Both the position numbers and the translations under genes were made by a program. Source: a virus. From it: DNA of 64,000 nucleotides. Where the stretch lies: IMG/VR virus record IMGVR_UViG_3300022891_000002, positions 1-64,000 of that record. One strand, given 5' to 3'. Positions within the stretch are counted from its first letter, which is position 1. Each line of letters opens with the position of its first letter. Below are positions 1 to 64,000 of the stretch, in pieces. Under the pieces are notes generated by a model. The model searched no databases. It had not been told where the DNA came from and was given only the letters and a program-made list of their open reading frames with translations.

Positions 1-269
1 TCCGGAGTAGTTTTGTACTTAATAGTTTGAGTAGTAATTCTTTCTGCATGACCTGAGTTAGTTACTTGAGATAATAAAGCTTCATCTTTTAGATAACTAT
101 TTACCATTTCAGCTATTTTTGGGTATGCCTTTCTATGTTGTTCTAGAAATTTTAGAGGTACTTTGTTTTGAGATACGTGTTCAAGGGTCACTTTACCTAC
201 TTCCCATTTCTTAAAGAATTTATTGTTTTCTACTAATTCTTCTAACTTTTGACGTTTTTCAGCATCCAT
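1..269 (-). CDS. hypothetical protein, runs off the left edge (partial)
   Basis: ATG at 269 preceded by GGAG; frame MDAEKRQKLEELVENNKFFKKW... stays open to position 1. Confidence 0.6.
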   Translation of the reverse strand, partial: MDAEKRQKLEELVENNKFFKKWEVGKVTLEHVSQNKVPLKFLEQHRKAYPKIAEMVNSYLKDEALLSQVTNSGHAERITTQTIKYKTTP

Positions 270-396
270 TATTGAATCTCCTATAACTAACTACTCAAAC
301 ATCCTCTCAGTTGCCCTTATTTGCTCGTTTAAGCCACTTTAGAATGAAAAGACAAGAGAAAGTCCTTCTTAAGGTTAAAGTTCCTCATAGAACAAT

Positions 397-600
397 TTAA
401 CCTCGTCTGTACGCAATATCTTCAGCGGGAATTCTATAGCTGTTCCACGCTACTCCTAAAAGCCCTTCATAAGATAGATTCCCATTGTAAACCATTCGTA
501 GTGCAAAAGGATGATTTTTATCTTTATCTGTGACTCCCTCCACATACCACCACTGACCCATAGAAATCTTACCTGCTACAAATCTAGCCATTAGATGCAC
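397..600 (-). CDS. hypothetical protein (start may be ATG at 591)
   Basis: ORF track; in leftward operon. Confidence 0.55.
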   Translation of the reverse strand: MHLMARFVAGKISMGQWWYVEGVTDKDKNHPFALRMVYNGNLSYEGLLGVAWNSYRIPAEDIAYRRG

Positions 601-608
601 CTTATAAA

Positions 609-959
609 TTAGTTAACAAACTCAATCTCATCTTCTGAAATGCCATAACCGTCTTTAGCTACTCTTAATAAAGCTTCTTTACCTAGAAGGTCTTCAAACT
701 CTCCTACAAAATCATTCTCATAATCTTCTTCTTTGATAGCAGAAATCTCGTAATTAAAACCTCTCCTATTCAAGTCTCTACACCAAACGCGAAATCTCCG
801 CTTACTCTTATCAACGTAATCCTGAATAATCTTTTCTACTAAATCATCTACTATTCCTTGACCTGTATAGTCGAAACTTTTTTGAGCTATCTCATTTAGC
901 TTATCGTACAAAACTTGAGAGATATTAATTGAGTCGTTTGCCCAATAATTTTCTGACAT
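609..959 (-). CDS. hypothetical protein, possible ribbon-helix-helix-like N-terminus
   Basis: ORF with GGAG RBS; SINISQVLYDKLNEIA pattern. Confidence 0.6.
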   Translation of the reverse strand: MSENYWANDSINISQVLYDKLNEIAQKSFDYTGQGIVDDLVEKIIQDYVDKSKRRFRVWCRDLNRRGFNYEISAIKEEDYENDFVGEFEDLLGKEALLRVAKDGYGISEDEIEFVN

Positions 960-969
960 TTCTTTCTCC

Positions 970-1347
970 TTAATTTTCCCACCATCGGACTGACATTATT
1001 CTGTCTACTGCTTCTTTAACAGCTTTAGGAGAGTCAACTCTATCATTAGCAATCCAACCATCCCAATACGCATCAACCCAACAATCAGAAATAGTTTCAT
1101 AGATATTGATATAAGTATTTCCAACGAAAGCTGAATTACCAGCTAAAGAGAACACTATATCGGCGAAGTCTCCTTTTATGTGTTGAGGAACTACAATTGT
1201 GTCATTCTTTGTCAGATTACCGAATCCTTTGTACGTTTTCCATATCTTAACGTTACTATCTCTTACTGGAACCATTCTTAAGTAATTAATCACCTCTTGA
1301 GGAATTTCAGGGTATTTAGTATTAGTAGATGTAGAGTAGGCAGGCAT
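970..1347 (-). CDS. hypothetical protein
   Basis: ORF abutting upstream gene, GGAGG RBS. Confidence 0.65.
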   Translation of the reverse strand: MPAYSTSTNTKYPEIPQEVINYLRMVPVRDSNVKIWKTYKGFGNLTKNDTIVVPQHIKGDFADIVFSLAGNSAFVGNTYINIYETISDCWVDAYWDGWIANDRVDSPKAVKEAVDRIMSVRWWEN

Positions 1348-1590
1348 CTAACTAACATCCTCCTTTACTACTAACTCTTCCCACTGAACTTTCTCTAATA
1401 GTTGATGAAGACTTTTAGTAGCTAATCCTACCACAATAGTAGAACTAAGTCCTAATTGTATTCTTACGTAGTCTTCTACTTCTTCTGCATTTAAACCAGT
1501 AACAGAACTTTCAGACTTAACTAACCAATCCTGAATGTGTTGTGTTTGCCAATTCATAGTTTTAATCCTCGTAAGGTTTGTAACTCTCAA
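1348..1590 (-). CDS. hypothetical protein (likely start ATG ~1557)
   Basis: ORF track; GAGG RBS before MNWQTQ. Confidence 0.55.
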   Translation of the reverse strand: MRVTNLTRIKTMNWQTQHIQDWLVKSESSVTGLNAEEVEDYVRIQLGLSSTIVVGLATKSLHQLLEKVQWEELVVKEDVS

Positions 1591-1843
1591 GCAAAGACTC
1601 TAAATCAAAAAGAATAACTTCTGCCCAATCAGGACTATCCTCTTTTACCCAGTCACGATAATCAGAACCATCATCTAGATAATCTCGATGAATAGCTGTT
1701 ACTTCAGAACTCTCATAAGAATTATAAACTCTTATCTTGTAATTCTTAGATTGAAGAAACAGTAGATAGTTGTGTTTGGCTTCTTCTATTTTGAATTGGA
1801 GAAATTTGAGTTCTGCTAATTCGTGTTCGTTCATAATATTCAA
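1562..1843 (-). CDS. hypothetical protein, paralog of 10967-11242
   Basis: IEEAKHNYLLFLQSKNY..SYE..AIH aligns with ITNAEIEFLQYLKNQGY..SYD..ATH. Confidence 0.6.
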   Translation of the reverse strand: MNIMNEHELAELKFLQFKIEEAKHNYLLFLQSKNYKIRVYNSYESSEVTAIHRDYLDDGSDYRDWVKEDSPDWAEVILFDLESLLESYKPYED

Positions 1844-2004
1844 TTCTTTTCAGAGTATTTTACTATAGATATCCACAATACTAGAACTACCTGGAAAATA
1901 ACTAAGGCAGGTATTGTTATATCTACTAAATCAGAGTTGGCGACTGGACATGAACAAGGGGTTGTATCTGGCATTTTTATTTCTCTTAATTGTTCAGTAG
2001 TCAT
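1840..2004 (-). CDS. small membrane protein, 54 aa (below ORF-track cutoff)
   Basis: AGGAG RBS, MTTEQLREIK...ITIPALVIFQVVLVLWISIV hydrophobic helix. Confidence 0.5.
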   Translation of the reverse strand: MTTEQLREIKMPDTTPCSCPVANSDLVDITIPALVIFQVVLVLWISIVKYSEKN

Positions 2005-2062
2005 GAAATTTCTCCTAAGTAAGTGAATAGAACTAGGTTAGTTACCTCCCTAGATATTGAAA

Positions 2063-2368
2063 CTATTTACTAGAAGATGATGTACTTGTAGATTTAAACA
2101 AGCAAGAAGACAGAAGACTCAACATTAGAGCCTCCATAAAACTAATTACTTTCAAACCAAAAATTGAAGGAACTACTGCATTCCATAAGAGCATAACAGG
2201 TAAAAAGAAGTAAGTAAAGAACCTAACAACAGCCCTAAAAATGTCAAACCTATCCAAGTTAAAGTTTCCATGATGTGTCTCTCCTAAGTTAGTTGTGCTA
2301 CTCGTCCTTTCCTTGCTCCCACGAGTCATGAGCAGTAGATTATTTGCAGATATAGTTAAAAAACTCAT
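2063..2368 (-). CDS. membrane protein
   Basis: two hydrophobic segments, LLWNAVVPSIFGLKVISFMEALML. Confidence 0.6.
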   Translation of the reverse strand: MSFLTISANNLLLMTRGSKERTSSTTNLGETHHGNFNLDRFDIFRAVVRFFTYFFLPVMLLWNAVVPSIFGLKVISFMEALMLSLLSSCLFKSTSTSSSSK

Positions 2369-2735
2369 CTACAATTTCTGGTTTTTCTTCTGTTGTAGTT
2401 TTAGATTTTAACCAACGGAAAGCTTCTGTCCAATCTAGTTTTTCTTCAGGGTCTAAACAGCTATGTATGTAGAAATTTCTTTTCTCACTAGAGATTACAA
2501 AAATGTCGTGAGGACTAATAAAATCAGCAGCGCTAACATGATTAACTCTCTGATTATAAGACGGAACAACTACAACACCTAACCTCTCTTTTCTTTTTAA
2601 CAGCTCAGGGATGACCACACAATTAACCACGTCATCTTCAAAATACTCAATTGTTCCATCATTAGCTTTCTTAAGCAGTTCGAGAGCATGAGTTTTCCCA
2701 GATTTAGCTTCACCAGTCAAAACAATTAATTTCAT
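2340..2735 (-). CDS. small P-loop-containing protein
   Basis: LIVLTGEAKSGKT Walker A at N-terminus. Confidence 0.6.
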   Translation of the reverse strand: MKLIVLTGEAKSGKTHALELLKKANDGTIEYFEDDVVNCVVIPELLKRKERLGVVVVPSYNQRVNHVSAADFISPHDIFVISSEKRNFYIHSCLDPEEKLDWTEAFRWLKSKTTTEEKPEIVDEFFNYICK

Positions 2736-2873
2736 GAGTTGAAGAAGTAAAGGGCAAACTATCTCTATTAGCGTTACCCACTAGCACTACGAGGAAGTTA
2801 GAGATATAGCTAGCATCCCTTTGCTAAATAAATAACAAAGGTTAAATCTTCTTCTAAAAAACGAACTTGTGAG

Positions 2874-3032
2874 TTAAATACTCTTAACTAATTGTTCTGG
2901 TCTTGTAATTCCTAATCCTCTTACATTGCTACTTACTATCAAACGATTAGCAGCAGAAATTGCCTCTGAGTATTCAACAAATTCTCGATATTTTCCTAGC
3001 AGTTCTATTTTGTATCTTGGCTCTCTTGACAT
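2874..3032 (-). CDS. small hypothetical protein, 52 aa (below ORF-track cutoff)
   Basis: AAGGAGG RBS then MSREPRYKIELLGKYREF... Confidence 0.55.
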   Translation of the reverse strand: MSREPRYKIELLGKYREFVEYSEAISAANRLIVSSNVRGLGITRPEQLVKSI

Positions 3033-3046
3033 AATTTCCTCCTTAG

Positions 3047-3349
3047 TTAAGAATCCAGTTCTGGTATAATTTGCATTTTCTGGGCTTCTTCATTCCACTG
3101 ATAGGCACAGTATCTACAAGGTTTACCGTACCTCCGAATATGAAAAACAAAAGCATTTGGCAGATGTTTTAGAATTTTCTCTAACGTTAGCTCATTAATT
3201 TCTCCTTCTACTGTTATTTTTCCACTTTCTTTGTCTTGGTAAAACCTACACGTCATCCTATTATAATCAAGCTTAAAACTGACAAAATCCACGGTTTCTT
3301 TGTTGGGAATATCTAAACAATTCCAAATAGTCTGAAGAGTTAAGTTCAT
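3047..3349 (-). CDS. hypothetical protein
   Basis: ORF track. Confidence 0.6.
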   Translation of the reverse strand: MNLTLQTIWNCLDIPNKETVDFVSFKLDYNRMTCRFYQDKESGKITVEGEINELTLEKILKHLPNAFVFHIRRYGKPCRYCAYQWNEEAQKMQIIPELDS

Positions 3350-3384
3350 GATAAAAATCCAAAATCTTGTTACGTACTGACACG

Positions 3385-3428
3385 AAAAAACCCCTATCTA
3401 TCAGAGATTGCTCTCGTCAAGATAAGGG
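3385..3428 (-). terminator. Rho-independent terminator
   Basis: CCCTTATCT..GAGAG-CAAT-CTCT..AGATAGGGG followed by TTTTTT on minus strand. Confidence 0.6.
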
Positions 3429-3455
3429 CTAGAAGGTCAAATTAGTCAGTAGAGC

Positions 3456-4376
3456 TTAGTAGAGTTCGTCAGTGGCTTTCTTTTTATAAATCTTGGCTTT
3501 TGGTTCTTCTTTTGGCTCAGGAGTAACTTCGGGTTTAGACTCCTCAACTATAGGTAAGGATGTATCGGGCAGAGGTTCGAGAGTAGTTACTTGTGATTCA
3601 GTCTCTTGTACTGGTTTTTGAGCTTCGAGGATTGATTCTTCTGGTACTATATCAACGATTGGTTCTGTTTCTTTATTTTCCTCAATTGGTCGAGTAAGTG
3701 TAGTCGGTTCAACAGCAGGAGAAAGTAGAGGACGGATAGGAAACAGTTTCTTAGCTCTTGGGGAACTGTTATGTAGCTTTGTAAGTAGAGTCAGGTATTT
3801 GTGAGCTACTACTTGTGAATCAACTCCGTCTTTAATAATCTGGATGTTACCTTTTGCATCTACTTTATCACGGCTAGTTAAGTAAGCAAAGAAGAGAAGT
3901 AGAGCATTGACAAACTCTGAGGTATAAGTAGAGTCACTTACCTGGTTTTCCAAATACTCCTCAAAACGCTTAGATTGCAGCCATTTCTTAAATAGTCCTG
4001 ATACTGTTTCTGCTACAATGTGACCTCCAAAAGTAGGGTCTGTAGGGATGATAATGTGCATTTTTGGTTTTTTCCAGATAGCAGCAGGTTCAAAATTTAC
4101 TCCTGTCTTGGTAAACTCAAAAGTTGCTACGACATCCTCATTCATTAGTAGAGAAAGAATCTGCTTATCTTCTCCTTCTGACCTTGTAACTTGTAGATAC
4201 TCTTCAGGTACTTCTACTTTCTTTTTATCAGTACCTCTAACTTCCATCTTTTTCTTGTAAGACACTTCCCCTTTCTTGTTAGTAATGCTCTCACCCGGAA
4301 CATAGAAGAAAGTCAGTGTATCAGTAGCTTCAGTAACCCAAACGGCATCCAATTCTTCAAGATTTAAGCGTGACAT
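3456..4376 (-). CDS. hypothetical protein with Pro/Glu-rich disordered C-terminus
   Basis: 306-aa ORF, GAGG RBS. Confidence 0.75.
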   Translation of the reverse strand: MSRLNLEELDAVWVTEATDTLTFFYVPGESITNKKGEVSYKKKMEVRGTDKKKVEVPEEYLQVTRSEGEDKQILSLLMNEDVVATFEFTKTGVNFEPAAIWKKPKMHIIIPTDPTFGGHIVAETVSGLFKKWLQSKRFEEYLENQVSDSTYTSEFVNALLLFFAYLTSRDKVDAKGNIQIIKDGVDSQVVAHKYLTLLTKLHNSSPRAKKLFPIRPLLSPAVEPTTLTRPIEENKETEPIVDIVPEESILEAQKPVQETESQVTTLEPLPDTSLPIVEESKPEVTPEPKEEPKAKIYKKKATDELY

Positions 4377-4486
4377 AGTTACCTCTTTGTTGATTGTGTT
4401 AACTTCTACTAATATATACCCTTAACTCTGGGGCTTTAGTAGAAACAGCCGAGTAAATCACGACAAATACTCGACTTAGTAGAAAG

Positions 4487-7400
4487 TTAGTAGATTGCTT
4501 TACTTCTCTCTATTTCTAGACATCGACCGTGACAATCATGCAAGTTAGCAAGATGTTCCTTTATTGGTTGATAGGTTTTCTCACTATCCCAGCCAGATTT
4601 AATTTTCTCTAATGAGTCGTAGAGATAGTCAACGGATTTACCCAACCATGCCTCGATATTGCCTTTGTCTGAGTCTAGTAGAAGGTTAGTAAGCTGTAAC
4701 TTGATTCGATGTTCCCATTTCTCAACTTGATTGTCATAAATACAATCAGGAGTTAGAATCACCCCATTATCAAACCGAAAACCTACTGATTTGTACTCAT
4801 TAGCCTCTTTACAAACCTCAGCAAACCAATTAATAGTGTCTTGCCAAGCTTCTTTATCCTCTTCAAAGTTACCTGAGAGAATCTTTTTAGTCAAAACATG
4901 AACTAAAATCTCGGGGTCTGTGGCTTTACTAGATGAACCTCCTATTTTTATCCTTTGTAAGTCTTTTCTACACCAATTTGACCAATTCTCGGCAATTTGA
5001 ATGATTAAATGCTCTAAATCTTGAGTAGAAAGCACTTGATTAGTGGCTAAATATGTCAGTTTTCCAGCCTTTGTTTCCGAATTAGAGGAATAAGGTAGTA
5101 GATGCTTGACAAAACCTTTCTTAATCTCACTCCAACCTGATTTAGACTTCTCAAAACCAATGATTTCTGACACTTTTCTCTGTTGTCCTACCTTTCCATC
5201 TCCAACTAAAGTGTTAAAGTTGCGAGATAGAAAAATATTGACTAAGTGACGTAACTGGTTCTGAGCTTCTGCCACAAACCGACCATCTTTAGTCCTCAAA
5301 AACTTCTCAAATACACTCCTTTCTGCAAAGTTAGGGGTTCCGTTGACTTTAGTAGACACTTTCCCTCTGTTCTTCCCATCACTTACAGGCATTTTGACGG
5401 TAAGTAACTGAGTAACCTGTATTTTTCGGTTATGAAGTACATCAAAGTAGATTTTTTTACCCTCCTCTCTGATTTTTAGTTCTACTTCACTAAATTTTGC
5501 TGTTGCTTTTGGGTTTTTTGAGTCCACTCCCGCAAAGCTTTGATTGAACTTAGGATATAAGAAATCTCTTAACTCCTGTACCGTTGGTTTTTTAGAAGGG
5601 AACTGCTTTTGTAAGTTGTTAGGTAATCTACTTAACCAACGAACTGCACTGATAACTTGAGTTGCGGGTCTACTATGACTCATGTGGTCATCGAATAAGT
5701 AAGTAATCTTATCCTCATTGGTACTAACAAAGTAGACTTGAGCCAATATGTACCGACTAAAGTATTTATCAGTGATACTTGGGCGATAACTAGCTGATTT
5801 AATAGCCTGTTTCACTATCTCTGTACATTCAGCTATCACTTTTGGGTCTAGTTTCTCGTGATTGAGAACTGCTTTCCTTAACTTTTGTAGATTCGTGATT
5901 CTCCTACCTATCTTCTCAAGCTTTAAAGTATCCTGAGTTTTAGCAGACATCTCTTCTAATCTACTCATCTCCTTATCTAATGGGATGATAATCTGGTTGT
6001 CTAAGTCCTCTTGTTGCCAGTAACCTTCAATAGATTTAGCAGCAAGACAGTAAAGTAGAGGGTAACTAGGAATCTCCTGTATTGGTAATGCTTCTAGTTG
6101 CCAATGGTCGTGACTATTTACTAAGTTGACAATGCAAGGCACGTTACTCAAGAAACCTACCCATTCTAACGAGTTTTGAGCTACTAACTTGGCGTTACTT
6201 AAGTCACTTAGGCGCGCTTTTTTAACTGCCTTAACTTGAGTAGTAGAAGCTATAGCAAAATGTCCATCTTCATTCCTGAAGGATTCTTTTACCTTAATGT
6301 TTGGATGTTGAAAGCCGAGGAAGGTTACTGGTGCAGCTACAAATCTCAAGTCACTTATTTTGTTTCCATTCTGGTCTTTAGCTAAATTGTCCGTCGAGGT
6401 AATAGAGTCAGAAAGAACCCAGACACCAGAAGTCTTTTGATAGTGCTGTAGTTTTAACGTATTTCCATCAGGGTCAAGAGACTCAAATGTTACCATCTGG
6501 ATAGATAAGTCAGGAAATACGTACTTACCTGTAAAGTAGACCTTCTTAGTATCTTCACAGTCTCGAATAATTTCCTTACCTTCAATTGCTTCTACTAATG
6601 GCTCAATGTTGTGTAAGTTTCTATCTTCTGGAGATAAGTCACTGAAGTAATAGAACTTACCGCCATTTTGTACAGCAATCCTCCTTATTTCTCTTGAATG
6701 TTCTAATGTATCTGGATTGAAAAGGATGTAAGACTGAGCTAAGTAGATTGATTCTACTAATATAGGTGAGATGTTTTCGAGGCTTCCTAACTCCGGTACA
6801 GAATCTTTTCTTCTTCTTTCCTCAATGCTTCCTGCTCTATTAGTGATTCTAGACACATAAGCACTTAAGACATCTCTCTTAAAAGGTTTAAAAGTTGTCT
6901 CTAGCTTAGTTGTAGTTCTCAGATGAAAGTCACCTTCACATTCAATACTGCCCTTAATCGCATGAGCTTGTATTAACTCTTCTTTCCCCCACTTCTCAAT
7001 ATTTCTTAAGTGGTCGAACAATTCTTGAGAAAACTGTTTAACTCCTAACTTCTCTCTAATCTCCTCAGTATCTTCTAGAAAGCAATCAAGCAAGGTAACT
7101 TCTTTCTTTCGTGTTACTTCCCTAATCTCCCATTCATAACTTGGGTTTAGGTACAAAACTATAGAGTTGTGCTTAGTTTCTCTTAATTCCTGTTTAAAGT
7201 CAGAGAGTCGGTCAATAGCTACTAACCAAGGTTTGATTATTCCAAATAGCTCACTAGAGAACATATCCTCAACTAAGACTTTCTGAGTCAAACCTTCACT
7301 ATTGGTTCGAGCTATGTAGATATTGAGAGACTTGTTAGTAGAAGTTTTATTAAGTAACGTAGGTTGAGATATTACTTCAATAGGTCTGTCTGACATCTCT

Positions 7401-7840
7401 GCTACTTGTTCGATGACTTCCTCTACTTCTGTCTGACTAATAGATGTTGTACTGTCTTCTATTACGGAGAGGGTTAAGTCAATGTTAGTAGAGTTAATTA
7501 TCTCTTCTTCCTGTACTACTGAAACATTATCAGGTAAGTTTTCTGAAGTAGTAGGTACTTGTGAGACTGACAGACGTTGAGTAGTGCTATCCCACTCAGT
7601 AACTAGACTAACTCTCTCTTCCCCTACTTTATGATAGAAGGTAGCTAGGTCAAGGTTCTTAACTATGTACCTGACATCATTCCAAGCAACTGAGTTAAGT
7701 AGATGAAGGTTAATTCCCTCTAACTTACCTACATTAAAGTAGACATCCTCAACTGAACAAGGTAAAACGGGTAGATTAATTGCTCTGTTAATGACCTGAA
7801 TTGCTTCTGCTTTGTTTTGTGCTTTTAAGTTAGTAGTCAT
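4487..7840 (-). CDS. large hypothetical protein (1117 aa)
   Basis: long uninterrupted ORF; no motif recognised. Confidence 0.85.
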   Translation of the reverse strand: MTTNLKAQNKAEAIQVINRAINLPVLPCSVEDVYFNVGKLEGINLHLLNSVAWNDVRYIVKNLDLATFYHKVGEERVSLVTEWDSTTQRLSVSQVPTTSENLPDNVSVVQEEEIINSTNIDLTLSVIEDSTTSISQTEVEEVIEQVAEMSDRPIEVISQPTLLNKTSTNKSLNIYIARTNSEGLTQKVLVEDMFSSELFGIIKPWLVAIDRLSDFKQELRETKHNSIVLYLNPSYEWEIREVTRKKEVTLLDCFLEDTEEIREKLGVKQFSQELFDHLRNIEKWGKEELIQAHAIKGSIECEGDFHLRTTTKLETTFKPFKRDVLSAYVSRITNRAGSIEERRRKDSVPELGSLENISPILVESIYLAQSYILFNPDTLEHSREIRRIAVQNGGKFYYFSDLSPEDRNLHNIEPLVEAIEGKEIIRDCEDTKKVYFTGKYVFPDLSIQMVTFESLDPDGNTLKLQHYQKTSGVWVLSDSITSTDNLAKDQNGNKISDLRFVAAPVTFLGFQHPNIKVKESFRNEDGHFAIASTTQVKAVKKARLSDLSNAKLVAQNSLEWVGFLSNVPCIVNLVNSHDHWQLEALPIQEIPSYPLLYCLAAKSIEGYWQQEDLDNQIIIPLDKEMSRLEEMSAKTQDTLKLEKIGRRITNLQKLRKAVLNHEKLDPKVIAECTEIVKQAIKSASYRPSITDKYFSRYILAQVYFVSTNEDKITYLFDDHMSHSRPATQVISAVRWLSRLPNNLQKQFPSKKPTVQELRDFLYPKFNQSFAGVDSKNPKATAKFSEVELKIREEGKKIYFDVLHNRKIQVTQLLTVKMPVSDGKNRGKVSTKVNGTPNFAERSVFEKFLRTKDGRFVAEAQNQLRHLVNIFLSRNFNTLVGDGKVGQQRKVSEIIGFEKSKSGWSEIKKGFVKHLLPYSSNSETKAGKLTYLATNQVLSTQDLEHLIIQIAENWSNWCRKDLQRIKIGGSSSKATDPEILVHVLTKKILSGNFEEDKEAWQDTINWFAEVCKEANEYKSVGFRFDNGVILTPDCIYDNQVEKWEHRIKLQLTNLLLDSDKGNIEAWLGKSVDYLYDSLEKIKSGWDSEKTYQPIKEHLANLHDCHGRCLEIERSKAIY

Positions 7841-7880
7841 GGTAACGTAAACCCTATTGATAAAGGAGCATAGGGCAAAT

Positions 7881-7933
7881 CTCAGCTAGGGAGTTAAACC
7901 CTAGATTGAACCTATTACAGTTCTCCTTCTGAG
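7881..7933 (-). ncRNA. tRNA-like element (acceptor-like stem plus T-arm, no anticodon arm)
   Basis: minus: CTCAG...CTAGGG-TTTAACT-CCCTAG-CTGAG; starts immediately after the stop of 7934-8131. Confidence 0.55.
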
Positions 7934-8131
7934 TTAGTTATCTCGGAGTTGAGTATGAAATATCTCAAGCAAGCCGTTCTCTATGTAATCATTTATCTCT
8001 AACTCGCAGTTATTGAGTGTATTGTAAGAATGGATTAACATCTCCCAACTGTACTGTAGAAAGTCATTAATCCCTAGAGTAGAAAAGTAGTCAGTTAGAA
8101 GTGAAATACAGACTTCTTTTGCGATGTTCAT
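7934..8131 (-). CDS. small acidic hypothetical protein
   Basis: AGGAG RBS. Confidence 0.6.
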   Translation of the reverse strand: MNIAKEVCISLLTDYFSTLGINDFLQYSWEMLIHSYNTLNNCELEINDYIENGLLEIFHTQLRDN

Positions 8132-8226
8132 GTGATTCTCCTTAAGTTATTTACTGAAAATAGTCCGGTAAGAAGTCGAGTCAATGGGCGGATAGATTAC
8201 TTATTCATCCTCTTCAATTAGTTCCC

Positions 8227-8442
8227 TTAAAATCCTTGGTCTTGACTGTCTTCCCAAACCCCACCAACAGATATCAAAACAAACCTTGCACATTTATTGA
8301 GATATGCCTGATATTCTCTAGAGCGAAAGATAGCTACTTGAGATAGTCCGCAATAAGGGTAGATTCTCTGAGGTGTAGAACCTTTACTTTTGACGGCTGC
8401 TCTGGCATTTGAGTATATAATTTTCCAAAGCTGTTTATTCAT
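8227..8442 (-). CDS. hypothetical protein
   Basis: ORF in operon. Confidence 0.55.
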   Translation of the reverse strand: MNKQLWKIIYSNARAAVKSKGSTPQRIYPYCGLSQVAIFRSREYQAYLNKCARFVLISVGGVWEDSQDQGF

Positions 8443-8444
8443 TG

Positions 8445-8735
8445 TTAGTAGAGAGTGTACTTCATTACTAGAACAGGAATCCCTAGTAACTGTTTACCAG
8501 TCTTTTCGACTTCCTCTCCGTATTGCTCTTTCATTGCTTGTGATACAGCTTTCTCGGCAATCTTTAAAAAATCGAAACAAGACATTCTCCCAAAACCTTG
8601 TAATGGTAGACTATCAGAATGTTTAGTAGAATCTTCCCAGTATTCGGCTACTACTAATAACTCATTCTCTGCTGCAAAGAAATTACATTGATTAGTAGAG
8701 TAATGACCTTGATACCCCTTTATTGAGATAGTCAT
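8445..8735 (-). CDS. hypothetical protein
   Basis: GGAG RBS. Confidence 0.6.
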   Translation of the reverse strand: MTISIKGYQGHYSTNQCNFFAAENELLVVAEYWEDSTKHSDSLPLQGFGRMSCFDFLKIAEKAVSQAMKEQYGEEVEKTGKQLLGIPVLVMKYTLY

Positions 8736-8761
8736 GATTGTTTCTCCCTTGAGTAAATGAA

Positions 8762-9037
8762 CTAAGCGACTAGAGAAATAGTTCTGTCACATTCTACTAA
8801 CAAACTTAGTCTTTCTACGGTCTCAACTGTCTTCTGATAATCCTCACCTCCTAAGGAAAGGTAGTTATTATCTAAATCACAAATGATGTCCGTATAGTTC
8901 TGGTATTGACTAATCACTCCTAATACTAAATACTCATCACCAAAGACAGTGATATGAGAGTTGACAGATACTACTCGATAATCTCCTAAGAACTCAGGGG
9001 AATTCTTGACAACGTTCTTTACTAATCTATTATTCAT
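8762..9037 (-). CDS. hypothetical protein
   Basis: ORF in operon. Confidence 0.6.
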   Translation of the reverse strand: MNNRLVKNVVKNSPEFLGDYRVVSVNSHITVFGDEYLVLGVISQYQNYTDIICDLDNNYLSLGGEDYQKTVETVERLSLLVECDRTISLVA

Positions 9038-9124
9038 GGTAAGTAACTAGAGTGAAAAACAAATCTCTAGTAAAAGCTACTAAAGGAATAGAAAATGTTA
9101 TACTAGAGTTTTATCCCTACAATA

Positions 9125-9751
9125 ATGAGAAAAATAGCTCTAGTAACCTGTAAATGCTGTGAAAAAATCGTAGAACGAGACTTATCTAGATACAACCGAG
9201 ATGTTAGTAGAGGTCAAAAGAATTGGTACTGTTCTAGATACTGTCTTTTTCATGGTAAAAGTATAGAAATAGATTGTACTCAATGCGGTAAAACAGTTAG
9301 ACGGGTTAATACTCAAGCTATTAGGTCTAAAAATGCTTTCTGCTCTAGAAGTTGTGCTGCTATCTACAATAATGCACATAAGACAAAAGGCACTACCCGG
9401 TCTAAACTAGAAAAATATCTAGAAGAACAACTTACTCTACTCTTTCCTGACCTAGAAATATTATTTAACTGCAAAGATGTTATTAACTCTGAGTTAGACA
9501 TCTATATTCCTAAGTTTAAATTAGCTATTGAGTTGAATGGTATCTGTCACTACAAACCTATCTATGGAGAGAAGAAACTAAAAGAGATTCAGGCTAATGA
9601 CTTTCGCAAAATAGAGATGTGTACTAAGCACTTAATTACCTTAGTCACTGTAAATACTACTGCTCAGGGTCAGTGGAGCAGTGAATCTTCTAAAGAATTC
9701 CTCATCTCCATAAAAGAGCTACTAAACAGCTATACTCTACTACCTGACTAA
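9125..9751 (+). CDS. free-standing zinc-ribbon plus PD-(D/E)XK/Vsr-like endonuclease (putative homing endonuclease)
   Basis: repeated CxxC and YCSRYC/FCSRSC zinc motifs, then SKLE...ELDIYIPKFKLAIELNGICHY; inverted relative to the operon, with own TGTTATACT extended -10 at ~9096-9104. Confidence 0.75.
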   Translation: MRKIALVTCKCCEKIVERDLSRYNRDVSRGQKNWYCSRYCLFHGKSIEIDCTQCGKTVRRVNTQAIRSKNAFCSRSCAAIYNNAHKTKGTTRSKLEKYLEEQLTLLFPDLEILFNCKDVINSELDIYIPKFKLAIELNGICHYKPIYGEKKLKEIQANDFRKIEMCTKHLITLVTVNTTAQGQWSSESSKEFLISIKELLNSYTLLPD

Positions 9752-9788
9752 AAGACAGAACTAATTATCTGTAGTAGCGGGTTGAATT

Positions 9789-18331: not shown

Positions 18332-18718
18332 CTAATAGTAATTCTTATCTATGCCTACAAAATCTTGATAGTACCAACTCCAATCTAAAGCAATATTGCT
18401 AAAACCTACTACTTCATTACAGTTTACATATATCTCTTCAAGAGAATTTAATATAGTAACTTCCTCTAACTTTCCGTTTTCATCTTCTCCTAACCAACCC
18501 GGGTAATAACTCTCTTTAGTAAATACTTCTGAAATATAAGAAGAATCAGTATCCGGTAACTTAGCTAAAGTATGTAGTGACCAACTAGGAATAAAATAAT
18601 CTTTAGTGGAGACGCATCTGTAATAACCAATCTCTACTAACTCATTATCTTTCACTCTCTTCTTATACAACTTTCTTCTAGAGTTTAGTATAAAACGTTC
18701 TTCTAGTTCTCTACGCAT
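18332..18718 (-). CDS. hypothetical, divergent member of same paralog family
   Basis: LYKKRVKDNELVEIGY...VNCNEVVGF. Confidence 0.6.
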   Translation of the reverse strand: MRRELEERFILNSRRKLYKKRVKDNELVEIGYYRCVSTKDYFIPSWSLHTLAKLPDTDSSYISEVFTKESYYPGWLGEDENGKLEEVTILNSLEEIYVNCNEVVGFSNIALDWSWYYQDFVGIDKNYY

Positions 18719-18827
18719 AATGTCACTCCCTCTTAACTATCACTATCATAGCACAACAACGTAACGACTAACTATGGATACTTAAAAGCTCCCGATTAAG
18801 AGAGCCTCATATTTTTCTATTTACTTA

Positions 18828-19160
18828 CTAAATACTAAAATTCATGTACTGATTGTAGTAAACAGCTATTCCATCATCAGTAATATAACCTGTCACTGGA
18901 TAATTAGAAGTCCTTAATGTATTTCTAAAATTTACCATTTGAGTAATAGAGTTTTTAGGAGCAAATTCTAATTTAACAAACTTATCTTTCTCGTCTATCT
19001 CTATATAAAACTTTGGGTCGAAATCATGTGGTATACAGTTACCAAGAGTCTTTTCAGCAGGTTCATCGAATTCTACCTGACCATATTCATCTACTTGACC
19101 TACTTTGACGTATTCTTTCATATTGTGCATTTTCTTGTACACTGGAATTTTATTTGTCAT
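18828..19160 (-). CDS. hypothetical, same paralog family
   Basis: VYKK..YVKVGQVDEYGQVEFDEP...VTGYITDDGIAVYYNQY. Confidence 0.65.
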   Translation of the reverse strand: MTNKIPVYKKMHNMKEYVKVGQVDEYGQVEFDEPAEKTLGNCIPHDFDPKFYIEIDEKDKFVKLEFAPKNSITQMVNFRNTLRTSNYPVTGYITDDGIAVYYNQYMNFSI

Positions 19161-19461
19161 GGATTTAGTTTCCTTTTGATTTGTTAACTTGATTATAGCA
19201 CAGCAGTATAAAGAGTAGAGGTAGATTTAGTAGAATTTGTGTAATGCTTTGAGTTTACCTTTTAGATTCCAACTTTTCATAGTTGCCTTTTTTCTTACTT
19301 CTTTACAGATATTATAAGAATTATTTTACTAAATATTGCAACTTTTTATTCACAAATCATCTTATACAAATTAAATAAAACCTAAAAAAGTTATCTCAAT
19401 ATACGTTTTTTTCAAAAATTAGATTATAATATTAATAGAGACAACAAAAAATGTATAACTC

Positions 19462-21219
19462 ATGAAAACAACGATTACGACTACTGCTGAGCAAAAATAC
19501 TTATCCGATGTTTTAGAAGAACTACCAATAGGTATCTTGAATAAGAAAATGCCAGGAGTAGGAGGTTCTCATTTAGCTCTTAACTCTCCACATAACTATC
19601 TAATAGTAGTTCCTACAAGAGATTTAATAGATAACAAACTATCTAACGCAAACAACAGTATTTATAAGCTATTCGGTATTTATGCCGGAATAACTAAGAA
19701 AGAATTCAAGGATTATATCAAGAGTAATGAGCTACATCACATATTAGTTACTTATGATTCTCTACCTAAATTAGTAAAGTGGTTAGTAGAATTAGGTATA
19801 AATGCTTATGACTACAGAGTTCTATTTGATGAGTATCATATGCTTCTTACTGAGATGGGCTATCGTAGTAAAGCTATCGAAACATTAGTAAGAGAAGCTA
19901 AGAACTTTAAGCACTATACATTTATGAGTGCTACTCCTATACCTGAGAAATTCTTACCTAGTATTTTAGCAGACTTACCTTATACAGAGATTCAATGGGC
20001 AAACACTAAAACGTTAGTACCTACTAGATTTAACTGTGGCAATGTATTTCAAGCTACTGTCAGATTACTAAAAGAATTAGAAGATGGATTAGACGGAGTA
20101 GAAGTAAAAGAGAGATTCATCTTTACTAATACTGTAATGGGCATTAGACAGATATTAGATAGTGCAGATTTAGACCCAAATGAAGTCAAGATAGTATGTG
20201 CCAATACAATTCGCAATGAGCAAGTCTTAGGTAATTATGAAATATCTACTATGACTGGAGAGAACAAGAAATATAACTTCTTCACTTCCAAAGGATTCCA
20301 AGGTTGTGACTTATTTAGTAAATCTGGTCTAGCAATCGTAGTTAGTGACTCTAAGAAGAAACATACATTAACAGATATTCAGACTACTCTATATCAAATT
20401 AGTGGAAGGATTAGAGATGTAGATAATGTATTTGCTGACCGAATCTTTCATATCTATACTACTGGCTATGCTACTCAAACTAGAGAACAATATGAAGCAG
20501 AGAAGAAAGAGATTGTATCTGATACTTTAGATTTAATTCATCTTTACAATCAATCTAAAGAAAGAGTAAGAGTTGCTTATTCTAAAAGAGGTAACATAGA
20601 TGATTACTTTATCTCTTTTAATGAAGATACAAAGTTACTTGAGTATAGTGACCTTAAAGAGAAATTTGCAGATTTTAATTATGAGTTAACTCAGCATACT
20701 TATACTAACGGACTATCTATAAGAAAAGCTTATGAAGATGCAGGTATCAGTGCAGGAAATCAAATACAAACTTCATTTTTAGATAGAGATATTCAGTTAG
20801 TAAAGAGAGTAACTAAAGTAGGTTTCAAGATTCTACTAGAACAATATATCGAATTAAGAGAAAAGAATGATGAAGAGGATGAGTTCATGATTCGTAGATA
20901 TGAATTTGAACATCCTATCTTTAAAGATGCTTATGAGAAGTTAGGCAAGAAGATTATTAATAGCTGTAAGTTTAGTGAGCGAGCCATAAAAGAGAGGTTA
21001 TATTCTGTATCGACTACTTCTATAGGAGCAGTTAAAGAATTACTAGGAGATAAGTTTAAATCAGGTCAGTTAGTACCTGCTAAAGAAGTTAAAGATGAAT
21101 TGCAAAATATTTACAATCTACTAAAGATTAATTCTAAAGCCAAAGCTACTGATGTAAGTAACTATCTAACTACTTCTATCGTTAATTCTAAAGGAACTCG
21201 GATGGTCAGCTTTAAGTGA
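19462..21219 (+). CDS. SF2 (DExH-like) helicase-domain protein, possible origin-binding/replication protein
   Basis: KKMPGVGGS (degenerate motif I), IVVPTRDLI (Ia), VTYDS (Ib), LFDEYH (II), MSATP (III), QISGRIR (VI). Confidence 0.8.
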   Translation: MKTTITTTAEQKYLSDVLEELPIGILNKKMPGVGGSHLALNSPHNYLIVVPTRDLIDNKLSNANNSIYKLFGIYAGITKKEFKDYIKSNELHHILVTYDSLPKLVKWLVELGINAYDYRVLFDEYHMLLTEMGYRSKAIETLVREAKNFKHYTFMSATPIPEKFLPSILADLPYTEIQWANTKTLVPTRFNCGNVFQATVRLLKELEDGLDGVEVKERFIFTNTVMGIRQILDSADLDPNEVKIVCANTIRNEQVLGNYEISTMTGENKKYNFFTSKGFQGCDLFSKSGLAIVVSDSKKKHTLTDIQTTLYQISGRIRDVDNVFADRIFHIYTTGYATQTREQYEAEKKEIVSDTLDLIHLYNQSKERVRVAYSKRGNIDDYFISFNEDTKLLEYSDLKEKFADFNYELTQHTYTNGLSIRKAYEDAGISAGNQIQTSFLDRDIQLVKRVTKVGFKILLEQYIELREKNDEEDEFMIRRYEFEHPIFKDAYEKLGKKIINSCKFSERAIKERLYSVSTTSIGAVKELLGDKFKSGQLVPAKEVKDELQNIYNLLKINSKAKATDVSNYLTTSIVNSKGTRMVSFK

Positions 21220-21260
21220 AATATATTTTTTATATTTTCTTATTTATTTATATCTGATTT

Positions 21261-21767
21261 TTGAAAAAAACATATAATGAAGAGGAGTATCTAGCAAGTA
21301 TTACCTCTTCACCAATCTACAAATTTATGAAACTTTACATTTATTTCCTCTACGATTCTAATAACATTTTACTTTATATAGGTAAAACTACTAATCTAAT
21401 ACTTAGACTTCAGAATCATTTCTCTAAGGAGAGTATAAAACTAGCACCTTGGAAAGAGACAGTTGATAAAGATAAAGTTATTGTCTATGAATGTGAAAAT
21501 ATTTGTGACTTAGATATCTACGAAACTTACTTCATAAACAAATATCAGCCACTACACAATATTGAGAAAGTATTTTTCTGTTCTACTACTTTTGATTTAC
21601 CTTATTTAGAACCAATAGAAATAAGAAAGCAGTATGAACAAGCTAGAGATGTAGTGGAGTTTTTAAAGGATTGTAAAAATGAGATGGTTAGAGATATTCT
21701 ACTAAACAACAGTGATAGTAATTACTTGATTAAAAGTGGAAGTAAACTAAAGCTAACTAGATTTTGA
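21261..21767 (+). CDS. GIY-YIG family endonuclease (start may be ATG ~21327)
   Basis: YIYFLYD..LLYIGKT..L..RLQNH...ETYFINKYQPLHN. Confidence 0.8.
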   Translation: MKKTYNEEEYLASITSSPIYKFMKLYIYFLYDSNNILLYIGKTTNLILRLQNHFSKESIKLAPWKETVDKDKVIVYECENICDLDIYETYFINKYQPLHNIEKVFFCSTTFDLPYLEPIEIRKQYEQARDVVEFLKDCKNEMVRDILLNNSDSNYLIKSGSKLKLTRF

Positions 21768-21870
21768 GTTCTACTTAGGATTTATGCTAAAAAAATAACT
21801 ACAAATCCTATCCATACTTTTTATATATTCTATTAACCTGGAATTATATTAGGTATGGATTTACTACTCT

Positions 21871-21891
21871 TTATCTACTTGTGTTATTATA
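21871..21891 (+). promoter_or_regulatory. extended -10 promoter, identical 21-mer repeated at 22614-22634
   Basis: TTATCTACTTGTGTTATTATA occurs twice upstream of genes. Confidence 0.55.
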
Positions 21892-21921
21892 TTATAAACA
21901 GCAACAAGAGAGCTACCTAAC

Positions 21922-22539
21922 ATGATTAAGTACGATTTGTTCAAGAATAGATTAGACAGTCTTCACACTAAAGCTACAGAAACAGATAACGTCTTAACTC
22001 TACAATCAATTATGGATGAGTATAAAAGAGTTACTGATGAGATGTTATATGAGTTAGGAAGGAAGAATGATAATAGTGAATTAATTTACAGAGTAATGGA
22101 AGATGGTAGAAAGATTAATATTGGATTCATGTTACCTAACGGAACTATCTATTATTATGATGAGACTGAGTTAGCTAAAAATGTTCCTTATGAGTTTTCT
22201 TTATCTGCAATGATAGATGTGGCTTTAAAAGATGGAGATGAGTATTACAGGATAGAAGTAGTACCAGTAGATGGAACGATTAGTTTATGTTGTAAAGCTA
22301 GAATTGTTTGTAGTTCAGATGATAAAGAAGAGTTTGATATTTGGTACTATCTACCTAGTGTAAGAGAATCATTTGCAAAGAGATTTGGTAATCAGTTTGA
22401 TGAGAGTTACTTAACTGATTATAGCTATGGGTTAGAAGGATTTATTAGGAATGGTTGGGAGAAGTCATATAGACCAGATTTTATACCCGACCCAATTGAA
22501 TATGCAGAGTGGAAAGCAAGTTTAGTAGTAAGTAAATAG
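21922..22539 (+). CDS. hypothetical protein
   Basis: ORF track; IYRV..INIGFMLPNGTIYY weakly resembles the 15-19 kb family. Confidence 0.65.
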   Translation: MIKYDLFKNRLDSLHTKATETDNVLTLQSIMDEYKRVTDEMLYELGRKNDNSELIYRVMEDGRKINIGFMLPNGTIYYYDETELAKNVPYEFSLSAMIDVALKDGDEYYRIEVVPVDGTISLCCKARIVCSSDDKEEFDIWYYLPSVRESFAKRFGNQFDESYLTDYSYGLEGFIRNGWEKSYRPDFIPDPIEYAEWKASLVVSK

Positions 22540-22623
22540 TCAATAACAAAAGAGGTAAGAGTAACTTTCATCTCCTACCTCTACAAATGATAACTATAAT
22601 TGTAGTCTACTTCTTATCTACTT

Positions 22624-23377
22624 GTGTTATTATATAGAAAACTGATTGAGAACAAGCCAGTGACAGATAAAGCTAAGACCGAACAAATCCATCAATACTA
22701 CATTTTTCGACTAGAAAGTTTATCTACAAATGATAGACAACTCTCTACTAATCATATAGAAGTAGAACTTAAGAATATTCATAAATTCTTCCACAGCTTA
22801 CTAGATTTAACTGAAAAAGATGTTAAAGAAGACTATTGTGTATTAGCTTCTAAGAAGAAAGATATGTTTACTCAAACATTAATTCCTAGTAAATAAATTA
22901 AAAAATATAACTAATAAATCAGCAGACTGGATTGATGGATTATCTAGTTACATCAACGAAGAAGGGGAACAAGTAGATTTAATTCTACCAGAAGATTTAG
23001 CCAAGTTAAAAGAGATAAATAAGATGACTAAACTAAGACATGACGGTGGAGAGAAGAAGTTCACAGATAAGATTGATAGTTTAATATTAGCTGTTAAGAA
23101 TGCTTCTACTCCAGAAGACAAAGAAAAAGCTATTAGTGAGAGAAATAACTATTTTGAAGACCAAGGACACTATGTAGTTAGACGAGGGGATAATAGGGAA
23201 GGAGCAATAGTTACTTATGCTATTTCTAACGTATTGTTTAACTCTGATTTAGATAGCTCAGATGACTTAATCTACTCTCTACTAATAATCTTAGATGAAG
23301 AGAAATATGATGTAGAAGAGTTTTGTAAAAAAGGTGAAAAGTTAGGATTGACTTATACATTTAAGGAAGTTGAGTAA
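22624..23377 (+). pseudogene. probable single gene split by a frameshift near 22883 (ORFs 22624-22896 and 23024-23377)
   Basis: frame of 23024 is open upstream to 22883 (FLVNKLKNITNKSADWIDG...), overlapping the end of the first ORF. Confidence 0.45.
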
Positions 23378-23382
23378 GAGTT

Positions 23383-23595
23383 ATGACTGAAGATAAAGAA
23401 TACGATTTTGAAGAGTTAAAGACACGTACAGTAGAAGCACTAAAAACAAGTAATCTATCTATTCGAGAGTTCCATTATTTTAAGGTAACTTTAGAAGATA
23501 GTAAGGGTAATAAAACTGAGCTTGGTCACTATCCAATATGTTTAGTAGATGAGTATAAACAGTTTGTAGAAGATAATTTACCTAAAGGAGAATAA
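23383..23595 (+). CDS. hypothetical protein
   Basis: ORF track. Confidence 0.6.
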   Translation: MTEDKEYDFEELKTRTVEALKTSNLSIREFHYFKVTLEDSKGNKTELGHYPICLVDEYKQFVEDNLPKGE

Positions 23596-23600
23596 TAATT

Positions 23601-23934
23601 ATGGCTACTACAACAGAGATGGAAATTCGTTTATTACACGAAGATATTGCTAGATTACATAAAGCAACTAAAGTAGAAGATAAGAAGAAACGAATATTTG
23701 AATGGTAGAGGTTATAAAGTAATTAATGTACTAGATATTAATGGTTATCATATAACTTACGCAATCCACGAGTATTTATTTGATAATAGAGTAATGCAAG
23801 GAAGAGACAAAGATGAAAATAACGAAGAAGATAGTTGGGCAGTTATCGAGTTAGGAGCTTATTACTTTGATGAAGAGAAGCATAGTGCAAAAGGAGAAAC
23901 TGTTTTCTTAGCTGGAGTAGAGCAACCTGAGTAA
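23601..23934 (+). pseudogene. frameshifted paralog of 23024-23377
   Basis: ATG 23601 frame LHKATKVEDKK stops at 23708; other frame continues RNEYLNGRGY..ITYAI..LFD, matching KNASTPEDKEK..RNNYFEDQGH..VTYAI..LFN. Confidence 0.55.
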
Positions 23935-24001
23935 GGAACTACTTCTATTAATTCTTTGTTATAACTAGATTACATGAAGTTTGACCTTCTAAATTTGCTA
24001 A

Positions 24002-24067
24002 GTAGCTGGGTGGTTCCCGGCTATTTTTATGACAAAAAGAGGTAAAAGTTATCCGGCTCTTACCTCA
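24002..24067. terminator. back-to-back terminators between convergent operons
   Basis: GTAGCTGGG..CCCGGCTAT-TTTT (+) and GAGGTAA..TTACCTC-TTTTT (-). Confidence 0.6.
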
Positions 24068-24091
24068 ACTAACTAACGAATTATCTGTACA

Positions 24092-24322
24092 TTATAGCTT
24101 TATAGGCTCTAAAACATAATAAACCCACAAAACTATTTCTTTATACTCAACTAATGCCCAACCCTGATTCTCTAACAGTTCTTCATCTTTTTTACTCATA
24201 ACTCCTAAATCTTCAACTAATATATCGAAAGTGAGTCTATCATCTTCTACTGTTATTCTTCCTTTTGGATGTGACCTAGCTAGTAATAGAAGTCCTTCAG
24301 CTATTTCTTGTGTTAATTTCAT
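24092..24322 (-). CDS. hypothetical, paralog of 24562-24795
   Basis: EGLLLL..HPKGRI...LLENQGW vs KGLNLL..YPKAKV...ILEDWDW. Confidence 0.6.
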   Translation of the reverse strand: MKLTQEIAEGLLLLARSHPKGRITVEDDRLTFDILVEDLGVMSKKDEELLENQGWALVEYKEIVLWVYYVLEPIKL

Positions 24323-24323
24323 A

Positions 24324-24644
24324 TTATTTACTAATAAACTCTTCGTATTTTATTTGACTACATCTAATTTCTTTAACTTCTACTAATCTTTCTTCTACTA
24401 ATTTCTGAATAAGACCTTGGTATTTTTCAATAGTAATATTTACATAAGTCTCTTTTTCTGTTTGTTTACTTATAGTACCTGTACCAATTTTATATCCTCT
24501 TTCTTCATATATAGGAATGGTAGACTTGCTATTAGCTAATTGATTTACCTTAGTTTGATATTCAATCATTGATAGTACCTTGTAGTTCAAATTCCCAGTA
24601 ATAAGTCTCTTCATAATAGTTAAGTCTCCAATCCCAATCTTCAA
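24324..24644 (-). CDS. hypothetical protein (true start likely further in)
   Basis: ORF track. Confidence 0.5.
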   Translation of the reverse strand: MKIGIGDLTIMKRLITGNLNYKVLSMIEYQTKVNQLANSKSTIPIYEERGYKIGTGTISKQTEKETYVNITIEKYQGLIQKLVEERLVEVKEIRCSQIKYEEFISK

Positions 24645-24795
24645 GTATCTTTTTAGTTTCAGGTACTAAATCATCTTCCATACCTCTTACATGGAGTTCT
24701 TCTCTAGAAAATCCCATTCTTACTTTAGCTTTAGGATATAGAGCTAATAGAAGATTTAGTCCTTTAATTAGATTTTGAGTTGATTCATCTTTCAT
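24562..24795 (-). CDS. hypothetical, paralog of 24092-24322
   Basis: see above. Confidence 0.6.
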   Translation of the reverse strand: MKDESTQNLIKGLNLLLALYPKAKVRMGFSREELHVRGMEDDLVPETKKILEDWDWRLNYYEETYYWEFELQGTIND

Positions 24796-24968
24796 AGTTC
24801 TATTCTCTTAAAGGTCTTTAAACAACCAAAATAACCAATTACCAAATCTGTTTAACCATTTTTTCATATCTATCTCTTTGTTGACTAAATACTCTTCATA
24901 TAAAGAACCAAATAGACATAATAGAAAACCAATTATTAGAACCAATACTGTGAACTGTAAATATATCA

Positions 24969-25487
24969 TTATCTAATTCCTTGAGTGTTAAAACCTTCAG
25001 GATATCTACTACCTAACTTCTTCTCAAGAATCTCATAACTATCAGACAAATCAAAGACTTCACTAATCATCTTAAGTGGTTCGATATATCCGTATAAAGA
25101 ATCAATTGGTCTGCTAGGATAATCTCTTACGTATTTCTTAGCTTTTTCTAAATGTTTGAGACTTTCTTGTAAGTATTCTTGTAAATCGGCTACATCAGAC
25201 TCAGGGAATATATAGTAGTAGTAATTTTCTTTCTTACTAAAATCAATATCTTCTAGTAGATGTTCAGTCTCTAGCATTAGGGAAATAGCTATTGTATACC
25301 AAACTACGTCTGCTAATTCTTCTTTAAAGTGTTCATAGCAGACATCATAAGCTTCTATTGTTTCTCCTATTTCTCCGACTAATCCCATGAAGTAAATAGC
25401 AATAGTTAGTCTATCGTTTTTATCAAGGGAGCTAGCTGTAGTTATTACTAAATTCTTGAGTTGTTCTATCATTGATTTAGAGTTCAT
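24969..25487 (-). CDS. MazG-like NTP pyrophosphohydrolase
   Basis: MGLVGEIGE...KEELADVVWY...KLGSRYPEGF. Confidence 0.75.
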   Translation of the reverse strand: MNSKSMIEQLKNLVITTASSLDKNDRLTIAIYFMGLVGEIGETIEAYDVCYEHFKEELADVVWYTIAISLMLETEHLLEDIDFSKKENYYYYIFPESDVADLQEYLQESLKHLEKAKKYVRDYPSRPIDSLYGYIEPLKMISEVFDLSDSYEILEKKLGSRYPEGFNTQGIR

Positions 25488-25815
25488 ATAATTTGTTCAA
25501 TTGGTCAATAGTAGATTTGTTATTCGCTTTCTTCTTCCACTCTTCTAAATAACTGTTATACTCATCTATTAACTTCCTAACTTCTTCTGAAGAGTTAGAT
25601 ACTAATGCAATCATTTCTAGTTTTATATTCTCTTCCCAGATTTGAATGATGTTATTAGAATGAAACCACGGTGCATTATCATATTGAATAAAAACTATCT
25701 TTCTAGAAGTTACTATATCTGGAACTGCTGCGTAAATAAAATTAGTTAACTTCTGTTCTACTGGAAATAAAGTGTTTTGATAAATGAAATGATTTGTGAT
25801 AGGTAGTATTTTCAT
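25477..25815 (-). CDS. hypothetical protein
   Basis: ORF track. Confidence 0.6.
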   Translation of the reverse strand: MKILPITNHFIYQNTLFPVEQKLTNFIYAAVPDIVTSRKIVFIQYDNAPWFHSNNIIQIWEENIKLEMIALVSNSSEEVRKLIDEYNSYLEEWKKKANNKSTIDQLNKLYEL

Positions 25816-26042
25816 GAATTTATCCAGTTATTGTATTTTTCGTCATCAGAGAATTTATATCCGTACTTTAAAGCTTCTTCTAGAAATAAACACTCTATCT
25901 TTCCACCTTCATCAGTTACGTAATTAACTATAACTATAGTTCCATAATCAGATTCTATTAGCTTTAGGATTTTGTAGACAGTAACTAAGATATCTACATT
26001 GAAGTGGTCTGAATGAATCGTTTGAACTAAGTATTTGTGCAT
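25812..26042 (-). CDS. hypothetical protein
   Basis: ORF track. Confidence 0.55.
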   Translation of the reverse strand: MHKYLVQTIHSDHFNVDILVTVYKILKLIESDYGTIVIVNYVTDEGGKIECLFLEEALKYGYKFSDDEKYNNWINS

Positions 26043-26130
26043 ATTAAAATAAAAAAGTAGTCAGCTAACCCAAACTAACTACTTAAACGTAAAAGGTCAA
26101 TTAGAGAGCTTAGTCTCTAGGTTATTACTA

Positions 26131-26940
26131 TTATACCTCTACTACTAATTGATATTGAAATTTATCATTGCTACCTTCTGTACTAGAACTATTGTTTGAA
26201 TAACTAATACAAGTGTCAGGAGCTTTTAAGTAGCCTCTTGGATTAGATATTGCGTGACATCTATCACTAAACTGATAATCTACACTTTCATGAGAATGTC
26301 CAAAAGTAACTAAATCAAACTTATCTAGAAATTTTCCAATCTCATTTAAATAGAAACAATTCATTTCGTTACCTACGTATTTCTCTGAGATAAATCTTGA
26401 GTGAGGAACGTGATGAGTAATTAGAACTTTCTTGCTTTCATCATCTGGTACGGACTTAATAAACTTAATAGCTTTTTTCGACCAAGTATCTGGAGCAAAG
26501 CAATCTTCTGAACGTTCTGACCTAATACAACGATAATCATTCATATAATACCTCATCATAGAAGTATCTACATTTTCTTCAAACCACAAGGTAGTCCCAA
26601 AGAAAGTAATGTCCTGCACTTGTATAAAATTATTCTCTAATACGTGGAGGTTAGGTCTGTACTTACATAACTTATTTATCTTCCCGTATACTTCTATAGG
26701 AGAACAACCATAATACTCATGATTACCTAAGATGTAGATAATATCTGAGTAACCTTTGCTTTCTAATAAATTAATAAAAGCATAGAGGTTAGTAATAGAT
26801 TTATCAGCTAAGCTACAAATGTCGCCAGCTAATATAAGTACATTAGAACTATTTCCCCAACTAATCTTATGTGCCAGTTCTACGGATTGGTCAGTTGATA
26901 AGAACTCTAAATGTAAATCAGAAACTACTTGTATCTTCAT
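26131..26940 (-). CDS. calcineurin-like metallophosphoesterase
   Basis: SDLH, LAGD, GNHE, THH, GHSH motifs. Confidence 0.9.
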   Translation of the reverse strand: MKIQVVSDLHLEFLSTDQSVELAHKISWGNSSNVLILAGDICSLADKSITNLYAFINLLESKGYSDIIYILGNHEYYGCSPIEVYGKINKLCKYRPNLHVLENNFIQVQDITFFGTTLWFEENVDTSMMRYYMNDYRCIRSERSEDCFAPDTWSKKAIKFIKSVPDDESKKVLITHHVPHSRFISEKYVGNEMNCFYLNEIGKFLDKFDLVTFGHSHESVDYQFSDRCHAISNPRGYLKAPDTCISYSNNSSSTEGSNDKFQYQLVVEV

Positions 26941-26943
26941 ATG

Positions 26944-28293
26944 TCAATCTACAAATTTGTAATATTGTTTAGTATCTTTATTTTCACTATCTAAGTCCGT
27001 AACTGTAAGAATTGATATACCTAAAAATCTATAATCGCCAGAAGCAGAAATCTCTTTAGCTTTATCTTTAGCTTTTTCTAAATCTCTGTACGCTAGTATT
27101 TTACAACTTCCATTATATTTAGCTAAATCTGGCCCTACAAATCGGTGAATCAGAATAAGATAATATGTCATTTATTCTTTCAATAATCACAAATTAAATA
27201 ACTAATAGTAAAATCTTCTAACTCTTTTATTTTCACGTCTAATTGTCTACATTCTTTGTAGTATTTAGCTTCCCAGACAGCAGATTCTTTTTCTGTATAA
27301 ACTAAAACTAATCCAGTTTCTTCATCTCTTATGTAATCGTTGTTTAGTAGAAGCACCCAGAATTTATCTATCAAAATTACTTCTTTATTAGGCATCATCA
27401 ATTATTATGTAATAGTTCTTATCTACATATTTTAGTTCTAGAGGAATTACTTGTGTCATTCTAAATTCAGAAAAGAGTTTATCAGCTTCTTTTTCAGCTA
27501 CTTCTTTCTTAGTGAATAAAACTATCTTATCTGATTCTTCTTCACATACGACATCCCAACCTAATTCTTCTCCACCAAGAACATCAGTATAGTGAATTAC
27601 CCAGTACATATTAATTACTCCTCGTTAATAGTTACATAAGGTCTTTCTGATGAGAGAATGCGATGAGGAATTACCTGAACTAAGTAATAAGTAGTAGATA
27701 TTTCACAGGCTTTACTTTCTGCTGTACTTCTATTACTAAATAGTTGAAGTCTAAATCCATCCGTAAATAGATGTGTTCCTGTATAATCTGTACATTGAAT
27801 TGCGTAAAGGTTCATTATTGGTTTCATGACTTAATTTTCAAGTTGATAGTAGTGTTTAATTTCAAGATTCTCGATATCTAACTCTAAAGTTGTACAAACT
27901 AAGACTGTCTTATAACCTTCTGAAGCCTTTACTTCTTGAGCTTTAGTTGCTGCATCATATAAATTTTGGAATAATAGCATCTGTCCACAACCCTCTGTAA
28001 TAACTATTGGACGAACTGAACCAAATCCTACAAGAAAATAATAAGTCATATCATTCATCTACTATTAAAAAGTTATGTGTTACATCTGGCCAATATTCTT
28101 GAACTACTACAAGGGTAGAATTAGTGCTAAGTTCATCAGCTACTCTTAGAGCATTTCTTCTATCTGTAAATACTAATAACTTATGGAGTATTGGGTCGCG
28201 ATACCAAATTGAGTCAGTCAAATCTCCGTCTACCCAAAAAGAACAAAGTAATGCGTAATAGTGAGGATAATCTAAGAGTGCTAATGGTGACAT
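26944..28293 (-). repeat. tandem array of six 70-80 aa paralogous CDSs (26944, 27180, 27388, 27615, 27831, 28051)
   Basis: shared pattern aromatic-rich strand...(L/V)(F/Y)xxxxxAxx(K/E)AxE(I/L)...VxV. Confidence 0.65.
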
Positions 28294-28295
28294 AA

Positions 28296-28607
28296 TTACC
28301 GTTTTATATTAGGAAGTAGTTTTTCTGATTGATAATTTCTACTAGGAGAATAATCAAAGTTAATCTGCTCCCTTAAGTCTGGAAAGAATATAGGAGTTAC
28401 TAATGCTGCTAATAGAAGTAAACCCCAAGGAAACGATTCTTTCTGAGGTGGAGGACTAAAAGGAGAAGATGAAAATGGAGAATTAGATATGTCTTTGAAA
28501 TTCACTCTATCTTTATCAAATAAACTTTTAGGGTCGAAGCTATTAGGAGATAATAAATCGAACTTGTGAGATAAATCTGTAACGTCAACTAAATATTTCT
28601 TGTTCAT
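28296..28607 (-). CDS. membrane-anchored hypothetical protein
   Basis: FPWGLLLLAALVTPIFF hydrophobic segment. Confidence 0.55.
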   Translation of the reverse strand: MNKKYLVDVTDLSHKFDLLSPNSFDPKSLFDKDRVNFKDISNSPFSSSPFSPPPQKESFPWGLLLLAALVTPIFFPDLREQINFDYSPSRNYQSEKLLPNIKR

Positions 28608-28996
28608 TGTGCTTCCTCAGTAAATAGTAGTAAAGTGTCTTCTAATTCTTTGAACATGGAAAGTTTACCTAAATTTAGGTAATTTCTCCAACCAGTTAGA
28701 ACATTTTTCTTATACATTGATTGTACATAAATCTCCTCGTGACTTCTTATCTCAAAAAATAAAGACCATTCTGTATCCCATGATAAGTGAACTCTTAAAG
28801 GTTCTTCTGTAATAACTACATCAATATTAGGAGCTGTTAGCTTTTGACTATATTTGTTATAAGTATGTACATAAAGAAATTCCCAGCATACTTCTGCATT
28901 AGTTATTAAATTCTTTAACTCTGTCTCAAGTTTTTCTAACTCTTTATACTTTTGACAATGGAGTTCTACCTTGACATCTAACAATGTGTTTTTCAT
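28604..28996 (-). CDS. hypothetical protein
   Basis: ORF track; weakly related to next two. Confidence 0.6.
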   Translation of the reverse strand: MKNTLLDVKVELHCQKYKELEKLETELKNLITNAEVCWEFLYVHTYNKYSQKLTAPNIDVVITEEPLRVHLSWDTEWSLFFEIRSHEEIYVQSMYKKNVLTGWRNYLNLGKLSMFKELEDTLLLFTEEAQ

Positions 28997-28998
28997 AC

Positions 28999-29421
28999 TT
29001 ACTCCACAAATAAAGATAACTTTTCAAATAATTCCGTAGCACTTAAAGAATTAATGTTAGGAGATAAATCATCATCACACATAGCAAAATTACATTCCCA
29101 AATCCAAACCTTATGAGTAAAACTATTCCGGTAAAAGAACTCTATAATCCCAGCATAAAATATCTCACACTCTAAATAATCCTCATCTTTCTCCCAAAAG
29201 AACTTAATATTAAAATCTCCTTGACTACCGTTATTAGGGGAACAATCAGGAACTTCCAACACTAAATTCCTTTGGGCTAATTTATGAGTTAGTAGAGTTA
29301 AAAAATCTTGAGCTAGATATACTACTGATTCATCACCGTTAATTCTCTTAGCTTCTTCTTTTAGTGAGTTTAGGTACTCATTCATTCGTTCTCGTCTACT
29401 CAATTGATATTCAGTGACCAT
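28999..29421 (-). CDS. hypothetical protein
   Basis: VPD..IKFFWEKDEDYLECEI. Confidence 0.6.
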   Translation of the reverse strand: MVTEYQLSRRERMNEYLNSLKEEAKRINGDESVVYLAQDFLTLLTHKLAQRNLVLEVPDCSPNNGSQGDFNIKFFWEKDEDYLECEIFYAGIIEFFYRNSFTHKVWIWECNFAMCDDDLSPNINSLSATELFEKLSLFVE

Positions 29422-29842
29422 TGTTTTGTTTATTATTTTTGTTTATAAAGACTAAGAGTTTTTGAACTAACCAATCTGGTAATTTACCATCTAATTCATG
29501 AACTTCATTTAAAGTGGTATCTGTATCGGAGTAATAGACTAATAAATGTTCTGTACTTTCAAGTAATCGTAAAGATAGGTAGTAATAATCTCTGACCCAT
29601 TCAAATTCAATAATAGGAACATTGTATTTATCAGTATAGATTTTGACATAAGGCTCTGTTATTTTCTTGTTAGTTTTATCTTTTATTAATTTCCATAGTT
29701 GAGTAGCACTTCTAGATAAGTCGCCAATATCTTTAGTGACAGTTATCTCCGTATTGGATATTAAGTAATTTGTGGTGTTGTCAGTCATTTGTTTTTCTCT
29801 CAATAAAAAGTAAATAACCCCCACCTGAGTAGAGATTATCAA
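29411..29842 (-). CDS. hypothetical protein (likely start ATG 29788)
   Basis: EPY..IEFEWVRDYYYLSLRL similar to 28999. Confidence 0.6.
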   Translation of the reverse strand: MIISTQVGVIYFLLREKQMTDNTTNYLISNTEITVTKDIGDLSRSATQLWKLIKDKTNKKITEPYVKIYTDKYNVPIIEFEWVRDYYYLSLRLLESTEHLLVYYSDTDTTLNEVHELDGKLPDWLVQKLLVFINKNNKQNNGH

Positions 29843-29843
29843 T

Positions 29844-29859
29844 ATTATAACGCAAGTAG
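29844..29859 (-). promoter_or_regulatory. extended -10 promoter
   Basis: CTACTTGCGTTATAAT, same family as CTACTTGTGTTATTAT at 21875/22618. Confidence 0.5.
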
Positions 29860-29861
29860 TT

Positions 29862-30098
29862 TTAGAGTTTAGGTTCTACTGTTCCTACTTCTCCTTCATA
29901 TTTAACTACCCCTTCTCGTTGTAAATGAAAGAACATTTCTTCTAATTCAGATACAGAACAAGTTAACTCTTCTCCTTTCTCGTTAAAAAATGTAAGTTGA
30001 TTTTGGTCTATTTGTTCTTTTAAAGTTAAGCAACAAGTAGCTAGAGTACATGAAGTAATCTGCTCTTTTCCGTTAACAGTCTTTTTTGTGATAGTCAT
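29862..30098 (-). CDS. hypothetical protein
   Basis: ORF track. Confidence 0.55.
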   Translation of the reverse strand: MTITKKTVNGKEQITSCTLATCCLTLKEQIDQNQLTFFNEKGEELTCSVSELEEMFFHLQREGVVKYEGEVGTVEPKL

Positions 30099-30143
30099 AG
30101 GTTTGGTATAAGATAGAAAGTAAATAACATTCTAGCATCAATC

Positions 30144-31772
30144 ATGGCAACAAATAACCGAAAAATAGAAAAGAAACTTCAATCAATAGATGAGCAAATA
30201 GAGTTCTTACTTAATCAACAGAAATATGTAAACGCTTCTAACTCGCTTTATCAGTTTCTCAAAGTTGGGTTTGAACATAAAGAAGTAAATGAGTTTAGAG
30301 ATAGTAGATTGGCTCAAGCTCTTTGTGAACATTTAGAAGCAGTAATGAGAGGAGAAATAAAAAGATTAATTATCAATATATCTCCTAGAACAATGAAGAC
30401 TCTGCTTACTGGAGTTTACTTTCCTGCTTATTGGTGGTTGAAGAAACCTCATCTTCAATTTATTTACTGTAGTTATACATTTGGAATTGCTAAGGTTTGT
30501 TCTCAAAAATTTAGAGGATTGGTTCAACATGATTTCTATAGAGATGTTCAAAATACTATGGAAAGTTTAGTAGATGACCCAATTACTCTTATTGAAAATA
30601 ATGAAAGTTTTCTACTAAATAATTATCAAGGAAGTAGAGATACAGTAGGTATTTCGGGAACTATCACTGGTAAAGGTGCGGACGTAATTATCTTAGATGA
30701 CCCGTTAAAAGCTAGTGAAGCTAAATCTAAGAAGGTTAACTCAAGAACTAACGAGTTTATTGGGGAAACTTTAATGTCTCGTTTTAATAGAACAAGTCAA
30801 GAAAAAGTTCTTATCTTGATTCAGCAAAGATTAAAAGAAGATGATACTTCTGGATTTTTAAGAGAGATGGGAGGATTTGATATTTTAGAACTTCCTCTTC
30901 TCTACACGGGAATGTCTAACTCTATTACTAAATTAGGCTTTAAAGATTGGAGAAAGAAACCAGGTGAAATCTTAGTTCCTGAGCTAGTAACAATGGATGA
31001 AGTAGCTCGAATGGAAATAGAGATGGGGTCACTTGAATTTGAGAGGCAATGTCAGCAAAACGTTAGAGCAGCAGCCGGAAATATTATATCTAGCAAACAT
31101 TTTAAAGAATATCAGAATGCTCCTCCTTATGAGTCTTATATCTTAGCAGCAGATTTAGCTGAGTCTATTGAGGAGGATGCGTGTTATACCGGGATAGTTA
31201 TTTTTGGTATCTATGAGAATAAGTATTATGTAGTAGAAGTAATAGAAAAGAAACTTAGATTTGAAGACCAACTATTAGAAGTAAAGAATCTACTAATTAA
31301 ATATCCATCTTGCAGACATAAGTTAGTAGAAAAGAAAAGTATGGGGCCTGCTTTGGTAGCTACATTATCTAAGGAATATCCGGGTTTTATTGCTCTTGAA
31401 CCTAAAGATTACGGTAATCAAAAAGAAGCTAGACTCAAAGCTACTATTCCAGCATTCAGAGATGGTAAGATTTATTTTCCTACTAAAGAGAGCTGTGAAA
31501 AGATTACTACTCTTAAAGACCAGCTAACTACTTTTCCTCTTTGTAGAAATGATGATGTGATGGATGCGTTCTGTTATGGAGTTCTTTGGTTGGAGAGGAA
31601 TGAAAGAGTTATTGACACTACTGAGGTTATGATGGAAATACCTGAACATATAAAAGAAAGAAGAAATATCTTTGCTGATACTTCCTCTCCTCGTCAGTCT
31701 ATTTTTGGTAGTAGATTAGGTAATCCTAGTTCTGATTTCGTAAAGTCTAATGGTATAGATATATTCTTTTAA
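30144..31772 (+). CDS. terL: terminase large subunit
   Basis: RLIINISPRTMKT Walker A, GADVIILDDP Walker B, QQRLKEDD, nuclease AADLA / VEKKSMG / NDDVMDA. Confidence 0.93.
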   Translation: MATNNRKIEKKLQSIDEQIEFLLNQQKYVNASNSLYQFLKVGFEHKEVNEFRDSRLAQALCEHLEAVMRGEIKRLIINISPRTMKTLLTGVYFPAYWWLKKPHLQFIYCSYTFGIAKVCSQKFRGLVQHDFYRDVQNTMESLVDDPITLIENNESFLLNNYQGSRDTVGISGTITGKGADVIILDDPLKASEAKSKKVNSRTNEFIGETLMSRFNRTSQEKVLILIQQRLKEDDTSGFLREMGGFDILELPLLYTGMSNSITKLGFKDWRKKPGEILVPELVTMDEVARMEIEMGSLEFERQCQQNVRAAAGNIISSKHFKEYQNAPPYESYILAADLAESIEEDACYTGIVIFGIYENKYYVVEVIEKKLRFEDQLLEVKNLLIKYPSCRHKLVEKKSMGPALVATLSKEYPGFIALEPKDYGNQKEARLKATIPAFRDGKIYFPTKESCEKITTLKDQLTTFPLCRNDDVMDAFCYGVLWLERNERVIDTTEVMMEIPEHIKERRNIFADTSSPRQSIFGSRLGNPSSDFVKSNGIDIFF

Positions 31773-32138
31773 TTAGTCTACTGTTTTAAAGGAGGGTTCC
31801 TTGAATGTTCGTTTTCGCTCAATACATCTATGACGTAAAGCATCATTTAATCTAAGCTTAGGTCGGAAATAACTAGGAACTTCAAAGAAAGTATTTAGTC
31901 CAATATTCCTACGTTTAGTAGTTGGAACATCTTTAATACCAAGAACTCCTAGATGAGGTAGAGTAACTTCTTTACCTTCTTCTATATAAGCAACTACTAC
32001 TTCAAATACTACATCAAAGATTTTACTGGTGAGTACCTTAGATAGTAGAGTATTACCTTCTTCTTTGATTCGGCTTTGAATGCGTTCAATCAATTCTTCT
32101 TTCGTAACCTTTGGGATTTTCATTCTTTGTTCTGTCAA
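31773..32138 (-). CDS. HU/IHF-family DNA-binding protein
   Basis: TKEELIERI...EGKEVTLPHLG...RRNIGLN..EVP...PKLRLNDAL. Confidence 0.8.
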   Translation of the reverse strand: MTEQRMKIPKVTKEELIERIQSRIKEEGNTLLSKVLTSKIFDVVFEVVVAYIEEGKEVTLPHLGVLGIKDVPTTKRRNIGLNTFFEVPSYFRPKLRLNDALRHRCIERKRTFKEPSFKTVD

Positions 32139-32180
32139 GTAAATTCAATTATACTGACATTATAAGAACTAATATTATTT

Positions 32181-35100
32181 ATGGCAACTACCTTGATAAA
32201 AAAAACTAATCCGAAGACGGGTCTACCGACTAATACTAAAACCTTTTCGTCTCTAAGTACAAAGTATGTAGAGGAATTTGTCAGTAGAGTAGAGAGTAAA
32301 TTATATGACTTTAATAAAAGTTTCCTTACTCCTTATAAAAAGAAGTTAGATGAGTTAGATAGGTCAGTAATATCAGATATAGAAAAGAACTTATCTTCTC
32401 CAGCTCTTTTAGTTAAAAATCAGTTAGATGAGTTATGGAACTATCATTGGATGATAGGTCAAAAAGATGTCTTAAGTCTCGAAGGTAAGAAAATAAGTAA
32501 GGTAGCTAATTATTCTAGTGAGGTAGATAACTTAGTAACCTTTGCTACTCAAGATGATTTAGCTGTTAAAGGTCTTTGGGATGCAAAAGTAGAGAAGAGT
32601 ATACTAAGAGACTATGATAGACGAGTAATAAGACTTCAAAGAGACTTAACTAAAGCTACTGATATTAGTGATAGAAGTAATATATCTAATGAGTTAAAAG
32701 ACATTAGTAGAGAGTTAGATATATTTTTAGGTAAGGTACAGAACAGACAGTCTACGGCTACTAATAAACAATTTGCAACTATCGGTGTTAGAGTTCGTGA
32801 CTTACAAGAGACAGTAAGAGTAATGGAACTAAAGCTATCTAATACGTCTACTAATGTAACTAACGATATTGACATACTTAACTCATCTCAATTTGGCACT
32901 ATCTACCAAGATAAGAGAACTTTGTTATTAGGTCAGTCTTATTCAGGTGATTATAAGAAAGGTATTATCTCTAATATTAAGAAGTATTTTATAAGTAGTG
33001 AGGATACTAATAGGCTTAAGACTAGAGAACGTGACTTATTTACTCAACTAACTAGGAATACTATAAGTAATATAAGTAAAGAAGAATCTACTAGAGTTAA
33101 AACTTTAATTAGTAACAAAGATAGATTGTCTAATAAAGACAGGTCAGCAGCTCAAGCAGTAGATAACTTAGTTAAGTCTCTTAGTTACGGTAAAACTCTT
33201 AGTGATAAGAAGATATCTAACTTTATTAAAGGAGGTAATAACTTAGATAATTTAAGGTCAGTTACTCAAGGTACTATCTATGAAAATTCTACTAATCAGT
33301 TAATTAATGAACTAAGTAGTGGAGGTAAGAACGTCAAACCTATATTACAAGAGATAAAGAATAGAGAGAAATACCCGTTAGGAGATAATGTAGAGAGAGT
33401 TTATGATAGTAGGAGTGGTAGTTATAGAAGTATAGAAGATTTAGAAAGTTCTATTAGTAACATTTTTGGTATTCAGCGGATTAAACGCATTGCTGAAACA
33501 GAGATATCTCTTGCGTATAACTTAGGTAGATTAAAGAAATTAGAAGAGTTAGGTTATAAGAAGGTAAGAATAACTAATGAAGCTGAGAACAATAGTAATA
33601 GACAACAAGCTCTTAATGTATATGGAAGTTTAGCTAAAGCATATAGGTCAGACACTAATGAACGTTACTTACCTATGTTATGTACTCATTGTCTTAGTAG
33701 AAATAATCAAGTAATGGACATTAGCACTATTTATAGGAGCAAGGTAGATACTAAGTATGAAATAAATGGGAAGTATTCTGCTTTACCTCCTTTCCATGTA
33801 TCTTGCTGGTGTTATTTTGTTGGAGTTGAAGAGAGTAAGAGAGATAAAGAAGGAAGTTTAGTAAGTGAACTAGCCGAAACAATTAAGAACTCAGTAGTAG
33901 CAAATAGTTTAAGTGGGGAGACTACTACATCTAACGCTTTCTACAATGACCCTTTTATAAAGAAATTAGTAATTGCAGGAGTAGGACTACTTGGTGTAGG
34001 AGCAGCTTACTATGCTTACACAAAACTGGCAAGAAATAGAGTTCAAATACCTCTTAATTTAAGACCTAAGAAGAGTAGTGTTAGTAATGTAACTGAGGAA
34101 ACTCAAGAAGCTTTACTTAAGAACTTTGTAAATAACTTAGACAATACAGCAATGGTAGAAGTAGCAGAAGTCGCAGGTAAGTTACCTAAAGCATTCAGGA
34201 TACTTAGTAGTGCAGATGATTTAGCAGGAGCAGTAGATAACCAACTATCTCAGGAAGTTTACACACTATCTAATTCTACTCAAGCTACTCTTAATGAACT
34301 AATTGCAGATAACCCGGAGTATTTAAGTGTATTAGACTCTTTACTATCTTCTAAGAAATCTTATGAGTCTATAAGAGATAGAATTCTACAAAATAAACTA
34401 AAAGGTCAAGATTTAGATGAAGTGTACCAGACCTACTTAAATAGTAAACAAGAATATGAAGCTCAGTTAAGTAGATATTTACAAGCAACTAAAGATAAAA
34501 AATCTAACCTTATTGATTTAAGTTCAAATCTTAATGTAAGTGCAAGAGAAGTATTACTAGATAATAGAAGTAACTTACCTGAAGGAGCTAGTTTACAAAG
34601 TGCATTAGAGAATCTTAAGAGTAGGAAGTTAATAGATAGCAGTAATAAACAACTAAGAAGTATTGAAAAGAACCTCAACAAAGAGATAAGTAACATTAGT
34701 GACTTACAATCTAGAGAAAGTAGGTTAGTAGATACAAGGTTAGGAGGTAGAGATAGTAGAGCAAGAGCTGAACAACTAAGAAGTATTAAACCTAAGGTAC
34801 CTTCTACTAATACTAAGAATTTAGATGCAGTAGTTAGTAACGTTAATAGAATCAAACGAGACTTAAATGATAATCGTCTCAATATGGAAACTATTAGAAG
34901 TATTAGTAAGAAACGTTTAGATAGTTCTAGTGTTGCGGATAGAGCTTTACTAATAGATACTCAAAGACAGTATTACAGACAGATATTAACTGAGAAAGGA
35001 AGAGTAGTCAGTCAACTAAAGAGCATGAGTAACGTAGAAAGTCTTGAGAATTTTAGTAAGCTATATAGGTCAGAGATAAGTAATAAAGCTAAGACAGGTT

Positions 35101-35378
35101 ATCCATACAGTAGTGGGTTGTGGAAAGAAGCTGACATTAGTAAGTTAGACGAGACTTATAAAGAAGTGAGTAATGTACTTACTATCAAGAAGTCTTATGA
35201 GTCATATCTATCAGAATTAGACGATATGTTAGAGAAAATGAACAATTTTGAATCTGTAATTAGTTCAAATATTCAGTTTTCAAGTACAGGAAGTAGTGAT
35301 GAAACAAATAGAATAAACTTAAGAATAGAAAGATTACGCAAAATTCCCAGAATTGGATGTTTGAAACTATATGAGTGA
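32181..35378 (+). CDS. MuF/SPP1 gp7-like minor head protein with long N- and C-terminal extensions
   Basis: RIAETEISLAYNLG, CTHC, LPPFHVSCWC; then a TM-like helix and coiled-coil tail. Confidence 0.8.
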   Translation: MATTLIKKTNPKTGLPTNTKTFSSLSTKYVEEFVSRVESKLYDFNKSFLTPYKKKLDELDRSVISDIEKNLSSPALLVKNQLDELWNYHWMIGQKDVLSLEGKKISKVANYSSEVDNLVTFATQDDLAVKGLWDAKVEKSILRDYDRRVIRLQRDLTKATDISDRSNISNELKDISRELDIFLGKVQNRQSTATNKQFATIGVRVRDLQETVRVMELKLSNTSTNVTNDIDILNSSQFGTIYQDKRTLLLGQSYSGDYKKGIISNIKKYFISSEDTNRLKTRERDLFTQLTRNTISNISKEESTRVKTLISNKDRLSNKDRSAAQAVDNLVKSLSYGKTLSDKKISNFIKGGNNLDNLRSVTQGTIYENSTNQLINELSSGGKNVKPILQEIKNREKYPLGDNVERVYDSRSGSYRSIEDLESSISNIFGIQRIKRIAETEISLAYNLGRLKKLEELGYKKVRITNEAENNSNRQQALNVYGSLAKAYRSDTNERYLPMLCTHCLSRNNQVMDISTIYRSKVDTKYEINGKYSALPPFHVSCWCYFVGVEESKRDKEGSLVSELAETIKNSVVANSLSGETTTSNAFYNDPFIKKLVIAGVGLLGVGAAYYAYTKLARNRVQIPLNLRPKKSSVSNVTEETQEALLKNFVNNLDNTAMVEVAEVAGKLPKAFRILSSADDLAGAVDNQLSQEVYTLSNSTQATLNELIADNPEYLSVLDSLLSSKKSYESIRDRILQNKLKGQDLDEVYQTYLNSKQEYEAQLSRYLQATKDKKSNLIDLSSNLNVSAREVLLDNRSNLPEGASLQSALENLKSRKLIDSSNKQLRSIEKNLNKEISNISDLQSRESRLVDTRLGGRDSRARAEQLRSIKPKVPSTNTKNLDAVVSNVNRIKRDLNDNRLNMETIRSISKKRLDSSSVADRALLIDTQRQYYRQILTEKGRVVSQLKSMSNVESLENFSKLYRSEISNKAKTGYPYSSGLWKEADISKLDETYKEVSNVLTIKKSYESYLSELDDMLEKMNNFESVISSNIQFSSTGSSDETNRINLRIERLRKIPRIGCLKLYE

Positions 35379-36516
35379 GATATATCTAACTAAAAGTAAA
35401 CTAGGTTCTATTACTTTTGCTAGTGAGATTAGTCCTAGAAAGATAAAGAAGAATATTAATGTCAAAGGATTTTTTAGGAAAGGTAGATTTGTTAGAGCCT
35501 TTAATAGAGAGCAAGATGTAAGAGAGAAAGTAGTTAAGGTTGCTGTTGTTAGTTTAGCTGTATTGGGAACTGCTTTAGGTGTTGGAGTGGCAAGTGCAGC
35601 TTTAACTAAAGTTCGATATAACAGAAATCTAGTTAACTTTGGTAAGAATATTGCTAAAGGTGGAATTGGTATTGAAGATATGAAAATTCCTTCAGGTGTT
35701 AAAAAAGTCCAAATTCCTAAACCTATTACTGACCCAAATAAAAAATCTATGACATTCTTTGTTGGGGGGATGAGTAAGTTTGAAGATGCCGAAGGAGATA
35801 AGTTTATGAAGTTGGTACGGTCTGCTTACGCTAAACAAGGTAGACCGATAGATAAGACTAATGAACTAATTCCTCTTTTTCACCAACATCAAGTAAAAAG
35901 AGATACTAAGTTTGGAATAGCTCAAGAAATAGCTGATGTATTTGAGAAAGCCACCGTAAAAGGATATAACAAAGACTCGGTTATTATGGCCAATGAGATT
36001 TATAAATGGCACAAGTTAAACCCAACTAAACCTATTAATATTGTTACGGCTAGTGCTGGAGGTTTTCAAGGTAGAGATATTCCACATATATTAGAAGCTG
36101 CGGGAGTAGATACAAAGAAATTAATGAAAGTGTTTTCTACTGCGAGTCCTGATTATGGATTAGTAGATGAAGTAGTACCTACATTAAAAGTTATGCACAA
36201 TGATGATTTATACTCTAAAACTATTCCGGGTATAAAAGACGGATTGCGACTGCCTTCTTTACATAGAGGAACTAGGTTTGTAGGTAAAGGGAACACTCCT
36301 GAATATAAAGATATGGTAGCTAGAAAGTGGATGTATGATGACGGAAACCAAGTAGTTAAAGAAAACGGAACTTTTGTAGCTGGTAAAAGATATAACTCTC
36401 CTTCTGATAAACAGATGCCTTTAATAGTTCACTTTGCTCCTGCCTATTTTAACGGAGAAACTAAGACATCTAAGAAAACTTTGCAATACCTACACAACTT
36501 TATGTTTAAGGATTAG
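35371..36516 (+). CDS. putative alpha/beta-hydrolase (lipase/esterase-like) with N-terminal membrane helix
   Basis: TFFVGG strand, INIVTASAGG nucleophile-elbow-like motif, VFSTASP, distal His (LIVHF). Confidence 0.55.
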   Translation: MSEIYLTKSKLGSITFASEISPRKIKKNINVKGFFRKGRFVRAFNREQDVREKVVKVAVVSLAVLGTALGVGVASAALTKVRYNRNLVNFGKNIAKGGIGIEDMKIPSGVKKVQIPKPITDPNKKSMTFFVGGMSKFEDAEGDKFMKLVRSAYAKQGRPIDKTNELIPLFHQHQVKRDTKFGIAQEIADVFEKATVKGYNKDSVIMANEIYKWHKLNPTKPINIVTASAGGFQGRDIPHILEAAGVDTKKLMKVFSTASPDYGLVDEVVPTLKVMHNDDLYSKTIPGIKDGLRLPSLHRGTRFVGKGNTPEYKDMVARKWMYDDGNQVVKENGTFVAGKRYNSPSDKQMPLIVHFAPAYFNGETKTSKKTLQYLHNFMFKD

Positions 36517-36747
36517 TAGAGTAACTAAGTGAGTTTTAAGAGACAAAGAATATAGGTAAATAGATAGTTCAATTGTTTCTACTATTTGCAAGTATTGATT
36601 TATAGTTATATCTATTTTTCCATTCTCAATTTTACTCATCTCTGCTTGAGAGTAAGAGAGTATTTTACCTAACTCTATTTGACTTATCTTCCTACTTTCA
36701 CGATATTCTCTTAGCTGTTTACCAAATTCAATATTAGCTGGATACAT
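36490..36747 (-). CDS. XRE/Cro-C1 HTH regulator
   Basis: LREYRESRKISQIELG..SQAEMSKIENGK. Confidence 0.85.
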   Translation of the reverse strand: MYPANIEFGKQLREYRESRKISQIELGKILSYSQAEMSKIENGKIDITINQYLQIVETIELSIYLYSLSLKTHLVTLLILKHKVV

Positions 36748-36839
36748 TATTCACCGAAAGAATTACTATTAATAACGAAAATAGTAACATACAATAAGTG
36801 ATATAACAAAAATATATTAATAAGCTAGAGAGGCGATTA

Positions 36840-37064
36840 ATGGCAGGTAAAAGATTAGTTCAAGCAGCAAAAATGGCGGGTACTGGAGCAGGAACGGGTT
36901 GGGCTGCTGGCTATGCTTTAGGTGGAAATAACGATAAAGTTCCAATGGTAGTTAAAGGTAAATTGAAGAAAGGAGGGAAAAAAGCTCCTACAATTCAAAG
37001 AAGTGCTGCTATCGGTGGTTTAGCTTTAGGTGCAGGGATAGGCCTACTTAAAAAGAAAAAGTAA
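36840..37064 (+). CDS. small Gly-zipper, Lys-rich protein
   Basis: GTGAGTGWAAGYALGG...IGGLALGAGIGLLKKKK. Confidence 0.6.
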   Translation: MAGKRLVQAAKMAGTGAGTGWAAGYALGGNNDKVPMVVKGKLKKGGKKAPTIQRSAAIGGLALGAGIGLLKKKK

Positions 37065-38272
37065 TGACGATAATTCATTTTAATACTGTTCCTAGCGCGT
37101 TAAAAGAAGTTGGTAATAGTGAAGACCCAAATGAAATAGTAAAAGAAGGTTTAATATTCTACTCTACTGAAGAGAACAATCCACATATAGATAGTAGAAA
37201 AAATAAACATAACTTTTCCCCTGATAAAATTAGACAGTTAGTAGAGAATACTAATAAACATTTCAATATCTCTGAGTGTGGAATTCCTGTATTAACAGAG
37301 CATAAAAAAGATGTTAATAATGTGGTAGGCTTCATAGAGTCTCCAATGGAAGCTAGAGTAATAGATGAAACTTATACGAAAGGAAATCCAAAACTCAAAC
37401 ATTTATTAGGAAGAGTTGGTGTATTCGTTAAAGATGTTATTATCAAAACTCCAGAAATAGTTGATAAGATGAGAAGAGGTCTTGCTAAAACTGTTTCTGC
37501 GGGTATTGATTTAGATTCTTTTTCTATTAAAGAACTTTCACTTGTAGCTTTACCAGCAATACCAAACGCAACTCTTTTTAGTTATCATGCTAATAAAGAA
37601 GCTAAGAAACCAAACATGAAGAAAATTAAAAATAAGAATTTGTTAGTATCGAAAGGATATAGTAAAGAAAGTAATTATGCTTTATCTCTTGAAGAAGCTC
37701 TTAATACTTCACAAAGTATTGAAGAACAAAGAGAAGAAGCAATGAAGATATTTACTGCATTTCTGGAAGTAGTTGAAGATGCTAATGAGATTGACCCAGA
37801 GGAAATGGCTTCAATGGGGATACAAGACCCGTCTGAACTTATCCAAGGAGCAATTGAGGATTTATCGAATATGTTAGCTGAGATGTTTGTTTCTGTTCCT
37901 GAACCAGAGACTCAACAACCAGCTCCCGTAACTCCTCAAAGACCAGGAATGCCAGCTAAAACAGCTAGGTACTCTTTTTCTCCCGAGTTAATTAAGTTTG
38001 CAGCTAATCCTTACGCGAAGAGTGGTAGAATGGCTGCTACTGTTCAAAGTAAGATTAATGATATGGCTACTGGTAAAGGTGCTGCTGGAGTTTATAGCAA
38101 AATAGGTAAAGCAATCAAAACTGTTAAAGCTAATCCTCTTAAAACTGGAGCTGCTCTGTTAGTGGCGAACCAAGTAAGAAAAACAGGGATGAAAGCTTTG
38201 AGTAACCGTAAAAAGAAATCTCAAAGTTTAGAAGGTAAACTATCTCGTGCAATTAAAACATTTAAAAACTAA
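37064..38272 (+). CDS. prohead maturation protease with C-terminal extensions
   Basis: PVLTEH..VGFI...VSAGI...ELSLVALPA (HK97/Mu-type protease motifs); upstream of scaffold and capsid. Confidence 0.75.
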   Translation: MTIIHFNTVPSALKEVGNSEDPNEIVKEGLIFYSTEENNPHIDSRKNKHNFSPDKIRQLVENTNKHFNISECGIPVLTEHKKDVNNVVGFIESPMEARVIDETYTKGNPKLKHLLGRVGVFVKDVIIKTPEIVDKMRRGLAKTVSAGIDLDSFSIKELSLVALPAIPNATLFSYHANKEAKKPNMKKIKNKNLLVSKGYSKESNYALSLEEALNTSQSIEEQREEAMKIFTAFLEVVEDANEIDPEEMASMGIQDPSELIQGAIEDLSNMLAEMFVSVPEPETQQPAPVTPQRPGMPAKTARYSFSPELIKFAANPYAKSGRMAATVQSKINDMATGKGAAGVYSKIGKAIKTVKANPLKTGAALLVANQVRKTGMKALSNRKKKSQSLEGKLSRAIKTFKN

Positions 38273-38276
38273 AACT

Positions 38277-38546
38277 ATGAAGAAATCAATCAACTTTTCT
38301 ATTGCTCAAATGGCTTTAGATTCTGCTAAAAAAGGAGTCAAGAGAGCTAAACGTGTCGGCACAGTAATGGCTAAGAAAGGATTAAAGGCAATAGCTAAAA
38401 ATCCTGGTAAAGCGGGTCTTGCAATGGCTGGGTTGGCTACTGCTGGTGGTTTAGGAATGGCTGGGTTAAAAGCAATTGGTAATGCTCGTAAACCTAAAAG
38501 CTTGACTGACCGACTCAAAAATGCTTCTAAGAAGATGTTTAAATAA
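38277..38546 (+). CDS. basic Gly/Ala-rich protein homologous to the protease C-terminal tail (start revised to ATG 38277)
   Basis: MKKSINFS...KNPGKAGLA...GLKAIGNARKPKSLTDRL. Confidence 0.65.
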   Translation: MKKSINFSIAQMALDSAKKGVKRAKRVGTVMAKKGLKAIAKNPGKAGLAMAGLATAGGLGMAGLKAIGNARKPKSLTDRLKNASKKMFK

Positions 38547-38551
38547 CCAAT

Positions 38552-39580
38552 ATGAGTAGAGAACAAAGGCAAGAAGTATATGAGTTATATGACCAAATTT
38601 TAGAGGGTCTGGAATCTAACTACTCTAGTGGCGAGTTGGATGAAGATGATTATACGCGACTTAAAATCAAATCTTTGGCTGACTTAGAAACATCTTTAAT
38701 TGACTTAACAGGATTAAAAGAAAGTAAAATTAGTAACAATGAATCAAATTACAGTATGAACTACGCAAATTTCAATATGGCAGGTTATTTTGTTCCCGCT
38801 CTTGTAGAGTGTATTGAGCAAGATTATGATACTTTAGAAGATGGTTTAGCAGATATTCTCGAACAGACTGAGCTAACCGAACAGCAACTAAATAAAGTTC
38901 TAAGTGGTAAGTTGTTTCCACGTCCTGAGATGGTAGATATTCTCAATGAAATGTTTACTGCAACTTCTACTAACGACGAAAACGCTCTTTTGTTACAAGC
39001 TTACGCAGCAGTAGATAGAGGTGACTTGGAAGAGTCAGTGTTGCTTGAAGTAATGGGTGAAACTGAGGAAGATGACGACTTGGAAGACGAAGATGAGGAT
39101 GAAGAAGATAGCGAAGAAATAGAAGAAGATGAGGAAACTGACGAACCTCAAGAAGATGCTAAATATTCCTACATCAATGATGAAGTAGAATCTTTAAAAT
39201 CTAAAATTGCTAACTTTGAATTTAACTCTCAACTGCAAGAACGTGTATCTGAAGTAGCTACTTATGCTCAACGAGGTCTTCAAGAACATTGGCTTACTAA
39301 GTTTAAGCGGGATTTATATTTAGGTTCTGTTACTAAGTTAGAAGATATGGTGGCAAGCTTCTCTCAAAATGCAGAAAGTAATGGAGTAGATTTAGAAACT
39401 CATCTTTATGCTATTGAATTTGCACTTCAAGCTGATGAAGAAGCTAATGACCCCTCTGTTGATTTTTCTCGTTATGTAGGGGAAAGTCTAACTCCTGCTA
39501 ATGAAGTAGATGATGAATTGCTAAAACTTAATGTAGCTAATATGAAAGAACGTTTAGCTGCTCGCAAGAATAACCGATAA
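38552..39580 (+). CDS. putative capsid scaffolding protein
   Basis: very acidic, helical, basic C-terminus; position between protease and capsid genes. Confidence 0.6.
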   Translation: MSREQRQEVYELYDQILEGLESNYSSGELDEDDYTRLKIKSLADLETSLIDLTGLKESKISNNESNYSMNYANFNMAGYFVPALVECIEQDYDTLEDGLADILEQTELTEQQLNKVLSGKLFPRPEMVDILNEMFTATSTNDENALLLQAYAAVDRGDLEESVLLEVMGETEEDDDLEDEDEDEEDSEEIEEDEETDEPQEDAKYSYINDEVESLKSKIANFEFNSQLQERVSEVATYAQRGLQEHWLTKFKRDLYLGSVTKLEDMVASFSQNAESNGVDLETHLYAIEFALQADEEANDPSVDFSRYVGESLTPANEVDDELLKLNVANMKERLAARKNNR

Positions 39581-39599
39581 TAAATATAGAGAATTAATT

Positions 39600-40433
39600 A
39601 TGTTTACAAGATTTGGTAAGGTTAATGCAGAGAAAGCTATTATTGCTTATCCTCGTGGTATCCGAACTCCTTTCCATGTATCCCTTTCCGGTAAATACAT
39701 TAGTAGAAATAAACAAGGTAAGAACGCTTTGCCTGAGGGAATGTTTGTTTCTAAAAAGAATGGAGAACACCGATTTCTTCCTCGTGCTAGAGTAACTGCT
39801 CCTACAAGTGGTAGCCGAATTAAAGTAGGTAATCCTTATTGCTTTGTACCTGGAGATGTGTTAGAGATTCTTAATCCTTCTGCGATGCTAACTGTATCGG
39901 GTGTTGGTGAAGCAGGAATAACTTTTAACAATCAAACGTTTAAATATGTTCCGGTTGGAGCAGCTAACGCAACAGAAGCAGCAGCTATCTTGGCAGCTCA
40001 CTTTAATAGAATTCCTAATCTGAGTAAGAATCTAGAGTTTATTGCTACAGGAGCTAATCTTTATGTCTATTCTCCTGCTGGTCGTCCTTTAGCTACTTTT
40101 ACTCCTTCTGGTACTTTAGGAACTACTGTTACTACTACCGCTGCTAATACGGTTCCTGTAGGTACTGTAAGCTCTATTGACCCCGTGACTGAAGAAATTA
40201 TCTTAGGAAGTGCGGTTGTTGGTACTTTACCAGTAGGTTCTTCTATTGGAGTTCCTCAAGATGAAGTTCTTGGTATCTTTCCTCACTCAATTGACTTTAC
40301 AGAAGGTGGAGTTACTGGTCGTGCATTAGGAGTTGTACATAAAGCTTATATCTACAAGCTGCATTTACCGTACTACGATAATTCTCTAGTATATGAATGT
40401 CCTGATTTAGAAGCACGAGAAGTTTGGTCTTAA
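39600..40433 (+). CDS. putative head decoration protein
   Basis: beta-rich, LPEGMFV motif, directly upstream of MCP. Confidence 0.6.
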   Translation: MFTRFGKVNAEKAIIAYPRGIRTPFHVSLSGKYISRNKQGKNALPEGMFVSKKNGEHRFLPRARVTAPTSGSRIKVGNPYCFVPGDVLEILNPSAMLTVSGVGEAGITFNNQTFKYVPVGAANATEAAAILAAHFNRIPNLSKNLEFIATGANLYVYSPAGRPLATFTPSGTLGTTVTTTAANTVPVGTVSSIDPVTEEIILGSAVVGTLPVGSSIGVPQDEVLGIFPHSIDFTEGGVTGRALGVVHKAYIYKLHLPYYDNSLVYECPDLEAREVWS

Positions 40434-40451
40434 TTATAAATAAATAAAAAT

Positions 40452-41618
40452 ATGAGTCACGTCGCTAGTTTTTTTAATGAACCTTTTATCAATAAGCAGA
40501 TTAATGCTATTGTTGATGAAACACATCGAGATTTACTCAAACGAGATAAGTTAATCGATGAAGCAATGCCAACCCAGACGTTTGAAACTAGAAACTTCAT
40601 GGCGTTGTTAACTTCCCGTATTGCTCCTGCTGCTAGAGTAGTTGCTTGGGGTGCAGAGATTCCCGTTACTCGTCATGGAGGATTTGAGAAAGTTACAGCT
40701 CAGCTTACTAAACTTGCTTTATCTCACAGATATGATGAAGAAGATATGTGGGCATTGTCTGAAGCTTATCAACTAGCTGGTTATATGTGGAATAAGATTC
40801 AAACTATCCACAAGCCAGATGGAACTGTTCAACGAGGAGCTAATGATGACCTTGCTACAGCTTTATTTGGGGATGTCCAACAACTATTAGACGGTATGGT
40901 AGATAGAATGGACATGATGAAGTGGCAGGCAATATCTACTGGTGCATTAAACATCGAAGATATGTCTACTGGAGTTAAGTTTGAGATTGATTATAAGAAG
41001 TCAGACGCACCTTACAATCATTTTCCTCTACCTTTAGTTGCTACTGGTAATACTGTTACCCCTACTCTTAATAAGTGGAGTGATAAACAGAATGCTGATG
41101 GTTTCCGCAATATCCAAGATTTAACAGATATCTACGAAGATACTAACGGTTTCTTGCCAGATAAGATTGTGATGAACCGCAAACTTTGGAATATGTTCTT
41201 AGACCAGAAATCCACTAAGGAAGCTGCTCGTGCAATGACTACCTCAGAAATTGGTTTAGTTTCTAGAGATATGGCAGATGAACTATTGCGTAGACGTAAG
41301 TTACCTCCTGTAGTAGAGTTTGGTGAAAAGTATCATGAAGAAGTTCCAGGTGGAGAAGCTGTTACCGCTAATTTCTTGAACGATAATCGTCTAGTATTTC
41401 TCAAGAATAAGATGGGTATCTCAGCAATTGGCCCTACTATGGAATCTAAGACTAACATTATTTCTAGTGGTAAAGATATTCCTAAGATTAAGACTGGTAT
41501 TTACTTAGATATCTACACTGAAAACGGTCGCCCTCCTAATGATGTAGTAGCAACAGTAGCTAGCTTTATTCCTATAATCATGAATCCTAAACTTCTGATG
41601 GCACAAACAGTAAATTAA
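40452..41618 (+). CDS. major capsid protein (lambda gpE-like HK97 fold)
   Basis: APAARVVAWGAEIP, RMDMMKWQAISTG, KWSD, PDKIVMN motifs; size and position. Confidence 0.85.
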   Translation: MSHVASFFNEPFINKQINAIVDETHRDLLKRDKLIDEAMPTQTFETRNFMALLTSRIAPAARVVAWGAEIPVTRHGGFEKVTAQLTKLALSHRYDEEDMWALSEAYQLAGYMWNKIQTIHKPDGTVQRGANDDLATALFGDVQQLLDGMVDRMDMMKWQAISTGALNIEDMSTGVKFEIDYKKSDAPYNHFPLPLVATGNTVTPTLNKWSDKQNADGFRNIQDLTDIYEDTNGFLPDKIVMNRKLWNMFLDQKSTKEAARAMTTSEIGLVSRDMADELLRRRKLPPVVEFGEKYHEEVPGGEAVTANFLNDNRLVFLKNKMGISAIGPTMESKTNIISSGKDIPKIKTGIYLDIYTENGRPPNDVVATVASFIPIIMNPKLLMAQTVN

Positions 41619-41624
41619 AAAAAT

Positions 41625-42077
41625 ATGAGACAATATATTCTCCACAAAACTTTTAGAGATAGAACTGGTAACTTTTATTGGGCTAGAACAGCTCCATATC
41701 CAGAGGGAGAACTACCTGAAAATATTACTAAAGACCCGACTAAAGTATCTATTATTGAAACTGATACTCATGTTGCAGAATCGGTTCTAATTACTCCTGT
41801 TCAAGAAATTAGGAACTTAACTCCTGCTGCTGAACATCTCATACCCCTAACTCCTCAATTTGTAGAAGCTACTCCTGTTATTACTACTAAGATAGATGTT
41901 AATACTGCTTCTATTGAAGATATTAAAAACGTTAAAGGAATAGCAGAGAAAACAGCAACTTTGATTGTAAGTAATAGACCTTATGAAAGTATGGCTGACC
42001 TTACTACTAGAGTTAAACCACCTTTGGGTAAAACTTGGAGTGATTTTCCATTTAAATACGGCTCAACTCCAGAGTAA
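41625..42077 (+). CDS. helix-hairpin-helix (ComEA-like) DNA-binding protein
   Basis: KIDVNTASIEDIKNVKGIAEKTATLIVSNRPYESMADL. Confidence 0.8.
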   Translation: MRQYILHKTFRDRTGNFYWARTAPYPEGELPENITKDPTKVSIIETDTHVAESVLITPVQEIRNLTPAAEHLIPLTPQFVEATPVITTKIDVNTASIEDIKNVKGIAEKTATLIVSNRPYESMADLTTRVKPPLGKTWSDFPFKYGSTPE

Positions 42078-42100
42078 TACTACTTCTACATCTCATTAAC

Positions 42101-42139
42101 AAGTATAGTTTTGACATAAGAGACTATACTTTTATTTTT
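42101..42139 (+). terminator. Rho-independent terminator after capsid genes
   Basis: AAGTATAGTTT..AGACTATACTT-TTATTTTT. Confidence 0.6.
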
Positions 42140-42157
42140 ATCTAACGATGACTAACT

Positions 42158-42583
42158 ATGCTGATTAAGTCAAAAGTTACGACACTTCAAGTAGTTAGAG
42201 ATTCTACAATAGAGAAACCTTATGTGTATCTAAAGAACTCAAGTCACTCAATTAAAGATACAATTCCAGTAATAGTAGATATTAGTACAAGTGAACCTAT
42301 AAAAATTAATAACATAGGTATAACCTTTAAACTAATTCATCAACTAACTGGATTAGTTCTTAAACAGTACGATAATAATAGCTTTGTTTTTCCACTAATA
42401 CAACAAGAGAACATCAAAGCAATCTTGTATATTAGTGGTAGTGATATAGCTACTTTCTACCAAACTAAAGGACTTGAGTTTTCTAGTAGAGTACATAACA
42501 TTATCTACGAACTAGACATCTCAGTTAAGACTACTACTAATTTATCTAAGTACACAGACTCAGGAAACTTCTATTTAATATGA
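42158..42583 (+). CDS. hypothetical, beta-rich probable virion protein
   Basis: ORF in late operon. Confidence 0.55.
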   Translation: MLIKSKVTTLQVVRDSTIEKPYVYLKNSSHSIKDTIPVIVDISTSEPIKINNIGITFKLIHQLTGLVLKQYDNNSFVFPLIQQENIKAILYISGSDIATFYQTKGLEFSSRVHNIIYELDISVKTTTNLSKYTDSGNFYLI

Positions 42584-42981
42584 GCATTAAAGTATCTACT
42601 TATAGAGAGTGGAAAGATAATCCTCTCTCAGGTTCTATAGTTCCTCGAAGTGATGATTTACCTCTAGGAGTCACATTAGAGTCGATGGATAATCCTTCAC
42701 TATTAGGAGTTGGAGTATCAGTTAACTTCACTGTCTTTACTAATACTTCTACTACTAATTTCTCAGTAGGTAATTATGGTACTAATAGTGGTTTATCTCC
42801 TATAGTTACCGAACCTACCAAGATAATTTTTAAAGGTCTAGTAGAAAAGGAAACGATTCAAAGCAAGTTAGACCCTAAACTAGACTCATCTATCTACTAT
42901 GTTACTAAAGCAGTGTTTCCAGATACAGCGGAAGTTACATTAGACGAAGGCTATTTCACAAGTAAAGTTACTCTTATTTAA
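42580..42981 (+). CDS. hypothetical, beta-rich probable virion protein
   Basis: ORF in late operon; C-terminal TLDEGYF similar to 52428 end. Confidence 0.55.
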   Translation: MSIKVSTYREWKDNPLSGSIVPRSDDLPLGVTLESMDNPSLLGVGVSVNFTVFTNTSTTNFSVGNYGTNSGLSPIVTEPTKIIFKGLVEKETIQSKLDPKLDSSIYYVTKAVFPDTAEVTLDEGYFTSKVTLI

Positions 42982-42990
42982 TTAACTAAT

Positions 42991-43752
42991 ATGACTAAGC
43001 TAAGAATTATTAACAGAACTCCTTTAAAGAGTCGTGCAATTCCATTTATTGAACTACAGCCTAAATATCTTTATTGGCTAGACACTGGTAAAGAGATTGA
43101 TGTAGAAATTCTAAAAGAGAAAGATGGACATTATGAAGTAAAGCTGTCTACTAATTTTGAGAATTCTCCAGTAGGTATTCGCTCTTGGTTTATCTATAAA
43201 GAACACGTTCAAGTAGTAGAAGATAAGAAAAAGAAAGTATCTAAGAATGTACTTAAGACTGATTACTATTATCAATTAGATAATAGTTACCAACCTTATA
43301 CATCTTGTTTTCTTACTTGTGTAGCGATGTTACTATCTTTCTATAAAGTTAAGGTAACTCCTGACCAACTCTATAACAAGTGTCGTGATTTAGGATACGA
43401 CAGATTTTCTGGGGAAGGTATTGTAGCTATCCTTAAAAACTATGGGGTTAATTATCACTATACTACTTCTGGTACTGCTCAAGATTTAAAAGATACTGTT
43501 ACCAAGGCTCCTGTAATCTTAGGCACCTATCTAACTGAAGCTAGCCACATTGTGTTAGTAGTTGGCTATGACGAAACTGCTTATGATGGTCGTGGAGCTT
43601 TTATAGTCAATGACCCCTATGGAGAGTTTACTCATAACGGCTATATCCACACTCCTACAGCCGGCAAAAATACACTTTATTCTTTCTCTTTAATTGCTCA
43701 AGTTGGCGCACCTGAAGGAGACGGAAATTACTGGCTACATCTTCCAGTTTAA
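42991..43752 (+). CDS. endolysin, C39-like cysteine peptidase with cyanobacterial-type N-terminal domain
   Basis: YYYQLDN..SCFLTCVAM (Cys), SHIVLVVGYD (His), FIVNDPYG; N-terminal TPLK...GHYEV...WFIYKEHV. Confidence 0.75.
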   Translation: MTKLRIINRTPLKSRAIPFIELQPKYLYWLDTGKEIDVEILKEKDGHYEVKLSTNFENSPVGIRSWFIYKEHVQVVEDKKKKVSKNVLKTDYYYQLDNSYQPYTSCFLTCVAMLLSFYKVKVTPDQLYNKCRDLGYDRFSGEGIVAILKNYGVNYHYTTSGTAQDLKDTVTKAPVILGTYLTEASHIVLVVGYDETAYDGRGAFIVNDPYGEFTHNGYIHTPTAGKNTLYSFSLIAQVGAPEGDGNYWLHLPV

Positions 43753-43757
43753 TTATT

Positions 43758-44033
43758 ATGAGAGAAAAAATGAAACGTTCGTTATATCTAAGTAAAACTT
43801 TTCTATTTGGTGTAGCTCTTTGGTTATCAGTTGCTTATGTACCAGTAGTTAATTGGATCTATGATGGTAAGTTAACTAAAGATGATTTTACGAGTCTTAT
43901 ACTTTCTACTGTTGGATTATTTGGTATTTCTAATGGAAGACTAAGAGTTAATGAAGATATTAAGAAAAGTGCAGAAACAGGAATTCCAGTTGGTCTACTT
44001 ACTCCAAGAGTAGCCCCAAAAGCAAAAGAATAA
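43758..44033 (+). CDS. putative holin
   Basis: two TM helices, SLYLSKTFLFG, MREKMK possible dual start, next to endolysin. Confidence 0.65.
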   Translation: MREKMKRSLYLSKTFLFGVALWLSVAYVPVVNWIYDGKLTKDDFTSLILSTVGLFGISNGRLRVNEDIKKSAETGIPVGLLTPRVAPKAKE

Positions 44034-44039
44034 AATGAA

Positions 44040-45599
44040 ATGGTTGTATTTTCTGTATTATTTGAGAATGTTGAGGGAGAGTATTATTACCGATATATAA
44101 GTGATAGTATTACGTATTATCTCCCTTCTTATAGGATTGATAGGTTAGATAAGCCAATCAGTAGTTTTATCAATGTTCAAGGGCCGATGTATGCTGAATC
44201 CGTTTATAAGTTCTTAGATAAAGTTTTTGAGACAGGGGAGAATATTGGTGATTTTGTTGTTACTGACCCAAGAAGTGAAAAAGAGATATCTCTAACTTTA
44301 TTTGGCTATAAGTATCTCAACTTTGTTATTTTAGTTGGTAGTCAAAAGTCTGATAGTTTACTAGAAAGCACTTTATTTAAAGAGAACTATTTATTTCTGA
44401 TTCAATGGACAGGTTCAAAAGAAGAGTTGGTAGATGATATTTCTGATAATGTAGTAAGTTTACTTGAATATACAAAACCAGAGATACTCGCAAAATCTTA
44501 CATTTCTTTTATTAATCCTGAAGATGTTCTTTCTTTTAAATCGGAATTAATTACTTACTTAGATAAAGGTACAGCGTCTTTCTATCAAAAATATAGATTA
44601 GTTAGTAAGTCAGGTAAAGATATAACTGTTCTTGACCATACTTGTAGAATTCTTAGAGAGGAGAAAGTAGTTACTATTAGCTATTTGAGAGACATTACTA
44701 AAGATGAGTTAATGTCTACTAAATTAGCTGAACTAGCTTTATTAGATGAAGAGAATTTTAATACTAGCTTACTTATAAAAATTGAATGGGATAGAAATTT
44801 TAACATTACGAGATGGAACAATCAAGCAGAAAATTTACTTGGTTGGGATAAATCAATATTAGGAAAGAATATTAGAGATACTCACCTTTTTAATTCAGAA
44901 GATACCACTACAATACAAGGTCAGATTGAAAGAATACTTAACCACAAATCTGAATTAGTAATTAGTAACTTTAGAGTAAATAAAAAAGATGGTAATCAGC
45001 TAGACATTAAATGTTCTAACAGGCTTGCTATTCGAGAAGGGGAACTTAGAGTTATTTCTTCTATTATTGACAGAAGTGAAGAAGCTTCTTTAACCACTCG
45101 CTTAGTAGAAATGGAGGAAAGGTCAGACTTATTGCTTAAAACTCTTTATTCTACTAATACTAACTTTAACAATGATGTGTTTAAAAAACTTGTAGATACT
45201 CCTTTGACTTCTAGCTCTGAAGGTTTAATTAAAGCTGAGATTATTATCAGAAAGATAGAAGAAGAGTTGAAGAGACTTAATGATACTATTTTTCACAATA
45301 ACGGTAACAACTTACTTAGTGAAGTAGCTAATCTCAAATATGATGTCAAAGACCTAAAAGAAGATGTTAATAGAGTTAAAGATAGTCAAGCTAAATTATC
45401 TTCTGAACTTAACGACTTACTTAATATTAATATTCTTAGTTTAAGTAAAAATTTAAACTTTAAAAATTTAACAGGATTGCTTGTAATTAGTTATGTAGTG
45501 TTTGGGATATTGTTTCCGGCTTTGTATCATAATCTAGCTAAACCTTATCTTATTCAATACAATAAAGAACTTAAACAAATAGAAGGTAAAAAAGATTAA
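44040..45599 (+). CDS. tandem PAS-domain protein with coiled coil and C-terminal TM helix
   Basis: LLEYTKPEI..FINPED..YRLVSKSG..LRDIT and IEWD..ITRWNNQAENLLGW..KKDG..IDRSE; no kinase or GGDEF output domain. Confidence 0.8.
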   Translation: MVVFSVLFENVEGEYYYRYISDSITYYLPSYRIDRLDKPISSFINVQGPMYAESVYKFLDKVFETGENIGDFVVTDPRSEKEISLTLFGYKYLNFVILVGSQKSDSLLESTLFKENYLFLIQWTGSKEELVDDISDNVVSLLEYTKPEILAKSYISFINPEDVLSFKSELITYLDKGTASFYQKYRLVSKSGKDITVLDHTCRILREEKVVTISYLRDITKDELMSTKLAELALLDEENFNTSLLIKIEWDRNFNITRWNNQAENLLGWDKSILGKNIRDTHLFNSEDTTTIQGQIERILNHKSELVISNFRVNKKDGNQLDIKCSNRLAIREGELRVISSIIDRSEEASLTTRLVEMEERSDLLLKTLYSTNTNFNNDVFKKLVDTPLTSSSEGLIKAEIIIRKIEEELKRLNDTIFHNNGNNLLSEVANLKYDVKDLKEDVNRVKDSQAKLSSELNDLLNINILSLSKNLNFKNLTGLLVISYVVFGILFPALYHNLAKPYLIQYNKELKQIEGKKD

Positions 45600-45601
45600 T
45601 T

Positions 45602-45952
45602 ATGTGGCGACCTTTTGACAGTCCAGCTAAAAAAAGAAAAAGATTTATAGAAAAAAACAGTCCTTATTTAGTTCCATTAGCAGTTGGAGGATTGGCAGCT
45701 ATGGGAGATGAAAATGCTTCAGTTAGACAAAGACTTAAAAGAGGAATGGTTACAGGAGGTCAGACTTTTGCAGCTATGAAGACCGCAGGAGTATTTGCTA
45801 ATAACGCAAGTAAGAAGAATTATTATAAAAATACTATTCTACCAACTGTTCAACAAGCTAGAGGAATTGCTAATACCGGACTGAACATTAAAAAAGATAT
45901 TAGAGCTGCTACTAGGTTTGATTTTTGGAAAAAGAAGAAAGGAATTATATGA
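45602..45952 (+). CDS. small basic protein with hydrophobic Gly/Ala helix
   Basis: YLVPLAVGGLAAMG..SVRQRLKRG; KKKK tail. Confidence 0.55.
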   Translation: MWRPFDSPAKKRKRFIEKNSPYLVPLAVGGLAAMGDENASVRQRLKRGMVTGGQTFAAMKTAGVFANNASKKNYYKNTILPTVQQARGIANTGLNIKKDIRAATRFDFWKKKKGII

Positions 45953-46545
45953 TGTACAAGTATTGCACAGTAGAAAAGATTCAAAGAAGGTTAGGTAGAC
46001 GAGCTAATATCTTTACTGAGTCTCTTATACCCTCAGATAATGTATCGGTCATCTCTTCTAATTTAGATGTAGAGTTAGTACATGAACTCATATTAGCTAA
46101 TGAGACTTTAATAGATACTTACTTTAGGATGTTATATGTTCTACCAATACATCCATTAGATATTCCACTAATAGAACCAATAGTAGTGGGATTTGTTATT
46201 AATGACTTAATGATGTCTTTATATGACCAAGGAATGATAGCTAGTTTAGGAGGTGACGGAGGATTAGGTTCTACTATCTACCAAAAAGCTAAGGAGTTAC
46301 TTAAGAGTTACTTTATTGGTACTAATATCTACATTCCAGGAGTATCTGCTCCAGAAGACAATGCTCTCCAAGGTGCTTATAGATTGATTCTACCTAATAC
46401 TCCTGAGTTAATAAATAGGAGAACTTCACTTACTCAGAATGTTACGGTTGTTGGTGAGTATAAAACTAATAAAAATAATTTGGGTCTTGACTTTGGGGAA
46501 GATAGGAGATATAGAGGTGTTGAAGTTAACTGGGAAGTATATTGA
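45949..46545 (+). CDS. head-tail adaptor (Mu gp36-like) (start revised to ATG 45949)
   Basis: YCTVEKIQRRL...IDTYFRMLYVLP...YQKAKELL pattern. Confidence 0.6.
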   Translation: MMYKYCTVEKIQRRLGRRANIFTESLIPSDNVSVISSNLDVELVHELILANETLIDTYFRMLYVLPIHPLDIPLIEPIVVGFVINDLMMSLYDQGMIASLGGDGGLGSTIYQKAKELLKSYFIGTNIYIPGVSAPEDNALQGAYRLILPNTPELINRRTSLTQNVTVVGEYKTNKNNLGLDFGEDRRYRGVEVNWEVY

Positions 46546-46546
46546 T

Positions 46547-47050
46547 ATGAGAAAAATAACGTTTACAGGACAAGTACAATCTAACTATAGAGCTATTGTT
46601 CGTTCTAGTTCTAGCCTAAGTAATACATCTAGGTCTGCTAATAGTTTTAGAGCCAAACCTAACTCTATTGATACTAGAAATAAAAACATTAGAACTGTAG
46701 CAAGAGCAGTAGCTTATACTAATGTAGGAAATACTTTAAGAAAAGAAGTAGATAAAAATAAGCAAAGATTCTTAAAATCTGGCCCAAAATCTCGAATTGG
46801 TAAGATTGCTAATGATACCAAATTAGGAGCTTCAGCAGGAGCAGCTTTAGGTTTTCTTAAAGGAGCAGGAAATAGTTTAACTACTCCGGGGAGTGTAAAA
46901 AAGAAAATTGCGTATGGACTAGGACACGCTACTAAACAAGCTTTAAAAGGTGGAATTGGAGGAGGTAGTCTAGGAGCAGGAATTGGTACTACGAGAGGTT
47001 TTATTCAACCAAATAAAAAGAAATCACTTTTAGATAAATTTAAAAAATAG
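46547..47050 (+). CDS. Gly-zipper basic protein with shared leader (start revised to ATG 46547)
   Basis: MRKITFTGQVQSNY...SRIGKIANDTKLGA...TRGFIQPNKKK. Confidence 0.75.
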   Translation: MRKITFTGQVQSNYRAIVRSSSSLSNTSRSANSFRAKPNSIDTRNKNIRTVARAVAYTNVGNTLRKEVDKNKQRFLKSGPKSRIGKIANDTKLGASAGAALGFLKGAGNSLTTPGSVKKKIAYGLGHATKQALKGGIGGGSLGAGIGTTRGFIQPNKKKSLLDKFKK

Positions 47051-47056
47051 AAATTT

Positions 47057-47935
47057 ATGATGTTTGATATTACGTTTGCAGGTCAAGAAGAATGTCTAAA
47101 CTTCGGAAGAGGTAAGGATAAAGCTAAAAGAAAAAGTAGAGTTTCTATAGCTGCTGGAGCTGGATTAGGTACTATAGCAGGTGGCCCAGTTGGAACTATT
47201 GCTGGTGGATTGATTGCTAAAGGTATTAATAAAGAAAAAGATAGATATGAAAAGCAAGGCCCAAGAAGTCCTCTAGGTAAGATTGGTCACGATGCTAAAT
47301 TAGGGGCTAAATCAGTAGGGATTGGTAGTGCTATTACTGCGGGGTTGGCTGGAGCAGCTTTAGGTTCTAAATTACCAACTGTAAAAAAGAAAGGTTTTCT
47401 AGGTCTAGGTAGGGATAAAAAAGCAGAAAGTAGACAGAAACTTAAAAATACACTTATTGGAGCAGGTTTAGGAGTTCTTGGAGGTGGAGTTAGTGGAGCT
47501 GTTTCTGGTGCAGGTAACGGTGCGTTAGTAGGAGCTACAAGAGGATTTGTACAAGAGAATAAAACCAAGAAAAAGAAAGGTAAGTTTTCTAACTCTACGA
47601 AACTTGCTGAATTTGCTCTTAGTCTTCCACCTAAAAAACAAAAACAAAGAAGTAGATTAGGAATGGTAGGACATGATACTAAAGTTGGAGCTAAAATTGG
47701 TGCGGGTTTAGGAGCAGCTTATGTAGGTAGTAGCGGTATTAGAGGAGTTATGAAAGCTCCTGGCAGTCTTAAATCTAAATTGGGTTCTGCTGCCTTAGTA
47801 GGTGCTTCGGGTGCATTATTAGGTAGTGGAGTAGGAGGTTTTAGTGGGGCAACTTACGGAGCAGGAATAGGGGCAGGTAGAGCATTACTGACTCCTAGAA
47901 AGAAAAAGTCTCTATTTAATAGATTAAAAAAGTAG
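47057..47935 (+). CDS. two-unit Gly-zipper basic protein with shared leader
   Basis: MMFDITFAGQEECLNFGRG; two GK/GM-(I/V)GHD(A/T)K(L/V)GA units separated by KFSNSTKLAEFAL. Confidence 0.75.
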   Translation: MMFDITFAGQEECLNFGRGKDKAKRKSRVSIAAGAGLGTIAGGPVGTIAGGLIAKGINKEKDRYEKQGPRSPLGKIGHDAKLGAKSVGIGSAITAGLAGAALGSKLPTVKKKGFLGLGRDKKAESRQKLKNTLIGAGLGVLGGGVSGAVSGAGNGALVGATRGFVQENKTKKKKGKFSNSTKLAEFALSLPPKKQKQRSRLGMVGHDTKVGAKIGAGLGAAYVGSSGIRGVMKAPGSLKSKLGSAALVGASGALLGSGVGGFSGATYGAGIGAGRALLTPRKKKSLFNRLKK

Positions 47936-47939
47936 AAGT

Positions 47940-48566
47940 ATGAGAAAGATTATATTTGCAAACTCTACTAATTTAAACTTTGGTAGAGGTAGAGATAAAA
48001 AGAAACGTAAATCTAGAACTATTCTTTCGGACGCTAAAGACTTTGTTGTAGGTGCAAAAAATGCGGTCAAAGAAGCTAATATTAAAAGTCCTAAAGATTT
48101 AGTAGATATCTATAATAGACGTAGAGATAGGTCTAGCGTAGCTACTAATTCTCTTACTACTATTGGAGCTGCTTTAGGTGCTAGAAGTGCTATGAAATCG
48201 GGTATGAATCCCACTTTAGGTGCTTTATCTGGAGCTTATAATTTATCTTTTATAGGAGGAGCAGTAGACAGAAGAATATCTAAAGAAAAAGCTAGATATA
48301 GAAAAGAAGGTGCTAGGACTAGATTAGGTAAAGTAGGAAACGATACTAAAGTTGGAGCAGTTAGTGCAGCAGGAAGTTACGCTATTGATGGTGCGATAAA
48401 ACAATTACGAAGACCCGGAAGTATTAAGAGTAAAGCACTTAAAACTATTGCTGGCGCTATTTATGGAGGAGCTAAAGGAGCTGTCATTGGAGGCATCGTT
48501 GGCTCAGGGGTAGGAACTATCAGAGGATTTGTTCAACCTAACAAGAAAAAGAAGGATAAGAAATGA
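47940..48566 (+). CDS. Gly-zipper basic protein with shared leader
   Basis: MRKIIFANSTNLNFGRG...RLGKVGNDTKVGA...IRGFVQPNKKK. Confidence 0.75.
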   Translation: MRKIIFANSTNLNFGRGRDKKKRKSRTILSDAKDFVVGAKNAVKEANIKSPKDLVDIYNRRRDRSSVATNSLTTIGAALGARSAMKSGMNPTLGALSGAYNLSFIGGAVDRRISKEKARYRKEGARTRLGKVGNDTKVGAVSAAGSYAIDGAIKQLRRPGSIKSKALKTIAGAIYGGAKGAVIGGIVGSGVGTIRGFVQPNKKKKDKK

Positions 48567-49804
48567 GAGAGATTATATTTGCGGGACAAGTAAAGAATAA
48601 TTACCTATATACCAACTTTGCGAAATCTAATAAGAAAGATAAAGAACCGAAAAGAAATCTTATTAAAGGAGCTGCTTATTTAGGAGCTTCTGGAATAGTA
48701 GGTCAACAAGCTATTAGGTCAGGTATTCCTAGATTATTAGGTGTAAGATTGGAATCTCACAGTACCTCTAAAAAGAATGCTAAAGAAATATTAAAAAACG
48801 GAGGAATTCTCGACCCAAATAAAGGAGGAAGTGGTGCTACTAAAAATTTAACTAATGATGTAAAACGTGGCTATGGTTGGGCTGCTGATGTATTTAATAA
48901 ACAAGAAAAAGGTAAAGAATTTCTTACTAGAGCAAAAAATAGTATTTATATAACAGGTAGAAATGACGCTTCTGCTAACGCTTCAAATAATGTAGCTAAT
49001 AACTTAAGAGGCTTTTGGAAAACTCCAGTAGGTCAATCTATCTATAAGAAAGGACAAAGAGCTTTTTATAGAGGTCAGTCTAGTACAGATATTGATAGAG
49101 ATGCTATAGAGTCTGAAGTCAAAAACTGGAGAAAATCAAAAGAAACACAAGAAAAACTTACAAAACTTAAAAATCAACTTAAAGACCAAGTAGAAAGTTC
49201 AAAAAAACCTAAATCAAAGCTAGACAATCCTAGAGACTTTACACCTAAAAAAAGCAAGAAATACGGCTATCTCTCTCCTATAGATAAATCAATAAGAAAG
49301 GGGATACAAGAGCAGATTAAAGAGATTAACAGTGGAGCTAGAAAAAGAGCCGAACTTACAGATATAGCCGTTGAAAAAAGAAAACCCGAAGCTATTAAAA
49401 AGGGTTTATTAGGCAGAGGTAAAAGTTTATATATTGGTGGTGGAGATGATTACTTTAATAAAAACTTTGTACCTGACCCTGATGATGCAATTGCTTTAAA
49501 AACCAACAAACCTATTAAAGTTAGTGGCAGTAGAACAGGTGCAACTTTAGAAGCTTTAAAAAGAGAAGGTGGAGGAAGTAGATTAAAAGGAATTGCTAGA
49601 TTAGTAAAAGCCAATCCTAGTAGAGCTTTGGCGGGAGCTGGTATTTTGGCAGGAGGTGGATTATTAACAGCTAAACTGGGTCAGGCAGCCTACAGGAATA
49701 TAACAGCTCCTAGTGATGGTAAAGTCAAAGGATTTAGTAGAAAAAATAAATCAGGTAAATGGTCTAATGTTAAATCATTTATAAGAGATAAAATAAAGAA
49801 ATGA
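48563..49804 (+). CDS. basic protein with shared leader and a distinct central domain
   Basis: MREIIFAGQVKNNYLYTNFAK...HSTSKKNAKEILKNG...SIYITG...KANPSRALAG. Confidence 0.75.
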   Translation: MREIIFAGQVKNNYLYTNFAKSNKKDKEPKRNLIKGAAYLGASGIVGQQAIRSGIPRLLGVRLESHSTSKKNAKEILKNGGILDPNKGGSGATKNLTNDVKRGYGWAADVFNKQEKGKEFLTRAKNSIYITGRNDASANASNNVANNLRGFWKTPVGQSIYKKGQRAFYRGQSSTDIDRDAIESEVKNWRKSKETQEKLTKLKNQLKDQVESSKKPKSKLDNPRDFTPKKSKKYGYLSPIDKSIRKGIQEQIKEINSGARKRAELTDIAVEKRKPEAIKKGLLGRGKSLYIGGGDDYFNKNFVPDPDDAIALKTNKPIKVSGSRTGATLEALKREGGGSRLKGIARLVKANPSRALAGAGILAGGGLLTAKLGQAAYRNITAPSDGKVKGFSRKNKSGKWSNVKSFIRDKIKK

Positions 49805-50292
49805 GAAAAATAACTTTTATAGGTTCTACTAATACCAGTTATTTATTTGGTAGACCTAAGAAACCATCAAGATTAAAAAGTGCGGGAATAGGTGCTGGTG
49901 TAGGAGTAGCTGCTGGTTATAATGCTGGTGGAATTCCTGGTGCAGTTATGGGAGGACTTAGAGGTGCTACTGATAGTTTTGTAAGGAAGAACGGCTATAA
50001 CTCTTTACTTACTAGAGCTAAAAGATATGCTCCTACTTCTTTTGCTGGCAAAGTAACTAACGATGCTAAAACTATTGGAACTCTATCTGCTGCTGGAGGT
50101 GGATTAACGGGAGCTGTTAGAGGAGGAATCAAAGGACTTAAAGGTGGTTGGAAAGGTGCTTTAGGAGGAGCAGTTGGTCAAGGAGCTAGGTCTGCATTTG
50201 GTGCTGCTAAAAAAGGAGCTGCTGTAGGTGCAGGAATTGGTGGATTGAGGGGATTGAAGAGAAAGAAAAACTATTTATTGCCTACTTCTTAA
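49801..50292 (+). CDS. Gly-zipper basic protein with shared leader
   Basis: MRKITFIGSTNTSYLFGRP...AGKVTNDAKTIG. Confidence 0.75.
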   Translation: MRKITFIGSTNTSYLFGRPKKPSRLKSAGIGAGVGVAAGYNAGGIPGAVMGGLRGATDSFVRKNGYNSLLTRAKRYAPTSFAGKVTNDAKTIGTLSAAGGGLTGAVRGGIKGLKGGWKGALGGAVGQGARSAFGAAKKGAAVGAGIGGLRGLKRKKNYLLPTS

Positions 50293-50294
50293 AT

Positions 50295-50654
50295 ATGAGT
50301 AAAAGTAAATGCAAGTTTAGGTCTAGGTTTAACACTTGGAAAAGAAGTAGAGAAGCTTGGGAGGTTAGTAGAAGTCTTATTCGTAAGTCTCTTTACTTAT
50401 GCCCTATTTGTAGATTACCTCTATCACTAGGAGAAGGACATTTATTCCATATCATACCTATTAAACTACTAAGTAACTATAACTGTATTAGTTTAGTAAG
50501 TAATGAACTTAATCTACTTTACTCTTGTAAGTCATGTAACTTAAGACAGAGAACTGACATTTACCTACCTTGCTTAGAAGATAAGTTACTAACCTTATGG
50601 ACTAAGGTAACTAATAACATAACTAAAGATAATAACTATGAGAAATGCGCTTAA
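50295..50654 (+). CDS. HNH endonuclease
   Basis: CPIC...HLFHIIP...NLLYSCKSCN. Confidence 0.8.
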   Translation: MSKSKCKFRSRFNTWKRSREAWEVSRSLIRKSLYLCPICRLPLSLGEGHLFHIIPIKLLSNYNCISLVSNELNLLYSCKSCNLRQRTDIYLPCLEDKLLTLWTKVTNNITKDNNYEKCA

Positions 50655-51147
50655 AGTAGATAAGATATTTAACTGGCAAAGTGATACGAGTAATGGTACT
50701 CAGAATAATAACTGTAGGTTACAGATATACTCTCCGTTGTACGACTTTGATGAAACAAGTAAAGCTATTAAGGTAAAACGTAGATACTTAAATCCTAAAG
50801 AATACGAGGTAGTTATATGTAGCGACTTTAATGACCATGTATCAGGTTCTATTACTACTGAGATTTATAGTTTAGCTAGTAAGGTAATTAAGGAACATAC
50901 ATTGCTAGTTCCTCATACTATTTGGATTAATAAATATGAAGAACATCATGAAGGACTCTTTCATTTTCAATACTCAATTTCATTAGTAGATATAGATAAT
51001 AACTACGTAAGTAATAGTAGCTTTACTTATTATCCTATTTGGCAAGATGAATTAGAGTTTATTATGACTGGTGAACCTATCTATTTTAAACAGTTAATGT
51101 CCGCAGGCTGGGAGAAGTTATATAACAGATGGAGAACAAGAGTATGA
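50638..51147 (+). CDS. hypothetical protein
   Basis: CRLQIY..VVICSD..GSIT..IWINKY. Confidence 0.65.
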   Translation: MRNALKVDKIFNWQSDTSNGTQNNNCRLQIYSPLYDFDETSKAIKVKRRYLNPKEYEVVICSDFNDHVSGSITTEIYSLASKVIKEHTLLVPHTIWINKYEEHHEGLFHFQYSISLVDIDNNYVSNSSFTYYPIWQDELEFIMTGEPIYFKQLMSAGWEKLYNRWRTRV

Positions 51148-51516
51148 AGAGAATTATATTTATGGGTCAAGTTAAAAATAAAAATATAGAATTTGGACTT
51201 CTGAGAAAAGATAACGACCAAGAATAAGTATGGTTTAGTGAATAATCATAGTAAAAGAGAAATAGCTTTAGGCACTGTCTTAGGTGGTTTAGCCGGAATG
51301 AATGCTGGAGGAATATACAACGATGCCAGAGCAGCCAGTGAAGTAAACAAACGTTTAAGTATTAAGGATTTAGATAAAAGAATAAAAGGACAATGGAAAG
51401 CTAAACTAACTGGAGCAGTTATTGGTGCAGGATTAGTAGGAGGTAGTCAACTATTAATGAGAAAAAATAAGAAAGACAAAGACGGACGTTCAGATAAAGG
51501 TAAAAAGAGAAAATAA
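51144..51516 (+). pseudogene. leader-bearing Gly-zipper family member split by a +1 frameshift
   Basis: ATG 51144 gives MKRIIFMGQVKNKNIEFGLLRKDNDQE* (stop 51225-51227); the Gly-rich body is in the +1 frame, open from 51205. Confidence 0.6.
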
Positions 51517-51594
51517 TTCATTCCCAAACTGAATAATTTCTTTATAAGTTACACAACTCAATTAGTATAAAAGTAAAGTCAAAAATCAACAATT

Positions 51595-52425
51595 ATGGCA
51601 GATAACAAAAGTCCATTACAAGCAGCTAATCTTTTAAAGTTTTTAACAGGTGAGTTAGTCACTTCTCCTTTAAATAACAATTTATATATTGCTTTATCTA
51701 CTACTCTTCCTACTGTGGATGGTGGTAATTTTACTAGACCAGCTTCAGCTACAGGTTATGCAGATGTTCCTTATCCTACGGGAGTTAGTTATTGGACTGA
51801 GCCAGTTAATAGAACTTGTACTAATCAGCAACCTATCAAATTTAATAAAGCACTGACTCAATATCCTACAGTCGTTGCTATTGGATTATTTGATGAGACT
51901 TCTGATACAGTTCCTATCTACTTTGGTCATATCGATTTAGGTATTTCTATTGAACCAGGGAACTCTATTTACTTTCCTCCTAGTGCAATCACTATTAAAG
52001 AAGTTAAAGATACTTTTAGTAAGTCAGATTACTTAGCTAACTCACAACTAAAGTTACTTAGGAATGAAACTTTTGAAACTCCTGCTGAGGTGTATTTAGC
52101 TCTTGGAACTATGGCTCCTACTGTAACAGGAGATATTGGTGAACTTGCAACTTCTAAATCACCTGGGTATATTCGTGTTCCTATTCCTTGTAATGCTGCT
52201 AACTGGCAACTTACTGGTAGACAGGTTCGTAACTTAAAAGAAATTGAGTTTCCGGCTGCTAATAATGCAGCTTGGGAACCTATCAAATCTTTTGCTTTAC
52301 ATCGTTCTGCTACTGGTGCTGGAAATATGCTGTATTGTGGAAGTTTTGGAGCAAACGATACTAAAGTAATTAATTCATTAGATATTCCTATTGTTCCAAT
52401 CAGTGCCATTACTATTACTGAATAA
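51595..52425 (+). CDS. tail/tail-fibre-associated protein with two tandem repeated domains
   Basis: YIALSTT.P...GY.DVP...N..PIKF and YLALGT.AP...GY.RVP...N..EIEFP. Confidence 0.65.
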   Translation: MADNKSPLQAANLLKFLTGELVTSPLNNNLYIALSTTLPTVDGGNFTRPASATGYADVPYPTGVSYWTEPVNRTCTNQQPIKFNKALTQYPTVVAIGLFDETSDTVPIYFGHIDLGISIEPGNSIYFPPSAITIKEVKDTFSKSDYLANSQLKLLRNETFETPAEVYLALGTMAPTVTGDIGELATSKSPGYIRVPIPCNAANWQLTGRQVRNLKEIEFPAANNAAWEPIKSFALHRSATGAGNMLYCGSFGANDTKVINSLDIPIVPISAITITE

Positions 52426-52427
52426 TC

Positions 52428-53330
52428 ATGGACTACGCATTACAGGCTACTATTTCTACTGATAATTCCAAAATGGAGATATCAGATATGAAGTACCAAA
52501 GAGCAGTAAAAGCTACTATGGAAATAGATAGTAGTTCCATGACTATTGATAAAGTAAATTTCAATAGAGCAATAAAAGCTACTATCTACACTGATAAGAG
52601 TAAGGTTGAAGGTGTTCTTACTAAAATAGCTGCTTATATGGCGACTATCTACACAGATAAGAGTGCTATAAGTCTTAAACTACAGAAGATTGCTGCTGCC
52701 TCTGCTCACATAAATATTCCTGAAGCTAAAACTACTTTCTTTATTTCTGCTTTACGTTATGCAAAAGCTACTATATCTTCCGGTATTAATAGCGGGATGC
52801 AAATGTTTATGAAAGTAAACAGGGCTTTAAAGGCAGTAATGGAAGTAGATAGTTCTTCTTTTAATATTGCTACTATACAAAGAGCCATTCTTACTGAGAG
52901 TCCTACAGGTCAGACTTATGTAATTATTAAAGGAGTAGATGTAAGTCTCAATGGCTATGCTTTAACTAGAAACTCAGTCCATGCTATTAATATCTTAGTC
53001 TACGGAGATAGATTAACCCAAGAAGGTAGTCAGATAGAGTTCATAGTTAAAAGAAATATTTCTGACCCAGATGACACTGCGGTTATCTATTCTTCTACTA
53101 GAAAGGGCATTAAGTTTATTCAAGTTAAGACACTTCCTGACTCAACTATTAGAGAGTATAAAGCTCAAATACAATTGAAAGAATCGGACTTCTACTTAAT
53201 TACTAACCAAAGACCTACCAAACTCTACTATGAAGTGAGAGTAATAGATAGTTTAGATGGTCGCTATCCTCCTGTAGAAGCTGGATATTTTAATCTAACT
53301 ACTACGTTAGTAGATAATAAGTGGGGTTAA
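52428..53330 (+). CDS. virion structural protein, N-terminal ATI.TD.S repeats, BppU-like C-terminus
   Basis: repeated KATxxxDxS; C-terminal IEFIVKR..LYYEVRV..EAGYF. Confidence 0.5.
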   Translation: MDYALQATISTDNSKMEISDMKYQRAVKATMEIDSSSMTIDKVNFNRAIKATIYTDKSKVEGVLTKIAAYMATIYTDKSAISLKLQKIAAASAHINIPEAKTTFFISALRYAKATISSGINSGMQMFMKVNRALKAVMEVDSSSFNIATIQRAILTESPTGQTYVIIKGVDVSLNGYALTRNSVHAINILVYGDRLTQEGSQIEFIVKRNISDPDDTAVIYSSTRKGIKFIQVKTLPDSTIREYKAQIQLKESDFYLITNQRPTKLYYEVRVIDSLDGRYPPVEAGYFNLTTTLVDNKWG

Positions 53331-53331
53331 T

Positions 53332-53916
53332 ATGGTAACTTTATCAGCAGATTTTAGTGGACTTGAAGGATTGAGTAAAAAGTTTGAGAATGCTTTGAAA
53401 AGGAGAAAAGATATTTCTCAACTAGAAGCAGGTATCAAAGAGGTATTAGTAGAAGATGTAAAGCTGAGGTTTGCTACTGCTCCTTTAACTAATAGAGGTG
53501 GAATGGCTCATGGTAACGTCTATTGGGCAAAGATGACTCCTAACTGGTTAAAAACTCATCCTGAAAGAAGCGGTAAACCTCTACTAAAAAATACGGGTAA
53601 GTTACTCAATTCTTTGATGATGGGTAATGATGATTCAGTATTTTCTATTACTCGTGAAGGTTTTCAGTTTGGTACTAAAGTCGGTTATGCTAAAGACCAT
53701 CAACCACCTGAGATAGGAAACACGATTCCTCTTAACCTACTTCAAGATGAAAGAATGACTGATGTGTATAGAAGTAAAGGTAAACTTGCTCCTAGACCTT
53801 TTCTCTTTATTCACAAAGCTCTTGAAGATGAAATAGTAGATGTAATATCTGAGTTTATTCTTACTGGGGAAACTAGGATAAGAACTAAGTCTAACGTTAA
53901 GGAGTTAAAAGAGTAA
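53332..53916 (+). CDS. virion morphogenesis/tail completion protein (Mu gpG/P2 gpS-like)
   Basis: LLKNTGKLLNSL...FGTKVGYA.DHQ...LAPRPFL. Confidence 0.75.
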   Translation: MVTLSADFSGLEGLSKKFENALKRRKDISQLEAGIKEVLVEDVKLRFATAPLTNRGGMAHGNVYWAKMTPNWLKTHPERSGKPLLKNTGKLLNSLMMGNDDSVFSITREGFQFGTKVGYAKDHQPPEIGNTIPLNLLQDERMTDVYRSKGKLAPRPFLFIHKALEDEIVDVISEFILTGETRIRTKSNVKELKE

Positions 53917-54461
53917 TGTACGGCAATCTACCTCCTAGAGCGTTAGAAAATTTACAAGCTAAAACCAACTTAGGTTCTACTCAGAAGTTTTCAGCTAACT
54001 TAGATATTAAACCTTATAGAGATGAAGTAGTTAGTTACTTAGCGGAGTATTTATTTGAGTACATAAACAAAGAATACTCTAATTATGTAGCTGCTCATCC
54101 TCAATTAGGCCAGACTTTAGGAAATATAGCTGTCAGACATTACGCTATTTATGATACTTACAATGCTCCTACTACTGCATTTCCCTTATTGAAGGTTTAT
54201 AGAACTAATGATGATTGGAGAAAAGGTACGACTGTAAGAAGCTCAAATATTACTGTTACTTATTCTCTTATAGTTCCTGACCAAGAGAAGTTAATGCCCT
54301 TACTCAATTGGGTTAGTTATCAGTTACAAAAACTTTTAATAACTCCTAGCTGTAAAGTAAAAATTGATTCTGGTCTAAGAGTTCAATATAGGACAATGAT
54401 GAATGAAGTTGGTCAAAATATTCATTCTTTTATAAGAGCTGACCTCTCAATTACAGACTAA
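53916..54461 (+). CDS. putative tail terminator protein
   Basis: position; AFPLLKVYR motif. Confidence 0.45.
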   Translation: MYGNLPPRALENLQAKTNLGSTQKFSANLDIKPYRDEVVSYLAEYLFEYINKEYSNYVAAHPQLGQTLGNIAVRHYAIYDTYNAPTTAFPLLKVYRTNDDWRKGTTVRSSNITVTYSLIVPDQEKLMPLLNWVSYQLQKLLITPSCKVKIDSGLRVQYRTMMNEVGQNIHSFIRADLSITD

Positions 54462-54477
54462 TAAATAAAACAAAACT

Positions 54478-54843
54478 ATGGCAATAAATATTACTTTTCC
54501 CCGTCCAAAACTTGTTACTACTTTAGATGAAACTGTACCTATTACAGCAACTTTAGTAGAAGACACAACTAACAAAGTTTATGCCGTTGACCTTAAATAT
54601 ACAGTTACTAAAGATGATGCGAGTTCAGCTACTAAGGTAATGAAGCGTGTAAAACTGATTCCTGTTATTCAAGGAACTACTCTTAGACTTGATGTACAAG
54701 AATTGACTTTTCTTCCTACTGCTCCAGATGCTCCTACAGATGCTCAGGCTATTACTCCTACCGCTGAAATTATTAGAGGTACTGTACTAATAGATTTAGA
54801 TGCTTTCCTTACGGGTGTAGGTGATGCAAGGAAGAATACTTAA
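54478..54843 (+). CDS. hypothetical virion protein
   Basis: beta-rich ORF in tail module. Confidence 0.55.
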   Translation: MAINITFPRPKLVTTLDETVPITATLVEDTTNKVYAVDLKYTVTKDDASSATKVMKRVKLIPVIQGTTLRLDVQELTFLPTAPDAPTDAQAITPTAEIIRGTVLIDLDAFLTGVGDARKNT

Positions 54844-54875
54844 GAACTAAAAACATAAGATAACAAATAAAAGAT

Positions 54876-55637
54876 ATGACTATAGCAAAACAAGAAGCTA
54901 CAATTATTGGTATTACTGAGGTTAAGTTACAACGAGTAAGTGATGGACTAATTTACCATTTACCTATTCCAGCCAATATGGTAATAGATACGGCTAAAGA
55001 TGAACGAGTAATTATGGGTAAAAATAGATTAGGTAGAAGTGTTGAAACTTCCTCTTATATTCGTGGTGAAAATCCAAGTGTAACTATTTCTTACCAACAC
55101 GTTCAGCCAGAGCTACTTCAATTTAGACTCGGTAATTATTTCGAGACACAGACTAAAGAATTATTCATTCCAGTAACTTTTAATTTATCAGAAGGAGGTA
55201 CGTTTCCTGCTTCTACTGCTCCTAACTTAGGTCACTCTATTATTGCTGGCGCAGATGCTTTAGCTTCTATTAAAAAACCTAATGGGATGTCGCAAGCTTT
55301 ACAAGAAGGAGTAGATTTTACTATAGGTGCAGGTGGAGCAATTACTTTTAGTCCTGCTTTGGTTGCTGCAAAAGAAACGGTTTCAATGTTAATTCCTTAC
55401 ACTGTTACTGGTATTGGGATTGGTAGTCAGCTAATTGGTCAACATAGAGTAGTTGCAAGTGCGGTAGATACGGAAGGATATGTCTGGATTTTCTATGCAC
55501 CAAATGCTAAACCTTCTGCTGCTGGTGGAGCTATTGATTTCTCGGCTGAAGGATTTGATTTACAACTTAAGATTTATCCGAGTGGTGGATGTCAAGCTTT
55601 CACTTTAATGAAGACTGGGGATAAAGTTTCTTGTTAG
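54876..55637 (+). CDS. putative major tail (tube) protein
   Basis: position before chaperones and TMP, followed by terminator; beta-rich. Confidence 0.6.
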   Translation: MTIAKQEATIIGITEVKLQRVSDGLIYHLPIPANMVIDTAKDERVIMGKNRLGRSVETSSYIRGENPSVTISYQHVQPELLQFRLGNYFETQTKELFIPVTFNLSEGGTFPASTAPNLGHSIIAGADALASIKKPNGMSQALQEGVDFTIGAGGAITFSPALVAAKETVSMLIPYTVTGIGIGSQLIGQHRVVASAVDTEGYVWIFYAPNAKPSAAGGAIDFSAEGFDLQLKIYPSGGCQAFTLMKTGDKVSC

Positions 55638-55657
55638 GTTCCTAAGTAGCTAGTCAT

Positions 55658-55696
55658 TAGAGGTCGTACCTAAATAATAAGTAGACCTCTATTTTT
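55658..55696 (+). terminator. Rho-independent terminator
   Basis: TAGAGGTC...GACCTCTA-TTTTT. Confidence 0.55.
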
Positions 55697-55877
55697 ATGT
55701 CAACTCTTCTCTTCTTTTATCTAACTTGTTTCGTAACTGTTCACAATCAGAAGCAATATTTTCATCTACTTTATTAGTACCTTGCTCTTTATCTGCTTTT
55801 ATATTTTCTTTGACTCTTTCTATTTCTCTAGTATCTTTAGAAGTTAATAAACCGTCTGGGTCTTCTTGTAGATGCAC
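55695..55877 (-). CDS. small hypothetical protein
   Basis: ORF track. Confidence 0.4.
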   Translation of the reverse strand: MHLQEDPDGLLTSKDTREIERVKENIKADKEQGTNKVDENIASDCEQLRNKLDKRREELT

Positions 55878-55889
55878 CTAATTAATCTC

Positions 55890-56306
55890 CTATAAACTAT
55901 CTATTTTAGAAGAAGTAAGTCTAGAAACTATTCCACAACTCCAAGAGAAGAAAGCAAATTCTATTACCTGCTGAATATTTAGAGTTAGATTGCTAAAATC
56001 TATTACTAATAAGAGGTAAACTAAGTAACCTGCCCAGCATCCTTGACAGAAAGGACAGATATTTAATTTATGTACTATTCCGTAAATACCTTTCCAAAAC
56101 CAACTTTGAGGAGCATCTAACTTGACAACTATTAAACCACTTTCTGTTTTTTGAGATTTCTTACTTGAACTAATTACTTTTTCTTTTATTTTTTTTTCTA
56201 ACTCTTCCCATACTAATTGCCAATAGAAGAATAGAATGAATCGTAAACTTATAGCATAGAGAAATAATAATGCTATATTAGTAGACGTAGATTGGACTAA
56301 CAACAT
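55890..56306 (-). CDS. membrane protein, DUF1360-like
   Basis: TM helices with ICPFCQGCWAG motif. Confidence 0.55.
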   Translation of the reverse strand: MLLVQSTSTNIALLFLYAISLRFILFFYWQLVWEELEKKIKEKVISSSKKSQKTESGLIVVKLDAPQSWFWKGIYGIVHKLNICPFCQGCWAGYLVYLLLVIDFSNLTLNIQQVIEFAFFSWSCGIVSRLTSSKIDSL

Positions 56307-56319
56307 ACTTAGAACCTCA

Positions 56320-56823
56320 ATGAAGAACTTTAAAATTCAAGTCAAAAGCTATGACTTAGAAACAGACACTTACAAAGTAGATAAGACTTATATTGTACAA
56401 CGCTCTGTTAGAAGTGATTTAGATACTATTGTAACTCTACAAAAAGAAGCTCTTTATCATTTTTTAGAAGCAGATACAAACTTAGGGGAGATTGTTAGAA
56501 GTAACGATGCTTGGGAATGTCTGAAAACTTTTGCTAGTAATCTCAATATCTTGGGTCAAAAACAGAAAGGATTTGATTTAGAGGAACTTGCAGATGATAT
56601 TGAACAGATTAGTAGAATCTTTATTAGTCAAAGTATTCCTGACGAAGGTTATATAGAGCGCGATACAGAGGGGGATATTCGTTGGAAACCTTCTTTAATA
56701 TCTGAGTTACATAAACTTAATTTTGGGTTCTACTTTAATGAAGAAGTGGGAAAGTGGAGGGAGAGGAACGACTTGCTGACGGAAGAAGAGAAAGCTCAAC
56801 TAAAGGAAAAACCCAAAAGCTAA
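56320..56823 (+). CDS. tail assembly chaperone (G-like)
   Basis: position before TMP; overlapped by a -1 frame ORF. Confidence 0.6.
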   Translation: MKNFKIQVKSYDLETDTYKVDKTYIVQRSVRSDLDTIVTLQKEALYHFLEADTNLGEIVRSNDAWECLKTFASNLNILGQKQKGFDLEELADDIEQISRIFISQSIPDEGYIERDTEGDIRWKPSLISELHKLNFGFYFNEEVGKWRERNDLLTEEEKAQLKEKPKS

Positions 56824-57128
56824 CAGCACCAATTCCTAGTAGTGGAGAAGTTTCAATAGACGAATTAGCTCTACTACTAGAAGTTTATAGGGAATATCCA
56901 ATTAACCCTATAAGAGATTTATGGGAGAAATTAGATAAAGAATCTATTAATCTTCTTATTGGTCAAACTCTCGAACATCATAGACCTCAAGAAGAAAGAG
57001 ATAAAGAGCTAGCAATTGAAAGATACAACGAACTCAAAGAAGAAAAAGGACTTCAAGGAGCTATTGCAATTGGCGAACAAGTAGTCTTAGCTAACAATCT
57101 TCTGAACTTTGAAATTACTCCCGAATAG
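56754..57128 (+). CDS. tail assembly chaperone extension (T-like), probably expressed by -1 frameshift
   Basis: -1 frame relative to 56320, no good start, candidate slip G_GAA_AAA at 56805-56811. Confidence 0.55.
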   Translation: MEGEERLADGRRESSTKGKTQKLTAPIPSSGEVSIDELALLLEVYREYPINPIRDLWEKLDKESINLLIGQTLEHHRPQEERDKELAIERYNELKEEKGLQGAIAIGEQVVLANNLLNFEITPE

Positions 57129-57136
57129 ATATAAAT

Positions 57137-60100
57137 ATGGATACTTCAAGCAATATTAAATTTAATGTTGAGGGAGATGATAAACTCTCTCAGTTCTTAG
57201 AAAAAACTCAAAAATCATTTAAAGAGCTTAACGAGAAATCTCTTAGGTTATTTAATACTGGCTTGGGAGAAGGTTCTAAAAATTTAAAAGATATTACTAA
57301 ACAGTTCCAAAACAAAAAGAGTATAGTAGATAGTTTAGTTAAAGATTACGGTAAAGCTACGGCTGCTACTAATGATTGGACTGCTTCTTTAGGTAAGTTA
57401 ACTAAAACCACTGCATTATTAGGAAGAGCTTTAAATGCACTAAATATTGCCTCTATTGGCTCTGGAGTAGTTAAAACGGTTAGTACCGGAGTAGCAGAAA
57501 TCTTAGAGGCAGTAACACTTACTCAGACTGGTTTGAATACCATGGCTGCTTCTGGTTTTGATGGTACACCTTTAATGAATTCTTTAGGGGAAATTACTGC
57601 TGTTTTAACGGGTAACAGTCAGGCAATAGAAAGCTTTTCAGCAAGGTCTTCTGCTGCTTTTAACGCATTTGAACAGAAACTAAATGAAGTTAACATTGTA
57701 TTTGGATTGTCTCAAGAAAGATTATCTGAATATGGGGACTCCCTACAAAACGGTTTAGAGAAGAATCTTAAAAATAGTGTAGGTTCTCTTACTGCTCTTA
57801 ATGCTGCCTATCAAGCTGCTAGTGCCGGATTTACTGAATTCCAACAAAACCAAGATGTTGTTAACCTAGCAATTAAAGCTAATAAAGCAGCCCCGGGAAG
57901 TGACCTATTCCAGATTGGTGGAGCTATTGGTAAAGGTGCAGGTATTCTTGAAACTAGAGATATTGCAGAATTAGAAGAAGTAACTGCTAAATGGCTGGCT
58001 ACTGAACAACTAGGTCTTACTACTGTAGGAGACATGACTGAGTATATTTCAGATATGTACAGCTCCCTTAAAAATGCAGGTATCGGTACCAATGACCTGG
58101 TTAATGAGACTCAAGGTTTGGTAGTAGCATTTACTAAGTTAGGTGGCAAAGTTACTGACATCTCAACAGAAATGCAAGCCTTCGCTCGTAACACTATTGG
58201 TAAAACTCCTGAAGCAATGAAAGCTTTAGAAGGATTGGTAGATGCACAGGGGAAAGCAATTACTCTCAACCAAGAATATTTTGGTAGAAAAGGAGTTGTT
58301 CAGGGTATAGTTGACTTTGCTGAAGCAGTTGGCTATAACACTGAGAAAATTAAGGAAGTTTATAACGAGACTAATGCTTTCAACTTTGCAATGAAGGTCT
58401 TAGCTCAAAACGGTAATCTTGCTAAGAAATCTATTGAGGATATTAGTCAAGTAACTTCTGAGAATTTAACTGAAGCTTTTGATTCTGCTACTTCTTCGTC
58501 TCAAGCAAAAATGGAACAAATCACAAATGCTTATGATGAGATAATGATTTCGTTTGGTAAAGCGTTCCAAAAGAGAACTGAGGAAGGTGTTAAATCTGTT
58601 GAGTGGTACAAAGAAGTTTTAGTTAAATTCAAAGAGCCATTAGTAGAAATAGCTGAACGCATGGTTAATTTCTATGATGGTTTAGGTAAGATAACTGGAA
58701 CTCTTGGCGCGTTAGCTAAGATGTTGTTTGGTATTGCCGGAACTATTATTTCTTTTAGAGCTTGGGGATTAGTTTTAGGAGGAATTACTAACGGCTTTAA
58801 AGATTTAAGAAAGGAAGGGTCAGTAATAAAAGAACTCTACCAATCAAATCAAGGTTTATTAGCTATCGGTAAACAAGTTCTTGGGTTAGACCAGCAAAAA
58901 CTTCTAAGTCAAAATAGAATTAATGAAGCAATTAAAAACTCTGCTACTTTAGAGAAAGAGCTTAGTAACTCTATTGGTAAGTCTAGTGCTGATAGATTAA
59001 ATAATATCGGAGTAATTAAAGAAGAGATAGACTCAATTGTTGCTCGTGACCAATCAATTATCAAAGGTCAACAGAACGTAACTAAAGTAGAAGAATCTCT
59101 TAAAAGTAAAACAGATAAACGAGATAGTCAACAGTCCGACGTTACAAATACTCAGAAAAGCTTAGCTAATCTTAAAGTTCTTAAACAAGATATAGATAAC
59201 ACATTTAAAGACAATGTAGAGAATACTAAAAGGTCGGTTCGATTACAAGAAATAGCTACTGAACAATCTGCAATTACACAGCGAAAAGCTAGTAAAGAAG
59301 ATTTAAAAAGATATGTGGAGCTTAATACTGAAAAGCTAAGACTTCAAGATACTTATAACAAAACTACTCTTGACCAATTATCTTCTCTAGAAAAACAGAA
59401 ATCTATTCTTAATAATAAATCTAGAAAGTCAGAAAGAGATTATGCAGCTTTAGATAAACTCAATACAAGAGAGACTCAATTACTTGATAGGGAAAGAACT
59501 AAAGATAGAACTCCTTTAACTCAAGATAAAAGAAACGAGCTAAATAATACTCGTAAAGATGTTGTTACTAAAATAGGTCAAGAAGAATTAGTTCTATTAA
59601 CTCAGAGACAAAAGTTACAAGAAGCTAACAACATAGTAGATAAAGAAACTGAAAAATTAAATAAAGCTAAAACCGACCAAGCTGAAAAACTTAATAGAGT
59701 TACTAAGACTACTACTGAATTAGCTGTTCTTCAACAAGACCTCAATACTAAGAAAAATACTTTAGATAGAGTTAATATTGCTTTTGAAGGTCAGCAACAG
59801 AAACTTTATACAATTCAAAATGCTTTAAGAAAAGAACAAACTACTTTAGATAAGATAAGAAATAAAGATAGTGTAGAATACTTACAACAACAGAAGAAGG
59901 TACTGACTCTACAAGTAGAAGAAGCTAAACAACTTTCTACTGTCCAAAGTGCTAGAACTACTCAACAAGCAGCACAACAAACTTATAACAAAGCAGAGTT
60001 TGAGAGTAAAAGAAAATCTATTCAGCTAACTAGAGAACAAGGACTAGCTGAAGGTACTCTTATTGAGATGAGAACTCGTTCAGGTTCAGTTGCCCTTAAA

Positions 60101-63100
60101 AATAATGCGTTTAATAGAGCTTTAATTGCTACTAATGAAGGTCTTACTAAATCTTTTAAAGCAATAGCTACTCCTGCTCAATCTTTTACCAGCATTCAAG
60201 ATACTCTTAGCAATAAGATGGCTGACTTGAGAAGTAATATTGGTCAAATAGGAACGGTAGCTAGTAGAAGTTTTACAGGAATGGCTGCTTCTGCTCAAAC
60301 TACTTTTGCTTCTATCGGAACCTCTGCTGCCTTAATGGGTGAAACTATCAAAGCTGCTTTTATTTCTACAGGTATAGGTCTATTAATTGGGGCCGTAATA
60401 GCATTAGGAGCTAAACTATTTCAAGTTGGTCAAGCTTCTGCAAAATTAGATAAAACTTATAAAGACTTTAATGTAACTCTTGAAGACTCTGCTACTAAAT
60501 TTGATAGAGCAAATATCTCTTTTGACAATAGCGTTCAAGGACTTAATAAGTTCAGTGACAGACTAGAAGCTTCTAAAAAGTTAATGGCAGATGTGGACAC
60601 TACTGTCTTTGATGACTTAGGTAATGGAATTAAAGGTGCTGTTGGAGGAATAGTAGATTTTGTAAAGACTGCTACTGGACTTAAACTGTTAGACCCTTTA
60701 TTTGCAAATATTGGTGAAAGAATCTCAGCCATTTGGACTAGCTTTTCAGACGCAGAATTCATTAAACGTTCTGCTAAAATGACTCAAATATCAGATTTTA
60801 TTCAAACTTATGAGTTAGCTCTTAGAGGACAAAATAAAGAATTAGCAAACGGAAACCTATTAACTGAAACTTCTAATCAAAAGATTAAAGCTCGGATGAT
60901 TTTGACTGGCGAGGATTTAGAGCGAGAAAAAGCTGCTAATACCGCTAGAATTGATTCGTTCCAGTCTATGACAGATATTCAAAAGAAAGAGTTAGAAGAG
61001 TTAAAAGGTAAAGGGGACAAGCTAAACGAAAGAGATAAACAACAAATTGCTTTATTAGAATCAGAAATTTCTAGACGTGAAAAAGTAATAGAAGTAAGTA
61101 AAAAACAATTTGAAGACCAACTCAAGTATTATGAAGCTCGTAACCTTTTATTAGATAGAGAGAACAAGTTTAGTAATACTCAAGTATCTTTAGAAGAAAT
61201 TAAGAGTTTACAAGGACAAGTTAATTCTTCTCAAACTGCTCTTAACACTAATATTTCAGAAGGTTTAGACATTTATTCTGCGTCTATTAAAGATTCTTCT
61301 GTTAAATCTAAGCAATTCTTATCTGACCTTAAAGATGGGAGTTTAAGCGTAAAAGCCACTCTTAAAGGTCTGGGTGGAGAAATCTATAAAGTTGGAGAAG
61401 ATGGTAAAGTTCTATCTAAATTGCCAGATACAGTTCTTAAATCTATTGAAACAGTTCTTAAAGGTAAAGAGATAGATGGTAAGAAATATACGTTAGAGCA
61501 AGTTCTAGGTCTTAAAGAAACTAGAGATGCGTTAACTGAGGCAGGAGTAGAAATACCTAAAGACCTTTCTGTTCTTGCTGATAAAATGCGTAAGAGCTAT
61601 GAAGAATCTGAAGGTCAAATCAAACTTATCAATCTCAAAGACCTTGAAAAAGATTTAGCTGATTTTAGTGTTTTATCAGATAAGTATCAAGAGAAGAAAA
61701 GACAGTTTCTATCCACAACTAAAGATGATGTTGGTGCTACTGCATTTTCTACTTCTCTTAAGAAATCTCTGAGGTTAGCAGAAACAGATTTACAGTCTTT
61801 CCTAAACGCTCTAGATTCGTCTTCTAAGGGCTTGAATAAGTATGTGACTGCTTCTACTAATAAATTCACTAAAGAAGCCTTAGATGGAACATTAGACCTT
61901 ACTGAAGGCTTAAAGGAGCTAGGTCAGGTAGAAAGTGAAATTAAAACTGAGCAGTTAGATAAACTTAAAGCTGCTATTACCGGAAAGAACAAAGATGAGA
62001 TTTTAGTAGCTCTTAAAGAGATTGGAGTAGAAACTGAAAAAGCTCTTACAGCAGATTCAATTGATTTCAATAAGTTTGAAGAGAACTTGGGAATGTATGT
62101 TGAATCTTTAAATGCAGTTGCAGAAAGTGGAGAAGCTACAAGTGAAGAAATAGCTAAGAAGTTTGAGAATGTCTACAACCAAATGAAAGGTAGAGTTACT
62201 CCGGCTGCCTACAAAGATTTAACTGAGACTCTAATTGGTTATGAAAAAGCGGCTTCGGAACAACGAATCAGCTATATTGGAATGGAAACTTCTGCTCTTG
62301 AACAACAGAAGAAATATGGATTCTTACTAGAAACAGATTATATAGAGCAAATTAATAAACTCAATATTCAAACTTCTGAAGAAAATATTAAGAATAAGAA
62401 AATAGAACTAGCTAGGTTACTTACTTTATACAAAGAATCAGCTCCTCAAGTAGTTAAAGCTAAAGCAGAATTAGAAGCTCTCGAACTGAATCTTTCAAGT
62501 CAAAAGTCCAATAATCCCGTAGAAATTGCTAAAGCTCAAAGCAAAGAAAGATTTGATACTTTAAAGAAAGAACTTGAACTAGGAACTATAACTAGGAGAC
62601 AGTTTATTGAAGAAGAACTCAAAGATTCTAGAACTCTTTATGAAACTCAGCTAGTAGAAAAACAAAAAACTCTTACGGAATTACTAAAAGATGAAGTTAA
62701 AAATGCTAAAGCTATCAAAGCTCTTCGTAAATCTATGGAGTCAGATGAGCAAGACTTTAACTTAAATCTATTAGAAATTAACAGAAGGAGAATAGAAGAA
62801 CAATTTAAGCTACAAACTAATGCTTTAGGTAAGAGAGAGCTTGAAGCTAGAAAAGACGCTCTTAACGGAAATACTAAAGAGGAACTTGAATCTGTCCGTA
62901 AATTAGAAACAGATAAGATTGCTCTAAACATTCAGACTTTAGAAGCTAGGTTAGCAGTAGAAAAACAAGGAAGTGAGAAGTTCTTAGAAATAGAGAAACA
63001 GTTATCAGAAGCTCGACTATCTTTACAAGAAACTCAAGTTAAACAATCTAAAGATAGAACTAATGAAGAGATTGAGAGAAAGAAAAGTGAGTTAAACACT

Positions 63101-64000
63101 ATAGCTGCTCTTGAAGAACGCAACAATATTCGTGGTACTAGCAATAAAAGTCTTGAGAATACTCGTCAACTAAGAGAGAAAGAAGTTCAGTTATCTATTG
63201 ATTCTATTAACTCCCAAATTGCTCTGACTGAAAAAGGAAGTAAGGAAAGGTTAGCTCTTGAACAACAGTTAGTTCTCGAAGTTAATAAGTTACAGAAGAC
63301 TCAATTTGATAACCAGAAAGAAAGACTAGAACAATCCTTAGAAGATAGACGTAAAAAGTTAGAAGCTAAACAAATGGATTTAGAGAAGAATTCTATTAAA
63401 GGTACTACTGATGAAGATATTGAAGCTAGCAGAAAGTTAAAAGAAGAGGAAATCAATTCTACTATTGAAACTCTTAAGCAAAGGTCAGCTCTGTATCGTG
63501 AAGGTAGCAAAGAGAGAGTTGCTCTTGAACAAGAAATAGCTAAAGAAACTCTTAGGTTAGATAAGCAAGTCTATGAAAATCAAAAGTCTAGATTACAGAC
63601 TCAAATAGATAACAAGAAGAAAGCTTTTAAGGATAGTCAACTAGCTCTAGAAAAACTTTTGGTACTTGGAACCTCTACTGAAGATTCTAAGAAAGTTCGT
63701 GCATCTAAAGAGCAAGAAATTCAACTGACTATTGAAGGTATTAAACAAGAAATTAACTTAACTAAAGCGGGTTCTACTCAAAGAAAAGACTTAGAACGTA
63801 GCTTAAGAGAAGAGTTACTTAAGTTAGATAAACAAAGAATAGCAAATAAGAGAGATTTAATCGATGAAGAGATATCTTTAGAAAAAACTAAGATTACTAA
63901 AATCCAGTCTCTACTTGAACGTTCTACTATTGGCGGAACTTTTGAGAAAGATTTAGAAAAGATAAGAGAACTTAAAGTCAAGGAAACTCAAATTGTAATT
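57137..64000 (+). CDS. tape measure protein, partial (>2280 aa, runs off window)
   Basis: ATG 57137 MDTSSNIKFNVEGDD; AAYQAASAGF core motif, hydrophobic central segments, long coiled coil; presumably absent from ORF track because it has no stop in the window. Confidence 0.85.
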   Translation, partial: MDTSSNIKFNVEGDDKLSQFLEKTQKSFKELNEKSLRLFNTGLGEGSKNLKDITKQFQNKKSIVDSLVKDYGKATAATNDWTASLGKLTKTTALLGRALNALNIASIGSGVVKTVSTGVAEILEAVTLTQTGLNTMAASGFDGTPLMNSLGEITAVLTGNSQAIESFSARSSAAFNAFEQKLNEVNIVFGLSQERLSEYGDSLQNGLEKNLKNSVGSLTALNAAYQAASAGFTEFQQNQDVVNLAIKANKAAPGSDLFQIGGAIGKGAGILETRDIAELEEVTAKWLATEQLGLTTVGDMTEYISDMYSSLKNAGIGTNDLVNETQGLVVAFTKLGGKVTDISTEMQAFARNTIGKTPEAMKALEGLVDAQGKAITLNQEYFGRKGVVQGIVDFAEAVGYNTEKIKEVYNETNAFNFAMKVLAQNGNLAKKSIEDISQVTSENLTEAFDSATSSSQAKMEQITNAYDEIMISFGKAFQKRTEEGVKSVEWYKEVLVKFKEPLVEIAERMVNFYDGLGKITGTLGALAKMLFGIAGTIISFRAWGLVLGGITNGFKDLRKEGSVIKELYQSNQGLLAIGKQVLGLDQQKLLSQNRINEAIKNSATLEKELSNSIGKSSADRLNNIGVIKEEIDSIVARDQSIIKGQQNVTKVEESLKSKTDKRDSQQSDVTNTQKSLANLKVLKQDIDNTFKDNVENTKRSVRLQEIATEQSAITQRKASKEDLKRYVELNTEKLRLQDTYNKTTLDQLSSLEKQKSILNNKSRKSERDYAALDKLNTRETQLLDRERTKDRTPLTQDKRNELNNTRKDVVTKIGQEELVLLTQRQKLQEANNIVDKETEKLNKAKTDQAEKLNRVTKTTTELAVLQQDLNTKKNTLDRVNIAFEGQQQKLYTIQNALRKEQTTLDKIRNKDSVEYLQQQKKVLTLQVEEAKQLSTVQSARTTQQAAQQTYNKAEFESKRKSIQLTREQGLAEGTLIEMRTRSGSVALKNNAFNRALIATNEGLTKSFKAIATPAQSFTSIQDTLSNKMADLRSNIGQIGTVASRSFTGMAASAQTTFASIGTSAALMGETIKAAFISTGIGLLIGAVIALGAKLFQVGQASAKLDKTYKDFNVTLEDSATKFDRANISFDNSVQGLNKFSDRLEASKKLMADVDTTVFDDLGNGIKGAVGGIVDFVKTATGLKLLDPLFANIGERISAIWTSFSDAEFIKRSAKMTQISDFIQTYELALRGQNKELANGNLLTETSNQKIKARMILTGEDLEREKAANTARIDSFQSMTDIQKKELEELKGKGDKLNERDKQQIALLESEISRREKVIEVSKKQFEDQLKYYEARNLLLDRENKFSNTQVSLEEIKSLQGQVNSSQTALNTNISEGLDIYSASIKDSSVKSKQFLSDLKDGSLSVKATLKGLGGEIYKVGEDGKVLSKLPDTVLKSIETVLKGKEIDGKKYTLEQVLGLKETRDALTEAGVEIPKDLSVLADKMRKSYEESEGQIKLINLKDLEKDLADFSVLSDKYQEKKRQFLSTTKDDVGATAFSTSLKKSLRLAETDLQSFLNALDSSSKGLNKYVTASTNKFTKEALDGTLDLTEGLKELGQVESEIKTEQLDKLKAAITGKNKDEILVALKEIGVETEKALTADSIDFNKFEENLGMYVESLNAVAESGEATSEEIAKKFENVYNQMKGRVTPAAYKDLTETLIGYEKAASEQRISYIGMETSALEQQKKYGFLLETDYIEQINKLNIQTSEENIKNKKIELARLLTLYKESAPQVVKAKAELEALELNLSSQKSNNPVEIAKAQSKERFDTLKKELELGTITRRQFIEEELKDSRTLYETQLVEKQKTLTELLKDEVKNAKAIKALRKSMESDEQDFNLNLLEINRRRIEEQFKLQTNALGKRELEARKDALNGNTKEELESVRKLETDKIALNIQTLEARLAVEKQGSEKFLEIEKQLSEARLSLQETQVKQSKDRTNEEIERKKSELNTIAALEERNNIRGTSNKSLENTRQLREKEVQLSIDSINSQIALTEKGSKERLALEQQLVLEVNKLQKTQFDNQKERLEQSLEDRRKKLEAKQMDLEKNSIKGTTDEDIEASRKLKEEEINSTIETLKQRSALYREGSKERVALEQEIAKETLRLDKQVYENQKSRLQTQIDNKKKAFKDSQLALEKLLVLGTSTEDSKKVRASKEQEIQLTIEGIKQEINLTKAGSTQRKDLERSLREELLKLDKQRIANKRDLIDEEISLEKTKITKIQSLLERSTIGGTFEKDLEKIRELKVKETQIVI

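Follow-up and report, generated by a model that had tools for sequence, protein, structure and literature searches.

A tail-anchored triple-PAS protein encoded after a holin-like gene in the late operon of a probable cyanophage, tentatively read as an accessory lysis regulator

The moment of lysis sets the burst size and the fitness of a phage. To our knowledge, lysis timing in the phages studied so far is governed by the accumulation of holin and by a few small antiholins, none of which carries a general sensor domain. XhlA of PBSX and BhlA, proteins of 70–90 aa from phages with Firmicutes hosts, are encoded in lysis cassettes, lack sensor domains and share a layout in which a coiled coil precedes one transmembrane (TM) helix; the TM helix of BhlA lies at the N-terminus. 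The releasin gp25 of phage Mu (DUF2730) is a 99-aa protein with an N-terminal TM helix (N-out, C-in), which acts on a SAR endolysin and is needed for normal lysis (PMC9239132). The T4 antiholins RI (periplasmic) and RIII (cytoplasmic) are reported to bind the holin T and to shift lysis timing on a signal (PMC8385771, PMC11413866). In mycobacteriophage, a two-TM protein of about 88 aa (LysF1a, N-in/C-in) and a single-TM protein (LysF1b) both shape lysis timing, according to a preprint (bioRxiv 10.64898/2025.12.04.692442). On the sensor side, PpsR (4hh2), FixL (8js5) and DosP (9cmf) contain tandem or triple PAS arrays with canonical inter-PAS linker helices and end in HTH, kinase or c-di-GMP outputs.

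The gene studied here lies in the first 64 kb (the window, that is, the whole stretch of DNA analysed) of a 150,360-bp record of an uncultured virus. The final 100 bases of the record (150225-150360 region) are identical to bases 37-136. This overlap of the ends suggests that the genome is circular or terminally redundant and probably complete, despite a CheckV completeness of 49%. Relatives occur on contigs of 308-325 kb, which may be concatemers. The host is probably a cyanobacterium, as judged from sequence comparison, since all GenBank phage records with a homologue of the peptidase described below (32/32) are cyanophages and the closest relatives of the capsid protein, at 28% identity, are from Pseudanabaena phages. 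These results support the cyanobacterial setting that the initial annotation had assumed.

The PAS gene is the third of three genes (Table 1) within a long plus-strand late operon, with the capsid gene (40452..41618) upstream and a Mu Gp36-like (head-completion) gene and a fibre gene downstream. A lysis cassette in the middle of a head-to-tail structural operon would be in an unusual position. Leader-tagged Gly-zipper genes, which may encode packaged proteins, surround the three-gene row. Immediately 3′ of the capsid gene, a 150-aa protein (41625-42077) that is kept in the relatives contains a helix-hairpin-helix motif (HHH_3, 3.9e-8) and also has a weaker PsbU match (7e-5), which at 23.2 bits stays below the cut-off of 24.5 bits. 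Further downstream, a 3228-aa ORF (57137-64000, running on to genome position 66823) had no match in Pfam at E 0.001; it presumably encodes a tape measure or a giant tail protein. The structural genes are split, since a match to a Mu-type portal (PF06074, 4.8e-13; phrog_113) falls within genome 66.8-113.8 kb (loci L010-L012 and L015-L017), distant from both the capsid gene and the terminase gene (30144..31772).

Table 1. Features of the three-gene row and of the PAS protein, in window coordinates.
Feature	Position	Strand	Basis
Peptidase_C39_2 protein, 253 aa, all-beta N-terminal domain; probable soluble endolysin	42991..43752	+	Pfam, PHROG
Holin-like small membrane protein of 91 aa (class II layout)	43758..44033	+	TM topology
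Triple-PAS, coiled-coil, tail-anchored protein, 519 aa	44040..45599	+	ORF, Pfam, AF2, Foldseek
N-terminal PAS-like fold, aromatic-rich, lineage-specific, residues 1-105	44040..44354	+	AF2, Foldseek
PAS-A (PAS_3 type), residues 119-218	44394..44693	+	Pfam PAS_3; invariant columns
PAS-B (PAS_9/PAS type), residues 246-344	44775..45071	+	Pfam PAS_9 and PAS; AF2 pLDDT 76-90
Cytoplasmic helical region, residues 345-461	45072..45422	+	Conservation, heptads, linker alignment
Single C-terminal TM helix, residues 477-499	45468..45536	+	KD 2.25; AF2 helix 474-516
20-residue tail after the TM helix	45537-45596	+	

The first gene of the row encodes a member of the Peptidase_C39_2 family, as seen from an HMM score above the cut-off (PF13529, 3.6e-16, 60.5 bits against 24) together with an intact Cys-His-Asp triad, whose residues C106, H186 and D208 are invariant in seven homologues. 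It also matched phrog_10051 'endolysin' (2.4e-21). Peptidase_C39_2 is a catalogued catalytic domain of endolysins (PMC5017753), and many cyanophage homologues, several of them from Synechococcus phages, are annotated as endolysin. The best of the 32 phage matches is to Microcoleus phage My-WqHQDG, with 33% identity along 96% of the protein. The peptidase is thus a probable endolysin. No relatives were detected in 185,579 prokaryote genomes, and a sequence search against the PDB gave no match; the AF2 model (pLDDT 49.8) was too poor for fold comparison. The protein has no TM, SAR or signal segment and no hydrophobic N-terminus; because it lacks a TM or SAR segment, it would need a holin. To survey lysis genes, every other ORF of at least 50 aa was compared with PHROGs, and ORFs of at least 100 aa also with Pfam, two of the PHROG lists comprising the best 25 of 29 and the best 25 of 28 families. 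Among the matches listed, no other peptidoglycan hydrolase or lysin, holin or spanin family was found in the 150-kb genome, whose one cell-wall hydrolase recognisable by Pfam and PHROG is this peptidase. In the cyanopodovirus Arthronema virus TR020 (L026, 2480-2992), the gene of a C39-type 'putative cysteine protease' homologous to the peptidase stands between the capsid and tail-tubular genes, so that a peptidase inside a structural module recurs in a second cyanophage lineage.

The second gene, separated from the peptidase gene by 5 nt, encodes a 91-aa protein with a basic N-terminus, a clear first TM segment (residues 16-34, KD 1.78), a weaker second hydrophobic stretch (about 44-60, KD about 1.3 by hand count) and a conserved charged C-terminal tail. 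The criteria for class II holins quoted in PMC9096620 are 65-95 aa, two TM segments, a charged C-terminus and a position beside the endolysin gene. Against these, the proteins of the family have 82-95 aa, a clear TM1, a weak TM2 and a charged tail, and the gene adjoins the peptidase gene in 8/10 loci and is one gene away in the other two. Two in-frame Met codons, 3-4 codons apart, occur at this gene in 8/10 loci and resemble a holin dual start, with an inconsistent charge difference between the two forms. The protein matched no Pfam or PHROG family and no holin family, and its 57 homologues all fall within this phage lineage. We regard it as a holin-like protein, a putative holin. The initial annotation had placed the PAS gene directly after an endolysin and a holin; the position holds, and the two identities are predictions, the former from C39_2 and phrog_10051 and the latter from topology. 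In Microcoleus phage My-WqHQDG, the peptidase gene is followed by that of a 106-aa two-TM protein, and there is no PAS gene. Because the peptidase there has only a two-TM neighbour, the PAS gene looks to have been added to a pair of lysis genes; the hhalign probability between the 91-aa and 106-aa proteins was 22%, which does not establish homology.

The PAS ORF begins with ATG at 44040, six bases (aatgaa) after the TAA stop of the 91-aa ORF (44031-44033), exactly as first reported. The gene is real and under purifying selection (dN/dS 0.10-0.13). We found 33 full-length homologues of 513-520 aa (50-87% identity); a 29-sequence family alignment was used for AF2 and for motif inspection.

Pfam analysis confirmed the two PAS domains of the initial annotation, with PAS_3 at residues 134-206 (E 1.4e-11, 45 bits against a gathering cut-off of 25.6) and, in the second unit, PAS_9 at residues 252-346 (E 6.7e-9, 36.4 bits against 27) and PAS at residues 248-335 (5.9e-8, 33.2 bits against 22.6). 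The absence of an output domain was borne out as well, since Pfam gave no kinase, cyclase, HTH or other output family anywhere on the 519-aa protein. What had been overlooked was a third PAS-like fold at the N-terminus. The AF2 model (29-sequence alignment; mean pLDDT 68.6, PAS cores 75-90) contains three units of PAS topology, a five-stranded antiparallel sheet with flanking helices, at residues 1-102, 119-218 and 246-344. The first unit, with the order beta-beta-alpha-alpha-beta-beta-beta (E-E-H-H-E-E-E), has no Pfam match and is known from the model only, at pLDDT 53-86. Foldseek retrieved the triple-PAS protein PpsR as the best match (alignment spanning 381 columns), followed by the tandem PAS of FixL and DosP, with E values from 1e-13 to 1e-15. 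These folds and the Pfam scores above curated cut-offs place the protein in the PAS domain superfamily.

The protein carries no cofactor signature. Sequence searches of the PDB returned weak matches to PER/ARNT-type PAS domains as the closest for PAS-A, and only such matches and coiled-coil noise for the whole protein. Because these matches are generic, no cofactor can be inferred from them. In PAS-A, D199, H200 and C202 are invariant and lie on one beta strand (family alignment and AF2), and this D199-H200-x-C202 element is only a candidate ligand site. The flavin-adduct cysteine motif of LOV domains, GXNCRFLQ, was absent from 29/29 aligned sequences on inspection, and membership of the LOV photoreceptors was rejected.

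Downstream of the PAS units, the AF2 model comprises helices at 345-371, 378-386, 393-419 and 425-461, and a final helix at 474-516. Segment 357-369 aligns with the canonical linker helix between PAS units of multi-PAS sensors, and, because it is an ordinary inter-PAS linker, the sensor part derives from a multi-PAS array. A degenerate histidine-kinase DHp at this segment was rejected for the same reason, as was a sensor histidine kinase, Pfam giving no HisKA/DHp or HATPase_c. The C-terminal 130 residues, by contrast with this derived part, are new as far as sequence comparison reaches. The hydrophobic occupancy of heptad a/d positions (100% in helix 393-419 and 91% in helix 425-461) and the Kyte-Doolittle mean of 2.25 over residues 477-495 corroborated the coiled coil and single C-terminal TM helix noted at the outset. 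The protein has no N-terminal signal; a C-terminal TM helix without such a signal implies a tail-anchored protein with about 476 residues predicted to be cytoplasmic. Conservation peaks at residues 393-426 (0.90), against 0.66-0.70 for the PAS domains and 0.58 for the TM helix.

When a profile was run against 1.84 billion representative proteins, all 27,227 matches were PAS proteins. Among the best 150 of these, only one fragment and the representative of the family itself matched the N-terminal domain or the C-terminal region, and the remaining matches covered positions 106-385 only. The family was absent from the 185,579 prokaryote genomes searched and had zero matches in 50,697 GenBank phage records; its PAS regions matched no PHROG family. 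No standalone short version of residues 345-519 was found, and an ESM Atlas search with the C-terminal part gave no usable match. Neither the PAS protein nor the 91-aa protein has relatives beyond this phage lineage that sequence searches could detect. Among isolated phages, PAS domains are hardly known.

The order peptidase, small TM protein, PAS protein was observed in 10/10 related loci, down to 50% identity, so the linkage to lysis-type genes, for which the initial annotation had proposed a synteny survey, is kept throughout, within one lineage. The PAS gene directly follows the small TM gene in 9/10 loci. In the tenth (L022:4669-5001), an extra 110-aa gene, encoding an N-terminal TM segment and a coiled coil, lies between the two and may be a further lysis accessory. 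The slots flanking the pair vary and accept unrelated insertions in the relatives. In L004 and L021, a leader-tagged Gly-zipper gene lies between the peptidase and small TM genes (L004:7308-7721 and L021:902-1465); the two inserted genes share an N-terminal leader and have a Gly-zipper/basic tail. The slot after the PAS gene (window 45602-45952) holds either a 116-140-aa protein or a leader-type protein of 71-172 aa. A spanin was rejected, as neither a signal nor a TM segment occurs at the N-terminus of the PAS protein, and the next gene is variable (71-172 aa, two unrelated types) and has no lipobox. Elsewhere in the structural operon of L022, an IS605 OrfB/TnpB (Cas12f1-like TNB) gene (L022:1477-2697) is inserted between the HHH protein gene and a 141-aa gene. 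Because all ten loci come from colinear genomes of a single lineage, the linkage, although real, amounts to one evolutionary observation and weighs little. A promoter and terminator scan of 36-52 kb gave no signal between the three genes and, with fewer sites than in shuffles, was uninformative.

Comparison of pairwise-identity matrices revealed that the peptidase and the PAS-protein parts diverged together (r 0.66-0.88), whereas the divergence of the small gene was uncorrelated with that of any PAS-protein part (r 0.13-0.27). The history of the small gene differs from the one that is common to the peptidase and every part of the PAS protein, which points to repeated exchange of small-gene alleles independently of the flanking genes. 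Two allele types of the small gene, about 55% identical, were distinguished (43758-44033 together with L003-L008 and L020-L022). As the supposed partners do not co-vary, any binding interface between them must use invariant cytoplasmic segments.

How, then, does the PAS protein compare with the described systems? The initial annotation had likened it to XhlA/BhlA-type holin-like proteins. The resemblance in layout stands, since residues 393-499 fit that of XhlA, in a protein six times longer and with no short standalone form found; family membership does not. Searched against XhlA (PF10779, cut-off 34.7 bits), the C-terminal parts of three of four diverged homologues scored 7.0-11.8 bits, comparable to generic coiled-coil families, and that of the fourth gave no match, as did a six-frame search of the genome. 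Like Mu gp25, the protein is predicted to be a membrane-tethered, mostly cytoplasmic non-holin with almost no periplasmic part, encoded near a probable endolysin. It differs in its C-terminal anchor, its cytoplasmic part of about 476 aa and its three PAS-like folds, gp25 having neither PAS domain nor coiled coil, and the peptidase here, unlike the SAR partner of gp25, has no SAR segment. Membership of the Mu releasins was rejected on the C-terminal position of the TM helix and the lack of a DUF2730 match at E up to 10. With T4 RI and RIII, the proposed likeness is one of analogy, namely a separate phage protein that would bind the holin, in the case of RIII from the cytoplasmic side; those antiholins are small, have no general sensor domain, respond to superinfection and share no sequence or fold relation with the PAS protein. 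By its description, the LysF1a/LysF1b pair likewise sets a two-TM small protein beside a single-TM protein, although LysF1b has an N-terminal TM helix, lacks sensor domains and comes from a phage of an actinobacterial host. The protein shares with PpsR, FixL and DosP the PAS array and its linker helices, whereas it ends in a coiled coil and an anchor. PHROG and Pfam gave no homology to known holins, antiholins, XhlA or releasin. Taken together, the protein belongs to the PAS superfamily only and at most works like an antiholin or a releasin, analogous in logic to T4 RIII/RI and Mu releasin and unrelated to them. Precedents for such lysis-regulator logic exist, as cytoplasmic or membrane-tethered regulators are known (PMC9239132, PMC8385771, PMC11413866).

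Our best explanation, put forward tentatively and with somewhat less than even confidence, is that the PAS protein is a membrane-tethered cytoplasmic sensor that modulates the triggering of the holin, an accessory lysis regulator. It would be synthesized late, presumably together with the soluble C39_2 endolysin and the class-II-like holin; its C-terminal helix would insert into the cytoplasmic membrane, leaving the three PAS-like domains and the coiled coil in the cytoplasm, and the protein would probably be dimeric. It could contact the holin through its TM helix, the juxtamembrane helices 393-426 or both, the conserved cytoplasmic tail of the holin being a plausible target. The state of the PAS domains, set perhaps by a ligand, redox or energy status, might then delay or promote hole formation. 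Holins of the lambda type fire when the membrane is de-energised; for this reason, a redox or energy sensor could guard against darkness in a phototrophic host, or exploit it. The more specific version, in which the triple-PAS array reads the redox, energy or light-dependent state of the host and the coiled coil and anchor hold or release the holin, is rather unlikely as it stands.

Architecture, topology logic, purifying selection, position and the absence of other lysis genes among the matches listed are observed; gene position and topology are what point to lysis timing, a role that the protein may have. In the predicted topology, the PAS domains and the conserved tail of the holin lie on the same cytoplasmic side, and the protein is most conserved in the juxtamembrane helices and not in its PAS domains. 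Against a lysis role stand the location inside a head-to-tail structural operon, the absence of co-variation between the PAS protein and its small TM neighbour and the gene that separates the pair in L022, and PAS domains can also be plain interaction modules. The first two of these points also lend weight to another reading, which we consider possible if somewhat doubtful, that the protein is a membrane-tethered PAS protein unrelated to lysis and its holin-like neighbour an accident of a compact late operon. It might, for example, detect a host factor at the membrane or sequester it there (takeover, regulation), or organise late assembly at that site. The embedding of the genes between the capsid gene and the head-completion and fibre genes, the unrelated insertions in neighbouring slots of relatives and the generic nature of PAS plus coiled-coil layouts all agree with such a role. 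However, the place after the small TM gene is retained in all loci but the one with an insertion although the flanking slots vary, and, among the matches listed, there are no further lysis genes in the genome to mark a separate cassette.

C39 peptidases classically cut leader peptides, as established for bacteriocin exporters. The block could accordingly be a packaged and ejected protein set instead of a lysis cassette, with the peptidase trimming the N-terminal leaders of its neighbours or cutting the wall at entry as a virion-borne enzyme, and the two membrane proteins acting at DNA entry. That classical activity, the leader-tagged Gly-zipper genes on both sides (inserted after the peptidase in two relatives) and the location of the TR020 homologue would suit this idea. 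We nevertheless judge it improbable, as the PAS protein has no leader, a cytoplasmic sensor array of 476 residues is hard to fit into a virion, the phage would be otherwise without a recognisable endolysin among the matches listed, and the peptidase domain and its cyanophage homologues are catalogued or annotated as endolysin (for the domain, in PMC5017753). Least probable of all, and by our estimate very improbable, is that the PAS protein itself forms the pore as a giant XhlA-like or holin-like protein, with the 91-aa protein as antiholin or helper. Its coiled coil and C-terminal TM helix reproduce the XhlA layout, and weak coiled-coil matches were obtained (phrog_1193 'hemolysin', E 0.072; XhlA, E 0.28-8.8); yet these scores are far under the cut-offs and no better than those of unrelated coiled-coil families, conservation in the TM helix (0.58) is among the lowest in the protein, and no standalone short C-terminal module was found.

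If the more specific reading, in which the sensor directly gates the holin, is true, a cyanophage would lyse its host only when physiological conditions are favourable, and its lysis clock would be the first to have a general-purpose sensor domain of its own. The conserved, strongly selected triple-PAS protein is a concrete candidate for linking light, redox or energy to the moment of lysis, a link that bears on the diel virus-host dynamics of cyanobacteria. Should the link to lysis prove wrong, the protein would still be unusual as a tail-anchored sensor encoded in the late operon of a phage.

Follow-up and report, generated by a model that had tools for sequence, protein, structure and literature searches.

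Cleavage by the T4 prohead protease takes place after glutamate, at L/I-x-E sites. Prohead proteases work within the procapsid, and the otherwise unrelated T4 internal proteins IPI, IPII, IPIII and Alt have in common only a short N-terminal leader, the capsid targeting sequence (CTS), which ends at a gp21 site and is removed by gp21 (PMC3012670). These basic proteins enter the T4 head with the DNA and are ejected, and their locus is very variable between related phages (PMC3012670). In the giant phages SPN3US and the phiKZ group, the prohead protease trims many head proteins, ejected ones among them, at a common motif (PMC7411985, PMC10052503). The ejection proteins of P22, T7 and N4 are internal virion proteins whose genes follow those for head completion; they undergo a conformational change and go into membranes (PMC8954989). 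In Staphylococcus phage 80alpha, the capsid and scaffold proteins, which are not homologous, carry an N-terminal extension of the Prp/L27 type; the host cysteine protease Prp strips off these 13-14 residues, cutting between a final Phe and a small residue (F-A) (PMC5744158).

Here we describe a variable array of genes for very basic, glycine-rich proteins in the 150,360-bp genome of an uncultured phage of soil or leaf-litter origin. The window that was analysed is a stretch of 64,000 nucleotides of this genome. The phage is a probable siphovirus and its host is probably a cyanobacterium; the phage homologs of its major capsid protein (MCP) and of its C39-like gene are all or mostly from cyanophages. 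As in T4, one short N-terminal leader is found on unrelated proteins of a single phage, namely a family of basic Gly-zipper proteins and the family of ORF 48563.

Results

Table 1. Features of the array and of the surrounding head, lysis and tail genes (positions in the window)
Position	Strand	Feature	Remarks
37064..38272	+	putative head-maturation protease	scaffold-like middle part; variable basic Gly-rich C-terminal extension
38277..38546	+	small basic Gly-zipper ORF	between protease and scaffold; short leader MKKSINF, then S
38552..39580	+	acidic scaffold-like protein	ESNY twice, NYANFNM, KIA(N/D)FE
40452..41618	+	MCP	HK97 fold family
42991-45599		lysis cassette	immediately 5' of array
42991-43752		C39-like cysteine peptidase (papain-fold) gene	about 3 kb upstream of array; present in all relatives
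43758		holin-like gene	true transmembrane segments
45925		Mu gp36-like neighbour	E 0.012, under Pfam cut-off
46547..47050	+	unit 1, 167 aa	basic Gly-zipper body; pI 11.6; end RGFIQPNKKKSLLDKFKK
46547-46588	+	leader of unit 1	MRKITFTGQVQSNY
47057..47935	+	two-unit Gly-zipper protein, 292 aa	
47057-47104	+	leader of ORF 47057	MMFDITFAGQEECLNF
47585-47614		leader-like internal linker of ORF 47057	FSNSTKLAEF, then A; between the two Gly-zipper units
47940..48566	+	unit of 208 aa	leader MRKIIFANSTNLNF, then GRGRDKKKRK; pI 11.1
48563..49804	+	protein of 413 aa	leader MREIIFAGQVKNNYLYTNF, then A
49801..50292	+	unit of 163 aa	leader MRKITFIGSTNTSY, then LFGRPKKPSRLK; 23% Gly; pI 11.7
50295-50654	+	HNH-like ORF, 119 aa	leaderless, conserved, interleaved in array
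50638-51147	+	conserved ORF, 169 aa	leaderless, no assigned function, interleaved in array
51144..51516	+	sixth unit, broken	leader ORF and body ORF in different frames
51144-51227	+	sixth leader ORF	27 codons, stop TAA
51238-51516	+	sixth Gly-zipper body ORF	
53332		Phage_tail_S-like neighbour	E 6e-4, under Pfam cut-off
57137 (start)		tape measure gene	

The array begins 1 kb 3' of the lysis cassette (Table 1), in which the C39-like gene, with matches in phage 'endolysin' families, precedes the holin-like gene; in relatives, leader genes adjoin endolysin and holin genes. A preliminary description had set the array among head-completion genes. This is loosely true, but the MCP and tape measure genes are the flanking landmarks, the matches of the nearer neighbours stay below threshold, and lysis genes lie directly upstream.

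Six related leaders, as read in that description, are present at 46547, 47057, 47940, 48563, 49801 and 51144. They are 9 to 19 residues long, with the 11-residue core I-x-F-x-G-x-T-x-S-N-Y, and because synonymous codons vary from copy to copy, their conservation is at the protein level. All copies lie in the array; a regex search through all 150,360 bp of the genome found no others. With an HMM trained solely on 20 leaders from related viral contigs, the six took ranks 1-6 among 5,288 six-frame segments. E-values were 5e-17 (49801), 8e-13 (47940) and 9e-11 (47057), and for the weaker copies 1e-4 (46547), 5e-3 (48563) and 0.09 (51144), the last standing just ahead of the first non-leader match (0.21). 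An aromatic residue stands exactly 8 residues after the invariant F in each of 70 distinct compiled leaders (Y in 50, F in 20), and the residue before it, P2 of the predicted cleavage site, is N in 35, S in 15 and T in 7 of them. The leader is retained in 24/25 metagenomic homologs and in six syntenic viral contigs. In a wider search for the leader, only 33 clusters matched among 1.84e9 representatives, almost all at residue 1, and the cargo behind the leader consisted nearly always of small basic Gly-zipper proteins, not of diverse enzymes. Two natural orthologs (L004 9980, L007 10492) have no leader, which is thus not indispensable for every member.

Behind the leader, the products of ORFs 46547 and 47940 and both halves of ORF 47057 share a core, S/T-R-L/I-G-K-I/V-x-N/H-D-x-K-x-G-A, together with Gly zippers and an end of the RGF(V/I)QPNKKK type; ORF 49801 shows all three in looser form. 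The family originally outlined is thereby borne out. The ORF 47940 product was the reference sequence of the family alignment, and ORF 49801 is the member best conserved across relatives (83-96% identity). The leader-tagged proteins have a pI of 10.3-11.7, 10-23% Gly, a net charge of +14 to +51 and polybasic patches at both the N- and C-terminal ends; their maximal 19-residue Kyte-Doolittle means of 0.8-1.4 are too weak for classical membrane helices. Likeness to the Pfam families Gly-zipper_YMGG, _Omp, _OmpA and Rick_17kDa_Anti is compositional only, all matches being sub-threshold (best 17.9 bits, cut-off 28.9). The ESM model built for ORF 47940 shows a faint likeness to membrane helix bundles (TM below 0.5).

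In ORF 47057, a leader-like linker of the pattern F-x-N-S-T-x-L-x-E-F, then A, connects the two units. It is kept in the orthologs P0130, P0136 and P0020, and P0153 has a second internal leader-like copy. ORF 48563 does carry different cargo behind the same leader, as had been noticed: its likeness to the Gly-zipper family is limited to the leader (hhalign E 7e-5, residues 1-37), and its own conserved domain, some 300 aa long, has Gly-rich helices and a basic tail on its flanks. The AlphaFold model of the full protein has a pLDDT of 74, with the leader disordered. An ADP-ribosyltransferase fold was not recovered from this model by Foldseek against the PDB (no match at E <= 0.001), and a wide VIA-align structure comparison of ORF 48563 returned helical hairpins only (Z <= 7.5).

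The array turns over among relatives, its units varying between related phages. The sixth leader lies at 51144 as described, but in the window it is not in frame with the Gly-zipper body downstream. An independent soil-metagenome contig is identical over 51000-51501 save for 8 inserted bases, CATACACT, behind 51219, which join leader and body in frame to a single 126-codon gene; in another contig the sixth gene is missing altogether.

Upstream of the array, ORF 37064 encodes a putative head-maturation protease. It is 31% identical (E 1e-25) to PA-SR01 ORF24, which matches phrog_976 'head maturation protease' at E 4e-5 and was assigned by the PA-SR01 authors to PF10123, the Mu-like I protein, with HHpred (E 4.5e-18; PMC10286775). 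ORF 37064 itself matches phrog_976 weakly (E 0.029), yet as its top match and collinearly. By hmmscan, Pfam PF10123 gave no match on either ORF 37064 or PA-SR01 ORF24; hhalign of ORF 37064 against Mu gpI was not significant, and its AlphaFold model has a pLDDT of 42. Invariant in 23 homologs are IIHF-N, ATLF-SY, ESN(Y/F)-ALS and F312, which is the exact end of the short protease forms, the long ones continuing with variable basic extensions. In place of the short leader of ORF 38277, relatives have (T)NLANF-A, KFSNY-A and KFADF-A, and in five homologs of the scaffold-like protein (47-87% identity) NYANFNM and KIA(N/D)FE are invariant. Apart from the array, the putative protease and scaffold are the only proteins with ESNY, which they contain three times. 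The set from ORF 35371 to the scaffold, independent of the array, has 3 copies of [ES]SNY in its 1,298 aa, against 0 in the other 43,815 aa (p 2e-5, partly post hoc), and in this set N[FY][GASN] is enriched 6.1-fold (p 1e-4, partly post hoc). Its copies at internal junctions, together with the presence of its ending in the putative protease and scaffold, give the leader the appearance of a processing site.

Cultured counterparts are found in PA-SR01 and Pam2, Pseudanabaena siphoviruses of 137-143 kb. Between their protease and scaffold genes they encode basic Gly-zipper (poly)proteins, whose leaders are MRKSANF, MKHFANF and MSLKAEF; in Pam2 ORF17, (I)RKSANF or RKSASF stands at four internal positions. 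'ANF' is enriched in the PA-SR01/Pam2 head modules 55-fold (p 7e-8) and 13-fold (p 8e-5), a partly post hoc comparison. Mass spectrometry of purified Pam2 virions detected ORF15 and ORF17, and did not detect the protease ORF14 or the scaffold ORF18 (PMC9382816 Table S2). As judged by hhalign, homology to the window family is not significant (E 0.03-0.06), and the Pam2/PA-SR01 proteins are analogous in no more than composition, position and motif.

Discussion

What, then, might the array proteins do? We see about an even chance that they are protease-processed, leader-tagged internal virion proteins, in which the T4 principle of CTS and internal proteins takes a new form. The array would encode precursors of small, very basic Gly-zipper proteins, which would be incorporated in the procapsid and trimmed by the ORF 37064 protease. 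The leader would be a propeptide ending at the preferred site of this protease, with Tyr or Phe at P1, mostly Asn at P2, and Gly, Ala, Ser, Asn or Leu as the next residue; the T4 precedent suggests that it may also aid in drawing the protein into the assembling core. The mature proteins would remain with the DNA in the head and exit with it at infection. In the head they would most likely neutralise the charge of the packed DNA or organise it. A role after ejection, be it insertion of the Gly-zipper helices into a membrane or a shield against host defences, is conceivable but speculative.

A more far-reaching version, to which we give rather little credence, regards I-x-F-x-G-x-T-x-S-N-Y as a portable address-and-release tag: any protein bearing it would enter the procapsid of these 150-kb siphoviruses and then be freed by the protease. 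The DNA-bound, polybasic Gly-zipper body would be co-ejected to insert into membranes or to act against defences, and an arms race would lie behind the rapid gain, loss and fusion of units among near-identical phages.

The preliminary description had proposed a modular leader-plus-cargo system that would load proteins into the head for co-ejection, where they may form membrane conduits, condense DNA or counter host defences. Its modular part stands: the leader is discrete, occurs on two unrelated families and in the linker of ORF 47057, and has its ending in common with the putative protease and scaffold. The Pam2 analogs detected in virions also speak for the proposal. As a loading signal, however, the leader is weakened by the two leaderless orthologs and the near-uniform Gly-zipper cargo.

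An alternative that we consider unlikely is that the array proteins are virion proteins whose leader is left uncut by the prohead protease: it could serve as a docking strand or hairpin on the portal, the scaffold or the capsid interior, or the proteins could reside in the neck or tail lumen. The fixed spacing of 8 residues from F to the aromatic residue would suit a small structural element, the array lies between a head-tail adaptor-like gene and tail genes, and assembly of the 80alpha scaffold requires its N-terminal sequence, not the cleavage of this sequence (PMC5744158). However, a retained leader accounts poorly for leader-like copies at the internal junctions of multi-unit proteins, for the leader ending in the putative protease and scaffold, and for the disorder of the leader in the ORF 48563 model.

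If the leader is cut, is the prohead protease the enzyme? It seems improbable that a host enzyme of the Prp/L27 type or the C39-like peptidase of the phage takes its place, even though Prp strips comparable peptides and the papain-fold gene lies close by and is conserved in all relatives. Against Prp, the motif (D/N)LQ(F/L)F-A(S/H)KK (PMC9405229) occurs in 0/70 distinct leaders. The phage has no Prp gene; the Prp-bearing phyla listed in the literature omit cyanobacteria, to which the phage homologs of the C39-like protein and MCP point; and 80alpha is without a prohead protease, whereas the window phage has a candidate. C39 enzymes cleave leaders that have Gly-Gly (or Gly-Ala/Gly-Ser) at -2/-1, but the leaders of the array have no conserved Gly-Gly and end in N/S-Y/F. 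The C39-like gene, moreover, has the neighbour and the matches of an endolysin, and PA-SR01 and Pam2 have ANF leaders without a C39-like homolog.

Holins are small proteins with a charged C-terminus and one or more true transmembrane helices, and many have Gly-zipper segments and polybasic C-terminal tails. The array proteins have both, a lysis cassette is nearby, leader genes stand beside endolysin and holin genes in relatives, and the ORF 47940 model leans towards membrane bundles. Still, we find it hardly probable that they are non-virion, membrane-active late proteins (holin- or antiholin-like, cationic outer-membrane disruptors or agents of superinfection exclusion) with a different role for the leader, given their weak hydrophobic segments and high charge, a leader that is not a signal peptide, the motifs in common with the putative protease and scaffold, another gene, holin-like, that does encode true transmembrane segments, and Pam2 analogs that are virion proteins (PMC9382816).

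If the processed-protein reading is true, the leaders would spell out a predicted cleavage code, an aromatic P1 with Asn as the usual P2, for a little-known, Mu-I-type lineage of head-maturation proteases common to two groups of large siphoviruses, one of which (Pam2, PA-SR01) is cultured. The polybasic Gly-zipper proteins would form a new virion protein family without Pfam or PHROG annotation. Should the leader also be portable, a long-tailed phage, probably one that infects cyanobacteria, would have a system of ejected internal proteins, and a defined tag for loading and release would be useful for putting proteins into capsids.

How does this compare with the systems already described? P22, T7 and N4 are podoviruses whose ejection proteins have an experimentally known function, lack a common leader family and are not of the Gly-zipper/polybasic kind. 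The giant phages are myoviruses with T4-type proteases that cut after Glu and with large, diverse cargo. The 80alpha extension resembles the leader in length, in its final Phe and in its occurrence on non-homologous proteins, but it is cut by a protease of Firmicutes, and its motif LQ(F/L)F-A(S/H)KK is absent from the window leaders. The relation to T4 would be one of working alike rather than of membership: there is no sequence similarity, T4 internal-protein families of Pfam and PHROG have no match in the array, the putative protease relates to phrog_976 and the Mu-I-like proteins, not to gp21, and the predicted site follows Tyr or Phe instead of Glu. Furthermore, the phage is a probable siphovirus, its cargo belongs mostly to one Gly-zipper family, and loading and cleavage are predicted here. 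If true, this would be a second, independent case of conserved leaders on variable internal proteins, now in long-tailed phages. Close, too, are Pam2 ORF15/ORF17 and PA-SR01 ORF25-28, which are not known to have been described as a system. Their genes lie between protease and scaffold, unlike the window array, which follows the adaptor gene, and their leaders are shorter (7-13 residues). However, capsid (28% identity) and protease (31% identity) are homologous, and there too basic Gly-zipper proteins carry short leaders, ending A-N-F or A-E-F, whose final motif recurs at internal junctions and in the scaffold.

Leaders and Gly-Zipper Proteins

What holds the array at 46547-51516 together? Six ORFs (46547, 47057, 47940, 48563, 49801 and 51144) do begin with related leaders, as first described, sharing the start M-(R/K)-x-I-(T/I)-F-x-G/N-(Q/S) (n = 6). 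Since the copies differ at synonymous codon positions, the conservation is at the protein level, and an origin of the leaders as a DNA-level repeat is ruled out. No seventh copy is found anywhere in the 150 kb genome, and when a profile is trained solely on 20 leaders taken from related contigs, the six window leaders rank first among 5,288 six-frame segments (E-values 5e-17 to 0.09; next match 0.21). Across 70 distinct leaders, Tyr (50) or Phe (20) always stands eight residues past an invariant Phe, preceded by Asn in 35 leaders, Ser in 15 and Thr in 7; 0-3 residues further on, the sequence usually continues as (G)RGKDKxKRK.

Four ORFs (five units) do have in common a core motif, Gly zippers and an RGF-x-Q-P-N-K-K-K end, and the leader is the sole feature that ORF 48563 shares with them. 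The family's reference member, ORF 47940, has 25 cluster-level metagenome homologs, none of them annotated, and all but one keep the leader (consensus MRxITFxGSTSSNY(LF)G(K/R)GRGKDKKKRK). The array proteins are very basic (pI 10.3-11.7, net charge +14 to +51) and contain 10-23% Gly. Searches of all of them against Pfam and PHROGs gave only sub-threshold Gly-zipper matches, a tblastn search of 50,697 phage records with ORF 47940 gave no match, and in the ESM Atlas ORF 47940 finds only unnamed viral clusters (0.81-0.84), with a structural TM below 0.5. The leader search proposed in the preliminary description, run with leader plus basic patch against 1.84 billion representatives, returned only 33 clusters, nearly all matched from residue 1 and all small basic Gly-zipper proteins; the cargo behind the leader is not very diverse.

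Leader matches in related viral records are confined to the array module. Six syntenic viral contigs carry 2 to 7 leader genes apiece, which vary in number, order, fusion state and place. Two leaderless ORFs, a small HNH-like one (50295-50654; Pfam HNH E 0.01, below the cut-off) and one of 169 aa (50638-51147), are conserved within the array in all relatives. The sixth unit (51144-51516) is a leader gene only in part: the leader is present, but the Gly-zipper body at 51238 is out of frame with the 27-codon leader ORF. An independent soil-metagenome contig is identical over 51000-51501 save for 8 extra bases (CATACACT) behind 51219, which fuse leader and body into a single 126-codon gene, and another contig from the same soil run skips 51135-51518 and thus the entire gene. 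With the intact gene in one contig and no gene in another, the window copy is, judging from these sequences, a variant or pseudogene of recent origin, and near-identical phages differ in whether they have the gene intact, inactivated or not at all.

The 55 homologs of ORF 48563 have in common a domain of some 300 aa that is well conserved. Leaders in this group differ in length (e.g. MKFLAEF-KK, MYLL..NYF-AK), and all have a terminal aromatic residue followed by A, K or S. In the AlphaFold model (pLDDT 74) the leader is disordered. Foldseek and VIA-align found no specific fold for the full-length model and leave an ADP-ribosyltransferase fold unsupported; the ESM Atlas held nothing above 0.78.

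The Putative Head Protease and a Recurrent Motif

ORF 37064 shares 31% identity with ORF24 of the cultured Pseudanabaena siphovirus PA-SR01 (E 1e-25), which in turn matches phrog_976, 'head maturation protease' (E 4e-5). For the N-terminal 200 residues of ORF 37064 itself, phrog_976 is the top match, collinear but weak (E 0.029). The authors of the PA-SR01 study obtained an HHpred match of ORF24 to Pfam PF10123, Mu-like I protein, at E 4.5e-18 (PMC10286775), an identity unconfirmed by our own hmmscan or by hhalign against Mu gpI. As these searches and the AlphaFold model, which was unusable (pLDDT 42), did not confirm it, the assignment of ORF 37064 as head-maturation protease is probable rather than proven. 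PDB sequence searches with ORF 37064 and the profile of its alignment (A4) gave nothing, as did searches of the genome for PF10123, PF04327 (Prp) and PF04233 (MuF), and a profile search of genome contigs from 185,579 species genomes found no relative of the protease.

Invariant sites in 23 homologs of ORF 37064 include the N-terminal IIHF-N, ATLF-SY behind the catalytic domain, ESN(Y/F)-ALS ahead of the helical part, and F312, where short protease forms end and long forms go on as unrelated basic Gly-rich extensions. The short forms in A4 measure 310-330 aa and the long ones 400-453 aa, with at least two unrelated extensions; in the related locus L004 this piece is encoded by an ORF of its own. 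Five homologs of the scaffold-like protein (47-87% identity) likewise keep NYANFNM and KIA(N/D)FE invariant amid variable surroundings. With the motif taken from the leaders, the genes from ORF 35371 to the scaffold served as a separate test set: N[FY][GASN] is 6.1-fold enriched in it (p 1e-4), and [ES]SNY occurs there 3 times, versus 0 in the 43,815 aa that belong neither to this set nor to the array (p 2e-5). In the array itself, the link between the two units of ORF 47057 reads F-S-N-S-T-K-L-A-E-F, with A as the next residue; orthologs retain this link, which closely resembles the leader of the following gene. At their C-termini, the protease, ORF 38277 and the cargo resemble one another (KKKS-L-x-x-(R/K)-(L/F)-K); this stays an eye-level lead, because hhalign of the family profile was significant neither against the protease C-terminus nor against ORF 38277.

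PA-SR01 and its fellow Pseudanabaena siphovirus Pam2 encode basic Gly-zipper proteins between protease and scaffold, with the leaders MRKSANF, MKHFANF and MSLKAEF. Pam2 ORF17 (640 aa) contains (I)RKSANF or RKSASF at four internal places, and its predicted pieces have a pI of 9.6-10.6. ANF is concentrated in the head modules, with 10 occurrences in 1,811 aa versus 1 in the remaining 9,996 aa of the locus for PA-SR01 (p 7e-8), and 10 in 1,572 aa versus 2 in 4,198 aa for Pam2 (p 8e-5). Mass spectrometry of Pam2 virions detected ORF15, ORF17, ORF19 and the capsid protein, the protease ORF14 and the scaffold ORF18 being undetected (PMC9382816). As hhalign of the window family profile against Pam2 ORF17 and PA-SR01 ORF27 was not significant, we treat these proteins as analogs of the window family by position, composition and motif, homology not being shown by profile comparison. 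Pam2 encodes tRNAs for Arg, Lys, Asn and Gly, residues in which its structural proteins are rich (PMC9382816); the same four prevail in the A-N-F motif and in the basic Gly-zipper proteins.

Genomic Setting and Probable Host

Features of the late region around the array
Feature	Position	Remarks
Terminase	30144	
Head protein, 1,065 aa		between terminase and ORF 35371
ORF 35371, 381 aa	35371-36516	no Pfam or PHROG match
ORF 37064, putative head protease	37064	
Small ORF	38277	between ORF 37064 and scaffold-like gene
Acidic scaffold-like protein	38552	
ORF 39600		between scaffold-like gene and MCP gene
Major capsid protein (MCP)	40452	phrog_29 E 4e-33; 28% identity to PA-SR01 and Pam2 capsids
ORF of 150 aa	41625-42077	directly after capsid gene; helix-hairpin-helix DNA-binding motif (HHH_3 E 4e-8); kept in all relatives
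Lysis cassette	42991, 43758, 44040	C39-like peptidase, holin-like gene and PAS protein, respectively
Basic ORF, 116 aa	45602-45952	between PAS protein and adaptor-like gene
Mu gp36-like adaptor candidate	45925	upstream of array
Neck and tail genes	tape measure gene from 57137	downstream of array

The IMG/VR virus record measures 150,360 bp, the window being its first 64 kb. As a relative of 151,199 bp (G003, which contains the locus L007) has direct terminal repeats, the full genome of this phage and its clade is probably about 150 kb, and the CheckV completeness of 49% assigned to the record of the window is probably an underestimate. With its ATGA overlaps, the array resembles a section of a long late operon; a scan for promoters and terminators around it gave no signal above shuffles. 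The reads come from a leaf-litter metagenome, with partial matches in soil metagenomes. Because every phage homolog found for the C39-like gene lies in a cyanophage, the host is probably a cyanobacterium.

Several neighbors deserve mention. The N-terminus of ORF 35371 ends in GSITF-AS. Behind it come a basic patch and a Gly-rich helix of truly hydrophobic character (hydropathy 2.1), then a C-terminal domain of some 280 aa in which the stretch A-S-A-G-G is lipase-like; this ORF may encode another head protein of the leader type, here with an enzyme domain. The start of the basic ORF of 116 aa is strongly conserved (MWRPFD(S/N)PAK(K/R)RKRF), and in L007 a leader-type ORF (MQLKFLGNIEF-SK) takes the place of its counterpart. 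Directly after the array, ORF 51595-52425 matches Pfam PF23140, the fiber I protein gp80 of podophage GP4, strongly and in two stretches (E 4.6e-32), and could encode a decoration protein or a head fibre.

Discussion

What can be said about the role of the array? From sequence and from analogy with the cultured relatives, we see an even chance that it encodes protease-processed, leader-tagged internal virion proteins, the leader being a propeptide that would end at a site of the phage's own head-maturation protease. In HK97, T4 and related systems, such proteases act inside the procapsid; their substrates must therefore be built into it, and the array would thus encode internal virion proteins, which would be cut to size once assembly is complete and stay with the DNA. 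The extreme basicity points to DNA binding first; membrane insertion after ejection and anti-defence are conceivable further roles. The capsid-targeted cargo system originally proposed is thereby partly supported, as the leader end recurs in the putative protease and scaffold and two Pam2 analogs are found in virions, but two orthologs are leaderless, the cargo is little diverse and lysis genes are nearby. Each leaderless ortholog begins with the basic patch found behind the predicted cut, one (L004, 9980-10906) directly past an upstream stop codon and the other (L007, 10492-10866) as MNI-GRGKDK. A loading peptide of the encapsulin type at the C-terminus is an unsupported alternative.

That the leader is instead an uncleaved docking tag, or that the proteins sit outside the head, appears unlikely. 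Cleavage by the C39-like peptidase or by a host Prp-like enzyme is more doubtful still. C39 enzymes need Gly-Gly, which is absent from the leaders, and PA-SR01 and Pam2 have ANF leaders yet no homolog of the C39-like gene. In the form of its site, the case of phage 80alpha and Prp comes closest, with an F-A cut that removes 13-14 residues at a motif shared by non-homologous proteins (PMC5744158); this motif is absent from the window leaders, and cyanobacteria are not among the phyla listed as carrying Prp (PMC9405229). It is similarly improbable that the array products are membrane proteins outside the virion. The array does lie near the lysis genes in the window phage, and leader genes adjoin an endolysin or holin gene in some syntenic contigs, but the hydrophobic stretches of the array proteins are too weak to serve as ordinary membrane helices.

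Processed internal virion proteins are a known theme, to which this analysis adds a basic Gly-zipper protein family and a predicted cleavage code. The principle would be that of T4, in which diverse internal proteins have only the capsid targeting sequence in common (PMC3012670). Compared with the T4 internal proteins, the window phage would present another protease lineage, a predicted aromatic P1 residue and a long-tailed phage as the setting.
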